Assembly: GCA_049322255.1 (NCBI GenBank) | Contig: JBMORE010000190.1 | Coordinates: forward strand, 1 to 46,790 | Length of the DNA stretch: 46,790 nucleotides | Source of the DNA: Myxococcota bacterium | GTDB taxonomy: Bacteria; Myxococcota; Myxococcia; Myxococcales; Myxococcaceae | Direction of reading: 5' to 3' | Shown here: positions 1 to 46,790 of the stretch, piece by piece | How positions within the stretch are numbered: the first letter of the stretch is position 1 | How the letters are laid out: every line of letters begins with the position of its first letter | Notes under the pieces: model-generated | What the model was told of the DNA's origin: nothing | Seen by the model: only the letters and a program-made list of their open reading frames with translations | Database searches by the model: none | Program-made: the position numbers and the translations under genes

Positions 1-471
1 CATCAGCCGGTCACCGTCCCACGCCTCGGAGGAGTGCGCGTACCCCAGCTTGTGCAACGCGACATAGGCGGCGATGAGCTCTTCGTTGAGCCACGTCTTG
101 ACTTGGGGTCCCCGGTAGCTCGAGGCCGCGCCGCGCACCACCTCTTCGAACGCGGTGTCGAAGCGGATGTCGAAGGGGCCCTGGCGCACCGCTCGGCGAA
201 CGTTGTGCGGCACCCGGAAGCGCGACAGGTCGATGACGAAGCGTGGGTCGGGCGAGCGCCAAAGAATGGGTTGGTGTTCCGAGTAGTAGGGAAACAGTCC
301 GCGTCGATACGCAGCCAAGAGCCGCTCCGGCTTCAAGTCGCCGCCCACCGCCACCACCCCGTGGGCGTTGGCTTCGCTCCCGGGTGGAAAACTCTCCACC
401 TCGCCGTTGAGCCGGCGAACTCCGCGCAGGGCCAGCGACCACTCCTCGAGCTTCTTCTTCCACTTTCCCAT
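1..471 (-). CDS. aat: Leucyl/phenylalanyl-tRNA--protein transferase (3' end runs off the window)
   Basis: Not in the ORF track; translated by hand from ATG 471 (GGAGG RBS just upstream): ...GVVAVGGDLKPERLLAAYRRGLFPYY...PILWRSPDPRFVI...IRFDTAFEEVV...TWLNEELIAAYVALHKLGYAHSSEAWDGDRLM. This is the typical L/F-transferase motif series. Confidence 0.9.
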   Translation of the reverse strand, partial: MGKWKKKLEEWSLALRGVRRLNGEVESFPPGSEANAHGVVAVGGDLKPERLLAAYRRGLFPYYSEHQPILWRSPDPRFVIDLSRFRVPHNVRRAVRQGPFDIRFDTAFEEVVRGAASSYRGPQVKTWLNEELIAAYVALHKLGYAHSSEAWDGDRLM

Positions 472-495
472 GCAAGCCTCCGTCCAGACCAAGAG

Positions 496-2001
496 CTATC
501 CGCCGCGCAGCACCGAGGAGGCGAGCTCGAGTGGCCTCACCCCGGCAAGCCGCAGCGCAAAGAGGTATCCGGCTCCGAACACGCCGGCGGCGGCGAAGAG
601 CGGCACCCAGCGCCACCCCACACTCACCAGCAGCAGCTCGTCCGCTCCGGAGAGCACCGCGCGCAGCGCCCACACCCCCATCGCTGCGCCCAGCGCCGCC
701 GCGGTGGCTTTGCCCATGTCCATCCACGGCATCAGAAGCGCTTCTCTCCAAGGCCGCTGCTTCACCCCCAGCGCCGCAGGGAGCGCCACCATCAACGCCC
801 CCACCCCGATGACTTCGGTGATGACCGAAGACGCCATGGCGCCTTCCATTCCGAACCACCGCACCCCCGCGTAGACGATGGGCACGGTGGACACCGCCTT
901 GAGCACACTGGCGCTGAAGATGTGGGCGGTGCGTCCGGTGGCGCGCAACACACCCTCCACCGGGAAGATGGCCAGCGCCGTCGCCAACACGCCCACCTGA
1001 TAGAGAGGAGTCGCTGCCTGGTACTTGGATCCGAAGAGCGCGGTGATGAGCTCGGGGGCGGCGACGCAACAAAAGGCGGTCAAGGGGAGGAAGGCGTACG
1101 CCAGCTTGGCGGTGGCCTCGCGGTAACAGCGCACGCCCTCCTCGAGCCCTCCCTGGCTGTCGAGCTCCGAGACCCGCACCATCAACACCTCGCTCACCGG
1201 CGTGAGCAGGAGGTTCACCAACGGCAGCTGAAAGCACGCCACCGCGTAGATGGCGAAGTCCTCCGGCGAGACACTGAAGGACACCGCGTATTGGTGCGCG
1301 AGCAGTTGGGGCACGGTGATGGCCACCGCAGCCCCGAAGGGCGCGGCGTACTTGAGCTGACCGACGAAGAGGCCGGTGCTGAACCAAGCTCCCCGGTGAC
1401 GCCAAAAAAGCCAGGCGGTGCCCAGCGCGCGCAGCGCCGCCCACCCCGCCATCCCCGCCATCAACCCCGCAAGGCCCTGGCCGGCCAGCACCGGGAGCAC
1501 CATGGCCAAAGTACGCGCCGCGTCCGAACCCAGGTACACCCCGGCCGCCACTTTGGTGCGCCCCTCGGCGGTGAAGACAATCTCCAGCGGGCTGGAGACG
1601 ATGGTCCCCACCACGTACACCGCAAGCAGCACCCGATGGCGCAAGAGCTCCGGGTTGGAGAAGTACGTCGAGACGTGTCCACCGAGCAAAGCGAGGAGCA
1701 CCACCGCCGCCAGGCTCACCCCGGTGAGGAAGACGAGGGTCTGACCCAGGTAGGCGCGGCGCTCGCTCGTGCGCGGCAGGAAGTAATACAAACTCTGAGC
1801 CACCCCGAAAGGCAGCATGAAGTGCAGCGTCTGCGCGACCAGGAGCAACTGTTTGTACGTGCCGAACTCGGGAAGGGCGAGCGCGCGGGTCAGCACCAGG
1901 GGGATGAGCACGGTCACCCCCGCGGAGACGGTGCGCGCGAGGACGAGCGGGCCCGCCTTCCCCAGGAAGGAGCTTGCCGGGGCGACCACCGACATCCTCA
2001 T
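496..2001 (-). CDS. Wzx-type oligosaccharide flippase (polysaccharide biosynthesis protein)
   Basis: C-terminal 501 aa of ORF 496..3246. ATG 2001 overlaps the upstream TGA (ATGA). Multi-TM protein with the typical start 'LARTVSAGVTVLIPLVLTRAL...EFGTYKQLLLV...FGVAQSLYYFLP' and later 'APELITALFGSKY'. Confidence 0.85.
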   Translation of the reverse strand: MRMSVVAPASSFLGKAGPLVLARTVSAGVTVLIPLVLTRALALPEFGTYKQLLLVAQTLHFMLPFGVAQSLYYFLPRTSERRAYLGQTLVFLTGVSLAAVVLLALLGGHVSTYFSNPELLRHRVLLAVYVVGTIVSSPLEIVFTAEGRTKVAAGVYLGSDAARTLAMVLPVLAGQGLAGLMAGMAGWAALRALGTAWLFWRHRGAWFSTGLFVGQLKYAAPFGAAVAITVPQLLAHQYAVSFSVSPEDFAIYAVACFQLPLVNLLLTPVSEVLMVRVSELDSQGGLEEGVRCYREATAKLAYAFLPLTAFCCVAAPELITALFGSKYQAATPLYQVGVLATALAIFPVEGVLRATGRTAHIFSASVLKAVSTVPIVYAGVRWFGMEGAMASSVITEVIGVGALMVALPAALGVKQRPWREALLMPWMDMGKATAAALGAAMGVWALRAVLSGADELLLVSVGWRWVPLFAAAGVFGAGYLFALRLAGVRPLELASSVLRGG

Positions 2002-3134
2002 CCTCCCTTGAGCAGGCGCTTGGCGGCAGGCAGGAGGCTGAACTTGGCCGAGCAGAGCATGCGGCCCTTGGGAGTGCCGCGGAAGAGGTAGAGCCAGGCG
2101 TGCGGGCGCACCGTCTGGGTCCAGTCGAGCTTGCAGGGCGTGGCGTTGCCGAGAAAATCGAGCTCGGTCACCCCCGCTTGAATGCAGGCGCGCAGCGAAT
2201 CTTCGGTGAGCAGCTGCCCCGGGCTCACCATGTGGTGGGCCTCGTCGTACGCCGGCTTCAAGGTGAGGTAGCGCTGGCCGTAGGTGACCGCGAAGTCGAA
2301 GGCCACCGCCCTGCCGTCGAGCCGAAGAAAGTACGCCGAGAGGTAGCCGCCGGCGGCGGAGAAGTACCCCAGCGTCGAGTAGAAGCCGTGGGTCTGCGGG
2401 CTCTGCACGATGGCGGTGCCGTTCTTCCCCTTCCACCCGCTGCGCTCCACCTCGAAACCCTCGGCGAGCTTTTTGGCCAGCTCGCCGCCTCCCTCCACCC
2501 GCTCCACCTCCACCTTGCCCAGCTCGCTCAAGCGTCGCCGTCGTCTGCGAAGGCTGGCGCGGAAACGTTTGCCCAGCGCCTCTTCGAAGGCCTCGATTGT
2601 CGTGGGGAGCGCCAGGTACGGCGAGCGCTGCGAGTCCCACGAGCCGTAGGGCATGTCCAGCGCGGCCGCGGCCTCGAGGAGCGCCATCGCCGCGCCGGTC
2701 TTGGGCACATCGACCAGCCGCAAGACGTCCCAACGCTCGTCGGCCCCGAGGTAGGAGAGCAGCGCGCGGGCGGCCGCTGGCGGATCGAGGGCGAGAAAAT
2801 CGAAGCGGCACGAGTGAGCGTTCGAGGTGCCGGAGAGCTGGCGTACGGTGACGCCGCAGATACTGGCGCTCTCCTCGAGCAAGGGCAGCGCCGCCACCAG
2901 CGTGCCCGCCGCATCTCGCCCCAGCAGCACCCGCAGCCGCGACTGGGGGGCGAAATGATCGAGCCAGATTTGAATGAACTCGTGACGGTAGAAGAAGTGG
3001 TCGTTGCTGGCGCGCACCAGCGTGTTCCACTCGTCTTTCAACGCGACGAAGTCCTCGCGCTCCGTCACCTCCGACACCGTGGCCACCGGGGCCGCCGCGG
3101 GCTTGTGCCACCCGCCAAGCTCCACTGCCTGCAT
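1998..3134 (-). CDS. GNAT-family acyltransferase, CelD/BcsL (Acetyltransf_6) type
   Basis: Motifs 'LKDEWNTL..FFYRHEFIQIW', 'WDVLRLVDVP', 'SPYLALP', 'LRRRRRRL', 'ERSGWKG', 'AYDE..SPGQLL', 'ELDFLG'. GGAGG RBS upstream. Confidence 0.8.
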   Translation of the reverse strand: MQAVELGGWHKPAAAPVATVSEVTEREDFVALKDEWNTLVRASNDHFFYRHEFIQIWLDHFAPQSRLRVLLGRDAAGTLVAALPLLEESASICGVTVRQLSGTSNAHSCRFDFLALDPPAAARALLSYLGADERWDVLRLVDVPKTGAAMALLEAAAALDMPYGSWDSQRSPYLALPTTIEAFEEALGKRFRASLRRRRRRLSELGKVEVERVEGGGELAKKLAEGFEVERSGWKGKNGTAIVQSPQTHGFYSTLGYFSAAGGYLSAYFLRLDGRAVAFDFAVTYGQRYLTLKPAYDEAHHMVSPGQLLTEDSLRACIQAGVTELDFLGNATPCKLDWTQTVRPHAWLYLFRGTPKGRMLCSAKFSLLPAAKRLLKGG

Positions 3135-3298
3135 ACACGCCCTCCCTCTCGCCCTTTTCCCGGGGGTAAACCTTCAGGGTGATTGAAGCGGGGGTGATTT
3201 GGGCACTTGGTCCTTTGGGCGCAAGCCGTCTTTTTCGTTGCGGCACGGCGCGCCCCAGACCGTTACGCTGCGAACAGCCTTAACGCTCGGAGGCCGCC

Positions 3299-5044
3299 TT
3301 GAACGACACCCAGAACCTCTCCTTCATCCGCTCGCTGTGCATGGGGCAGATTGAGGAGGACGTCATTCTCCCCTTCCCGCAGATGAAGGACGCGGACAAA
3401 GAGACCCTCAAGAACGTCCTCACCTCGATTGACCAGTTGCTCTCCCCCCGGGCGGGCGACTTCCGCAAGTGGGACCGCGCGGGAGAGATGCCGGGCGAGT
3501 TCATCGACGAGCTCAAGCAGTTCGGCTTGTTCAGCCTGGTCATCCCCGAGGAATACGGGGGCATGGGCTTTGGGAGCACCGCCTACTCGCGCGCATTGCA
3601 GGCGGTGGCGCAGCACGACGGCTCGGTGGGGGTGACCATCGGGGCGCACAGCTCCATCGGCATGCGGGGGCTGCTCCTCTATGGCACCGAGGAGCAGAAG
3701 AAGCGCTATCTGCCCAAGCTCGCCACCGGGGAGCTGATTGCCGCCTTCTGCCTCACCGAGCCCGGCGCCGGCTCGGATGCGGCGAGCATCAAGACCACCG
3801 CGGTGCGCGAGGGTGACCACTGGGTGCTCAACGGCAACAAGCTGTGGATTACCAATGGAGGCATCGCGCAGTTCTTCACTGTCTTCGCCAAGACCGGAGG
3901 CGTCGAGGCCCGCGGCCACATGACTGCCTTCATCGTCAGCACCGAGATGGGCGGGGTGAGCGCTGGCCCTCACGAGGACAAGATGGGCCTGCGGGCCAGC
4001 TCCACCACCACCGTGCATTTCGACAATGTGCGAGTGCCCGCAGATCACGTGCTGGGCCAGGAGGGTAAGGGCTTCAAGGTGGCGATGAACATCTTGAACA
4101 GCGGCCGCACCGGCCTGGGCGGAGGCTCGGTGGGCTTGATGAAGAAGCTCATCGCGCTCTCCGCCAAGCAAGCCACCGAGCGGCAGCAGTTTGGCCGGCC
4201 CATCTCCGAGTTCGGGCTCATCAAGCAGAAAGTCGGGCACATGGTGGTGGAGTGCTACGCCTCCGAGGCCCTGGTGAACATGGTGGCCGGGCTCATCGAC
4301 CAGGGGTACGAGGACTACGCGGTGGAGGCGGCCATCTCCAAGGTGTTTGCCTCCGAGGCGCTGTGGCGCACCGCCGACGAAGCGCTGCAGACCGCGGGAG
4401 GCAACGGGTACATGTGCGAGTTTCCCTACGAGCGCATCGTACGCGACTGCCGCATCAACCGCATCTTCGAGGGCACCAACGACATCCTGCGGCTGTTCAT
4501 CGCCCTCACCGCGATGAACGACGTCGGCGGGCAGCTCAAGGAGCTGGCGCAGAGCCTCAAGGGCGTCTTCAACGACCCCATCAAGGGCTTCGGAGTGCTC
4601 TCCGACTACGCCCTCAAGCGCGCGCAACTGGCCACCGGGCTGCGTCGGGAGAAGGGGGCTTTCACCAAGCTGCACCCCTCGCTCGAGGCGGAGGCCGCCG
4701 TCTTCGAGGCCGCCACCCGCGACTTGGCGACGATGGTGGACCGCACCTTGCGCAAGTACGGGCGCGACATCATCGGCCAGCAATTTCCCACCAAGCGGCT
4801 GGCGGACATCATGATTGACCTGTTCGCTCTGGCCTGTGTGCTCTCGCGGGTGAGCACCTCCATCACCCAGAAGGGCGAACAGGCCGCCGCCAAGGAGAAG
4901 GAAATCCTCACCGTGTTCGCCCGCCAGGTGAAGGGCCGGGTGAAGCGCAACTTCGGGAAGATTGACGACAATGACGACGAGCTGGTGCGCTCCTTGGCAG
5001 ACCACGCCTTCGAGAACGAGGGCTACGCCTGGGACAACCTCTGA
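3299..5044 (+). CDS. Acyl-CoA dehydrogenase (long, VLCAD/ACAD9-like)
   Basis: FCLTEPGAGSD, NGNKLWITNG, KMGLRASST, RQQFGRPI, GGNGYM, RINRIFEGTN motifs plus a C-terminal extension. TTG start with GGAGG RBS. Confidence 0.93.
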   Translation: MNDTQNLSFIRSLCMGQIEEDVILPFPQMKDADKETLKNVLTSIDQLLSPRAGDFRKWDRAGEMPGEFIDELKQFGLFSLVIPEEYGGMGFGSTAYSRALQAVAQHDGSVGVTIGAHSSIGMRGLLLYGTEEQKKRYLPKLATGELIAAFCLTEPGAGSDAASIKTTAVREGDHWVLNGNKLWITNGGIAQFFTVFAKTGGVEARGHMTAFIVSTEMGGVSAGPHEDKMGLRASSTTTVHFDNVRVPADHVLGQEGKGFKVAMNILNSGRTGLGGGSVGLMKKLIALSAKQATERQQFGRPISEFGLIKQKVGHMVVECYASEALVNMVAGLIDQGYEDYAVEAAISKVFASEALWRTADEALQTAGGNGYMCEFPYERIVRDCRINRIFEGTNDILRLFIALTAMNDVGGQLKELAQSLKGVFNDPIKGFGVLSDYALKRAQLATGLRREKGAFTKLHPSLEAEAAVFEAATRDLATMVDRTLRKYGRDIIGQQFPTKRLADIMIDLFALACVLSRVSTSITQKGEQAAAKEKEILTVFARQVKGRVKRNFGKIDDNDDELVRSLADHAFENEGYAWDNL

Positions 5045-5045
5045 G

Positions 5046-5145
5046 NNNNNNNNNNNNNNNNNNNNNNNNNNNNNNNNNNNNNNNNNNNNNNNNNNNNNNN
5101 NNNNNNNNNNNNNNNNNNNNNNNNNNNNNNNNNNNNNNNNNNNNN
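5046..5145. other. Assembly gap (100 N)
   Basis: Run of exactly 100 N, a placeholder of unknown true size. Confidence 1.
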
Positions 5146-5913
5146 GTCCACTCCGAAATCGGATATTGGAACGTGGCGTACCACCACGGTGCGTGGCTTC
5201 AGCTCTCTGTCGACCGGCCGCGCACCATCTCGTTCGAGGACGAAGGGGGCTTCCTACCCATCCACTACGCGGGCATCTTCGCGGGAGCTCGTCCCCGTGT
5301 CGGGCCGGGGTGGCTTTCCCTGCACATCGGCGCCGCCAACGGGCGAGGGAACAACAACGACGACGTGCGCGTGGTGAACGACACCAACCCGGCGAAGGCG
5401 CTGCTGGCGGGCGTGGAGTACGAAGGGCTGGGCTTGCCCAACCTCCACTTAGGAGCATCGGCGGTCTTCGATTGGATTGCCCCGGTCGACGCGACCCTCC
5501 GGCCGAGCCTTCCCGACACACCGATGAGAGAAATGATTTTCAGCGGCTACGTCGCTTACCTCGACGACGTGTTGACGCTCATCGGCGAAGGCCACCACGT
5601 TCGACATACTGCTGCGGGCCAAGCCTGGGGGACCTCGGGGGCTTACGCGCTGGTAGGCTACCGCTTTGGTGTCGTGACACCCTACGCGCGCTTCGAGTGG
5701 ATTGACCCCAGCTGGCCCACCCCAGACCCCTTCTATGTGCCCGACCCGACCGCCCCGTTGACGCCGGTGGACGACCTCGTCGAAGCCGTCAGCGGAATCA
5801 GAGTCGAAACCACCGAATGGAGCGCGTTGAAGCTCGAGTACCGGTACGCCCACTTCCTGGAAACCAACCAGTACGAGCACCTCGTCGTAGCCAACTGGTC
5901 TTTCGGCATCTAA
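5146..5913 (+). CDS. Outer-membrane beta-barrel/porin-like protein, 5' end lost in the gap
   Basis: Frame is open from the gap edge: VHSEIGYWNVAYHHGAWLQLSVDRP...FEDEGGFLPIH. Alternating amphipathic strands ('YALVGYRFG', 'ALKLEYRY') and an aromatic C-terminus 'ANWSFGI'. Confidence 0.6.
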   Translation, partial: VHSEIGYWNVAYHHGAWLQLSVDRPRTISFEDEGGFLPIHYAGIFAGARPRVGPGWLSLHIGAANGRGNNNDDVRVVNDTNPAKALLAGVEYEGLGLPNLHLGASAVFDWIAPVDATLRPSLPDTPMREMIFSGYVAYLDDVLTLIGEGHHVRHTAAGQAWGTSGAYALVGYRFGVVTPYARFEWIDPSWPTPDPFYVPDPTAPLTPVDDLVEAVSGIRVETTEWSALKLEYRYAHFLETNQYEHLVVANWSFGI

Positions 5914-5919
5914 TTGCCT

Positions 5920-6636
5920 CTACGTCGTCCGAGCTTTCGCCAGCACCAAGAGGTTGTACGCCGGCCGTAGACGGGCGGTCAGGCCGGGCGCGAGACGAAA
6001 GGCGAGCCGCTCCAGGCCGTAGGTGAGGCACCGCCACGGGTGGAGCGGCCAATGGTCGAGCTCGCCATCCCAGGTGTAGCAAGCGTCTTCGACGAGATAG
6101 CCGGTGTCGATGAGCGTCGCCTGCGCCGTCTCGGCGGTGAAGTAATGCAGATGCCCGTACTGCCGGCGCATGTGCAAAAGGTGGCGCGACCCTCGGGCCA
6201 CCGCCTGGGAGCTCACATCCAAGGGAATGTGGAAGATGAACCAGCGCGCGCGTTCGCGCACGGCAGCGAGGAAACCCAAGTAGTCCGCCACGTGCTCGAA
6301 GACATCGAGCGCCAGCAAGAGATCGAACACTTCCCGGCCCTCACGCGCGAAGTCGCGCTGGTGGAAGGTGAGGTGGGCGTTCTCCTTCGCCTTGCACAAA
6401 GCGATCGCCTGGCTGGAGATGTCGTAACCCGTCAAGCGCGCACCACGCCTCAGGCGAGGCTGGAGCTGCGCCAGAATCTCCCCCGCACCACAGCCCACGT
6501 CACATACCGTTTGGGGAGCGAGCTGGTGTTTTTCCAGCAGCTGGAAGACCTTCCCCGCCTTCCAGGGAGCATCCGCCGCGTGCCAATCGGGCACCTTCCG
6601 GAGGTACTCCCCCTCTTCGTAGCGTGCCGTGAGCAT
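5920..6636 (-). CDS. Class I SAM-dependent methyltransferase
   Basis: Motif I 'VCDVGCGAG', 'GYDIS', 'FDLLLALDVFEHV', 'GHLHYF'. ATG 6636 overlaps the upstream TGA (TGATG). Confidence 0.8.
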   Translation of the reverse strand: MLTARYEEGEYLRKVPDWHAADAPWKAGKVFQLLEKHQLAPQTVCDVGCGAGEILAQLQPRLRRGARLTGYDISSQAIALCKAKENAHLTFHQRDFAREGREVFDLLLALDVFEHVADYLGFLAAVRERARWFIFHIPLDVSSQAVARGSRHLLHMRRQYGHLHYFTAETAQATLIDTGYLVEDACYTWDGELDHWPLHPWRCLTYGLERLAFRLAPGLTARLRPAYNLLVLAKARTT

Positions 6637-7619
6637 CACCTGGCCAGGTCGAGGAGTCGCCACCAAGCCCGGCGGACCGGCTCGGGTAAGGTGTTTGGAT
6701 AGAGCTTCACCGGAACGTTCGACCTCCGGCCGGCCTGCAGCACGCCGAGCTCGATGGTTTCTCCTGGCCGGTGACGGAGTTGGATGTAGTCGGTGACGGT
6801 CCGCGCCATCGCGCACTCCTCGACACCGTCGACCGCGTAGAGAACATCGCCCACCGCGAGCGGCACCCTGGCGAGACGGACGGTCCAACCACACTGGGTC
6901 ACGCGCGAGGCGAAACCGTCGGGGTTCAGCCCGAGCGACAGCTTCTCCGCCGCCGAAAGCGGTGCCGACTGTGCCGGAGAGAACGACGGCGGACCTTCCC
7001 TCACGCAGGCCCGCTCCCAGCTCTGCGGGTCTTCCCTTCCCCTTTCCCACTGGGCCGCTTGGAGGAGCGATTCCAGCTTGGGGTTCAAGGGCACATCGAT
7101 GATGAGGTGGGCACGTACGCTGTCCCCGTTGACCACCGCGTGCAGGCTCTGGTTGTCGAAGGTCCAGACCTCACCCACTGAAAAGTGCATTCCCCGGCCC
7201 TCGGAGAGCAGAAGAGCGCCCTCATTGGTGGTGATGGGGATGTGCAGGCGAAACGGGTCTCTCCACGCCGGCTTGTCGTCGGTGTGGGGACGGGCGACCC
7301 CCATTGGCTTCATACGGAAGATGAACGCGTAGGTCGGCTGACCGAACGGTCCATCGTCGCTCACCAGCCACTGGATGTAAGAGAGCTGAGCGAGGATGTC
7401 GGCGTTCGCCACTGCAGACGTGGTGAAGTCCTCCTCGGTCCCCCTCTTTCCTCCCCGAAGCAGCAACATCGACGCCGAGCAGTGGACCCGCCAATGGCTG
7501 ACCCACCAAGCCTCCGGCGGAATCGTCCGGTAGTCGGCAAGCAATGCTTCACTGTCGATGTCGACCGGCAGCTTGAGAAAAGACCGCTTCGAACATCGCG
7601 CCACGATGGGGGGGACCAT
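6636..7619 (-). CDS. Asp/Asn beta-hydroxylase-family Fe(II)/2OG oxygenase with C-terminal PDZ-like domain
   Basis: 'RPHTD...RLHIPITTN...GEVWTFDNQSLHAVVN...RAHLIIDV' gives the HxD..H triad plus Arg. The C-terminus 'LAVGDVLYAVDG...RPGETIELGVLQAG' is PDZ-like. Start codon uncertain (7619 or 7658). Confidence 0.75.
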   Translation of the reverse strand: MVPPIVARCSKRSFLKLPVDIDSEALLADYRTIPPEAWWVSHWRVHCSASMLLLRGGKRGTEEDFTTSAVANADILAQLSYIQWLVSDDGPFGQPTYAFIFRMKPMGVARPHTDDKPAWRDPFRLHIPITTNEGALLLSEGRGMHFSVGEVWTFDNQSLHAVVNGDSVRAHLIIDVPLNPKLESLLQAAQWERGREDPQSWERACVREGPPSFSPAQSAPLSAAEKLSLGLNPDGFASRVTQCGWTVRLARVPLAVGDVLYAVDGVEECAMARTVTDYIQLRHRPGETIELGVLQAGRRSNVPVKLYPNTLPEPVRRAWWRLLDLAR

Positions 7620-7861
7620 GGGTACGGCCCGAGCTGGCGTCAAGGGGCAGCCATCCACCAGCGAATGACTTCCCTCAGGGGGTGCGCAGGTAAAGGAGTT
7701 TTACCTCCAACGCTCCGATGCCTCTTGGGAGGATTTTGCCTAGCAGCCCTCCACTTCCCGTGGATGACTTTCGCCTTCCTTTGGCGGCCTCAGCCGTTCA
7801 CCGCGTAGACTGCCAGTCCTCCGGGAGAAACCCTCACCCGACCTGCAGCGACCGTGAGGGA

Positions 7862-9013
7862 TTAAGTCTCTGACGCGCCGCGGCGGCTGAGAGTCCACGC
7901 CGGGGGAGCCCCGCGCTCCTCCTCGAGCTCGCGCAGCTCCAACCCGCGCAGAATCTCTATCTGCGTGAGGGTGCCCACCAAGCGCCCATCTTCCACCACC
8001 GGAAGCTGGGGTACCCGTTCAGTGCTCATGAGCCGCAGGGCCTTCCAGACCTCATCTTCGGGCGTCACTGGCTCCACGCGAGAAAGTATGTTGTCCACCC
8101 GCGACCCGTTGCGCCGGTCCGCCGGCACGCTCTTCACTGCTCGCAAGGTCACCACGCCCACCGCGTTTCCCGTCTCATCGACGACCGGGAGCGCCAGTCT
8201 CCGTTCGAGTTTCATCCGCCGGGCGACCTCCTCCACCTCGGTGCCCAACGGGATAGAAGAGGTGCGCGGGGACATCAAGTCGCGCACCCGCACGTGGCCC
8301 AATGCGGCCTCCATCAACACCTGCCGTGTCTCCGCCTCGGCCCCCATGTACACGAAGAAGGCGATGAGCAAGAGAATGATGTTGAAGGAGAGCAGCCCGA
8401 AGATGCCGAAGAGGAGCGCGAAGCCTTTGCCGAACATGCCCGCCACCCGAGTGGCCCGCACTCGCCCCAGCTTGCCGGTGAGCGCCGAGCGCAAGATGCG
8501 CCCTCCGTCCATAGGGAAGGCGGGCAGTAAGTTGAACGCCCCCAAGAAGAGGTTGAGCTGTCCTAGATAGAAGAAGGCGAAGCGCAGGTTGAAGTTGGCC
8601 TCGGCCAGCAGGGCGTACAGGCCAAGAAAAACCCCTCCCAACAAGAGGCTCGTCAAAGGTCCTGCGAGCGCCATCAGCCCCTCGTGCTTCGAGCGCTGCG
8701 GCAGCTCGGAGATGCGCGACACCCCGCCAATCATCAACAGGGTGATGTCGGTCACCTTGCCGCCTTTCTTGATCGCGTAGAGCGCATGGGCGAGCTCGTG
8801 CACCAGCACCGCCAAGAAGAGCGACACCGCCAAACCCAGGCCCCACAGCCAGGGAGAACCCGTCAACTGCTCAGGCGGCACTCTGGCTGCCTGCGCCGCT
8901 GCAGAGAACACGCGGCCGAAGAGCAGGGCGAGGAAGGGAAGAACCAGCAGGAAGGAGAAGTGGATGCGAATTGGTATGCCGCGAATGGTGGCCAGCTTGA
9001 ACGCCCCGCCCAT
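7862..9013 (-). CDS. Site-2 (M50) intramembrane metalloprotease with CBS pair
   Basis: HELAH, AGP, NLLPAFPMDGG motifs, then two CBS repeats ('VRDLMS', 'LPVVE..RLVG'). Confidence 0.92.
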   Translation of the reverse strand: MGGAFKLATIRGIPIRIHFSFLLVLPFLALLFGRVFSAAAQAARVPPEQLTGSPWLWGLGLAVSLFLAVLVHELAHALYAIKKGGKVTDITLLMIGGVSRISELPQRSKHEGLMALAGPLTSLLLGGVFLGLYALLAEANFNLRFAFFYLGQLNLFLGAFNLLPAFPMDGGRILRSALTGKLGRVRATRVAGMFGKGFALLFGIFGLLSFNIILLLIAFFVYMGAEAETRQVLMEAALGHVRVRDLMSPRTSSIPLGTEVEEVARRMKLERRLALPVVDETGNAVGVVTLRAVKSVPADRRNGSRVDNILSRVEPVTPEDEVWKALRLMSTERVPQLPVVEDGRLVGTLTQIEILRGLELRELEEERGAPPAWTLSRRGASET

Positions 9014-9064
9014 GGCTCACCTCCTTGGCGAGAAAGGTAGCCACGGCCTGCGAGGGAGACGAGG

Positions 9065-9475
9065 ATGAAGCCCATGCTCCCCCGCCTGGTGGCCATCCTC
9101 GCCTTTTCCGTCTTGGCCTGTGGACCGAGCACCGACATTTCCGTCTCCGACCACAGCGACGCGCTCACCGGGAACGGGCATGACAACCTTTTTCAGCTCA
9201 AGGTGCTGAGCATCGACGCGCTCGTTCCCATCGCGCAGGTTCAGCTCAGCGTCGCGCCACCGGGCCAGACGCAGCAGGTGGTGGAATTCGCCCACGACGA
9301 CGCCGACGGAGACGGCAAGCTGGGGCCCAACGACATCCTGGTGGGCAAGGAGTCGGAGGCGAACCGCTTCGACGGCGGAGATACCGGCACCGAGTACCGC
9401 GTGCTGCTTCTGCGCGACCGCAAAACCACCAAGCTCGAGCAGCTCGCCCAGGGCAGCTGGACGCCGGCGAACTGA
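9065..9475 (+). CDS. Hypothetical lipoprotein with a DxDxDG (EF-hand-like) loop
   Basis: Signal peptide with lipobox VLAC, 'DADGDGKLGPND' loop, GAGG RBS. Confidence 0.7.
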   Translation: MKPMLPRLVAILAFSVLACGPSTDISVSDHSDALTGNGHDNLFQLKVLSIDALVPIAQVQLSVAPPGQTQQVVEFAHDDADGDGKLGPNDILVGKESEANRFDGGDTGTEYRVLLLRDRKTTKLEQLAQGSWTPAN

Positions 9476-9493
9476 AGGCGGTATCCACCCCTC

Positions 9494-10357
9494 ATGCGCG
9501 CTCTCGCATTCCTCCTTCTCCTCGCAGCCTCTCCTGCGGAAGACGCGCTGCACCGCGACACCGACGAATGGCATGCCACACGGGTGAAACGGCTCACTGC
9601 CGAAGACGGCTGGCTGACTTTGGTCAACCTGCATTGGCTGGAGGAAGGCCGGCACCGCGCAGGCTCGGCCGCCGACGCCGCGGTGACGCTGCCAGAGTCG
9701 ATGCCGGCACACGTGGGCACCTTCGTGCGCGAAGGTTTCGAGGTCCGCTTCCTGCCGGCGCAAGGTGTAGCGCTCACCCGGGAGGGCGTGCCCTTCGCTG
9801 GCGGAGCGCTGCGCTCCGATGAAAACGGTGCTCCCGATGTGCTCCAGCTGGGCACGGTGCGTTTCCACCTCATTCGCCGCGGCGACAAGCTGGGTGTGCG
9901 GGTGAAGGACTCGCAGGCGCTCGCGCGCAAGGCGTTCGAGGGCATTCCCCGTTACCCGGTGCGCGCCACCTACCGAGTGCAGGCGAAGCTTTTGCCGGCC
10001 GAGCGGCCGACGAAGCTGCGCGTGCCTACGGTGCTGGGCACCGTCGAAGAGCTGCCCTCGCCCGGGGTGCTCGTCTTTACCCTCGAGGGAAAAGAGCAGC
10101 GGCTCAGCCCAGTGTGGGAGGAGGACAACCTGTTCATCATCTTCGCCGACCCCACCAATCGCAGCGAAACCTACGGCGCCGGCCGCTTTCTCTACGCCGA
10201 GGCACCCAAGGAGGGCATGGTGACCCTCGACTTCAACCGCGCCTACAACCCGCCGTGCGCCTTTTCCAAGTACGCCACCTGCCCTTTGCCCCCGCCAGGA
10301 AACCGGCTCTCCGTTCGCATCGAGGCGGGGGAGAAGCGCTACCCGAAAAGACCCTGA
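9494..10357 (+). CDS. DUF1684-family exported protein
   Basis: Signal peptide, 'DGWLTLVNLHWL', 'FIIFADPTN..ETYGAGRFL', 'LDFNRAYNPPCAFSKYATCPLPP..NRL..IEAGEK'. Confidence 0.85.
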   Translation: MRALAFLLLLAASPAEDALHRDTDEWHATRVKRLTAEDGWLTLVNLHWLEEGRHRAGSAADAAVTLPESMPAHVGTFVREGFEVRFLPAQGVALTREGVPFAGGALRSDENGAPDVLQLGTVRFHLIRRGDKLGVRVKDSQALARKAFEGIPRYPVRATYRVQAKLLPAERPTKLRVPTVLGTVEELPSPGVLVFTLEGKEQRLSPVWEEDNLFIIFADPTNRSETYGAGRFLYAEAPKEGMVTLDFNRAYNPPCAFSKYATCPLPPPGNRLSVRIEAGEKRYPKRP

Positions 10358-10980
10358 GCGCGCAGCTGTCGGCGAAGCAACGCGGGAAGTCGGGCCTGCC
10401 AAAGCGCGTTCGCCGGCGAGGGGTGCGGCAGCGGGTGCACGAGGAGCCTGCGAAATTTTCGCCGCCCGTGCCACTGGCCACGCAGGGTGCAGGACACCGG
10501 GTGCTCGAAGCAGCGCGGAGGGTTCCATAACGAGGCAGCTTCGCCGCCGTCGACGTACCGGGAGAACCAACGGGTTGCCTCCCGGCCAAGTGCGAAGACG
10601 TGGCGGCCTTTCCAGTAGACGAGGAGCAGTTGCTCGAGCAGCGGACGAAAACCCTCCACTGCCCGGGCGCTGAAGGCCCGGTTCCCAGCGGGCTTGTAGG
10701 GCACGAGGTTGGTGAGAAAGGCGTGTCGGAGCGGCTCGCCTGCCACCTCGAGGACTGTCTGTCGCACCAAGCGCCCGGCCGGTCCAACCAGCGGCTGGCC
10801 GTCCTCGACTTCGCGCCTCCCTAAGTCGCGCCCGAGAAAGCAGATGGGCGCGCGGGGGGTGCCCGCGCAGGCGATGGGCGCCCGGGGGCTCCTTCCCGCC
10901 CTGGCGTAGGCGGCTTCGTCGACGGGCAGCTTCAAGAGGCGAGCCTGCTTCGCCATACCCGCCAGAATTTCATCGAGCAT
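10339..10980 (-). CDS. Uracil-DNA glycosylase-like protein
   Basis: 'FLGRDLG..E...GQPLVGPAG', 'FLTNLVPYKP.GN', 'ALG', 'LPHPSP' follow UDG-superfamily motif order. The ORF-track extension to 11139 only reads through the repeat, so ATG 10980 was chosen. Confidence 0.75.
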   Translation of the reverse strand: MLDEILAGMAKQARLLKLPVDEAAYARAGRSPRAPIACAGTPRAPICFLGRDLGRREVEDGQPLVGPAGRLVRQTVLEVAGEPLRHAFLTNLVPYKPAGNRAFSARAVEGFRPLLEQLLLVYWKGRHVFALGREATRWFSRYVDGGEAASLWNPPRCFEHPVSCTLRGQWHGRRKFRRLLVHPLPHPSPANALWQARLPALLRRQLRAQGLFG

Positions 10981-11070
10981 TCCCGCTCCCTCTGGGAGAG
11001 GGTGAGGGTGAGGGGTGCTGTTGGCGAGCGAAAGCCCCTCACCCCTACCCTCTCCCACGGGGAGAGGGAG
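10981..11070. repeat. Inverted pair of REP-like palindromic units (CCCCTCACCC-N2-CCCTCTCCC...GGGAGAGGG type)
   Basis: The reverse complement of 10981-11015 (cccctcaccctcaccctctcccagagggagcggga) matches 11035-11070 (cccctcacccctaccctctcccacggggagagggag). Each unit also has an internal hairpin. Confidence 0.75.
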
Positions 11071-11071
11071 G

Positions 11072-11956
11072 CTAGCGAAGCGCTTGGACGACGGCAGTAA
11101 CGACCGCTTCGAGGTGAGCGGAGTAGCGCTGGCTCTCACCGGCCATCCCCGGCACTCGCACCAACTTCGCTCCCGAGTTGTGTGCGAGCAGCTCGCTGGT
11201 CGATGCCGGGTACCACTCCTCTTGGAGAATGAGCGGCACCTTGCGCGCGCGAATGACTTGCAGCACCTGCGCGACGTGGCCGGTGGAGGGTGGCAGGCCG
11301 GGCTTGGGCTCGACGAAGGCCACCTCCTCCAGGCCGGCGAAGTCGACGAAGTAGATCCAACTCTTGTGGTAGGCGACCACCGGGGTTCCCTTGAACGGCG
11401 CGAGCGCCTTCTCCCATTGGGCGATGCGCCCTTCGAGGTGCTCGGAGAAAGCCTTGGCCTGGGAGAGGTACGCCGCGCGGTGCTCGGGGTCGAGCGCGCT
11501 CAGACGTTCGGCGATGCCTTTGGCCACAAGAAGGGCGTTGCGCGGGTCCTTGGTGTAGTGCGGGTTGCCGCCCGGGTGCACATCGCCCATCGAGCGGTCG
11601 AGCTTCGCCAGCGGCACCTCCTTGGGCGCGACGAGCGTGGAGGCGTCGAGGTAGCCGGAGGTACCGGGCTGAATCTTCCCATTGCGTGAGCCGGTGAGCA
11701 GCACCGGCAGCCAGCCGATTTCCAGGTCCATCCCCGCCAAGAGCAAGAGGTCGGCGCGCGAAAGCATCACCACCAGGCTGGGCTTGGCGTCGACGAAGTG
11801 TGGGTCTTGGGTGGCTTTGGCGAGGATGGAGACGTTCACGTGCTCTCCGCCGACTTCGCGGGCGATGACGCCTAAGTCGGAGACGGTGGCGACGACATTG
11901 ACCTTGGCCTCGCCGACGGAGGCGAAGCACAACCCCAATAGGACCAGAAACCTCAT
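11072..11956 (-). CDS. Zn/Mn-type metal ABC transporter substrate-binding protein (ZnuA family)
   Basis: Signal peptide, 'QDPHFV', 'GDVHPGGNPHY', 'YHKSWIYF', 'EPKPGLPPS..H'. Confidence 0.9.
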   Translation of the reverse strand: MRFLVLLGLCFASVGEAKVNVVATVSDLGVIAREVGGEHVNVSILAKATQDPHFVDAKPSLVVMLSRADLLLLAGMDLEIGWLPVLLTGSRNGKIQPGTSGYLDASTLVAPKEVPLAKLDRSMGDVHPGGNPHYTKDPRNALLVAKGIAERLSALDPEHRAAYLSQAKAFSEHLEGRIAQWEKALAPFKGTPVVAYHKSWIYFVDFAGLEEVAFVEPKPGLPPSTGHVAQVLQVIRARKVPLILQEEWYPASTSELLAHNSGAKLVRVPGMAGESQRYSAHLEAVVTAVVQALR

Positions 11957-11977
11957 GACGACTCCTGCTCGCTCTTC

Positions 11978-13102
11978 TTAGAAGGCGTGAGCTCCATGCG
12001 CGCCCACCGAGAATTCGAATGCCAAAAAGACGGCGTACACCGGAGCTTCTTCAAATGTCGGCACGTCGGCCGAGCCCTGGAGGCGAAGCCGGGAGAACTC
12101 GGTGGGCCAGAAGGTGACGTTGGCGCTCACCCGGTGACGGAAGGAAGTCCACTCCGGATCGAGCGGGTCGATGCCTCCTTCGGCCGGCGAACCCAGCTCG
12201 TAGCGGGCGGCCGATCCCCAGCGCTGAGCGAAACGCCAAAAGAGCTGGCCGTAGCCGCTCCAGTCCGTGAGCAAGGCGTCGGGGATTCGCCGCCGCCGGT
12301 AGAAAACCTCTCCCTGGAAGGACACCTGGGTGGTGCTGCCCTCGGTGAGCGGCCGGTATTTGAGGTAGACATCCGCGCCATAGATGGTGGTGCGTTTGTT
12401 TTCTCCGGTGGGGTTGGGGCCGTTGGCCGCGGAGAGCCCCCAGAACAAGGAGAGGTCGTCGCGAAGCTCGTGGAACTGCTTCACCGCTCCGGTGAGCTGG
12501 AAATCAAGCGGGCTCTTGACCTCCACATCCTCCGCTCCCAGGAAGCTGCGCGCCGTTTCCTCGCCCGCGGCATCCGTTGCCGAGCCCACCAGCTCCAAAA
12601 ACCATGGCAGCGGCATCAACCACGAGGCCTCCACACCCAAGCCGTGGTTGCCATCGGCTCCAAACACCCTTCCCAGCGCGAAGGGCTGATCGGCGAAGGC
12701 CCAGGTGTGGGGGTGGGTGTGGTTGAGCCGCCCGAAGCGGGTGAGGAATTGCCCCGCGCGCATCTGCACCCCCGCAGGGAGCGCCAGGGTGGTCGCGTAG
12801 ACCTCTTCCACCTCTACTTTCACCTCTCCATCCTCTTCAGCGAAGACGATGTTGGAGTCGAAACGGAAGTAGGGGTCGACCGCCGCTCCCACCGCCAGCT
12901 CCAGCTGTTGCAAGTTGAACCCGCTCTTGCGTGGGTCGTGGGCCCCGGTCTGGAAGTTCTCCTCGCTGGAAAACACCGCGGCGGCGATGTCGGTGACGAG
13001 CGAGATGTCGGGGTTGAGCGACTGAAGGCCGAAGCCAGCACGCGCGGGAGCCGGCGCTTGCGTCAGAACAACAGCGAAAACGACAGGAAGTCCAAGCATC
13101 AT
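11978..13102 (-). CDS. Outer-membrane beta-barrel linked to metal uptake (family often labelled zinc-regulated OM receptor)
   Basis: 'NPDISL', 'FNLQQLEL...VDPYF', 'GQFLTRFGRLNHTHPHTW.FADQP', 'PTEFSRLRLQ', C-terminal 'GAHGAHAF'. Directly upstream of the ZnuA-like gene. Confidence 0.75.
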   Translation of the reverse strand: MMLGLPVVFAVVLTQAPAPARAGFGLQSLNPDISLVTDIAAAVFSSEENFQTGAHDPRKSGFNLQQLELAVGAAVDPYFRFDSNIVFAEEDGEVKVEVEEVYATTLALPAGVQMRAGQFLTRFGRLNHTHPHTWAFADQPFALGRVFGADGNHGLGVEASWLMPLPWFLELVGSATDAAGEETARSFLGAEDVEVKSPLDFQLTGAVKQFHELRDDLSLFWGLSAANGPNPTGENKRTTIYGADVYLKYRPLTEGSTTQVSFQGEVFYRRRRIPDALLTDWSGYGQLFWRFAQRWGSAARYELGSPAEGGIDPLDPEWTSFRHRVSANVTFWPTEFSRLRLQGSADVPTFEEAPVYAVFLAFEFSVGAHGAHAF

Positions 13103-13175
13103 TCAGACGTACCCAATAGGCTGGAGCAGAGCTTGCAGCGGGGGGAAGCGAACAACGAACCTGAAGGCCTCGAAG

Positions 13176-13439
13176 CTAGGCCGTAGGAGGTCCGTGTTTG
13201 GGTGCGCGCATCAGGCAGCGCTCGACACGCGGCGCTTCGATGAAAACGACCGCGCTCCCGAGCTCGACCGTGACTGGCGCCGCCAACTCCACCCGCTCCA
13301 GCACCTCGGAGGGGCTGTGACACACCTGGCAGCTCGCGCACACCGAAGTTTCGCCATCGGCGAAGGAGTGCGTGTGCGTGCCACTGAAGACCACCGCTCC
13401 GATCCAGACGAGGATGATGGCAAGCGCAGTCAGACGCAC
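13176..13439 (-). CDS. Small DUF2946-like His/Cys protein; candidate regulatory uORF / arrest peptide
   Basis: Hydrophobic N-terminus, HTH(S) then CASCQVCH, C-terminal 'RAPKHGPP'. First gene of the metal-uptake operon. Confidence 0.65.
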   Translation of the reverse strand: MRLTALAIILVWIGAVVFSGTHTHSFADGETSVCASCQVCHSPSEVLERVELAAPVTVELGSAVVFIEAPRVERCLMRAPKHGPPTA

Positions 13440-13534
13440 GCAGGGGTAACTACGGCGAGCCCACCGCCAAGGTCAAGTGAAACGCATGACGACCGACTGG
13501 ACTGGGAGCGTGAGTCTCATATGGTTGGACCTCG

Positions 13535-16081
13535 ATGGCAGACAACCGGCGCGCCCAGCGAAAAGCAGTGGGTCTGCTCGTCAAGCTCAAGCACCCCAAC
13601 CGCACCACCTTTGCCGAGGAGTTCGCCACCAACCTGAGCGAAGGAGGCATGTTCATTCGCAGCCGGCAGCCACAGCCGGTGGGCACCCTGGTGAAATTCG
13701 AAGTGCAGATCGCCGGGGGCGAGAGGGTGATGCAGGGGCTGGCCGTGGTGCGCTGGGTGCGGAACGTGAACGACCCGCTCGGCCCGCCGGGCATGGGGCT
13801 GCAGTTCGAGAAGCTCGACGAATTCACCCAGGCGCTGGTCGAGCAGATGCTCAAACCGAAGGCGAAGAAGAGCGCTCCACCACCTGCTCCTCCGATTGCT
13901 CCGGCGATCGCCCCGGTGGTTCCACCGGTGGCTCCCATGGCCAAGGTCGCGGCGGCTTCGCCTGCTCCTAAAAAGGCAACAAGCGCTTCCGCCCAGCCCG
14001 CCGTCGAGCTCGAGGTGCCCATCGTCAGCCAAGACGCGCCCGGCATCGATTTGACGCTCGACCTCGCCGAGGTGCCGCCCACCCCGCTGGGAGCGGTCGA
14101 CATCGAGCTCGACACGCTGCTGGGCTCCGCTCCCACGCCTTCCGCCGCCGCACCTACCTCCGCCACCAGCCTCGACGACATCTTCGCCCGCCTCGAGCAA
14201 GAGTCGGCATCCACTCCGGCGCTCGAGCTGGCCCTCGACACCCAGGACCTCGGAGCGCCACTCTCTTCTGCGGCACCTCCTCCGAAGGCGAAGGCCGAGG
14301 CGCTGCCTCCGGTTCGGCGCGGGCCCGCCGCCAAAGAAGAACCGAAGAAGAAACCGGTCTTGCTCGAGAGCGCCAAGCCGGCACCCGCGCCGGTACAGAA
14401 GGCGGGGCCGGTATTTCTCACCCCACCTGCGAAGCTCTCCGCCGACGGGCTCATCATCGGCATCGACTTGGGCACCACCAACTCCTGCGTGGCGCTCTTG
14501 CAAAGCGGCCGCCCCGCCATCTTGCGCTCGAAGGACGGTTACAACACCCTGCCCTCGGTGGTTTCGCTGACCTCGGCCAACAAGCTCTTGGTGGCGCACC
14601 GGGCGAAGAGCCAGATGATTCTCAACCCCGCCAGCACCATCTACGGGGCCAAGCGACTGGTGGGCCGGCCTTTCGACAGCGCCGTCGTGCAGCAGGTGCG
14701 CGAGCGCTTCCACTACGAAGTGCTGCCCGGTCACGATGGCCGGGCGGCGGTGCAGCTGGGCCCGCACGTGCTCTCGCTCGAGGAGGTGCAGGGCATCATC
14801 TTGCGCGAGTGCAAAGAGATGGCCGAGCAGCAGCTGGGTAAGCCAGTCACCCGGGCGGTCATCACCGTGCCGGCGTACTACTCCGAGCCGCAGCGCGAGG
14901 CGGTGCGCAAGGCGGGAGCGATGGCCGGCCTCAAGGTGGAGCGCATCTTGAACGAGCCCACCGCGGCGGCGCTGGCCTTCGGCCTCAACCGCCAGTTGAA
15001 CAAGAAGGTGCTCGTCTACGACCTCGGCGGCGGAACTTTCGACGCCACCCTGCTCAAGATCGAGAACAACGTCTTCGAGGTGCTCGCCACCGGTGGCGAC
15101 ATCTTCTTGGGCGGCATCGACTTCGACAACAAGCTGGTCGACCTTCTGCTCACGCAGTTCCAGGAGACGGAGAAGCTGGCCTTCGAGGGCGATTCCATCG
15201 CGCTCTCCCGGGTGAGCGAGGCAGCGGAGAAGGCCAAGTGCGCGCTGTCGGAGCGGGCGAGCTACGACGTTCACATTCCGATGGTGATGATGGACGGAAG
15301 CGGCAAGCCGCACGACCTGCGCTGCACCATGACCCGGGAAATGGTGCATGCGGCGTGCGGCCCCCTGGTGCTGCGCACTCTCGACGTGGTGCGTGACGTG
15401 CTGCTCGACGCCAACGTCAAACCCAAGGAGGTGGACGAGATCATTCTCGTCGGGGGGCAAAGCCGCATGCCCATGGTGCGCGACCGGCTCAAGGAGTTCT
15501 TCGGCAAGGCCGCGCACGCCAGCGTGAACGCCGACGAGGCGGTGGCGTTGGGCGCCGCCCTCTACTGCGGCACGGTGGACAAGGTGAGCAGCGTGGTGCT
15601 CATCGACGTTTTGCCGATGACCGTGGGTGTGGGCATGACCGGCGGCGCGTTCAAGCGGGTCATCGAGCGCAACACCCCTCTGCCGGCGCAACGTTCTTTC
15701 GCGCTGGCCACCTCGAAGGACAACGAGACGACCATCGAGCTCTCGGTCTTCCAGGGCGAAGACGCCAACGTAGCCGGCAACGAGTACTTGGGCACGGTGC
15801 GCATCGAGGATCTGCCCAAGGCTCCCAAGGGAATGGTCAAGGTGGGCGTCACCTTGCGGCTCGATGCCGAGTGCGTGCTCTACGTGGAGGCGATCGAGCT
15901 CTCATCGCGCAAGGCCATCAAGGCCACGCTCGCCACCCGGTACACCGCCGAGGAGATTCGCCAGAAGCTGGGCATCTCCGAGGAGGTGGCGAAGAAGGCC
16001 GAGGCGGGGCGAGCCGAAGAGCTCAAGGCGCGCGCCGGCGGGTTCTGGGGCTTTTTGAAGCGAATCGTCCAACGCCACTAA
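13535..16081 (+). CDS. PilZ-like (TIGR02266) domain fused through a Pro/Ala-rich linker to Hsp70/DnaK
   Basis: N-terminal RRAQR, NLSEGGMFI and GMGLQF. Hsp70 signatures GIDLGTTNS, TVPAYY, NEPTAAAL, YDLGGGTFD, GGIDFD, LVGGQSRMP, linker LIDVLP, substrate-binding beta domain. Confidence 0.9.
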   Translation: MADNRRAQRKAVGLLVKLKHPNRTTFAEEFATNLSEGGMFIRSRQPQPVGTLVKFEVQIAGGERVMQGLAVVRWVRNVNDPLGPPGMGLQFEKLDEFTQALVEQMLKPKAKKSAPPPAPPIAPAIAPVVPPVAPMAKVAAASPAPKKATSASAQPAVELEVPIVSQDAPGIDLTLDLAEVPPTPLGAVDIELDTLLGSAPTPSAAAPTSATSLDDIFARLEQESASTPALELALDTQDLGAPLSSAAPPPKAKAEALPPVRRGPAAKEEPKKKPVLLESAKPAPAPVQKAGPVFLTPPAKLSADGLIIGIDLGTTNSCVALLQSGRPAILRSKDGYNTLPSVVSLTSANKLLVAHRAKSQMILNPASTIYGAKRLVGRPFDSAVVQQVRERFHYEVLPGHDGRAAVQLGPHVLSLEEVQGIILRECKEMAEQQLGKPVTRAVITVPAYYSEPQREAVRKAGAMAGLKVERILNEPTAAALAFGLNRQLNKKVLVYDLGGGTFDATLLKIENNVFEVLATGGDIFLGGIDFDNKLVDLLLTQFQETEKLAFEGDSIALSRVSEAAEKAKCALSERASYDVHIPMVMMDGSGKPHDLRCTMTREMVHAACGPLVLRTLDVVRDVLLDANVKPKEVDEIILVGGQSRMPMVRDRLKEFFGKAAHASVNADEAVALGAALYCGTVDKVSSVVLIDVLPMTVGVGMTGGAFKRVIERNTPLPAQRSFALATSKDNETTIELSVFQGEDANVAGNEYLGTVRIEDLPKAPKGMVKVGVTLRLDAECVLYVEAIELSSRKAIKATLATRYTAEEIRQKLGISEEVAKKAEAGRAEELKARAGGFWGFLKRIVQRH

Positions 16082-16683
16082 GAAGCTCCGCCGACGACGC
16101 CCGACTTCTCGAGCTCCTTGGCCACCACCCTGGCCACGTCGTCGATGACCTTCTGCTCCGAGGAGGGGTTGAAGGTTTCGGTCGAGCCAGACCACACCGC
16201 TGCTTCGTCCTTCGCCGAGAAGAACTTGATATCCACCTTCACGATGGTGTCGACGCGAATGTACCCAGGTTCGTACACCGGCGGAGCGACGGTGCCGTAG
16301 TAGCTCCACAGGTAGGGACTGCCCGCGTAGGAGCCGGGAACGTACTCCTCCTTTTCTTCGATGCTCGCGAGCCGAAAGACAGCCACCCCGTCGATGCCCC
16401 GTTGGTCCACCACTTGGCGCACCTTGTCCACGTCTTTGAGGTCCTCGCGCGCAATCACCCGATAGCTGGGAATGGCTTGGGTCCCTTCGGGGAGGTTCTG
16501 GATGAACTCCGTCTCGGCGATTTTTTGGGTCGTCGAGTTGGGGCTCAGCACCACCACCAGCACGCGCTGGAACGGTCCCTCCGTCTGGATGTTGGGGTCA
16601 GTCCACTTCGAGGTGAGCTTGGTCGCCGCGCAGCCTGAGACGCCCGCACAGACGATCATCACCAGCAGGAAGGAGCGTCTCAT
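16078..16683 (-). CDS. Hypothetical lipoprotein (DUF4136-like)
   Basis: Lipobox VSGC, 'LTSKW.DP', Tyr/Pro-rich middle, 'VWSGSTETFNP'. Confidence 0.7.
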   Translation of the reverse strand: MRRSFLLVMIVCAGVSGCAATKLTSKWTDPNIQTEGPFQRVLVVVLSPNSTTQKIAETEFIQNLPEGTQAIPSYRVIAREDLKDVDKVRQVVDQRGIDGVAVFRLASIEEKEEYVPGSYAGSPYLWSYYGTVAPPVYEPGYIRVDTIVKVDIKFFSAKDEAAVWSGSTETFNPSSEQKVIDDVARVVAKELEKSGVVGGAS

Positions 16684-16690
16684 CGTCGCC

Positions 16691-17446
16691 TCAAAAGATG
16701 TAGCCGAGGTTCAAAGTCCCCGAGTAACGGCCAGCGGTGATGGAGTTGATTCCGGCCACGTCGACCGGTTCGACGTTGGGCGCGAACTCGTGGTCGAAGA
16801 GGACGGAGTACTGTCCCCGGAGATCAGCCACGAACCCACCAGCGTAGCCTCGAATCCCCACCCCCAACGGAACGTTGCCCCCGGTATCGTTCTGGAAGCC
16901 GAAGTTCTCGGTGTCCCCTCTCGCGTTGTAGTGGCTAAAGCCGATGCCCCCCAGCACGTACGGCTGCACCGGTCCGTTGACAAAGGCAATCGTCGCCGCC
17001 GCTGACCCACCGTTGCGAACGAGGTCCGCTCCGCTGGTGGCCCCCAACTCTTGCTCCAGCCCTACATCCACCTCGTTGACCGCGCCACTGTACGCCACCT
17101 CGATTCCCACGATGGGAGTGGGCTTGAACAGAACTTGGGCGCCGTAGCCGAACCCCGGTTGAATCTGCGGCGCCAGGTCGCCGGTGTACCCCTCCACGCC
17201 ACCACCTGCTTGAACGGACATACCCCGGTACCACTGCGGGGCTTCCTTCTTCGCTACCACTGCTTCCTCGACCCCAGCCCCTCCAGTCCCCATCTCCTCG
17301 GGTGGGATGGGCTCCGGGCACGGAGCCAACGGGTCGGCACAAGGGTCTGCTCCTTCTGGCGCCGACTCGGACCGTTCTTCGGCCAGCGCCCACCCACTCA
17401 CCGCCAGTACAAAAGTGAAAAGACCTGCACGAATTGGAACGCCCAT
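16691..17446 (-). CDS. Small outer-membrane beta-barrel (OmpA/OmpW-like membrane domain)
   Basis: ATG 17446 with AAGGAG RBS, signal peptide ending ALA, about 8 amphipathic strands ('VQPYVLGGIG'), terminal beta-signal 'LNLGYIF'. Confidence 0.75.
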   Translation of the reverse strand: MGVPIRAGLFTFVLAVSGWALAEERSESAPEGADPCADPLAPCPEPIPPEEMGTGGAGVEEAVVAKKEAPQWYRGMSVQAGGGVEGYTGDLAPQIQPGFGYGAQVLFKPTPIVGIEVAYSGAVNEVDVGLEQELGATSGADLVRNGGSAAATIAFVNGPVQPYVLGGIGFSHYNARGDTENFGFQNDTGGNVPLGVGIRGYAGGFVADLRGQYSVLFDHEFAPNVEPVDVAGINSITAGRYSGTLNLGYIF

Positions 17447-17606
17447 TGGTTGCTCCTTTCGTTTCCTGGAGGAAGTTGACGCGAGAGCGATCTGGCGGCA
17501 ACCCGGAGCGGGCATCTCCCTGGGGTGCAAGGGAGCCGGCGAGCCCTTTGAGCCAAGAGACAGCCCCATGTCCAACGTTCGACGGGTGCACAACCTGGAG
17601 GACAAG

Positions 17607-18197
17607 ATGACAAGACGAATCGGATGGACAGTGATGGCCATTGGCGCGCTCATCGGCGGGGCAGCCACTGCCGCAGAAGGGGAGCAGGCCACGCCGACGA
17701 AGTCGCAAGAAGAGTACATCCAAGCGTTGGAGGAGAAGGCGCGCTGTGAGCACCAACGGGCCGAGGCGGCCCTTCAGCAGCTCGAGCAAGCTGCTGGCGC
17801 AAAGGAGCTGACCGTTCACTCCAACGTCTTCTTCACCAGCGATGACGAGGAGCTGAACCCGGAAGCCAAAGCTCATCTGGAGGAGCTGGCCCAACTGGCC
17901 GTCGAAAATCCGGAGGCCCAAGTGCGCATCGAGGCTTACACCGACGCTCAGGGCAGCGAGGACTACAACCTGACCCTCTCCGACGAGCGCGCCCAATCGG
18001 TGAAAGATTTCTTCACCGCCGCGGGAGTGGATGCCTCGCGCATCATCGCTGAGGGCAAAGGCGAGACCGAACCCATCGCCAGCAACGACACTCCGGAAGG
18101 ACGGGCGCAGAACCGGCGGACGGCGATCACCATTGAGTCGGCGGTCGGGGGTGCAGGTGAGGCGCAGGGGGAAACGGAGACCCAAACCGGGCCCTAG
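17607..18197 (+). CDS. OmpA-family peptidoglycan-binding domain protein
   Basis: ATG 17607 with GGAGGA RBS, signal peptide, 'YTDAQGSEDYNLTLSDERAQSV', 'GKGETEPIASN..EGRAQNRR'. Confidence 0.85.
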   Translation: MTRRIGWTVMAIGALIGGAATAAEGEQATPTKSQEEYIQALEEKARCEHQRAEAALQQLEQAAGAKELTVHSNVFFTSDDEELNPEAKAHLEELAQLAVENPEAQVRIEAYTDAQGSEDYNLTLSDERAQSVKDFFTAAGVDASRIIAEGKGETEPIASNDTPEGRAQNRRTAITIESAVGGAGEAQGETETQTGP

Positions 18198-18260
18198 AGG
18201 CACCGAGGCCTGTACATCAACTTCGGCCACGCCTTCTGAGCGAGTCCAGCGGTTACTCTG

Positions 18261-18334
18261 TCGGGGAGACAGGATTTGAACCTGCGACCCCTTGGTCCCG
18301 AACCAAGTGCTCTACCAGGCTGAGCCACTCCCCG
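18261..18334 (-). tRNA. tRNA-Pro, anticodon CGG (CCA not encoded)
   Basis: Reverse complement is CGGGGAGTGGCTCAGCCTGGTAGAGCACTTGGTTCGGGACCAAGGGGTCGCAGGTTCAAATCCTGTCTCCCCGA. Full cloverleaf with anticodon arm CTTGG-TTCGGGA-CCAAG and T loop TTCAAAT. Confidence 0.95.
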
Positions 18335-18415
18335 ATGCGAGGGGATCTATCGGACGCCCTGATCGGAGTCAACGCTGGCTCCCTCGTATGGCTCTTTCGA
18401 AGAACCTAAGAACCT

Positions 18416-19078
18416 CTACCCGCGCAACGAGGCAATCGCCTTCGCATAGTCCTTCGCGCCGAAGACGTAGCTACCGGCGACGAGCACGTTCGCGCCTGCC
18501 TCGCGCACCAGCTTCGCCGTCTTCTCGTTCACTCCGCCGTCGATCTCGATGTCGACCGACAGCCCATGTTCGTCCACCATCCGTTTGAGCCTCTTCACTC
18601 GCTCCACCGCCCCGGGAATGAAGCTCTGCCCCCCAAAGCCGGGGTTGACGCTCATCACCAGCACCATGTCGACGTCGGCGAGTACTTCTTCCACTGCGCT
18701 CAAGGGCGTCGCCGGGTTGAGCACCACGGCCGGTCGCGCCCCGGTCTGCCGAATCTGCTGCACGGTGCGGTGCAGGTGCGGGCACGCCTCCACGTGCACG
18801 GTGAGCACGTTCGCGCCCGCCCTGGCGAAGTCGGAGACGTACTTCTCCGGCTCGACGATCATCAAATGAACATCGAGCGGGAGCCGGGTCACCTTCTTCA
18901 CAGCCTCCACCACCAACGGGCCGATGGTGATGTTGGGCACGAAGCGCCCGTCCATCACGTCGAGGTGCACCCAGTCGGCGCCGGCACGCTCGATGGCGGT
19001 GACCTCCTCGGCCAGGCGGCCAAAGTCCGCCGAGAGAAGAGAAGGAGCCACCAGAACCTTCGAGGCGCGTGCGCTCAT
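18416..19078 (-). CDS. rpe: Ribulose-phosphate 3-epimerase
   Basis: [44 protein letters not shown] motifs. Confidence 0.97.
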
Positions 19079-19121
19079 GGCGGCTTCTTACCTTTTGGCC
19101 GTGCTAAAAGCGAAAGGCTCC

Positions 19122-20633
19122 ATGAGCGCGCAAGCCAAGCCCGTGGTCCCGCCAGAGCACCTGGCGCGGCGGGTACAGAAGCTGACCTCGATTCTCGAGG
19201 TCGCCAAGGCGATGACCGCCGAGCGGGACCTCGACACCTTGCTCCCGCTCATTCTCTTCGAGGCCGCCAAAGTAGTGGAGGCCGATCGCTGCTCGCTCTT
19301 CATCCTCGACCGCGAGCGCGGCGAGCTGTGGAGCCGCATCGCCATGGGCGCCAAGCAGGAGATTCGCGTTCCCGTGGGCAGCGGCATCGCCGGCACGGTG
19401 GCGAAGAAGGGCGAGAGCATCAACATCGTCGATGCCTACAACGACGAGCGCTTCAACCGCTCCTTCGATCTCACCCAGGGCTACCGGACCAAGAGCATCC
19501 TCTGCGTGCCGATGCGTGACGCCAAGGGAGAGATTTCCGGCGTCTTACAAGCGCTCAACGCCATCGACGGCGCCTTCGACTCGGAGGACGAGGAGCTCCT
19601 GGTGGCCCTGGGCGGGCAGGCGGCGGCGGCGATCGAGAACGCCCTGCTCCACGAGGAGATCAACCGGCTCTTCGAGGGCTTCGTGAACGCTTCGGTGGTG
19701 GCGATCGAGTCGCGCGACCCCACCACCGCCGGCCACTCCGGCCGGGTGGCCTCGCTCACCGTCACCCTCGCCGAGGCGGTGGAGCACCTCACCACCGGCC
19801 CGTACGCCCACACCCGCTTCAGCCCCGAGGACATCCAGGAGCTGCGCTACGCCTCTTTGCTCCACGACTTCGGCAAGGTGGGAGTGCGCGAGCCGGTGTT
19901 GGTGAAGGCGGAAAAGCTCTACCCGCATGAGCTCGAGCTCTTACGCCACCGCTTCGACCTGGCGCGCAAAGACCGCGAGCTCCAGTCCTTCCGGCGGCGC
20001 GCGGAGACGCTCAAGCTCCGCGGCAACAACGCCTGGAACGAAATCGAACAAGAAGAGTCCGAGCGGCTGCAGCGAGAGCTCGCCGAGCTCGACCAAGCCT
20101 TCGACTTCGTGCTCGCCTGCAACCGACCCACCCTGCTCGCCCAGGGTGGCTTCGAGAAGCTCTCCTCCCTGGGCGGCTTGCGCTTTTTCGATGGGAAAGG
20201 TGCCGAGCAGGCGCTGCTGACCTCGGACGAAGTTCAAGTGCTCTCCATTCCCAAAGGCTCGCTCTCGCCGGTGGAGCGCACGGAAATCGAATCGCACGTC
20301 ACCCATACCTTCCGCTTCCTCTCGCAGATTCCCTGGACGCGCGCCTTGCGCCGGGTGCCGGAGATTGCTTACGCCCACCACGAGAAGCTCGACGGCAAGG
20401 GCTACCCGCGCTCCATTGCCGCCGCCCAAATACCGGTGCAGTCGAAGATGATGGCCATCTCCGACATCTACGACGCGCTCACCGCCAGCGACCGTCCCTA
20501 CAAGAAGGCGGTGCCGCACCCCAAGGCGCTCGACATCCTCCGGATGGAGGCCGACGGCGGGCAAATCGACAAGCACCTCTTCGAGGTCTTCGTCGAAGCC
20601 GACGTGTCGCGGCGGGCGCTCAAGCACAAGTGA
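19122..20633 (+). CDS. GAF + HD-GYP cyclic-dinucleotide phosphodiesterase
   Basis: GAF ('ADRCSLF', 'GIAG.V', 'D.RFN..D..GYRTKSILCVP'), then 'SRDPTTAGHS', 'LLHDFGK', 'HHEKLDGKGYP', 'DIYDALTASDRPYK'. ATG 19122 avoids overlap with rpe. Confidence 0.9.
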   Translation: MSAQAKPVVPPEHLARRVQKLTSILEVAKAMTAERDLDTLLPLILFEAAKVVEADRCSLFILDRERGELWSRIAMGAKQEIRVPVGSGIAGTVAKKGESINIVDAYNDERFNRSFDLTQGYRTKSILCVPMRDAKGEISGVLQALNAIDGAFDSEDEELLVALGGQAAAAIENALLHEEINRLFEGFVNASVVAIESRDPTTAGHSGRVASLTVTLAEAVEHLTTGPYAHTRFSPEDIQELRYASLLHDFGKVGVREPVLVKAEKLYPHELELLRHRFDLARKDRELQSFRRRAETLKLRGNNAWNEIEQEESERLQRELAELDQAFDFVLACNRPTLLAQGGFEKLSSLGGLRFFDGKGAEQALLTSDEVQVLSIPKGSLSPVERTEIESHVTHTFRFLSQIPWTRALRRVPEIAYAHHEKLDGKGYPRSIAAAQIPVQSKMMAISDIYDALTASDRPYKKAVPHPKALDILRMEADGGQIDKHLFEVFVEADVSRRALKHK

Positions 20634-20750
20634 GGCTCGTCCTTATCGTCTTTGGGGAGACCAACCTGATTTTTCGTCCGAGCGCCGGCGTTTTTGACCA
20701 TCGCAGCGCCTCGTTGAACGGGCATACGAAGGAGCAACTCGGAGGGTCTG

Positions 20751-21137
20751 ATGACTCGACTGCTCAAGCTCCTTTGCCTGATGACCAGCGTCGGTTGTGG
20801 CCCGCTTCCTACGGGCGAAAAGGACGCCGGGGAGGTGAATGCCGTCTCACCGCCGTCGACTCGCCCCGAGTGCGGACCGCAGACGTGTACCGGTTGTTGC
20901 CTCGACGGCGTCTGCCGAGTCATCGGCCTGTCCACCTGCGGTCTTGCGGGAAGTGCCTGCGTCGCGTGTGATCCGTTCGGCGAGTTCTGTTCCACCCAGG
21001 GCGTCTGCACCCCCTTCGATTCCGGTCCGCGCTCTGCGCCCCGAACACCCTGTACGGGTGAGGGCTGCGAGCTGCAAAAAACCAAAGAAGGCCTCCAAGA
21101 CGACCGCTATTGCCGCGCGGCAGGCTCGTTCTGCTAA
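20751..21137 (+). CDS. Cys-rich myxobacterial-type lipoprotein
   Basis: GGAGG RBS, lipobox SVGC, 14 further Cys including 'CGPQTCTGCC...C...CG..G..C..C'. Confidence 0.65.
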   Translation: MTRLLKLLCLMTSVGCGPLPTGEKDAGEVNAVSPPSTRPECGPQTCTGCCLDGVCRVIGLSTCGLAGSACVACDPFGEFCSTQGVCTPFDSGPRSAPRTPCTGEGCELQKTKEGLQDDRYCRAAGSFC

Positions 21138-21148
21138 ACCGTCCTCTC

Positions 21149-22498
21149 ATGGCCAAGCCTCAAAAGCCGGCGAGCCAGGTGATGGAGCTCCTCCTTCACG
21201 TCGCCGAGCGGATGGGCTTCGGCTCCGACCGACAATTGGCCGAGCTGGTCGGCGTCACCCCGGAGAACGTGGCCAACTGGCGCAGCGGGCTGGTCAAGGA
21301 GCTCAAGGGGCAGACCCTTCAGCTGGTGAAGGAGGCGCTGGGCAACCAGCTCAAGAGCCTGCTCGAACAGGCGCGGGTGATGGCCGACGCGCCGCTCGAA
21401 GTGTGCCCCCTCGAGGTGGAAGACGGCTCGAGCCCCGCCGACCTGCAGCGTCAGTTCATCGATCGGGTGGCCTACGACTATCTGGGCCACCGTTTCCTCT
21501 ACTACGAGCCGCAAGGGGCGTTGGCCTGGGAGAACCTCATCCGGCAGGGTTACGAGCAAGAGGTCTGGCTCGCCGCGGTGGAAAAGTGTGCCCGCGCTTG
21601 GCTCGACACCGCCCGCGACGGTCAAGGCGATTGCAAGGGCCCACTCGCCGAGGCGCTGGGGCTGTCCCGCAAGGGGGCGCCGCGGGGCATCGACGTCATC
21701 GGCTTGGGGAGCGGCGAAGGTGCCAAGGAAGCGCTCCTCCTGCGTGCGCTGCTCGAGGTGGAGAAGAGCTCGGGCCAGCGCTTGAGCTGGCTGACCTTCG
21801 CTCCCATCGACGTATCCATTCCCCTCCTGCTCACCGCCGCCCGCAGCGCCCGGCAACTCTTGGCGGGCGCGCGTGGCCCTCTGGACGCAGCCAAGGCGGT
21901 GCTGCCCTTCTGCGCCGACTTCGAGGAGGGACGGCTCTCCTTCTTGCAGCGCCTTCCCACCACCTCGCGCCCTCCCGAGCAAGGAATCCGCCTCGTCGTC
22001 CTCTTGGGCAACACCTTCGGCAACCTGCGCAGCGAGGAGTCCTTTCTCCGCCACAAGCTCGTCCAGCTGGTACGGCCTGGCGATTTCGTTTGGCTGGAGG
22101 TCGGCGTGCGCTCATCGCGCGTCGAAGACGACCCTCTCTACGCCATGACCAAGTCCGACGGCGGCGAAGAAACCTCGGCGGTGGCCAATCGGCGCATCCT
22201 GCTCGAGGGGCCCTATCGCCGCTGGGAATCAGCGATGGGACGCCGGCCCGGCGCGCTCTCTTTACGCGTGTGGGTGAGGCAGAACGACGACTCCTGTCAC
22301 GTGCCCGGCTCGCTCAACTTTTGCCATGACCTGGTGCTTCGCGAGGATCGCCGAGTGTGCACGATGCTCTACAGCCGGCGCTACGACCTCGACGAGCTCT
22401 CCCGCTGGCTCGAGCGAATGCAGCTCTCCATCGAGCGCCGCTATCGCATCGAAGACAGCCGGCAGCAGGTGGCCCACCTTCTTCTTCGCCGCCGCTGA
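21149..22498 (+). CDS. N-terminal HTH fused to an EgtD-like (Methyltransf_33) SAM-dependent methyltransferase
   Basis: HTH 'SDRQLAELVGVTPENVANWRSG'. EgtD-like motifs 'HRFLYYEPQGALAW', 'GLGSGEGAKE', 'PIDVS', 'CADF', 'LLGNTFGNL', 'YSRRY'. Confidence 0.75.
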   Translation: MAKPQKPASQVMELLLHVAERMGFGSDRQLAELVGVTPENVANWRSGLVKELKGQTLQLVKEALGNQLKSLLEQARVMADAPLEVCPLEVEDGSSPADLQRQFIDRVAYDYLGHRFLYYEPQGALAWENLIRQGYEQEVWLAAVEKCARAWLDTARDGQGDCKGPLAEALGLSRKGAPRGIDVIGLGSGEGAKEALLLRALLEVEKSSGQRLSWLTFAPIDVSIPLLLTAARSARQLLAGARGPLDAAKAVLPFCADFEEGRLSFLQRLPTTSRPPEQGIRLVVLLGNTFGNLRSEESFLRHKLVQLVRPGDFVWLEVGVRSSRVEDDPLYAMTKSDGGEETSAVANRRILLEGPYRRWESAMGRRPGALSLRVWVRQNDDSCHVPGSLNFCHDLVLREDRRVCTMLYSRRYDLDELSRWLERMQLSIERRYRIEDSRQQVAHLLLRRR

Positions 22499-22500
22499 CG

Positions 22501-23931
22501 TCAGCCGGTGATGGTGTGTAGTCGCAAGGAGTTGATCTTCCCCGGCTGCCCCACCGGCGCGCCGAAGACGATGACCACCCGCTCGCCCTTGGTGGCGAGC
22601 CCGCGGGAGAGCAACTCCTCCTCCACGCGGCGCACCATCAGCTCGGTCTCCTGCATCGGTTCGAGCACCCGCGGCACCACGCCCCACAAAAGCGCCAGCC
22701 GTCGCCGCACCTCTTGGTTGGGGCTGAAGGCGATGATGGGCACCTGGGGGCGAAAACGCGACAACAGGCGCGCGGTGGTGCCGGTGAGGGTGAAGGCTGC
22801 AATGAGCGAGGCCCCAGACTCGCGCGCGGCGCGGCAGGCGATGCCGCAGATGACGTCGGGGAAGGGCGCGGGAATTCGCGCCGGCTCCCCCAGGCCGCTT
22901 TTCGTCCCCGAGAGCCGCATGGAGGACTCGGCGGCGAGGATGATCCGCTCCATCATCTGCACCGCCTCGACGGGGTACTTGCCCGAAGCCGTCTCCCCCG
23001 AGAGCATCAGCGCGTCGGTGCCGTCGAACACGGCGTTGGCCACGTCCGAGGCTTCGGCCCGCGTCGGCCGTGGGTGGTCGATCATCGAGTTGAGCATCTG
23101 GGTGGCGACGATGACCGGCAGCCCCCGCATGTTTGCGCGGCGGATGATGTCCTTCTGAATGGCGGGGACCTCCTCGGGAGGAAGCTCCACCCCCAAGTCC
23201 CCACGGGCCACCATCACCCCGTCGGCCTTGTCCAAAATGCCGTCCAGCCGCGCGAGCGCCTCGGGCTTCTCCAGCTTGGCGATGAGAGGCACCTGGCGCC
23301 CCGCTCCCCCCATCGCCGCCCGTGCCAGGTCGAGGTCTTGCGGGTTACGCACGAAGGAGAGCGCCACGAAATCCACTCCGGCCTTGATGCCGAAGACCAA
23401 GTCATCGCGGTCTTTGGGGGTGAGCGCCTCGGCGCGCAGCGCCACCCCGGGCAGATTGATGCCCTTGTGGTCGCGCAACGCCCCTCCGTGAACCACCTCG
23501 GTGCGCACCAGCGTCTTTTTGTCCGTGAACTTCACCCGCAGCTCGAGCAAGCCGTCGTCGAGCAAAATTCGGTCTCCCACGTTCACGTCGGAGGCCAAGT
23601 GAGGGTAGGTGGTGGAGACCACCTCTTCGTTGCCCAACGTCCCCTCGTCGGTGGTGATGGCAAACTCCTTGCCCTCCACCAGGTGGATTTCCCCCTTCTC
23701 CAGCCGCCCGGTACGAATCTTCGGGCCCTGCAGGTCGCCCAAGATGCCTACCGCCTTGCGCACCTTGAGGGAGGCCGCCCGCAGCCGCTCGATGGTCTGG
23801 GCATGCTGCTCGTGCGAGCCGTGGGAGAAGTTGAGGCGGGCCACGTCCATGCCAGCGGCGAGCAGCCGCTCCAGCATGTCCTGACCGAGGCTGGCCGGGC
23901 CCACCGTGCACACAATCTTCGCTCGACGCAT
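22501..23931 (-). CDS. pyk: Pyruvate kinase
   Basis: KIVCTVGPAS, ARLNFSHG, DLQGPKIR, MVARGDLGVE, ATQML.SM, PTRAEASDVANA, MLSGETA motifs. Confidence 0.97.
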   Translation of the reverse strand: MRRAKIVCTVGPASLGQDMLERLLAAGMDVARLNFSHGSHEQHAQTIERLRAASLKVRKAVGILGDLQGPKIRTGRLEKGEIHLVEGKEFAITTDEGTLGNEEVVSTTYPHLASDVNVGDRILLDDGLLELRVKFTDKKTLVRTEVVHGGALRDHKGINLPGVALRAEALTPKDRDDLVFGIKAGVDFVALSFVRNPQDLDLARAAMGGAGRQVPLIAKLEKPEALARLDGILDKADGVMVARGDLGVELPPEEVPAIQKDIIRRANMRGLPVIVATQMLNSMIDHPRPTRAEASDVANAVFDGTDALMLSGETASGKYPVEAVQMMERIILAAESSMRLSGTKSGLGEPARIPAPFPDVICGIACRAARESGASLIAAFTLTGTTARLLSRFRPQVPIIAFSPNQEVRRRLALLWGVVPRVLEPMQETELMVRRVEEELLSRGLATKGERVVIVFGAPVGQPGKINSLRLHTITG

Positions 23932-23954
23932 TTAGGCGGCAGGTTATAGGGGAC

Positions 23955-24716
23955 CTAGCCGCGCAAAAGCACCCGCAAGTTCTGCTTCTCCCAGCGAATC
24001 GCCGCCTCGTAGAAGGGAAAGGCCTTCTCCCGGTCGCGGAAGGCGCGCGGGTGGTGCACCTTGCGCTCGCTCCGGCCACTGCTGGGGAAGAGCTGGTGAA
24101 GCATCTCGTGAAAGACGATGAACTCGACGAAGAACGCCGGCACCTCTGGGCGGTCGAGCGCCGGGTGAATGCGGATCTCTCGCGTTTGGTGGTCGTAGAC
24201 CCCCAGCCGAATGGACTTGCGCCGTCGCTTGAACGGCATGCGGCCCCAACCGATTTTCGCCTGGATGCCGCCCTGAAAGTGTTGCCGGTTCACCCGTTCG
24301 AAGATGGCGCCCAAATCGAAGCACCGCCCCCGGGGGTTGAGGTCGGGATCGCGCCGCCCGTCTTGGCGAATGAGCGGCTGCCGGCCACGAATGAAGTCGT
24401 CGAGCACCGGCCCCGCGCCGTGGCGGCCCCGCCCGGCGTAGTCGGCGATCGCCCGCACCACCCGTTCGGGAGCGTCGAGGAACATGTGGTGCACCCGCAG
24501 GCGCAAGGTCGAAGGCGCACGCCGAAAGCTGACCATCGTCGAGCGGTTGTCGGTGACCGACAGCCGCACCGGCAGTCCCAGCTCCCGCGAGAGCCGGTGA
24601 GCGAGGTACTCGGCCTTGACGAGAACCTCTTCCCGCGAGGGAAGCGGTCTGGGCAACGCCCCCGAGCGCGCCATCTGCGGATCGAACAGCGAAAGCTGGA
24701 ACGGTGCCTGCGTCAC
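23955..24716 (-). CDS. SprT-like/M48-related zinc metallopeptidase domain protein
   Basis: 'IRLGVYD....IRIHPALD..VP.FFVEFIVFHEMLH...HHPRAFR.RE' (HExxH). Confidence 0.7.
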   Translation of the reverse strand: MTQAPFQLSLFDPQMARSGALPRPLPSREEVLVKAEYLAHRLSRELGLPVRLSVTDNRSTMVSFRRAPSTLRLRVHHMFLDAPERVVRAIADYAGRGRHGAGPVLDDFIRGRQPLIRQDGRRDPDLNPRGRCFDLGAIFERVNRQHFQGGIQAKIGWGRMPFKRRRKSIRLGVYDHQTREIRIHPALDRPEVPAFFVEFIVFHEMLHQLFPSSGRSERKVHHPRAFRDREKAFPFYEAAIRWEKQNLRVLLRG

Positions 24717-24783
24717 GACGCCAACGATCCTATCCGCCGGCTTCGTGGACTCAAGACACCCGCCGGCACGCCGTCACGTGCGC

Positions 24784-25353
24784 TCAACGTTCGCGCTTGC
24801 GTTTGCCGTGCGAATCGACCTCGATGCGCAGCCGCTCGCCTAACGCTTCGACCCGTGCGCGATCAAGCCCGAACGCAGCGAGCACCTCGTCCATCGAGCT
24901 TGCCTCTTCCACCGCCAAACACGCCCCACCCTCCTCACGTGCGGTTTCGAGCGCTCCGTGGCGCGCCACCGCCACGCTCCAGCTTCCGTCGGGGTAGCGC
25001 TCGAACGGGTAGAGCAGACAGGCGGTGGGCCTCACCTCGAGGGAAAGCTGGCATCCCCGCGCCTCGTGGAGAAACACGCAACGCGCTCGCCCATCGCCCA
25101 CCGGCACCCGGCGTAATGTCCACCTGCCTTGACCCTGGCGGAAATAGCCACGGAAGAGGGGACGCAGCTCCTCGTAGCGCCGCGCTTCCTCGAGGCCGAG
25201 CCACTCGACCTCGGCGAAGCGGCCCACGGCCCAGCCAGTGTGTGCGGCGATACGCGCGAGGTCGGCATCGGTCAGAGTCGCCAGCGCCTCGCCTTCAGCG
25301 CTCTCGCAGCACGAGCTGCCCAACACCTTGGGGCACCGCGCACAGACACTCAC
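24784..25353 (-). CDS. YkgJ-family cysteine-cluster (Zn/Fe-chelating) protein
   Basis: CARC....SCCE, 'CVFL....GCQL....RP.ACLLYPF'. Start GTG 25353 (alternative TTG 25365). Confidence 0.7.
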   Translation of the reverse strand: MSVCARCPKVLGSSCCESAEGEALATLTDADLARIAAHTGWAVGRFAEVEWLGLEEARRYEELRPLFRGYFRQGQGRWTLRRVPVGDGRARCVFLHEARGCQLSLEVRPTACLLYPFERYPDGSWSVAVARHGALETAREEGGACLAVEEASSMDEVLAAFGLDRARVEALGERLRIEVDSHGKRKRER

Positions 25354-25363
25354 CGCATCACCC

Positions 25364-25406
25364 AAAAGACGAAGCGCCCGGATTGGTCGTCCGGGCGCCG
25401 TCGTTT
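25364..25406 (-). terminator. Probable intrinsic terminator of the metalloprotease operon
   Basis: Minus strand GCGCCCGGA-cgaccaa-TCCGGGCGC stem followed by TTCGTCTTTT, about 22 nt after the stop at 25429. Confidence 0.6.
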
Positions 25407-25428
25407 CAGCTCAGGATCAAACCAATTT

Positions 25429-28400
25429 TCAGATGGCCCGGCCGAAGATGTTGTACAGGCCGCGCATGATTTCCAAGCTGCGCACCAGCTCACGCGTCTT
25501 GGCCTCCCACTGTGCGGTGGTCAGCCCCTGGTAGGTGCCCGTGGAGGAGGCCGCCGCCAAATCCCAGTTCGCCTTGTACTGCTGGGCGGTGAGAATGATT
25601 TGCGGCGCCGGCGGAGGAGCGGGGTCATTGTCCTTCTTCACCGCGGCGTAGATGTACCCACCGAACGGGTCGGCGAACTGCACCACCGAGTAACCCGCCG
25701 CCGGCGTGATTTGCTCGCCGGAGCCGAGCCGGTAAACCTGGTTCTGACTGGCGAAGTCCTGGTTGAAGTTCTCGGTGAAGAACGCCATGCCGTACACCTG
25801 GGCATAGAAGCGGGTGCCCCAGGTGGGCGAGGCCTCGACCTTCTCCATCGGCAGCGCCGAGCCTGAGCCATCGAGCAGACGCGGCGGCGGCGGCGGATAG
25901 TTGAAGTCGGCGATGAAGTCTTCCCCGCGGACGAACTGGGGTGACACCACCGTGGCCAGGCCGTTGCCGGTCTTCACCAGCGAGGAGCCGTAACGGCTGC
26001 GGTCCTCCGACCACACCGCGCCATACACGTTCGACAGCTCACGGTCGAAGGTCATGTAATAGGGCAGCGAGTAGCGCAGCGCGTCCGAGCCACGGTCCAC
26101 CCCGAGGAAATTGGTGCTCGAGCTGGCGAGCGCACTGATCGCCATCACCTGATCCCAGAAGTGCCCCACCTCGTTCACGCGGGTGAAGAAGTCGTACCCG
26201 TCGCTCTCGAACAGGGTGTACATGCTGCGGCCGGGCCCGCGGGGCACGTACACCACGTCGGTGAAGCCCTGGGCCAGCGTGCTCTGGATGTAGTTGGTCT
26301 CGAGCGAATCGGGCAGCCGCGCGTTGTCCGGCTTGTTGGTGGATAGGTGCACCCAGCTCCCGCTGGGCAGCTTGCCGTGGTACCCGGTGGAGGGCGTCGC
26401 CAGCTGCCGCAACAAGGTGTTGGTGCCATCGATGACCGCCATCGTCCAGTAGTTCTGGAAGATGGGGTCTCCCACGCCGAAATACTGCTCCATCTGCTCG
26501 GCGGTCAGGTCGTAGTAGTCCTGCAGCCAGAAGATGTTGAACAGCCACTGTTGGTACACGTTGGGCAGGTTCATCGTGTAACGGTCGATGCGATTCCAAT
26601 AGCTGTCGGGCCCGAAGCCGAAGCGGTCACGCTTGAATGCGTTGAAGACGTAGTCTTCCTGGTAGCGGGTAATCCACTCGTTGGTCACTTCGAAGACGTC
26701 GGCTCCGAAGTCCCACCGGTTGCAGGCGATGTGTGCACCCACTTCGTAGTCGGAGCAGTACATGTACGGCACTTCGACCGGCATGCCTGGAGCCGTCCTC
26801 CCGACGATGTCGCGTGCCGCTGTCCAGTCGGGCTCGTTCCAGCTACCCAAATTGCGCTGCCAGTCGAAGTAGACCTTCTCCAGCTTGTCGTAGAGCGCCT
26901 CGAGCTCGCTCCACTTGCGATAGGAGCGGTTGCCCATGCGCTTCACGCCCTGATCGAGCATCTGCTCGAAGGTCTGGTTGGTGTCGGCGAAGTGGAAGGG
27001 CAGCGTCGTGTAGTGGAACCGGTCGGTGTAGAAGTTGGAGACCGGCGTGTAGTGCTGCACGTGCGCCAGCGGAATCTCGGTGTGCGCGCCGCGAACCACC
27101 AACTGTTTGGCCAGGTTGTCGGTGGGCATCGCCACGTTGGGGTTCTCGTAGTCGCGCGGGGTCTTTCCACGGGTTTCGTTGAAGACCTCGACCCAGCCCG
27201 GTTCCCCGCCACCGGCGTAGGCGAAGAGGATGGCCGCCTGGTCGTACTTGCCGATGCCGCGGTCGACCCAGAAACGCATGCTGTAGTCCATGATCGACGA
27301 GTACTGGTAGTCGGCCATCCGGGCGTCGATCTGCATCTGGTTCTGCCGCGTGGCGTCGAGCAGATTCTGCGGCGACAGCGGTAACACGCGCTGGCCACCG
27401 ACCATCACCCCGATGGTGTCCTTGCGCAAGTCCCAATAACCGTCTTTGTAGTTGAGAGCGTCGAACGAGCCGATGAAGTTGTGGGTCAGCCCCAGAGTGT
27501 GACCGACCTCGTGCTCGCCGATGTGGCGGGTGAGCGCGTTACGCAGGTGGTTGTACACCGTGTTCCGGGCCAGCTTCTTGGCCTCGGCAGCGCTGTGGCC
27601 CTGGCTGAGAAGCTCGGCGCTCTTGGCGTCGAAGAGCTTCTTCATGTCCTTGGCCATGCCCGCCGCATGATCGTCGGCGAACTCGGCCAAGTAGAGACAG
27701 CCACCGTTGTTGATACGGGCCGCCTTCTCCAGCCGCTCCCTTTGGAGCCGCTTGAGCTCGCCCAGGTTGAGCATGGTCTGACGCGCCACCGTACGGAAGA
27801 GCGATGCATCGCTCTCCAGCTTGCGTCGCAGCTCGGCGTTGGGCGCGCTGGCCAGCACCATCGCCCGCACTTCGGGGAGGTTGATGAGCTCGGACTCGAG
27901 AGCAGGATTGTTGGCGATGAGCTGGTCCACCACTTCGCGGCGATCTTGCCTAAACAGCGGCAGGTGGCCCTTGGTCTTCGCGGCGTCGATCTGCGCCTTG
28001 AGGGTTCCGCGAATACCGGCGAAGGACGCTGCCGGACGTTGCGGGTCGGAGACGAGCGGCTGGCCGGAGGTGGCCGGGCCGCTGGCCTGACGGCGGGGGT
28101 CGGTGGGATTTAGGTGCTCGAAGACGTAGTCGCGAATGTCTTTGCCGCTGATCAGGTCTTCGAGAGCAAGGTCGCCGTTGAGAACGTCGACCATCTGCTG
28201 TGTGCTGCCGGCGATGGCGTCGATGCCCGCCCCGTAGATGTTGGCCACACCTTGGATGATTTCCCCCGTTTCCGGATCGGCGGCCGAGGGGCCCAGGCCC
28301 AAGGGGCCTGCCAGCTGCGGCTGGTCAATCCACGGAATCTGGTTGTAGCGGAGGTCGCCCAGCCGCACGGTGAGGCCCTGAGGCCCGCACGCGGCGGGAG

Positions 28401-29631
28401 CGCCTTCCGGCACCGGGTTTTGACAGACGTAGAACATCTGGGGGACGTCGTTGACCTCCAGCCCCCGGGGAACCGCCACCGCGCGACGGAAGGCCCAGTC
28501 CCAGCTCTCCTCGATGCCCTTGGCCGCGTCCATCAAGTCTTGCGGCCAGTTGGAGCTCAAGTAGTAAACGACCGGCTTGGGAGTGCGCTGGTCGACCGGA
28601 ATCGGCTTGCGGCATAAGCCCGCCTCACAGGCAAAGCCGTCGGCGCACAGCCCGGCGGCGTTGCAGGCGCCGGCCACCTCATGCGCGTGCTCCCAGATGT
28701 CGTGGCGGTTGGCGTAGGTGAGGCGGCCCGACTCGGTCACCCCACGGTTGCGGTCGTAGGTCACGCGGTCGGTGCGGAAGTAGCCGAACTTCGTTTCCAG
28801 CTTGTCGCCGTAGACGAGCGGCTCGTAGTCGAGCACGTGCGCCTCGTCGATGCGCCGCACCGAGGTGCGGATTTCAATCTCCGCGCTCTCGCAGTCCATT
28901 CTGGGGTTGAGCCAGCAGTAAGGAATACGGCCGTAGCCCGGGTAATAGAAAGTCGGCGGGTCGAAAATCGCCCGCAAGGTGAAGTCGAAGTACGCCAGCT
29001 CCTTCTTGCCGTTCTTTTCCACGTATTCGGTGAAGAACGCGTCGTCTTCGGTGTTGTCGTTCTCGGGAGCGATCCAACGGACCAGGGTGGCGCCCGAGGG
29101 ATACATATCGAGGAAGTTGACGATGGAGTTCGTCGCCCAGTTCACCCGAATGAACTCGCGCTCGTACCACGGCCGATCCTGGGTGTCCTCGACGAGGATG
29201 TTCGTCTGCTCGCCGGTCGCCGCGTTGTACTGCCGCTGCCGGTCGAAGTGCTTGACGATGGTCCAGGCGGCCACCGGTGCCCCGCGGTAGGGCTGGCCGT
29301 CGAGGGTCACCGTGTTGCCCAAGATGGAGCGCTGCTGGTCCACCGTCGGGTCGGTGCCGGGAACCCACTCATAGGTACGGTACGCGACCAGGTAGTCCTC
29401 CTGAATCTCGAACCGCACCTTCTCCAGCGCGCTCGGGTAACCGACGACCGCGAGCGGCGAAGTGGGAGGCACATCGACGATGGTGCTCTGCACGTACCAA
29501 GTGCCCGAGAGCAGGTCCGTCTTCTTGATTTCGTTGGGCTCGGTTCGGTCGATGAGGGCCGGAGACTGGTTGCAGGCCGCGACCAACATCGCGGCGACGG
29601 CCAGACCCAGGGTGCGCAAACGGGGGTTCAT
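25429..29631 (-). CDS. Giant (1400 aa) zinc-dependent metalloprotease lipoprotein, paralogue 2
   Basis: GGAG RBS, lipobox VAAC, metzincin HEVGHTLGLTHNF, Met-turn-like YSSIMDY, 'KFGYFRT'. Confidence 0.85.
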   Translation of the reverse strand: MNPRLRTLGLAVAAMLVAACNQSPALIDRTEPNEIKKTDLLSGTWYVQSTIVDVPPTSPLAVVGYPSALEKVRFEIQEDYLVAYRTYEWVPGTDPTVDQQRSILGNTVTLDGQPYRGAPVAAWTIVKHFDRQRQYNAATGEQTNILVEDTQDRPWYEREFIRVNWATNSIVNFLDMYPSGATLVRWIAPENDNTEDDAFFTEYVEKNGKKELAYFDFTLRAIFDPPTFYYPGYGRIPYCWLNPRMDCESAEIEIRTSVRRIDEAHVLDYEPLVYGDKLETKFGYFRTDRVTYDRNRGVTESGRLTYANRHDIWEHAHEVAGACNAAGLCADGFACEAGLCRKPIPVDQRTPKPVVYYLSSNWPQDLMDAAKGIEESWDWAFRRAVAVPRGLEVNDVPQMFYVCQNPVPEGAPAACGPQGLTVRLGDLRYNQIPWIDQPQLAGPLGLGPSAADPETGEIIQGVANIYGAGIDAIAGSTQQMVDVLNGDLALEDLISGKDIRDYVFEHLNPTDPRRQASGPATSGQPLVSDPQRPAASFAGIRGTLKAQIDAAKTKGHLPLFRQDRREVVDQLIANNPALESELINLPEVRAMVLASAPNAELRRKLESDASLFRTVARQTMLNLGELKRLQRERLEKAARINNGGCLYLAEFADDHAAGMAKDMKKLFDAKSAELLSQGHSAAEAKKLARNTVYNHLRNALTRHIGEHEVGHTLGLTHNFIGSFDALNYKDGYWDLRKDTIGVMVGGQRVLPLSPQNLLDATRQNQMQIDARMADYQYSSIMDYSMRFWVDRGIGKYDQAAILFAYAGGGEPGWVEVFNETRGKTPRDYENPNVAMPTDNLAKQLVVRGAHTEIPLAHVQHYTPVSNFYTDRFHYTTLPFHFADTNQTFEQMLDQGVKRMGNRSYRKWSELEALYDKLEKVYFDWQRNLGSWNEPDWTAARDIVGRTAPGMPVEVPYMYCSDYEVGAHIACNRWDFGADVFEVTNEWITRYQEDYVFNAFKRDRFGFGPDSYWNRIDRYTMNLPNVYQQWLFNIFWLQDYYDLTAEQMEQYFGVGDPIFQNYWTMAVIDGTNTLLRQLATPSTGYHGKLPSGSWVHLSTNKPDNARLPDSLETNYIQSTLAQGFTDVVYVPRGPGRSMYTLFESDGYDFFTRVNEVGHFWDQVMAISALASSSTNFLGVDRGSDALRYSLPYYMTFDRELSNVYGAVWSEDRSRYGSSLVKTGNGLATVVSPQFVRGEDFIADFNYPPPPPRLLDGSGSALPMEKVEASPTWGTRFYAQVYGMAFFTENFNQDFASQNQVYRLGSGEQITPAAGYSVVQFADPFGGYIYAAVKKDNDPAPPPAPQIILTAQQYKANWDLAAASSTGTYQGLTTAQWEAKTRELVRSLEIMRGLYNIFGRAI

Positions 29632-29681
29632 GTTCACTCCGTGGTGATGGGCATTCTTCGAAGACAGGTTCGGGCGCATGG

Positions 29682-32600
29682 TTAGAAAGCCCTCCCGAAG
29701 ATGTCGTAGAAGCCGCGCATCAGATCGAGGTCGCGGATGGTGTCCTTGAAGTACTCGGTGTATTCCTTGCGCCGCTGCTCCACGAGGTATGGGTTGCTTC
29801 GCTGGTCGGCGGGCATGCAGTCGCCCACGGTGTCGCCGGGACCGCCGAACGAGTTGGGGATGCGGGGCATCGGGCAGATGGCCGGGTCTTCCACCACCTG
29901 CCGATAGGCGTCGGCGATGCGAATGAGCCGCAACGCGGGGGTCGACATCCCGGAGGAACCGTCTTTCTCAATCGCCACGTAGCGGTGGCCGGTGGTGACG
30001 TCGGCGACCTCCACCGCGTGGTAACCGGGAGCAACCTGCACCTGCTCCTGGGAGCCGAGCTTGAACACCTGGTTCTGCTTGGCGAAGTCGAGGTCGTAGT
30101 TGACGCTGAAGAGGGCCATGCCCAGCCACAAGGCGTAAATTCGGCTCGTCCATGTGAGCTGGATGTTCACCGGTGCCACCAACTGCTCGGTCTTGAAGCA
30201 GTTTTGGGTGATGCCCTGATTGCAGACCGGCTGGTAGCGTGGGTAGGCGAAGCCCTGCACGTAATTCTCTCCCGCGATGTAGCGCTTGAACTGCACCGCC
30301 GAGGTCTTGGAGACCTTCCCCGCCTCGTCGAGGGTGAGGAACATGTTCGGGCGAATCGAGCCCTCGTCGTAGCCCCAGAGCTGGCCGAAGGTGTCGCCGA
30401 ACTCCTGCTTGAACACCAGGTAGTACGGAATCGAGTAGCGACGGAAGTCGGCGATGTCGTCGACCCCGAGGAAGGTCGCCTGGGGAAGGACGGCGGCGAT
30501 CATCGCACCCATTTGGTCGTTGTAGTGACCAGCCTCGAGCATGCGGTCCCAGAAGCCGAAGCCGCTCTTGAAGTCGTAGCGGCTGTACATGCGGCGGGCA
30601 AAGCCACGGCGCAGGTGAGCGAACGACGAGGCCCCGTAGTTGGAGGTGTAGTAGTCCTCGATAATCTGCTGGCCCTCGGGGAGGAGGTCGTCGAAATCCA
30701 CCCCTTCCGAGAGCAGGTCCCACTGGCCGTCGCCGTTTCCGAAGTCGCGGTACATGAAGAAGCCCGCGGGCGGCACCGACATCACCCCGAGGTGGTTGTT
30801 GGCTCCGTCGAGCACCGCCATGGTCCAGGTGTCCTGCATCAAGGGGTCGTACTGGTACTTGGGCAGAGCCTGCTGGTCGGTACCCGCCTGGCCGTAGAAG
30901 GCGAAGACCCAGTGCTTGTAGATGTCGGAGAGGTCCAGATAGGTGATCGCCGCGTTGTTGAACGCGCGCGACGAGGTGAACACGTAGCGGTCGCGCTTGA
31001 AGTGAGTGAAGTAGTAGCCGTTCCAGTAGTCCTGAATCTTGGTACGGGCGACCTCGTAGTAGTCGGGGCCGCGGTCGAACCGCTGGCAGGACAGCACCGA
31101 GCCCACGTGGTCGTCGGTGCAGAACATGTAGGGCACCTCGAGCGGCACGTTGCCCAGCTCACCCGCGGTGGGGTTGGGGTTGTTCTTGAGCAGCGCCTCC
31201 ACCTGCTGGTTCGCCTTCTTCACCTCCGACCACTTCATCAGCTTGCGGCGGCTCAGCTTGGTGATGCCGTCGGCGATGGTGGATTCGAGGTCCGCCCCCT
31301 GACCGAAGCGCAAGGGCACAGTGGAGTAGTGAAAGCGCTCGGTGAAGTTGGGCACACCCTGGTGCTTGTGCTGGGCGTTCACCAGCGGCAGGTCGTAAGC
31401 CGCGCCGTTCAAGGTGAGCTGGTTGCCGTCTGAGCCAGGGAAGGTCTGCGGCGTCGCGCGGGCTGACTCGAACACCTCGACGTACCCCGGTTCGCTGCCG
31501 CCGGAGTAGGCGAAGATGATCGCCGCCTCGTCGTACTTACCGATGCCGTAGAAGTCGCCGTTGCGCTTCCCCGAGTAGTCCATGATGGACGAGTACTCAT
31601 AGTCGTTCATGCCGCGGGCGATCTGGGTCTCAGTGCCGTCGGAGGCGGTCATCAAGTCCGCCGGAGTCCGCGGCACCTTGGGCTGGCCGTTCTGGCTGAC
31701 GGTGAGGCTCTCCTGCTTAATCTTCCAGTAGTCGTTGAAGTAGTTGACGGCGTCGAACGAGCCCTGGAAGTTGTGGCGCAGGCCCACGGTGTGGCCGAAC
31801 TCGTGCTCGCTGGTGGCGCGCCACACCGACTGACGCAGGCGGCGGCGTACCTCCTCGTCGGCCAGCCGCCGTGCCTCGGTGGCGGTGCAGGAGTAGGTGT
31901 TGGCGCAGCTGGCGTGGCCCTGGGCGACCAGCTCGGCGATGCGCGCGGCCCGCTTGGCGTTCTCGCGCAACGCCAGCCCCATCACCTCGCGGTCCATGAA
32001 CTCGGCCAGGTAGATGTTCCTACGCGACGCCCATTCGATGCGCTGCTTCTCGAAGTCGAGCGCCGAGGTCATCCGGGTGAGCACCTCGCGCGAGGCGCGG
32101 CGCTTGAACGCCGGGTCCACCTCAGCCTGGGTCGCCAGCGGCGCGGGCAAGAGGCCCAGCACGTCGTTTTGTACGTCGGGGTTGTCGAGGATGACGCTCT
32201 CCAGCGCCGGGTTCTTCTCGAGGAGGTCGGCCGCGAGCCGGGCCCGATCCGCGGTGTACTGCGGCAACCCGCCCCGCACCTTTGCTCCTTCCAGCACCGC
32301 CGACAGCCGAGCGGTGGGCTTGTCGAACGCGCCTTGGCTGGGAAGGTTGGTCTGCGGAATGCCCTGCAGCTCAGCCTGCAGCGGGCCGGACTTCTGAGCC
32401 TTGTAGCCACCGGCATAGTTGGCCCGGTTGGCCATGTACTCCTTCACGTCATCGCCCCGAATGATGTTGTCGATGGTCTTGTCGCCCACCAAGACGTTCA
32501 TCGTGTCGAGAATGCTCTGGGCCACCGAGTCCACCGCCGCCGAGTAGGTGTTGGCGTTGGCGGAGATGATTTCGCCGGTCTCGGGGTCGGCCGAGGAGGG

Positions 32601-33971
32601 GCCGTAGCCGAGCAGTCCGTTGGGGACCGGATCGGTGATGGTGTAGACGAAGCTGTAACGCACATCGCCCAGCTTGGCCTCGAAACCCTGCGGGCCGCAG
32701 GCAGCGGGGGCGCCGGCTGGCACCGGGTTCTCGCAGACGTAGAGCATCTGGCCCACCTCGGAGGGGTCTTTGCCCTGCGCAGCGGCGGCAGCACGGCGAA
32801 AGGCCACGTCCCAGTTGGTCTCCAGAATCTTCGCCGCCTCTTTGTAGGTGTCGTAGATGTCCGAGTGACCCATTCGGTCGGCGGGCGAGAGGTAGTAGAC
32901 CACCGGCCGCAGCTTGCGCGAGGCGAAGGGAATGGGCCGGGTGGGGTCGGGCTTGCCCTCGGCGTTCTTTTCGAAGGCGCCCTTGAAGATGCGGTGCCGG
33001 TTGGCCAGGAAAATGCGCGCCGACTCGGTGGTGCCGAACTTGCGGTCGTAGTTCAACCGCTCGGTGCGGAAGTACCCGAACTTCGTCATCAGGTCGTTGC
33101 CGTAGACGAGCGGCTCGTAGTCGTTGGTGACGTTGGGGTCGACCTTCCAGATCGACGTCCTCATGTGAATTTGCTGTGAGGTGCAGTCGTAGCGGTGGCC
33201 GCCACGGAAGTAGCACAGCGGGTAGTAGCCGTAGTCCTCGATGTACACTATCTCCGGCCTCGCCCAGTAGCGGCCGGTGAAGTCCATGTACTTGAGCTTG
33301 CCGTCGGCGCCGTACTCCAAGGTGGGCCAGTCGTAGGGGTCGGTACCGGGCTCGTTGGGCTGAATCCACGAGCTGCCGCTCGAGCCCCCCGCCGGGTTCT
33401 GCAGCGTGCCCCACGACATGCCGCTGTTCATGTTGAGCAGGTTCGCCGACCAGTCGACGCGTATGTACTCGCGCTGGTTCCAGACGCGGTCGGACGCGTT
33501 CTCCGAGATGACGTTCCCCTGCTCGGCGGTGGAAGTACTGTAGCTGCGCTGAATGTCGAAGTGCGACCTGATGGGGTAGCGCACCAGCGGAGCGCCGTAG
33601 TAGCGCTGGCCGCCGCGGCACTTGCCCTGCTCATCGCACACCTTGGCGGTGGTGCCCGAGGGAATCGAAGAGAGGTCGATGTTGCTCTCCGAGCCGGGAA
33701 TGAACGGGTAGGCGCGGTAGCCAATCAGGCTCTCCATCTCGATGTCCCAGACGACCTTCTCGATGTTCCCCGTCTCGCCGGTGAAGGTAAACCCGGTGGT
33801 GGCCGGAGTCTTGGTCACCGTGTTGCGGAAGTACCAAGTTCCGTCGAGCAGGTCGGACTTCTTGATGACGTTGGGCTGGACGCGGTTGATGTCGCCAGTG
33901 CTCTGGGCGCACGCAGCGGCCAAGAGCGCGGCGCCGGCGGCGGCGAGCCATCGAGTGGACATCCGGTTCAT
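29682..33971 (-). CDS. Giant (1429 aa) zinc-dependent metalloprotease lipoprotein, paralogue 1
   Basis: GGAGG RBS, lipobox AAAC, HEFGHTVGLRHNF, YSSIMDY. Collinear with the downstream paralogue. Confidence 0.85.
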   Translation of the reverse strand: MNRMSTRWLAAAGAALLAAACAQSTGDINRVQPNVIKKSDLLDGTWYFRNTVTKTPATTGFTFTGETGNIEKVVWDIEMESLIGYRAYPFIPGSESNIDLSSIPSGTTAKVCDEQGKCRGGQRYYGAPLVRYPIRSHFDIQRSYSTSTAEQGNVISENASDRVWNQREYIRVDWSANLLNMNSGMSWGTLQNPAGGSSGSSWIQPNEPGTDPYDWPTLEYGADGKLKYMDFTGRYWARPEIVYIEDYGYYPLCYFRGGHRYDCTSQQIHMRTSIWKVDPNVTNDYEPLVYGNDLMTKFGYFRTERLNYDRKFGTTESARIFLANRHRIFKGAFEKNAEGKPDPTRPIPFASRKLRPVVYYLSPADRMGHSDIYDTYKEAAKILETNWDVAFRRAAAAAQGKDPSEVGQMLYVCENPVPAGAPAACGPQGFEAKLGDVRYSFVYTITDPVPNGLLGYGPSSADPETGEIISANANTYSAAVDSVAQSILDTMNVLVGDKTIDNIIRGDDVKEYMANRANYAGGYKAQKSGPLQAELQGIPQTNLPSQGAFDKPTARLSAVLEGAKVRGGLPQYTADRARLAADLLEKNPALESVILDNPDVQNDVLGLLPAPLATQAEVDPAFKRRASREVLTRMTSALDFEKQRIEWASRRNIYLAEFMDREVMGLALRENAKRAARIAELVAQGHASCANTYSCTATEARRLADEEVRRRLRQSVWRATSEHEFGHTVGLRHNFQGSFDAVNYFNDYWKIKQESLTVSQNGQPKVPRTPADLMTASDGTETQIARGMNDYEYSSIMDYSGKRNGDFYGIGKYDEAAIIFAYSGGSEPGYVEVFESARATPQTFPGSDGNQLTLNGAAYDLPLVNAQHKHQGVPNFTERFHYSTVPLRFGQGADLESTIADGITKLSRRKLMKWSEVKKANQQVEALLKNNPNPTAGELGNVPLEVPYMFCTDDHVGSVLSCQRFDRGPDYYEVARTKIQDYWNGYYFTHFKRDRYVFTSSRAFNNAAITYLDLSDIYKHWVFAFYGQAGTDQQALPKYQYDPLMQDTWTMAVLDGANNHLGVMSVPPAGFFMYRDFGNGDGQWDLLSEGVDFDDLLPEGQQIIEDYYTSNYGASSFAHLRRGFARRMYSRYDFKSGFGFWDRMLEAGHYNDQMGAMIAAVLPQATFLGVDDIADFRRYSIPYYLVFKQEFGDTFGQLWGYDEGSIRPNMFLTLDEAGKVSKTSAVQFKRYIAGENYVQGFAYPRYQPVCNQGITQNCFKTEQLVAPVNIQLTWTSRIYALWLGMALFSVNYDLDFAKQNQVFKLGSQEQVQVAPGYHAVEVADVTTGHRYVAIEKDGSSGMSTPALRLIRIADAYRQVVEDPAICPMPRIPNSFGGPGDTVGDCMPADQRSNPYLVEQRRKEYTEYFKDTIRDLDLMRGFYDIFGRAF

Positions 33972-34006
33972 GTTGCCTCCGTTGGGAAAGCGCATCGGGA
34001 AAGGGG

Positions 34007-35119
34007 TTAGAAGCTGGCGGTCACGGCGACCGAGTAGGCGGTGAGGTTGTCGGCGCCGCTGACGAAGTCGAACCAGGGGAACCGGAAGTTCTTGTTGTCC
34101 ATCGTCTTCGGCGGCCCTTCGGTCTGCATGCCTGCCGAAACCTCGAAGACGTCGTTGACCGCGTAGCTGGCGCCGAGCGACCCAATCATGTTGTCGGAGC
34201 GGGCCATCCCCGTGGTCGCCACCGGGTTGCCGTTCGAATCGACCGCTTTGGGAGTGAACTCGTCGACCTCGCTGACGATGGCGTACTTAAAGGAAGTGCC
34301 GAGCCTGAAGCCAGCCGAGAACGACAGCTTGTCGTTGGCCTGGTAGCTCGCAGAGAGGTTGGACGAAAGGCTCCAGGCGGTGTTGGTGCCCAGGGTGCCG
34401 CAGAACTCTTCATCGGTGCGGCAGAGAAGGAGCAGGTTGCCCTGCTCATCACGTGCGTCGGAGTGCGACACCAGCTTCTGTGCGTTGCCGTGAATCCCGC
34501 GGCCCATGCCGAGGCTAAGACCAAACTTGAACTTGTTGACTTTCTTCGAAAGGTCAACGTTGGCCGAGAGGGTGGTGATGGTCGAGGCCTGCCAGGTTTT
34601 GGGATGAATGGGAATCAGCGCCCCGAAGCTCGCCCCGAGGGAGATGTCGGTCACCTTCTCCGTAAAAAGACCGGGGGCCTTGAGGCCGAGGCGAATGTCC
34701 GAGTAGTCGATGCGCCGGCCGTTGAGGTTGTCGGGCAACGAGTACTCCCATGAAAGGCTGGCCCGCGCCGACGCCGAGAGCTTGTAGTCCCGCACCTTGA
34801 AGGAGTAGCTGGGCCCTACGACCAGCGCCCCGCCCACCTGCGCGTAGTAGTCGGAGTTGACGAAGGTGCCCTGCCCCACCGAGTGGTCGAGGGCGACGCT
34901 CATGCGGAAAGGCTTCGAGTCGTCTTCCTTGTCGTCTTTGTCCTTCGAGGCCACCGCCGAAACCGCTACCGGGGCCTCCTCACCTTTCTCCACTTCGGGC
35001 GCCTTCGCGGAATCGGCAGCCGCGGAAACCGGAGCGGCCGCGGGCATGGGCCCTTCATGGGCCCAAACGAGCGCGGGCCAGCTGAGCATGACGAGGACGG
35101 CGGCGGTGAGCTTCTTCAA
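34007..35119 (-). CDS. Outer-membrane beta-barrel protein, first gene of the metalloprotease operon
   Basis: TTG start with GGAGG RBS, signal peptide ending VWA, Ala/Pro/acidic linker, many amphipathic strands, C-terminal beta-signal 'YSVAVTASF'. Confidence 0.75.
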   Translation of the reverse strand: MKKLTAAVLVMLSWPALVWAHEGPMPAAAPVSAAADSAKAPEVEKGEEAPVAVSAVASKDKDDKEDDSKPFRMSVALDHSVGQGTFVNSDYYAQVGGALVVGPSYSFKVRDYKLSASARASLSWEYSLPDNLNGRRIDYSDIRLGLKAPGLFTEKVTDISLGASFGALIPIHPKTWQASTITTLSANVDLSKKVNKFKFGLSLGMGRGIHGNAQKLVSHSDARDEQGNLLLLCRTDEEFCGTLGTNTAWSLSSNLSASYQANDKLSFSAGFRLGTSFKYAIVSEVDEFTPKAVDSNGNPVATTGMARSDNMIGSLGASYAVNDVFEVSAGMQTEGPPKTMDNKNFRFPWFDFVSGADNLTAYSVAVTASF

Positions 35120-35431
35120 AGGAAACCTCCTGCCTTCAACCCCTCAGGGGTCACGAGGATCGGCGGCCGGAGAGCAACTCCCGTTCCAGCCGACCCACAT
35201 GGCTCCCGTGGGTGGAAATATCCGAACTGCTTCAGTGTTTACGGGCGCTCGTCGAGGGCCACGCACTCCCTCCCTGGCACCGGCGGCATGCCCTGTTAGC
35301 AAGCGGGTCAGGGGTGAGCAAAGAGTCGACAAGAAACCGGCACCTTTGCAGGCGAAATGCCTGCTCTTTAAGGGGGCGCCCATGTAGCACACCTGTCGCC
35401 GGGCGATCAAACGGCCCCTCGAGCGCGCCTT

Positions 35432-36775
35432 TTACGAAGGGCCATCCTCGCGGCTCTGGAGCAGCCTCGTGAGCCGGGCGGGCTCGAGCCGCACCCGCAA
35501 GGTCTTCTCGCGGGAATACGTGACCTGGCCCGGAGCGCCGCCTTTTACCTTCCGCACGTACTTGACCGGCGTGTAGCTGACTTCGGCGAGCGACTCTCCC
35601 TTGGCCGCGGAGTGATGGACGGCGAGGTGGGCTGCGTCGAGCACGGTGTCGGGGTGTGGCAAGGCGCTCTTCGACAGCGGCACCACCACGTGCGCGCCTG
35701 CATGTCCGCGCGCGTGCAACCAAAGGTCGTTGGGTTTGGCGGTGCGGAAGGTGAGCGCCTCGTTGGCGGCAGCGCCCTTGCCGACGAGAATGCGCTCCCC
35801 AAAGCTGGAGAGGTACTCCTTATATGGTTTGGCATGGGCAGGCCCCTTCGGGCGATGCGCTTCGGCGAGCACCTCGGGCTGCGACAGGAGCGACTCTTCT
35901 TCGCGCGCCTTCACCTCGGCGATGGCGGCATCGAGGTGAACGAGCTGCTCGGTGAGCTCGCCCAAGCGGCGTTGCGCATGCTCGCAGCCGCGCAGAAGCC
36001 TGCGGTACTGGCGGAAGTGACGCTCCACCTGGTCTTTGGGAGACAGCGTCGGATCGAGCGGCACCGAAAGCTCGCGCTCGCCGTCGGCGGCGTACTCGGT
36101 CAACCGAACCGTCTTGGCGCCCTTCTTCACGCGGTGGAGGTTCTGCGCGAGCAGCTCGCCGAAGCGGCGGTGACGCTCGGCGTCTTCCTGGCGAGAGGCC
36201 TCGGCGCGCACCTTCTCCAACGTGCGCAAAAGGCGTGTGCGCTGGGTGCGCAGGGGCGCGAGCAGATGTTTTCGTACCTCGCTGGCGCGGGCGGACTTTT
36301 CGACGTCGGCGAAGCGCCACTCCACGGCGCGGGAGAGGGAGAGGGGCGGACTTCCTTTGAGAATGGGCCCCTCACCCCCGCCCTCTCCCAGGGAGAGAGG
36401 GGGGTTCAGCGAAAATCCACCCCCTCTTCCGAGGTTGGCCATCAGCCGATGTGCTTTCCCCTCGCGCTCGAAGGTGAAGCCCACCGTTCGCTCCATTCGC
36501 TCGACCTTCACCAGCCGCGCGCCGATGAGCTCGTGGCGAAGGCGCATCTGAAAGGAGCGCGGCTCCTTGGGCGAGGGAAAGCGCTCCGTGGCGACCGATA
36601 CCCTCGCCCGGCCTGGCTCGGTGCACAGGCACAACAGCACCGACTCACCCGGCACGCGCAGTTCCAAGTACGCCAGCTTGGGCAGGGGCAAGAAAACTTT
36701 CTGCACCACCGCGCCCACAAGCTCGCGCTCGAGCTCGGCGATGACCGCATCGAGCTCCTCGAGGCCCAGCGACAT
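35432..36775 (-). CDS. NFACT/FbpA/RqcH-family protein
   Basis: N-terminal 'LVGAVVQKV', 'FQMRLRHELIGARL', coiled coils with 'GELLAQNL..VPLDP', NFACT-R 'ILVGK....N..LTF...DLWLHARG..GAHVV...VSYT..KYVRK.KG..PGQV.Y'. Confidence 0.85.
   Translation of the reverse strand: MSLGLEELDAVIAELERELVGAVVQKVFLPLPKLAYLELRVPGESVLLCLCTEPGRARVSVATERFPSPKEPRSFQMRLRHELIGARLVKVERMERTVGFTFEREGKAHRLMANLGRGGGFSLNPPLSLGEGGGEGPILKGSPPLSLSRAVEWRFADVEKSARASEVRKHLLAPLRTQRTRLLRTLEKVRAEASRQEDAERHRRFGELLAQNLHRVKKGAKTVRLTEYAADGERELSVPLDPTLSPKDQVERHFRQYRRLLRGCEHAQRRLGELTEQLVHLDAAIAEVKAREEESLLSQPEVLAEAHRPKGPAHAKPYKEYLSSFGERILVGKGAAANEALTFRTAKPNDLWLHARGHAGAHVVVPLSKSALPHPDTVLDAAHLAVHHSAAKGESLAEVSYTPVKYVRKVKGGAPGQVTYSREKTLRVRLEPARLTRLLQSREDGPS
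36331..36402. repeat. Further copy of the REP-like unit, in frame inside the NFACT gene
   Basis: 36368-36402 cccctcacccccgccctctcccagggagagagggg matches 11035-11070. A partial inverted partner gggagagggagagggg lies at 36331-36346. Confidence 0.65.
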
Positions 36776-37815
36776 CACCGGCCACGCGCCGACAACTCGA
36801 TGATTGCCTGCAACGAGAAGGGGTTGGGGGGGGCAAGCTGATCATAGGTGCACGCGCGCGGAGCCTTGTCCTCGCGCCAGCGCAAGAAGGTCGCCCCGTG
36901 GCGGAACCGGTCTCCTTGCATGTAGTCGAAGGCCACCTCGCAGACGAGCGTGGGCTCCACCGCCGTCCAAGCCAGCTCCTTGCCCGAGGACCAGCGGCTG
37001 GGGGCGCCGGGGGTGCGCCCCTCTCCGAAGCTCTTCTTTCCCTCCAGGGGGCGCAGCTTGGCCAGGAGCTCTTTCTTCTCCTTCGCTTTGAAGGACGAGG
37101 TGTGGCCCACGTGGTGGAGCACGCCGCCCTCGTCGTACAGCCCGAGCAAGAGCGAACCCACCGCGCCGCCTCCTTTAGCCTCTCGGTAGCCGCCCACCAC
37201 GCAGTCGGCGGTGCGCGCGTGCTTCACCTTCACCATCGTGCGCTCACCGGGCGTGTACGGTCCGTCGGCGCGTTTGGCGATGACCCCGTCCAGGCCCGCC
37301 CCCTCGAAACGGGCAAACCAGCGCGCGGCCTCCTCGTGGTTCAGGGTCTGCGGAGTGAGAAAGAGCGCGGCATCGGACTGTACGAGCGACTCGAGCTTCC
37401 TTCTCCGCTCGCGAAAGGGCGCTCCGCGCAGGTCCTCCTCGCCCAACGCGAGCAGGTCGAACGCCACGAAGCTCGCCGGCATCTCCTTGGCCAGCTTATT
37501 CACCCTGGAGGCCGCGGGGTGGAGCCGCAGCTGCAGAGTGTCGAACTCCAGCCCGCGTTTTCCGGCGAGAATGATTTCGCCGTCGACGATGCAGCGTTCG
37601 GGTAGGCGGGCGCGAAACGTCTCCACCAGCTCGGGGAAGTAGCGCTGCAGCGGCTGACCTTTGCGGCTGTTTAGATAGACATCCCCTCCGTCCTTGAACA
37701 CCACCGCGCGAAACCCATCCCACTTCGGCTCGTAGACCCAGCCTTCTCCGGACGGGATGTCGTCCTGCGGCAAGGCGAGCATCGGCTCGATGGGAGGAGT
37801 CAGCGGCAAAGCCAT
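36775..37815 (-). CDS. ligC: ATP-dependent DNA ligase, LigC type
   Basis: 'PMLA', motif I 'YEPKWDGFR', 'DGEI', 'FDLL', 'DGVIAKR', 'KVK', OB-fold 'GSLLLGLY..LHHVG', 'RFRHG...RWREDK'. No polymerase or nuclease domain. Confidence 0.88.
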   Translation of the reverse strand: MALPLTPPIEPMLALPQDDIPSGEGWVYEPKWDGFRAVVFKDGGDVYLNSRKGQPLQRYFPELVETFRARLPERCIVDGEIILAGKRGLEFDTLQLRLHPAASRVNKLAKEMPASFVAFDLLALGEEDLRGAPFRERRRKLESLVQSDAALFLTPQTLNHEEAARWFARFEGAGLDGVIAKRADGPYTPGERTMVKVKHARTADCVVGGYREAKGGGAVGSLLLGLYDEGGVLHHVGHTSSFKAKEKKELLAKLRPLEGKKSFGEGRTPGAPSRWSSGKELAWTAVEPTLVCEVAFDYMQGDRFRHGATFLRWREDKAPRACTYDQLAPPNPFSLQAIIELSARGR

Positions 37816-37977
37816 GGAGACTGGACTACTACCCTCTCGGGGGACTTTCGTGGAAGCAATGATGATGCAGGACGCGCACTCAACCGGAACTGGTGCGCTG
37901 TCCAGAAGTGCGCCCCGACGAAGCCGACCAGATTCATCGGCTCCCTCGGAGCGCGAGTGCGGCATTGGTTCCTGCGA

Positions 37978-38637
37978 CTACGCCACCTCAGGTATCAGCA
38001 GAAGTGGCTCCGCCTTGTCGCTCGACGCAGGAGCGAGGGCCGGCTTCTTCTTCCTTCTCACCACCTTCCGCTCGGGGACAGCAAGCCCCGAGACGGCAAG
38101 CAAGGCCTTCCCCTGCGCTACTGCCGCGTTGGCGCGGTAGAACACGTGGGAGTACTCGCGGCTGGCACGCTCGAAGTCCTCCTTCACCTGGGAAGATGCT
38201 TCTTCCACCGCCAGCCACGAAGAGCGCTTGGCGATGATTGTGCTGGCCAGGCCCGGCCCGGCGACGGGCACCCGCTCGACGTACTCAGCGACGTGTGCAG
38301 CGATGGCCGGCTCATCGTTGCCATCGGAGACGAGCACCGAGCGTGCCCCCTTGATACCAGAGATTTCGCATAGCTCGACTCCCAGCCGGACGAGGATGAC
38401 GAGCTCCTTACGCGTGGCCGCGAGGGTGGTGCGCGAGGCCGTCAGCGCTTCGGCCTTCACATCCAGATTCTCCTTCGACGCCCGAAGCTCCCTCTCCGAC
38501 TGCTGAATCTCGTCGTAGAGCGCTGCGCCTCCGGGCAGCTGGCGCAGACCCGCGCTGACCTCGCCTGAGCGCTTCATGTGGGTATTGAACTTCATATGAA
38601 TGCCGCTGATGCTTCGGCTGATGCGATTGGACGACAT
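37978..38637 (-). CDS. Orphan helical/coiled-coil protein with basic C-terminal patch
   Basis: AAGGAG RBS before ATG 38637, 219 aa open frame, heptad-like segments, 'RKVVRRKKKP'. No family recognised. Confidence 0.65.
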   Translation of the reverse strand: MSSNRISRSISGIHMKFNTHMKRSGEVSAGLRQLPGGAALYDEIQQSERELRASKENLDVKAEALTASRTTLAATRKELVILVRLGVELCEISGIKGARSVLVSDGNDEPAIAAHVAEYVERVPVAGPGLASTIIAKRSSWLAVEEASSQVKEDFERASREYSHVFYRANAAVAQGKALLAVSGLAVPERKVVRRKKKPALAPASSDKAEPLLLIPEVA

Positions 38638-38825
38638 GATGTGGACTCCTTGCTGTGGTCGGTGAATTCCGACCACGCCAGGCAGAGCAGCGACCATGCC
38701 CAACATGAAATCGAGTTATTTCAATTGGTTGAAGAGCGGCCGAACCCGAAAGCCGTCTCGCGGAGATAGAAGGAGTCCCGTCTCTGAGACGGGTAGGCCT
38801 GCGGAGTGACTCCGGGCGAGCCCGA

Positions 38826-38972
38826 AAGCCGGGCAAGTGACTCGCCCTGGTTGGGGAAGCCGGGCAAGTGACTCGCCCTGGTTGGGGAAGCCGGGCAAGT
38901 GACTCGCCCTGGTTGGGGAAGGCGGGCGAGAGACTCGCCCTGGTTGGGGAAGGCAGGCAAGTGACTCGCCCT
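38826..38972. repeat. Tandem array of ~4.7 x 31-bp units, each with an internal palindrome
   Basis: Unit AAGCCGGGCAAGTGACTCGCCCTGGTTGGGG at 38826, 38857 and 38888 (identical), 38919 (3 substitutions) and 38950 (partial). No spacers. Confidence 0.95.
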
Positions 38973-39067
38973 CGGAAGTCGCTGCTCTCTTGTCGCGGTT
39001 TTCGCGCGACGAGCTGACGCGCGTCCTTGGAAAGCGTGGGTGAGGGAGTAGTATCGGGTCGCTCCTT

Positions 39068-39436
39068 ATGAGTGACGATGCTCCTCCGCGTGGCTCGAAC
39101 CGGCGCCGGCACCCTCGCACGCCGCTCGGAATCTTGGTGCAGTTCCGCTTCGACACGTTCGAGGACTTTCTCGCCGAGTACTCCGTGAACATTTCCCCGG
39201 GGGGGATGTTCATTCGCACCACCGAGCCGCGCGAGGAGGGCTCGATGATCTATCTCCAGTTCACTTTGAAGGACGGCTCCAAGCTCATCGAAGGCCTGGG
39301 CCGGGTGGTGCGGGTCAACCCGCCCGGCGACAGGAGCCGCGAGCCCGGCATGGGCATCGAGTTCGTCAACTTCGACGAGGAGTCGATGGCGCTCATCCAG
39401 GAGATCTGCAACACCAAGACGGTATCGAAGAGCTAG
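39068..39436 (+). CDS. Stand-alone PilZ-like TIGR02266-family protein
   Basis: RRHPR (RxxxR), NISPGGMFI (NxSxxG), GRVVRV, GMGIEF. Confidence 0.88.
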   Translation: MSDDAPPRGSNRRRHPRTPLGILVQFRFDTFEDFLAEYSVNISPGGMFIRTTEPREEGSMIYLQFTLKDGSKLIEGLGRVVRVNPPGDRSREPGMGIEFVNFDEESMALIQEICNTKTVSKS

Positions 39437-39438
39437 GC

Positions 39439-40869
39439 TTGGTGCTGCTCAAGTCCTTACGCTCGCGCCTGCTCGCCGCCTTCCTCTTACCCGCCCTGGC
39501 GCTCTTTGGCGTCGCCGGCTGGGCGGGCTACACGCTCTCCCGCGGCATCCTCGAGGATGAGCTGGGGCATAGCCTCTCGGCCATCGCCGCCGCCGCCGCC
39601 TCGCAGCTGAGCGGGGAGCGCTTGCTCTCCATCGAGCCGGGGGACGATGCGGGCGAGGGCACCCGCACCCACCGAAACCTCCTGCGCCAGCTCACGGAGG
39701 TAAAAGCAGCCGCGGGGGCTCGGCGGGTGTTCGCTTTCGACGCCCTGGGCAAGGTGCGCATCGACGCGGGCGGAGCGCTGCCGGTAGGGGCCGAGGTGCC
39801 TGAGCTGGCGCGCGATCGGCTGGAGCTTTCACGCGTCTTCGCCGGCGAGCGGGCGGCCTCCCAAGTTCTCTTCGAGGGCAGCGACGGCCGGCTCTACAAG
39901 ACGGGCTACGCGCCGGTTCTGCACGAGGGGAAGGTGAAAGGCGCCATCGGCGTGGAGGGAAGCGCCGAGTTCTTCGGCCCCCTCACCCGCCTCTTCCGCG
40001 CCTATGCGGTGCTGGTGGGAAGCGCGCTCGTTTTGCTCGCGGCGGTGGCGGTGCTGAGCGCGCGAGCACTCTCCCGGCCGCTCCACCGGCTGATGGAGAG
40101 CGCGTTGCGCATCGGCGGCGGCGACTTGGAGACTCCGGTGCGCGCGGAGCCCACCCACGAGATTGGCGTGCTCGCCGGAGAGCTGGAAGAGATGCGCAAG
40201 GGCCTTCTAAGCCGCGACCGCCAGCTGAAGATGATGCTCGCCGGCGTGGCCCACGAGGTGCGTAACCCCATCGGAGGCATCGGGCTGTTCGCCGGCTTGC
40301 TCGCCGAAGAGCTCGCCGGGCACGCCGACGTCGGCGAAGCCAAAGACCACGTGCGCCGGATTCAAAAAGAAATCGACTACCTCAAGCGCATCGTGGAGGA
40401 CTTCCTCGCCTTTGCCCGCGAGCAGAAGCTCTCGCGCTCGCCCATCGACGCGCGCTCGCTCATCGAGGCCTCCCGGGAGCTGATGGCTCCCGACGCCGCG
40501 CGCAAAGAGGTCGAGCTTGCGCTTTCCGCCGAGGCGGGCACGGTGGAGGCAGACCCAAATCTCTTGCTCGCCGCCATCGTGAACCTGGTGAAGAACGCGG
40601 TGCAGGCCGCTCCGCCCAACTCACAGGTGGAGCTGCGGGGAGCGGCGGTGAACGGGCGCTACCGCATCGAAGTCGTAGACCAGGGCGCTGGCATTCCTCC
40701 CGAGATGGCGGAGCGAATCTTCGAGCCCTTTTTCACCACCCGGGAAAAGGGAACGGGGCTGGGTCTGCCGCTGGCGCAGAAGATTGCCCGCGCCCACCAG
40801 GGCGAGCTGGAGGTGCGCTCCCAGCCGGGGAGCACGGTGTTTCGCCTCGAGCTGCCCTTGAAGGTATAA
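39439..40869 (+). CDS. Membrane sensor histidine kinase with HAMP domain
   Basis: Two TM segments, HAMP, H-box 'AGVAHEVRNP', N-box 'NLVKNA', 'DQGAGI', 'FEPFFTT', 'GTGLGL'. Confidence 0.93.
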   Translation: MVLLKSLRSRLLAAFLLPALALFGVAGWAGYTLSRGILEDELGHSLSAIAAAAASQLSGERLLSIEPGDDAGEGTRTHRNLLRQLTEVKAAAGARRVFAFDALGKVRIDAGGALPVGAEVPELARDRLELSRVFAGERAASQVLFEGSDGRLYKTGYAPVLHEGKVKGAIGVEGSAEFFGPLTRLFRAYAVLVGSALVLLAAVAVLSARALSRPLHRLMESALRIGGGDLETPVRAEPTHEIGVLAGELEEMRKGLLSRDRQLKMMLAGVAHEVRNPIGGIGLFAGLLAEELAGHADVGEAKDHVRRIQKEIDYLKRIVEDFLAFAREQKLSRSPIDARSLIEASRELMAPDAARKEVELALSAEAGTVEADPNLLLAAIVNLVKNAVQAAPPNSQVELRGAAVNGRYRIEVVDQGAGIPPEMAERIFEPFFTTREKGTGLGLPLAQKIARAHQGELEVRSQPGSTVFRLELPLKV

Positions 40870-40877
40870 GAGCGGCG

Positions 40878-41684
40878 ATGCCCGTGCGCGCCCCCTCCTT
40901 CGGTCACGAGTCGTTTCAGAACCTCTTGCGCGAGGTCTACGGCGCGCGCCTGACGCTCAAGGACGGCGGGAAGAAGGGCGTGGTGGATCCGAGCGACATC
41001 CTCATCCTCCGCCAAAAGAGCGGAAAGCTGGTGAAGACCAAGCTGGGAAAGACGCGCTACGAGCAGGCGAAGATGCAGCTGCACGTCGTTTCGGCGGCGC
41101 GCGCCTTCGCCGACGCCGGAGTGGCCTTTTCCCACTCGAGCAAGACCGACCGGGTGAACCAGAAGCTCTGGTGGATGGGCTACGGAGGGAAGATGGGTCT
41201 GCGTCAGGGCAAGCGGCCCTCCGATGCGGTCAACGACGTCTTCACCAACGGCCACAAGTACGCCATGGAGTGCGCCACCGCGACGCTGCTCATCCTCTAC
41301 AAGGGCATTCTCGACCGCATCGGCCCCAAGGACTTCGACGAGGCGTTCGCCAAGACGCGCCTGTTCCGCTGGGAGATTGAGGACGACGACTTCACCAAGG
41401 CCAAACGCACCGGAAAGCTCCCCGGGTTCTGGCCAGGCGACCACACCTACTTCAAAAACCCCGACTTCGACCCCGCGCACAGCGCTTTCCAGGGCGAGAA
41501 CGTCATCTACCTGGGCAAGAACGAGTACTTCGGCCACGGCACCGGCATCTTGACGAAGAAAGAGCTCGTCGAGCTCCTCAACTCCATGCGCCGCCCGGGC
41601 TCCTCCCGCAGCGCCTTCCGCGACGGGTTCGAGCTGCGGCTCGACCCCAAGCACATCGGCAAGCTGGACAAGCGCGACGACTAG
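40878..41684 (+). CDS. tgl: Protein-glutamine gamma-glutamyltransferase of the Bacillus Tgl family (not the Myxococcus pilotin Tgl)
   Basis: 'PSDAVNDVF.NG.KYAMECATA..L.YK', 'PGDHTYFKNPDFDP....QGENVIYLG...YFGHG.GI' follow the Bacillus Tgl motif series. Confidence 0.85.
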   Translation: MPVRAPSFGHESFQNLLREVYGARLTLKDGGKKGVVDPSDILILRQKSGKLVKTKLGKTRYEQAKMQLHVVSAARAFADAGVAFSHSSKTDRVNQKLWWMGYGGKMGLRQGKRPSDAVNDVFTNGHKYAMECATATLLILYKGILDRIGPKDFDEAFAKTRLFRWEIEDDDFTKAKRTGKLPGFWPGDHTYFKNPDFDPAHSAFQGENVIYLGKNEYFGHGTGILTKKELVELLNSMRRPGSSRSAFRDGFELRLDPKHIGKLDKRDD

Positions 41685-41693
41685 GCAAGAAGC

Positions 41694-43111
<1,418 letters not shown>

Positions 43112-43115
<4 letters not shown>

Positions 43116-43801
43116 GTGGTGGGCGCGCCGTTGGGCGCCGCTCTCCCCATGATTTTCTTGGTGACGAGCACATAGAGCGCAAGCGCCAAAAGGCATGCGG
43201 GTATCAGCCACACCATGTTGGCGCCGATCATCGCCTTCCCGGTGTGCACCAGCTCGGCCCAGCTCATCTGCGCGGTCTTGGCGCCGATGCTGAAACCCAC
43301 CGCGGTGAGCACGGTCACCCAGATGCCCGCCCCCAGCCCGGTCCACAGGGTGAACGCTCCCAGGGGCATGCGCGCGATGCCGGCGGGAATGGAGATGAGC
43401 TGGCGAATCGCCGGGAGCAGCCGGCAGACGAAGGTGGCGCCGGCGCCGTACTTGAGAAAAACCTCCTCCGCGCGCTGCAGGCTGGCCGGGGGGAGGAAGA
43501 AATACTTCCCGTAGCGCTGAAGAAACGGCTTTCCCAGCCGAACGGCCAAAAAGTAATTCACGTATGCGCCGGCGAGCGAGCCCAAGGTGCCCATCAGCGC
43601 GGCGAGGGTGGCATCGGTCAGCGGGCTACCCAGGGTGAGGTGGCTGCGCGCGGCCAGAAAGCCCGCCGGAATCATCACCACCTCGCTGGGGAAGGGGATG
43701 AAGGAGCTCTCGATGGTCATGAAGAAAAAGACGAAAAAGAAACCCCAGGTGGGCGCGTGCGTCGCCACCGTCTCGATGTAGCCAATCAGCGTCTCTGTCA
43801 C
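43112..43801 (-). CDS. DedA-family membrane protein
   Basis: '[18 protein letters not shown]', 'F..YG...[20 protein letters not shown]'. GTG 43801 with GGAGG RBS. Confidence 0.9.
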
Positions 43802-43991
43802 GAAAGCGCCTCCAAAAACGAGGGGCGGTCTAACACAGCCCCCTCGAAAATTCGTGATCCGCCGCGGCCCTTGCCAACTTTCCGAGTGCCTTTCCAAACC
43901 AACCCAAAGCTCCTACCCGTACCCAGTTGACCAGCCTGCCGGAATTCTTCATCTTTTACCGGTCTCCACCAGGGCGTACCCCGCCTGCGAA

Positions 43992-44007
43992 TGGCACCCC
44001 GGTTGCT
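43992..44007 (+). promoter_or_regulatory. Sigma54 (-24/-12) promoter
   Basis: TGGCACCCCGGTTGCT fits TGGCAC-N5-TTGCW with exact GG-N10-GC spacing, 16 nt before ATG 44024. Confidence 0.7.
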
Positions 44008-44023
44008 TCAAGTAAGCATCGCG

Positions 44024-45142
44024 ATGAAGCCGCTTTCTTCCTGCCTCGTGCTGGCGCTTTCCTTCGGGCTGCCCGCCTGGGGAGCGACCGCGCTGGAAGC
44101 GGCACGCGCGGCGGCCCATGACGCCCGGCAGAAGGTGAACGACGTCCGCTCCCGCCAGATGGTGTTGCGGGGGGAGCTGAACCAGGTGGCCACGCGCATC
44201 GAGACCCTCAAGGCCCAACGCCCGGGCAAGCTTCTACCGGGGGCCGAGCTGGAGTCGGCGCTGCGTCGCTCGCAGGAGCTCTCCGCGGAACTGACCCAGC
44301 TCGCCCAAGCGCTCGCCGCCTCCGAATCGGCCTCCGAAAAAGAGCACCTGTCGCTGCTCTCGGCCCTTTCCGACGAGCTCGGGCGCGCGCGCGGTGAATT
44401 CGACCGTGCCACCGACCCCGCGGCGCGCAAAGAGCTCATCGCACGTATGCGGGCCCTGCGCGCCGAGCGGGAGCAGGTGCGCGCCGCGCTGCCGGCCAGC
44501 TCGGTACCCGTGCTGGGACCTGCGAGCGCTGCCTCCGACGACCCGGAGGACCTGCTCGAGCAAGCCGACGCGCTGCGAGACCGCGAAGACAAGGTGCGGC
44601 GTGAGCTGGCGGCACTCGAAGCGCTCATCACCGAACACCGCGAGGAGCGCGAGCTCGACCGTCGGATGGGCGAGTTCTTGGGCGACGAGAACATCTTCGA
44701 CGAGCACGACCGCCGCTTCCGCATGAGCAAAGAGAGCGTCGAACGCGTGCAAACCACCTCCGCGTCTCCGGCACAGAGCGGCGGGTTCAACTTCGGCGCC
44801 GCCCCTCAGGCCGACTCGGCCGAGGCCGCAGCGGGCGGCGCGCCCGAGCCCGCCGGGAGCCTCAACGACCCGGCCCCCAGCGTGGGCACCGCGCGCGATG
44901 TGAACCAGGGAGAGAAGGCCCTGCAACCTCCGCCGGAGACGACCGAAAGCGTGGTCACCCGCAGCGCGCGCGCCTCCGATGCGCACCCCAACGTGGGTGG
45001 CGGTCGCGCCTCGGCCCTGGCCGGCGGGAAGCCCGACGACCTCGACGCCCTCGAGCTTCAGCGGCAAAAGCTCAAAGGCCTCGCCGAGGAGCTGCGCTCG
45101 AAGGCGAAGAAGCTCGAGGAGCAGGCCAAAGCGCTGCGTTAG
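44024..45142 (+). CDS. Exported coiled-coil hypothetical protein
   Basis: Signal peptide ending AWG, long heptad helices, Ala/Pro/Ser-rich segment, terminal helix. Confidence 0.7.
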   Translation: MKPLSSCLVLALSFGLPAWGATALEAARAAAHDARQKVNDVRSRQMVLRGELNQVATRIETLKAQRPGKLLPGAELESALRRSQELSAELTQLAQALAASESASEKEHLSLLSALSDELGRARGEFDRATDPAARKELIARMRALRAEREQVRAALPASSVPVLGPASAASDDPEDLLEQADALRDREDKVRRELAALEALITEHREERELDRRMGEFLGDENIFDEHDRRFRMSKESVERVQTTSASPAQSGGFNFGAAPQADSAEAAAGGAPEPAGSLNDPAPSVGTARDVNQGEKALQPPPETTESVVTRSARASDAHPNVGGGRASALAGGKPDDLDALELQRQKLKGLAEELRSKAKKLEEQAKALR

Positions 45143-45666
45143 AAGGCGCCCAGCTCCACCGTCAGGTCTACCAACATCTCCACCCGCGTGTCCTTGGGCG
45201 GCTGCCGGCCTCTACCGCGCACGATGAAGCTCATCGAGGGTGCCGCCGCGAAAGCGCGCAGCTCGGCCCGCGTCGGCTCCAGCGCCAGCGTCGGGTTGGG
45301 GGCGGACAGGCCCAGCTCGGCGATGCCGCTTTTTTGCGCCACCAGGGTCTCCTGGTCTGCGGCGCGCGCGTACAGCTCCAGCGTGTCGAGGAAAGAGACG
45401 TCTTGCTCCGGCGGGCTCAAGATTTTCATGCGCACCTCTTCGGCTTTCACCGAGCGCACCAAGTCCTTGGTGACGCCCTGACCGCGGAAGTCCTGGTGGG
45501 TGTCGAGATCGACGTTGGAGAAGCTCGCCACCGTGGGGAAGGCGTTGAGCTCGGCTCCCCCCGGAGCGCCGGCGACCGTGGCCTCGCCCTTCACCTCGGC
45601 GTGGAAGATGTTGGGCTGGCAGCCGGGAGCCAACAGGAAGAGGAGCGTGAGGGAGGACCGCTGCAT
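45139..45666 (-). CDS. Hypothetical lipoprotein
   Basis: MQRSSLTLLFLLAPGC lipobox-like start, beta-rich body. Confidence 0.65.
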   Translation of the reverse strand: MQRSSLTLLFLLAPGCQPNIFHAEVKGEATVAGAPGGAELNAFPTVASFSNVDLDTHQDFRGQGVTKDLVRSVKAEEVRMKILSPPEQDVSFLDTLELYARAADQETLVAQKSGIAELGLSAPNPTLALEPTRAELRAFAAAPSMSFIVRGRGRQPPKDTRVEMLVDLTVELGAF

Positions 45667-45717
45667 CGAGCCCCACTCTAACGGCCAACCCGTGATTGCC
45701 GCTATGGTCCCCCTCCC

Positions 45718-46773
45718 GTGGGTGGACGGCTCGCTCTTTTCGCCCTGACCATCATGTGCGCGGCCCCCCTCCACGCGGCCTCGTCGGGGAGCCTCCGCCT
45801 CTTCCTCGGCACCGGCTACGACAGCAACGCGCGGCGCGACTTCGTCACCCCCGACCACGGCAACGGAGTGGTGGCCGAGCCCGACCTGGCCTTGAGCGCC
45901 CTCGGCTCGGTCGACGGCTTCTTGCAGGGGGCCTCCAGCCAGGCCAAGGGGAGCTACGACCTAGGGGTGCGCAAGTTCCTCCGGCTGCCTTCGGAGGATG
46001 TCCTCGTTCAGGCGGCGTCGATGGAAGGTTCGGTGCTGTTGGGCAAGTCGTTCGGCGCTGGCCTCACCGCGCGAGGCAAGGACCGAAGAGGCGGCGACCG
46101 TGACTACTCCGACCTGGCGGCGCGTGCCTTCGTCGAGCTGGTGCCCGACCCGCGCGTCGAGCTCAAAGCCGACGTGGGCGCCCACCGCTTCCTCTATTGG
46201 AATCGCTTCGACTACAGCTTCTTTGCCACCGAGGTGGGGTTGTTCGGGCGCTACCGCTTCGACCGCCGCCACAGCGTCTTCGTCTACGGCGACGCCAGCC
46301 CGCGCCGCTACCAGGGCCTGACCAACACCAACCCCGGCGACCTCCAGCCGCCGCCGCCCTCGCGCCGCGAAGACTTCGTCCTCACCACCAGCGCGGGCTA
46401 TGCCTTTCGCGGGCCCTTCACCCTCTCCTTGTCCTACGCCTTCACCGAGCAGGCGTCGAACAGCTACGGGGAGACGGCGCTTCGCCACCGTCTGAATGCC
46501 ACCGGCGGGTTTCGGCTGCCCTGGCAGCTGACGTTGCTCGCCCAGCTGGCCGTCCAGCTGTCGCGCTACCCCGACGGAGTGTTCCTCTCCAGCGAGCTGA
46601 ACATCGTGGAGGACGACGAGAGCCACAACTCGGCCTCGCTCAAGCTGGTCCGCCCGGTGTCGAAGCGGGTGGACGTGGAGCTGCGTTACGCGCTCTACCA
46701 GAACCGGCTGCCCCAGAACGGCCTTACCTACCTGCGGCAGACGGGATGGGTGGGGCTGACGTGGCGGTTGTGA
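45718..46773 (+). CDS. Outer-membrane beta-barrel hypothetical protein
   Basis: Signal peptide, 'GTGYDSNA' first strand, alternating aromatic strands, C-terminal 'WVGLTWRL'. Confidence 0.7.
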   Translation: MGGRLALFALTIMCAAPLHAASSGSLRLFLGTGYDSNARRDFVTPDHGNGVVAEPDLALSALGSVDGFLQGASSQAKGSYDLGVRKFLRLPSEDVLVQAASMEGSVLLGKSFGAGLTARGKDRRGGDRDYSDLAARAFVELVPDPRVELKADVGAHRFLYWNRFDYSFFATEVGLFGRYRFDRRHSVFVYGDASPRRYQGLTNTNPGDLQPPPPSRREDFVLTTSAGYAFRGPFTLSLSYAFTEQASNSYGETALRHRLNATGGFRLPWQLTLLAQLAVQLSRYPDGVFLSSELNIVEDDESHNSASLKLVRPVSKRVDVELRYALYQNRLPQNGLTYLRQTGWVGLTWRL

Positions 46774-46790
46774 TAGGTCGCTTCGCCATG

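Follow-up and report, generated by a model that had tools for sequence, protein, structure and literature searches.

Metal-sensing leader peptides that act through ribosome arrest have, in the literature searched, been demonstrated for copper only, and the accessible part of PMC9426467 states that neither Cu nor Zn has a known riboswitch. In CruR (Bp2923) of Bordetella pertussis, the same part of that paper describes a CxxC motif as the Cu site, a distance of 50 residues from C90 to P141, and the loss of control when five residues are added, while arrest itself is reported in the available sections of PMC12992588. CutF of Rhodobacter capsulatus stalls on Cu binding in an EF-P-dependent manner (bioRxiv 2025.02.05.636593, available portion). 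A survey published in the EMBO J in 2025 (PMC12992588, same sections) includes at least nine RAPP-ending leaders of similar layout ahead of a gene carrying the same porin label as the one downstream of our leader, one of them labelled DUF2946. Because that survey selected on RAPP or RGPP, leaders ending in APKx[S/G]PP, the form we describe here, fall outside it. No description of an APKx[S/G]PP tail or of a zinc-sensing leader was found in the part of the literature searched, although the CutF-like list of PMC9973294 and the supplements of PMC12992588 could include members.

The window analysed is the whole stretch of 46,790 nucleotides, taken from a Myxococcota genome assembly that is 99.6% complete. 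On its minus strand, a leader ORF of 87 aa with a GTG start (13176..13439, -) precedes the genes for an outer-membrane barrel and a solute-binding protein (SBP). The original prediction described the features of this frame accurately, namely a hydrophobic N-terminus, HxH, CxxCxxCH and RAPKHGPP, to which we add that two further residues (TA) separate the PP at 84-85 from the stop. Its distance of 73 nt to the barrel gene is likewise as predicted (leader end at 13176, barrel ATG at 13102). Residues 3-18 (13386..13433, -) reach a 15-aa Kyte-Doolittle maximum of 2.73 and form a predicted export signal or membrane anchor. A candidate metal site, H22-x-H24 plus C34-x-x-C37-x-x-C40-H41, lies at 13317..13376 (-), and a candidate arrest motif, A79-P-K-H-G-P-P85, at 13185..13205 (-), with 49 residues between C34 and P84. 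The gene upstream is divergent, which makes the leader the first gene of its unit. This neighbour starts 95 nt away (13535-16081, +) and encodes a PilZ/TIGR02266 domain joined by a Pro-rich linker to Hsp70.

Set beside the published excerpts on CruR, our leader shares the position as first gene of a metal-uptake unit, the export-like N-terminus, the CxxC, the C-terminal PP, the C-rich 3' end and a first Cys-to-PP distance of 49 residues as against 50. The two differ in that CruR has 145 aa, a RAPP tail, a 162-nt gap and a TonB-dependent copper importer downstream, whereas here we find 87 aa, APKHGPP, 73 nt and a plug-less porin with ZnuA; the HxH is extra here and the DUF2946 match is missing. 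With CutF, as far as the accessible text of PMC9973294 and bioRxiv 2025.02.05.636593 goes, it shares an exported leader, a Cys motif, an Arg-less proline tail (PEPEGPPP in CutF) and a short gap, and the anti-Shine-Dalgarno (anti-SD) output of CutF is the one we predict for many relatives of this leader. CutF differs in stalling with Cu present, turning on a detoxifying oxidase and having CxxxC, whereas uptake genes are targeted here. The features used in the available part of PMC9973294 to collect CutF-like leaders (<150 aa, PP in the last 15 residues, a signal peptide, a same-strand gene within 1000 nt) are all present in our leader, with 87 aa, PP at 84-85, a predicted export signal and 73 nt. 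By analogy, this leader may work like CruR or CutF, and the reading we lean towards, with modest confidence, is that the conserved leader stalls the ribosome at APKx[S/G]PP when zinc is scarce and so keeps the porin and ZnuA expressed.

The 87-codon ORF is a real gene, as judged from its GC content by codon position (0.68/0.52/0.79), its similarity to leaders in the same position of other genomes (tblastn E 2e-6 and 6e-4) and its rank in a leave-one-out profile search: when the 51,678 reading frames of the genome were scored with a profile built from 30 short leaders found in other genomes, it came top at E 2e-9, the runner-up standing at E 0.16. Of the 27,038 small frames of the genome, 6 passed a loose filter that asked for a hydrophobic start, a PP close to the end with a Cys 46-54 aa ahead of it, and at least two His, and the CxxC layout, judged by eye, is found only in this leader. 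Neither the profile nor the small-frame scans found a second leader copy in this genome. No Pfam or NCBIfam family matched the leader at E<=1, and a single-sequence protein search returned the leader itself as sole match. In many genomes of Myxococcaceae type (e.g. at L120 and L135) there is a second leader on the other strand, at a distance of 9-14 kb; it heads a small-protein cluster that also includes a TPR protein and a gene of the isochorismatase family and that converges on the porin-ZnuA-ABC operon.

Relatives were collected through the porin, giving 86 loci that include the present one, some genomes twice and five loci with less than 400 nt upstream. A filter for leaders (hydrophobic start, His, Cys and P..[SG]PP) was passed at 56 of these, and leaders missed by the filter occur at six further loci (L005, L030, L046, L072, L073, L087). 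Those at L072 and L073 are short CxxC leaders with the tail variants FGTSPP and FATSPP and unchanged spacing. A first screen of 56 porin loci for RAPP- or HGPP-like tails had given no consistent signal and two leaders with PKxSPP ends; a same-strand PKx[SGA]PP frame within 900 nt upstream is present at 35 of the 51 porin loci with enough sequence, while the reverse-strand control gave one match over all 56 loci.

Among the 56 leaders the tail has A in 51, K in 51, and either S (50) or G (6), preceded by A (23), S (9), T (8), Q (7), V (3), L (3), H (2) or G (1). These residues are kept while the third codon positions of the tail codons vary, so that conservation acts on the peptide. In these aligned sequences, the family tail reads A-P-K-x-[S/G]-P-P; tallies of 120/120 and 149/150 came from profiles that contain the tail and are not counted as evidence of conservation. 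A profile comparison of two leader alignments is likewise left out of account as circular, one alignment being contained in the other. The original prediction had taken the tail as an HGPP variant and proposed checking syntenic leaders for an xGPP tail. HGPP, xGPP and RAP..PP did not survive as family motifs: H occurs in 2/56 relatives, R before AP in 2/56 and G in only 6/56. RAPP tails are missing from the 56, where the filter required P..[SG]PP, and from 25 other loci on a wider look. A Sec-YidC monitor of the RQH type (RAPP/RGPP/HGPP/QAPP) was also rejected, the R/Q/H position being variable among the 56 and the downstream genes not being sec or yidC.

HGPP and RxPP stallers were reportedly obtained out of random libraries by Woolstenhulme in 2013. 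This copy has such an HGPP, as against the low counts of H and G in its relatives; HGPP is thus incidental to the family and may add to arrest in this copy. The selection of HGPP as a staller from random libraries is cited in PMC7897499 and PMC12992588, in the parts accessible.

Two subtypes share this tail. The long subtype has 120-150 aa and the layout H..H-x-x-C-x-x-H...H-x-x-C; its profile matches in 155 of 301 genomes of the phylum, a tally that includes one genome marked unpublished, and in 4,245 protein clusters at 50% identity. The short subtype, to which our leader belongs, has 85-100 aa, HxH and CxxC, and occurs in 42/301 genomes; a single family, whose tail reads PGQSPP, accounts for 36 of these. 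CxxC is found in 11 of 143 long leaders and HxxC in most. A profile of the 143 long leaders places our leader at E 0.69, rank 7; what connects it with the long type, which also heads ZigA genes, is therefore position, tail and spacing, and the sequence similarity is not significant. H22, H24, C34 and C37 are invariant among 7 short leaders, and H22 and C34 across 34 short plus long leaders, whereas C40 and H41 are not conserved. From the cysteine of His-x-x-Cys to PP, 45 of 47 long leaders scored have 49-53 residues, the other two having been mis-picked by the pattern; from the first Cys to PP, 26 of 30 short leaders have 49, as does ours. The residues in between are little conserved and their length is fixed. 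The first Pro codon of PP is CCT in 32 of 56 leaders as against 42 of 576 Pro codons of the leader bodies; further sets give 10/22 and 20/30, and CCT stands here too. Carriers include Myxococcus, Archangium and Cystobacter, cultured genera in which the family is practical to test.

This pattern bears on the possibility that the leader acts in trans as a small metal-binding protein that is exported, with the proline tail as a structural, sorting or degradation tag. An export-like N-terminus and conserved His and Cys are what such a protein would have; we nonetheless consider it improbable, as the leader comes first in its unit at every locus examined, some 50 poorly conserved residues are held at fixed length, PP lies at most 8 residues from the stop, the first Pro shows the CCT bias, and the Atlas structure model of the leader is poorly folded (pTM 0.27).

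We compared the leader with DUF2946 (PF11162), the family of CruR. Neither it nor any other protein of the genome matched at E<=1 (gathering cut-off 23.7 bits), and weak matches of 11-16 bits occur in 6/33 relatives. An Atlas look-alike cluster of the leader, with a score of 0.95, is 54% DUF2946. The CxxC of DUF2946 and CruR is present (C34/C37), the 44 residues between C37 and H82 lie within one to two residues of the 45 of that family, and the leader combines an export signal predicted by hydrophobicity (residues 3-18) with the first operon position next to a divergent gene. Its neighbours are not the copper-homeostasis genes of DUF2946/CruR, and the family is found instead with ZnuA, ZigA, DUF1826 and TonB receptors. 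Given the weak matches, the Atlas cluster and the published RAPP leaders before the same porin label, sequence comparison places the leader group at the edge of DUF2946, of which it is not a member by score or by RAPP.

The gene that follows (11978..13102, -) is modelled with pLDDT 92.8 as a 16-stranded barrel with no TonB plug, and its best structural matches are chitoporin, OprP and DcaP, with TM about 0.6. The label 'zinc-regulated TonB-dependent receptor' was discarded on the basis of the 16 strands, the missing plug and the porin matches, as against a 22-stranded barrel with a plug domain; the barrel gene is predicted from its structure model to encode a plug-less porin, and this would be the corrected label. 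The porin ends in GAHGAHAF (11978-12010, -) in nearly all relatives, which also share the invariant His motifs GxHDP and NxxHxH. A His-rich porin of this kind is possibly a metal-selective pore.

The ZnuA-like SBP that had been predicted after the barrel gene is borne out (11072..11956, -; PF01297, E 4e-44). It is the sole ZnuA-family protein of the genome, and three His positions align with solved ZnuA. Directly after its stop lies a 35-bp inverted repeat (10981..11069, unstranded), a REP-like, genome-wide element with 395 blastn matches in the genome, which likely ends the transcription unit; a uracil-DNA glycosylase gene comes next. The original prediction was right that no permease or ATPase follows the SBP locally, but the ABC system is not missing: the only ABC-3 permease of the genome and an ATPase lie together on contig C4, and the importer is therefore complete but split here. 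Among relatives, 44 loci extend 4.5 kb or more downstream, and at 38 of them the ATPase and permease lie close to the porin, three times on the opposite strand. A 280-aa conserved protein of no Pfam or NCBIfam family lies between SBP and ATPase in 35 of the 44 loci and has no match in this genome. The pair on contig C4 has TTGACT just upstream and, read by eye, a transposase-like ORF downstream; no leader and no Zur-like box were seen there.

To identify the likely metal, we examined 20 regions chosen from long-type matches, favouring extra copies and distant families, which hold 22 leaders. These are followed by a no-Pfam gene and then ZnuA in seven cases, by ZigA, a cytoplasmic GTPase, in three (634-647 bits, NCBIfam cut-off 600), by DUF1826 in one, by TonB-receptor operons in nine and by an unnamed cluster in two. 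Copper-handling Pfam families are absent from the 83 neighbour proteins scanned, out of 125 called genes. COG0523 proteins and DUF1826 are described in Zur-regulated clusters in the accessible text of PMC2770081.

We then looked for the palindrome TGCAA-N5-TTGCA, which resembles the predicted Desulfovibrio Zur site in the available part of PMC545781. With at most two mismatches, it occurs upstream at 7 of 18 leader-less loci (L008, L013, L015, L036, L039, L043, L047), at 3 of 55 leader loci and in 1 of 74 control windows, a contrast between 7/18 and 3/55 that is overstated since the pattern was chosen after three leader-less loci had been viewed and the genomes are related. The present locus, a duplicate and the six loci whose leaders the filter had missed are not part of these counts; leader and palindrome occur together at L037 and L070. 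At our leader no such box is found, the best match having 4 mismatches. For the two Fur-family proteins of the genome the best-matching models are Fur and PerR, with every score below cut-off; known Zur models fit delta-type Zur proteins poorly, and a Zur in this genome is therefore possible. Gene context and the Zur-like boxes at leader-less loci point to zinc, and in these bacteria the leader probably takes over the role of the Zur repressor.

A cis-acting stall leader could also respond to another metal (Cu, Co, Ni or Mn) or to thiol redox, or work in the reversed, CutF-like direction, possibly as an EF-P-sensitive pause. The excerpts on CruR and CutF lend this some weight, with a CxxC that binds Cu in the former and stalling upon Cu binding that depends on EF-P in the latter; moreover, ZnuA-family proteins include Mn and Fe carriers, and 9 of the 22 leaders head TonB-receptor operons of unassigned cargo. 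We regard it as unlikely, though not negligibly so, in view of the context of ZigA, DUF1826 and a three-His ZnuA, the leader-less loci with Zur-like boxes and the lack of copper genes among the 83 neighbours.

The zinc-responsive stall that we favour starts from what is directly established, that is the ORF, its conservation, its tail, the fixed Cys-to-PP distance and the gene context. By analogy with CruR, when the ribosome is at the PP codons the residue about 50 back would lie outside the exit tunnel and the His/Cys cluster would be free to bind metal. Once bound, the metal would make the nascent chain fold and so end the stall, and the released ribosome would end two codons on and leave, whereupon the downstream genes would be shut off. 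This shut-off is the least certain step of the mechanism. Against the reading, APKx[S/G]PP lacks the Arg required for RAPP/RGPP arrest, and, in the accessible parts of the respective papers, CxxC is the copper site of CruR and CutF shows that such a layout can run in the opposite direction. In addition, most RAPP-like sequences from ordinary proteins failed to arrest when tested (PMC10987492). The original idea of a CruR-like metal leader, probably not for copper, thus holds in general terms, by conservation, spacing and gene context, while its motif assignment does not.

The stall might instead be freed by the pull of the Sec translocon in a SecM-type export monitor, in which case the synthesis of porin and SBP would follow export capacity and metal would play no part. 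We judge this quite improbable, given that His and Cys are invariant at a fixed distance and that a cytoplasmic protein, ZigA, is among the targets, even if porin and SBP are both exported and Sec/YidC monitors likewise combine a hydrophobic N-terminus with a PP at the C-terminal end (PMC10987492).

If the zinc-responsive reading is true, it would add a stall sequence and a metal not represented among the known copper-sensing leaders. A large family with a different tail and zinc-type targets can be used to probe nascent-chain zinc sensing and arrest without the RAPP Arg. More tentatively, and with rather less confidence than we place in the local reading, we propose that APKx[S/G]PP is an Arg-less arrest motif, that the leaders form a zinc-sensing regulon (porin-ZnuABC, ZigA, DUF1826 and TonB receptors) replacing Zur across much of Myxococcota, and that the short CxxC copy links the RAPP-type DUF2946 copper leaders to the His-rich long type.

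Finally, we assessed how expression may start and how it may be shut off. A candidate sigma-70-type promoter (13447..13476, -) consists of TTGACC (13471-13476), an 18-nt spacer and TAGTTA (13447-13452). It ends 7 nt before the leader GTG, so that a short or absent 5' leader is likely. A strict promoter scan around this leader gave no match. Of the 56 leaders, 41 have TTGAC 24-59 nt upstream of the start, where 0.03 occurrences per 75 nt would be expected, and 5 have SD-like words ahead of the start. The leaderless-mRNA pattern TAnnnT, 5-8 nt before the start, was dismissed, being present in 2/56 only.

In many relatives, release of the ribosome is predicted to uncover a C/U-rich tail that would pair with the Shine-Dalgarno site of the porin. 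Over 50 loci, the mean cost of opening the porin ribosome-binding site is 12.3 kcal/mol in the free state and falls to 9.5 when the stall site is blocked, synonymously recoded controls giving 10.3. In 29 of the 50 loci the drop on blocking is larger than 1 kcal/mol; in 39 the real value is higher than the average of the controls, and 18 loci outdo 18 or more of their 20 controls. The same test on this copy showed no drop (8.3 to 9.3 kcal/mol). Its 73-nt intergenic region (13103..13175, -) has no GGAG-type Shine-Dalgarno word and no intrinsic terminator, and does not fold above shuffled sequences (z -0.96). An anti-SD switch is therefore not supported for this copy, with no drop, no GGAG word and an ordinary fold. 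Over their final 60 nt the leaders are rich in C (skew 0.28-0.34), in part from Pro codons, and Rho is present in the genome. Termination by Rho on this C-rich tail, the route taken in CruR, would be more likely here than anti-SD control, and we favour the inference of anti-SD control in many relatives and Rho-type control in this copy.

The family could also be regulatory and this copy decayed, with its operon split and its RNA switch lost. ATPase and permease are indeed on another contig here as against near the porin in 38/44 loci of relatives, and the SD word and the predicted switch are both missing; yet the invariant residues, the 49-residue spacing, the CCT codon, the porin and the SBP are all intact, and we hold decay to be very improbable. 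Elsewhere in the window, two genes in tandem at 25429-33995 (-) code for proteins of roughly 1,420 aa that both match Met-zincin (DUF4953) weakly and are paralogous candidate zinc metalloproteases.

Follow-up and report, generated by a model that had tools for sequence, protein, structure and literature searches.

The tandem array upstream of a 219-aa orphan gene in the 46,790-nucleotide myxobacterial stretch analysed here (the window) is, on balance, best explained as a phased array of double-stranded DNA operator sites, set three helical turns apart, that would extend a predicted sigma-54 control region of the gene. The first-pass annotation had favoured RNA hairpins on the strand of the gene and mentioned a multi-operator as a minor alternative, and it is this alternative that our analysis supports. 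In the mechanism we propose, a sigma-54 activator would bind a GTCY-N8-RGAC dyad near -107 and loop to the polymerase at -24/-12, transcription from near 38675 would yield an mRNA of a single gene that has a hairpin at its 5′ end and stops at a terminator, and a second, dimeric protein would load the 17-bp dyads of the array along one DNA face, activation being tuned by their copy number. Two readers are suggested because the two elements evolve differently. The likeliest dyad binder would be the orphan gene's own product, given that the dyads change in sequence and period with the protein clade, which the activator site does not, and it takes about half of the weight of this explanation, the rest going to a host regulator; the split is even because common descent would also give the clade pattern and because the protein has no known DNA-binding fold. 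The elements concerned are the following.

38826..38972, no strand assigned: tandem array of five 17-bp dyads of the GGGCGAGT-C-ACTYGCCC type with a 31-bp period; likely a DNA operator array
38800..38816, no strand assigned: degenerate sixth dyad (centre 38808, about -133) in the same 31-nt register, the CGGAGTCACTCCG element of the first-pass annotation
38775..38790, no strand assigned: GTCT-N8-GGAC dyad, centre -107.5, overlapping the formerly proposed CCCGTCTCAGAGACGGG hairpin; candidate upstream activating sequence for a sigma-54 activator
38755..38770, no strand assigned: weak second activator-type dyad, 20 bp downstream of the first, in which the AGAC half alone fits
38718..38731, minus strand: candidate AT-rich IHF-like site between dyad and promoter, with one mismatch to the IHF consensus
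38686..38701, minus strand: predicted sigma-54 promoter, GG-N10-GC (GG at 38700-38699, GC at 38688-38687), with a predicted start near 38675
38654..38678, minus strand: 5′-terminal leader hairpin, GUGGUCGG-AAUUCA-CCGACCAC, conserved with compensatory changes
38646..38651, minus strand: ribosome-binding site AAGGAG, read from the sequence
37978..38637, minus strand: orphan gene (219 aa), product predicted as a long helical bundle with a Lys/Arg-rich tail, of an unnamed Myxococcaceae family
37915..37950, minus strand: terminator-like hairpin after the stop codon (-22.5 kcal/mol) with a weak U tract, which the consensus scan did not pick up

Predicted promoter, candidate activator dyads and leader

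The predicted promoter between array and gene is conserved. A sigma-54-type site scoring at least 9/12 was found in 18/21 family loci, against 2.4% of 3000 random windows, the window's own site scoring only 9/12; in all but one of the 18 scoring loci (17/18) its distance to the start codon is 49-61 nt, and its GG and GC are invariant in all 16 aligned loci. Three features of an enhancer-dependent promoter are found together here, with a GG and GC conserved at 10-nt spacing, a conserved dyad some 70-150 bp upstream, and a genome that encodes rpoN and about 30 strong activator domains. From this promoter the transcript is predicted to begin near 38675, downstream of the array; only the last hairpin would then be transcribed, the array and the other proposed hairpins lying upstream of the start.

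The CCCGTCTCAGAGACGGG dyad, centred at 38785, was found as first noted, and so was the hairpin that precedes the ribosome-binding site, which has kept its standing as an RNA structure. In an alignment from which the structure itself was derived, 88.5% of cells were paired and 19 were compensatory, a level reached by 0/500 shuffles and compared with 25-54% in slid controls. This leader hairpin, which sits at the predicted 5′ end and has no U tract, is a real candidate for an RNA element. On the gene strand, the scan returned no terminator-like site between array and gene.

In regards to the activator site, GTCY-N8-RGAC, a motif spotted by eye in the same loci in which it was later counted, is present in strict form in 21/27 loci and in loose form in 25/27 (26 family loci and one unrelated orphan gene, with 8/27 promoters picked by eye), over a background of 0.4-0.7%. 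The spacer of 8 is specific, since no other spacer from 1 to 15 exceeded 2/27. The motif often occurs in pairs 17-22 bp apart in the homologues, and its centres cluster at -76, -96, -107 and -127, that is in steps of one to two helical turns; it was not in range at the C7 locus, nor at a broken family copy (L124), and the dyad pair at C102 may be the terminator hairpin of the upstream gene. It also precedes unrelated orphan genes in the window's genome, and a held-out locus on contig C149, which came up solely through its paralogy to another orphan protein, has two exact copies at a distance of 20 bp. Over the whole genome the motif shows hardly any enrichment near sigma-54-like sites (10/228, vs 6-9 of 286-542 for other spacers); an exact copy lies near only 1/30 activator ORFs, and no activator could be assigned. 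A 17-bp, roughly 32-bp-spaced geometry is generally ascribed to NtrC sites, of which the literature covered gave no confirmation. Activator sites about 100 bp upstream of sigma-54 promoters have been described (PMC4641369), and sigma-54 enhancers tolerate shifts by a helical repeat, tandem sites in phase being additive (PMC4740811).

Two other places in the genome may be mentioned here. At C103:62922 a sigma-54-like site (10/12) has a one-mismatch activator dyad at -86 and stands before a gene that reads like, and is presumably, recA. The window itself has, at 40878-41684, a gene for a protein-glutamine gamma-glutamyltransferase of the Bacillus type (Pfam TGL, E 4e-59), flanked by the genes for a histidine kinase and for its NtrC-type regulator.

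The array as probable DNA sites and its periodicity among homologues

The array at 38826-38972 (period 31, 4.7 copies, 94% matches, score 259) is the sole strong one among the 7 rows that Tandem Repeats Finder gave for the whole window. Its five dyads are centred at 38963, 38932, 38901, 38870 and 38839, about -288 to -164 relative to the predicted start, and with the degenerate sixth they bear out the array as first described, including its fully Watson-Crick unit (38924-38940). The unit had been drawn as a 7-bp stem with a 3-nt loop; a 17-bp dyad with two 8-bp arms and one central base fits better. At the array the Logan contigs from the probable source run are interrupted, with a collapsed piece of 57 nt at a depth of 75, vs 39-41 in the flanks; given this collapse at about double depth the array is present in the reads, which come from the same probable source run and not from an independent sample.

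The first-pass reading, a repeat RNA with a cognate protein, would need a more distant promoter to transcribe the array, and processing of the transcript into 31-nt hairpin RNAs to which the protein binds, as a type III antitoxin-like element or a sponge. The order of array, hairpin and gene agrees with it, as do the folding of a lone unit (-9.4 kcal/mol on the gene strand vs -5.5 on the other), the folding z of the whole region (-8.2 vs -3.2) and a sister array elsewhere in the genome, on contig C53, whose wobble is also on the strand bearing a weak promoter-like site. However, the gap in z arises because the shuffled means differ, the free energies being equal, and the two strands of the array fold alike (-73.2 vs -73.6 kcal/mol), with pairing mostly between units. 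The G-U pair that had been taken to favour the gene strand is one event copied by duplication, since any transition in a palindrome yields G-U on one strand, and the argument vanishes over the homologous arrays: distinct transition mismatches read on the gene strand number 12 G-U vs 11 A-C in 44 dyads (a set that excludes L016, near-identical to L024, one L024 unit with an insertion, and loci without clear dyads), so that no strand is favoured. The two innermost bases of a dyad, which could not pair within a hairpin, are complementary in 30/44 of these dyads, drawn from 8 hand-chosen series. The conserved promoter between array and gene, a pre-gene hairpin at the predicted 5′ end and without a U tract, an all-helical protein and homologues that have no array all speak against a repeat RNA; Rfam gave 5 weak matches over 37400-39500, none at the array, and no sigma-70-like site was found upstream of it. 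We consider this reading very improbable and the array likely to consist of double-stranded DNA sites, not of antitoxin RNA; the order of array, hairpin and gene together with a G-U mismatch is insufficient for calling a repeat RNA.

The link between array and orphan gene holds up among the homologues, as a matter of period and not of sequence. Tandem Repeats Finder reported 31, 32 or 63-bp arrays upstream of 6/23 other family matches, and the top lag of the upstream autocorrelation was 31/32 in 13/19 loci, a count that overstates independence since the loci are related and five of the 32-bp loci come from one genus. The same top lag occurred in 0.3% of 2000 random (mostly coding) windows and at 5/267 other sigma-54-like sites. 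The array sequence is clade-specific. On the protein tree, 6/7 loci of one well-supported clade share a 32-bp period and a GGA-N2-AA-type dyad, and the loci with periods of 73 and 74 group together; the window and its closest homologue locus (L012), whose pairing the tree does not resolve, have a GGCG-type dyad in common and the same register to 1 bp. In the distant clades the period is 61, 73 or 74, and upstream of an unrelated orphan gene on contig C94 it is 83; all clear periods (31, 32, 61, 73/74, 83) come close to a whole number of helical turns. The loci have between 0 and about 9 copies, and in L015, L017 and L026 the diverged units keep their dyad symmetry while the linkers drift. In the window the array and activator site stand at a distance from the promoter that exceeds that in L012 by about 30 bp, which points to an insertion of three turns. 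The window also carries a 19-nt duplication (38737-38755 and 38813-38831, 76 bp apart). Protein length as a ruler for the period was not supported: proteins of 205-231 aa go with 31, 32 and 61, and those of 254-255 aa with 73-74.

An array upstream of each homologue, as the first-pass reading would have it, was thus found in part, with the 31/32 peak in 13/19 loci and several loci lacking an array, the genome's own paralogue included. This paralogue (contig C54, 39% identity) has the promoter and activator sites but no array, and 6/19 loci lack the 31/32 peak, from which the array appears to be dispensable.

The orphan family and related arrays in the genome

A search with the orphan protein returned 28 representatives at E <= 0.001, itself included, and the family profile is present in 16/208 genomes of the same family and in 0/229 sampled genomes from other families of the phylum; the named relatives encoding such proteins are Myxococcaceae/Archangiaceae metagenome bins. 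The model, predicted with confidence (pLDDT 91.5), is made up of five helices, two of them about 55 residues long, and contains no strand; a Lys/Arg-rich basic tail is found in 35/38 family proteins. Known families gave little. Pfam had nothing over its cut-off for the orphan family; DUF6261 (PF19775), to which the Atlas had pointed weakly (0.76 over 32% of a cluster), was matched by 0/26 members at E 0.1, and KfrA_N by 1/26 members only, at E 0.039. PADLOC and NCBIfam gave single-member coiled-coil matches only, PHROGs no match, PDB sequences a best E of 0.047, and the fold searches nothing more specific than helical bundles of a generic kind (Foldseek E 0.049 and VIA Z 11.9 at best). No known DNA-binding domain was recognisable in the family and fold searches. 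Endoribonucleases of the ToxN/CptN/TenpN type were absent from the Pfam, PADLOC, NCBIfam and PDB sequence matches and the model is strand-free, in agreement with the earlier remark that the protein is unlike ToxN. A homodimer prediction scored 0.24, below the 0.42 mark. A single-protein query of viral contigs gave no relative.

None of the 26 homologue loci share the window's neighbours and 3/26 are near tRNA genes; judging from these loci, the orphan gene behaves as a solitary one-gene unit. At one locus (L029/L021, G078:C40:13793-15201) two family genes stand in tandem, and a promoter was found for the first, which is the one examined. A broken family copy (L062, G231:C141) has a 32-bp x 8 array abutting a 3′ gene remnant, and the second damaged copy, L124 (G223:C223), lies 3 kb from L024. 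In the literature covered (titles and abstract openings, with subscription journals and supplements outside), no description of the family, the motif or a three-turn array on such a promoter was found.

The window's genome (G000) is a 4.85-Mb assembly with 66% G+C. The array there is not a genome-wide, REP-like repeat: it occurs at two loci only, and the exact 17-mer was found in 3/207 relatives as single chance-like copies without arrays. The dispersed repeat that was to refute the first-pass reading is nevertheless seen in part, since there is one gene-less sister array and several homologues have none. Gene and array thus each occur alone. The sister array (C53:73100-73237, or L001 7101-7238) has the same period and core with a changed linker, and lies between a convergent gene and one that, from its sequence, we take to be crcB; no family gene adjoins it. 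Its flanks carry weak promoter-like sites, a GG-N10-GA seen by eye and, before the presumed crcB, a GG-N10-GC at background level.

Other orphan genes of this genome have a similar surrounding. An 83-bp (2 x 41.5) array split over two contig ends (G000:C94:1-1121, L126, and C112:1-257) is followed on C94 by a 220-aa orphan gene, and between the two stand, in this order, an activator-type dyad, a sigma-54-like site and a 5′ hairpin. Three paralogues (G000:C122:10936-11742, L125; C149:16046, L130; C53:24830, L131) make up a second orphan family, with proteins of about 170 aa, each with a GG-N10-GA promoter variant and GTCY-N8-RGAC sites, with one mismatch at C53. The C94 and C122 proteins show no homology to the 219-aa family and had no match in 207 relatives. 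An intergenic 42-bp x 10 array between convergent genes (G000:C84:5178-5606, L128) has no orphan gene adjoining.

Alternative explanations and known systems

Phased operators have to be weighed against their main rival, a neutral minisatellite, in which the sigma-54 promoter would be real, an enhancer region with similar sites three turns apart would be prone to slippage, and the extra copies would bind nothing relevant or would be spare activator sites. The variation in copy number down to 0, the arrays with no gene or a broken one (C53, C84, L062), and four loci (L010, L041, L013 and L014) in which the activator-type dyad itself, doubled, makes up the 31-bp repeat are all in its favour. We nevertheless regard it as unlikely, given that the clear periods all stay near whole turns, that old diverged units retain their dyad symmetry while linkers drift, and that the window's own units are off the activator consensus. 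Still less probable is that each unit is a weak sigma-54 docking site and that the array would serve as a store or a decoy for sigma-54 polymerase close to the true promoter. Four of the five units do score 8/12 whichever strand is read, and on the gene strand a -12 TTGC is created by the T that interrupts the palindrome, but 11% of random windows have this score, any 17-bp dyad with GGC at positions 2-4 necessarily contains GG-N10-GC, and the units of the 32-bp clade (GGA...TCC) do not fit.

We give equally little credence to the array belonging to the divergent PilZ-kinase operon, or being the end repeat of a small mobile cassette. The array ends 95 bp before the PilZ start, and the varied contexts of the homologous genes, a few near tRNA genes and none beside the window's neighbours, would suit a mobile unit. 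However, 0/13 PilZ orthologue loci have a 31/32-bp array or the orphan gene, the periodicity travels with the latter, no transposase or integrase is next to the gene in the window, and the single-protein viral query found no relative.

The preferred reading, a phased operator array on a sigma-54 control region, recasts an apparent RNA array as a DNA control region that can be tested, with a candidate activator motif, a predicted start, a copy-variable phased array and an unnamed protein family. Were the protein to bind its own array, a plain helical bundle would read DNA by spacing, and a function would be offered for bacterial tandem repeats of fixed length and free sequence; if it does not, the orphan genes still make up a small candidate regulon of sigma-54 in uncultured myxobacteria. 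A wider and more doubtful generalisation, which we put forward as speculation, is that these are one-gene myxobacterial cassettes with unrelated helical-rod proteins, served by one sigma-54 activator via GTCY-N8-RGAC, in which each clade's protein would coat its own dyad array, gene-less copies elsewhere in the chromosome included, with a period of 3, 6, 7 or 8 DNA turns.

Plasmid centromere and operator arrays (parC-ParR, KfrA operators) are helically phased repeats upstream of the gene for a small helical protein, which may coat them. The window resembles them in its helically phased dyads upstream of a small helical-protein gene, but differs in that no partner ATPase or replicon was seen, no ribbon-helix-helix or helix-turn-helix domain was recognised, and the predicted promoter is of the sigma-54 type. 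Type III toxin-antitoxin loci (ToxIN, CptIN, TenpIN) share with it a tandem array, a stem-loop and a single small gene; as outlined in PMC3401426, they have their promoter ahead of the array, a stem-loop that acts as terminator and an endoribonuclease as toxin. In the window the promoter comes after the array and the protein is a predicted helical bundle, so the three features that define type III are not those found here.

The promoter type is already known, as are fixed-length, variable-sequence repeats in Bacillus (PMC8161180, PMC6749651). The latter, the constant-length bacterial tandem repeats of Subirana and Messeguer, are likewise non-coding, with a fixed period and free sequence; they measure 20-21 and 52 nt in Bacillus, with no gene link in the abstract of PMC8161180, whereas the repeats here are of 31/32 and anchored to the promoter of one family, and 'Myxo' has 0 occurrences in the main text of PMC6749651. 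Also close to the window are sigma-54/enhancer systems such as glnAp2/NtrC and the M. xanthus Nla28 targets, which in the parts of the papers cited have GG-N10-GC, dyads 70-130 bp upstream that are often paired, site positions that shift by whole helical turns, and an AT-rich spacer (PMC4641369, PMC7408454, PMC9765219, PMC4740811); upstream activator sites and tolerance of whole-turn shifts are known features of such promoters (PMC4641369, PMC7408454, PMC4740811). GTCY-N8-RGAC differs from the Nla28 half-site and matches no motif in those same parts of the cited sigma-54 literature. To this known arrangement the window's family adds, 200-350 bp upstream, a second array of dyads, which is specific to the clade and can reach about 9 units.
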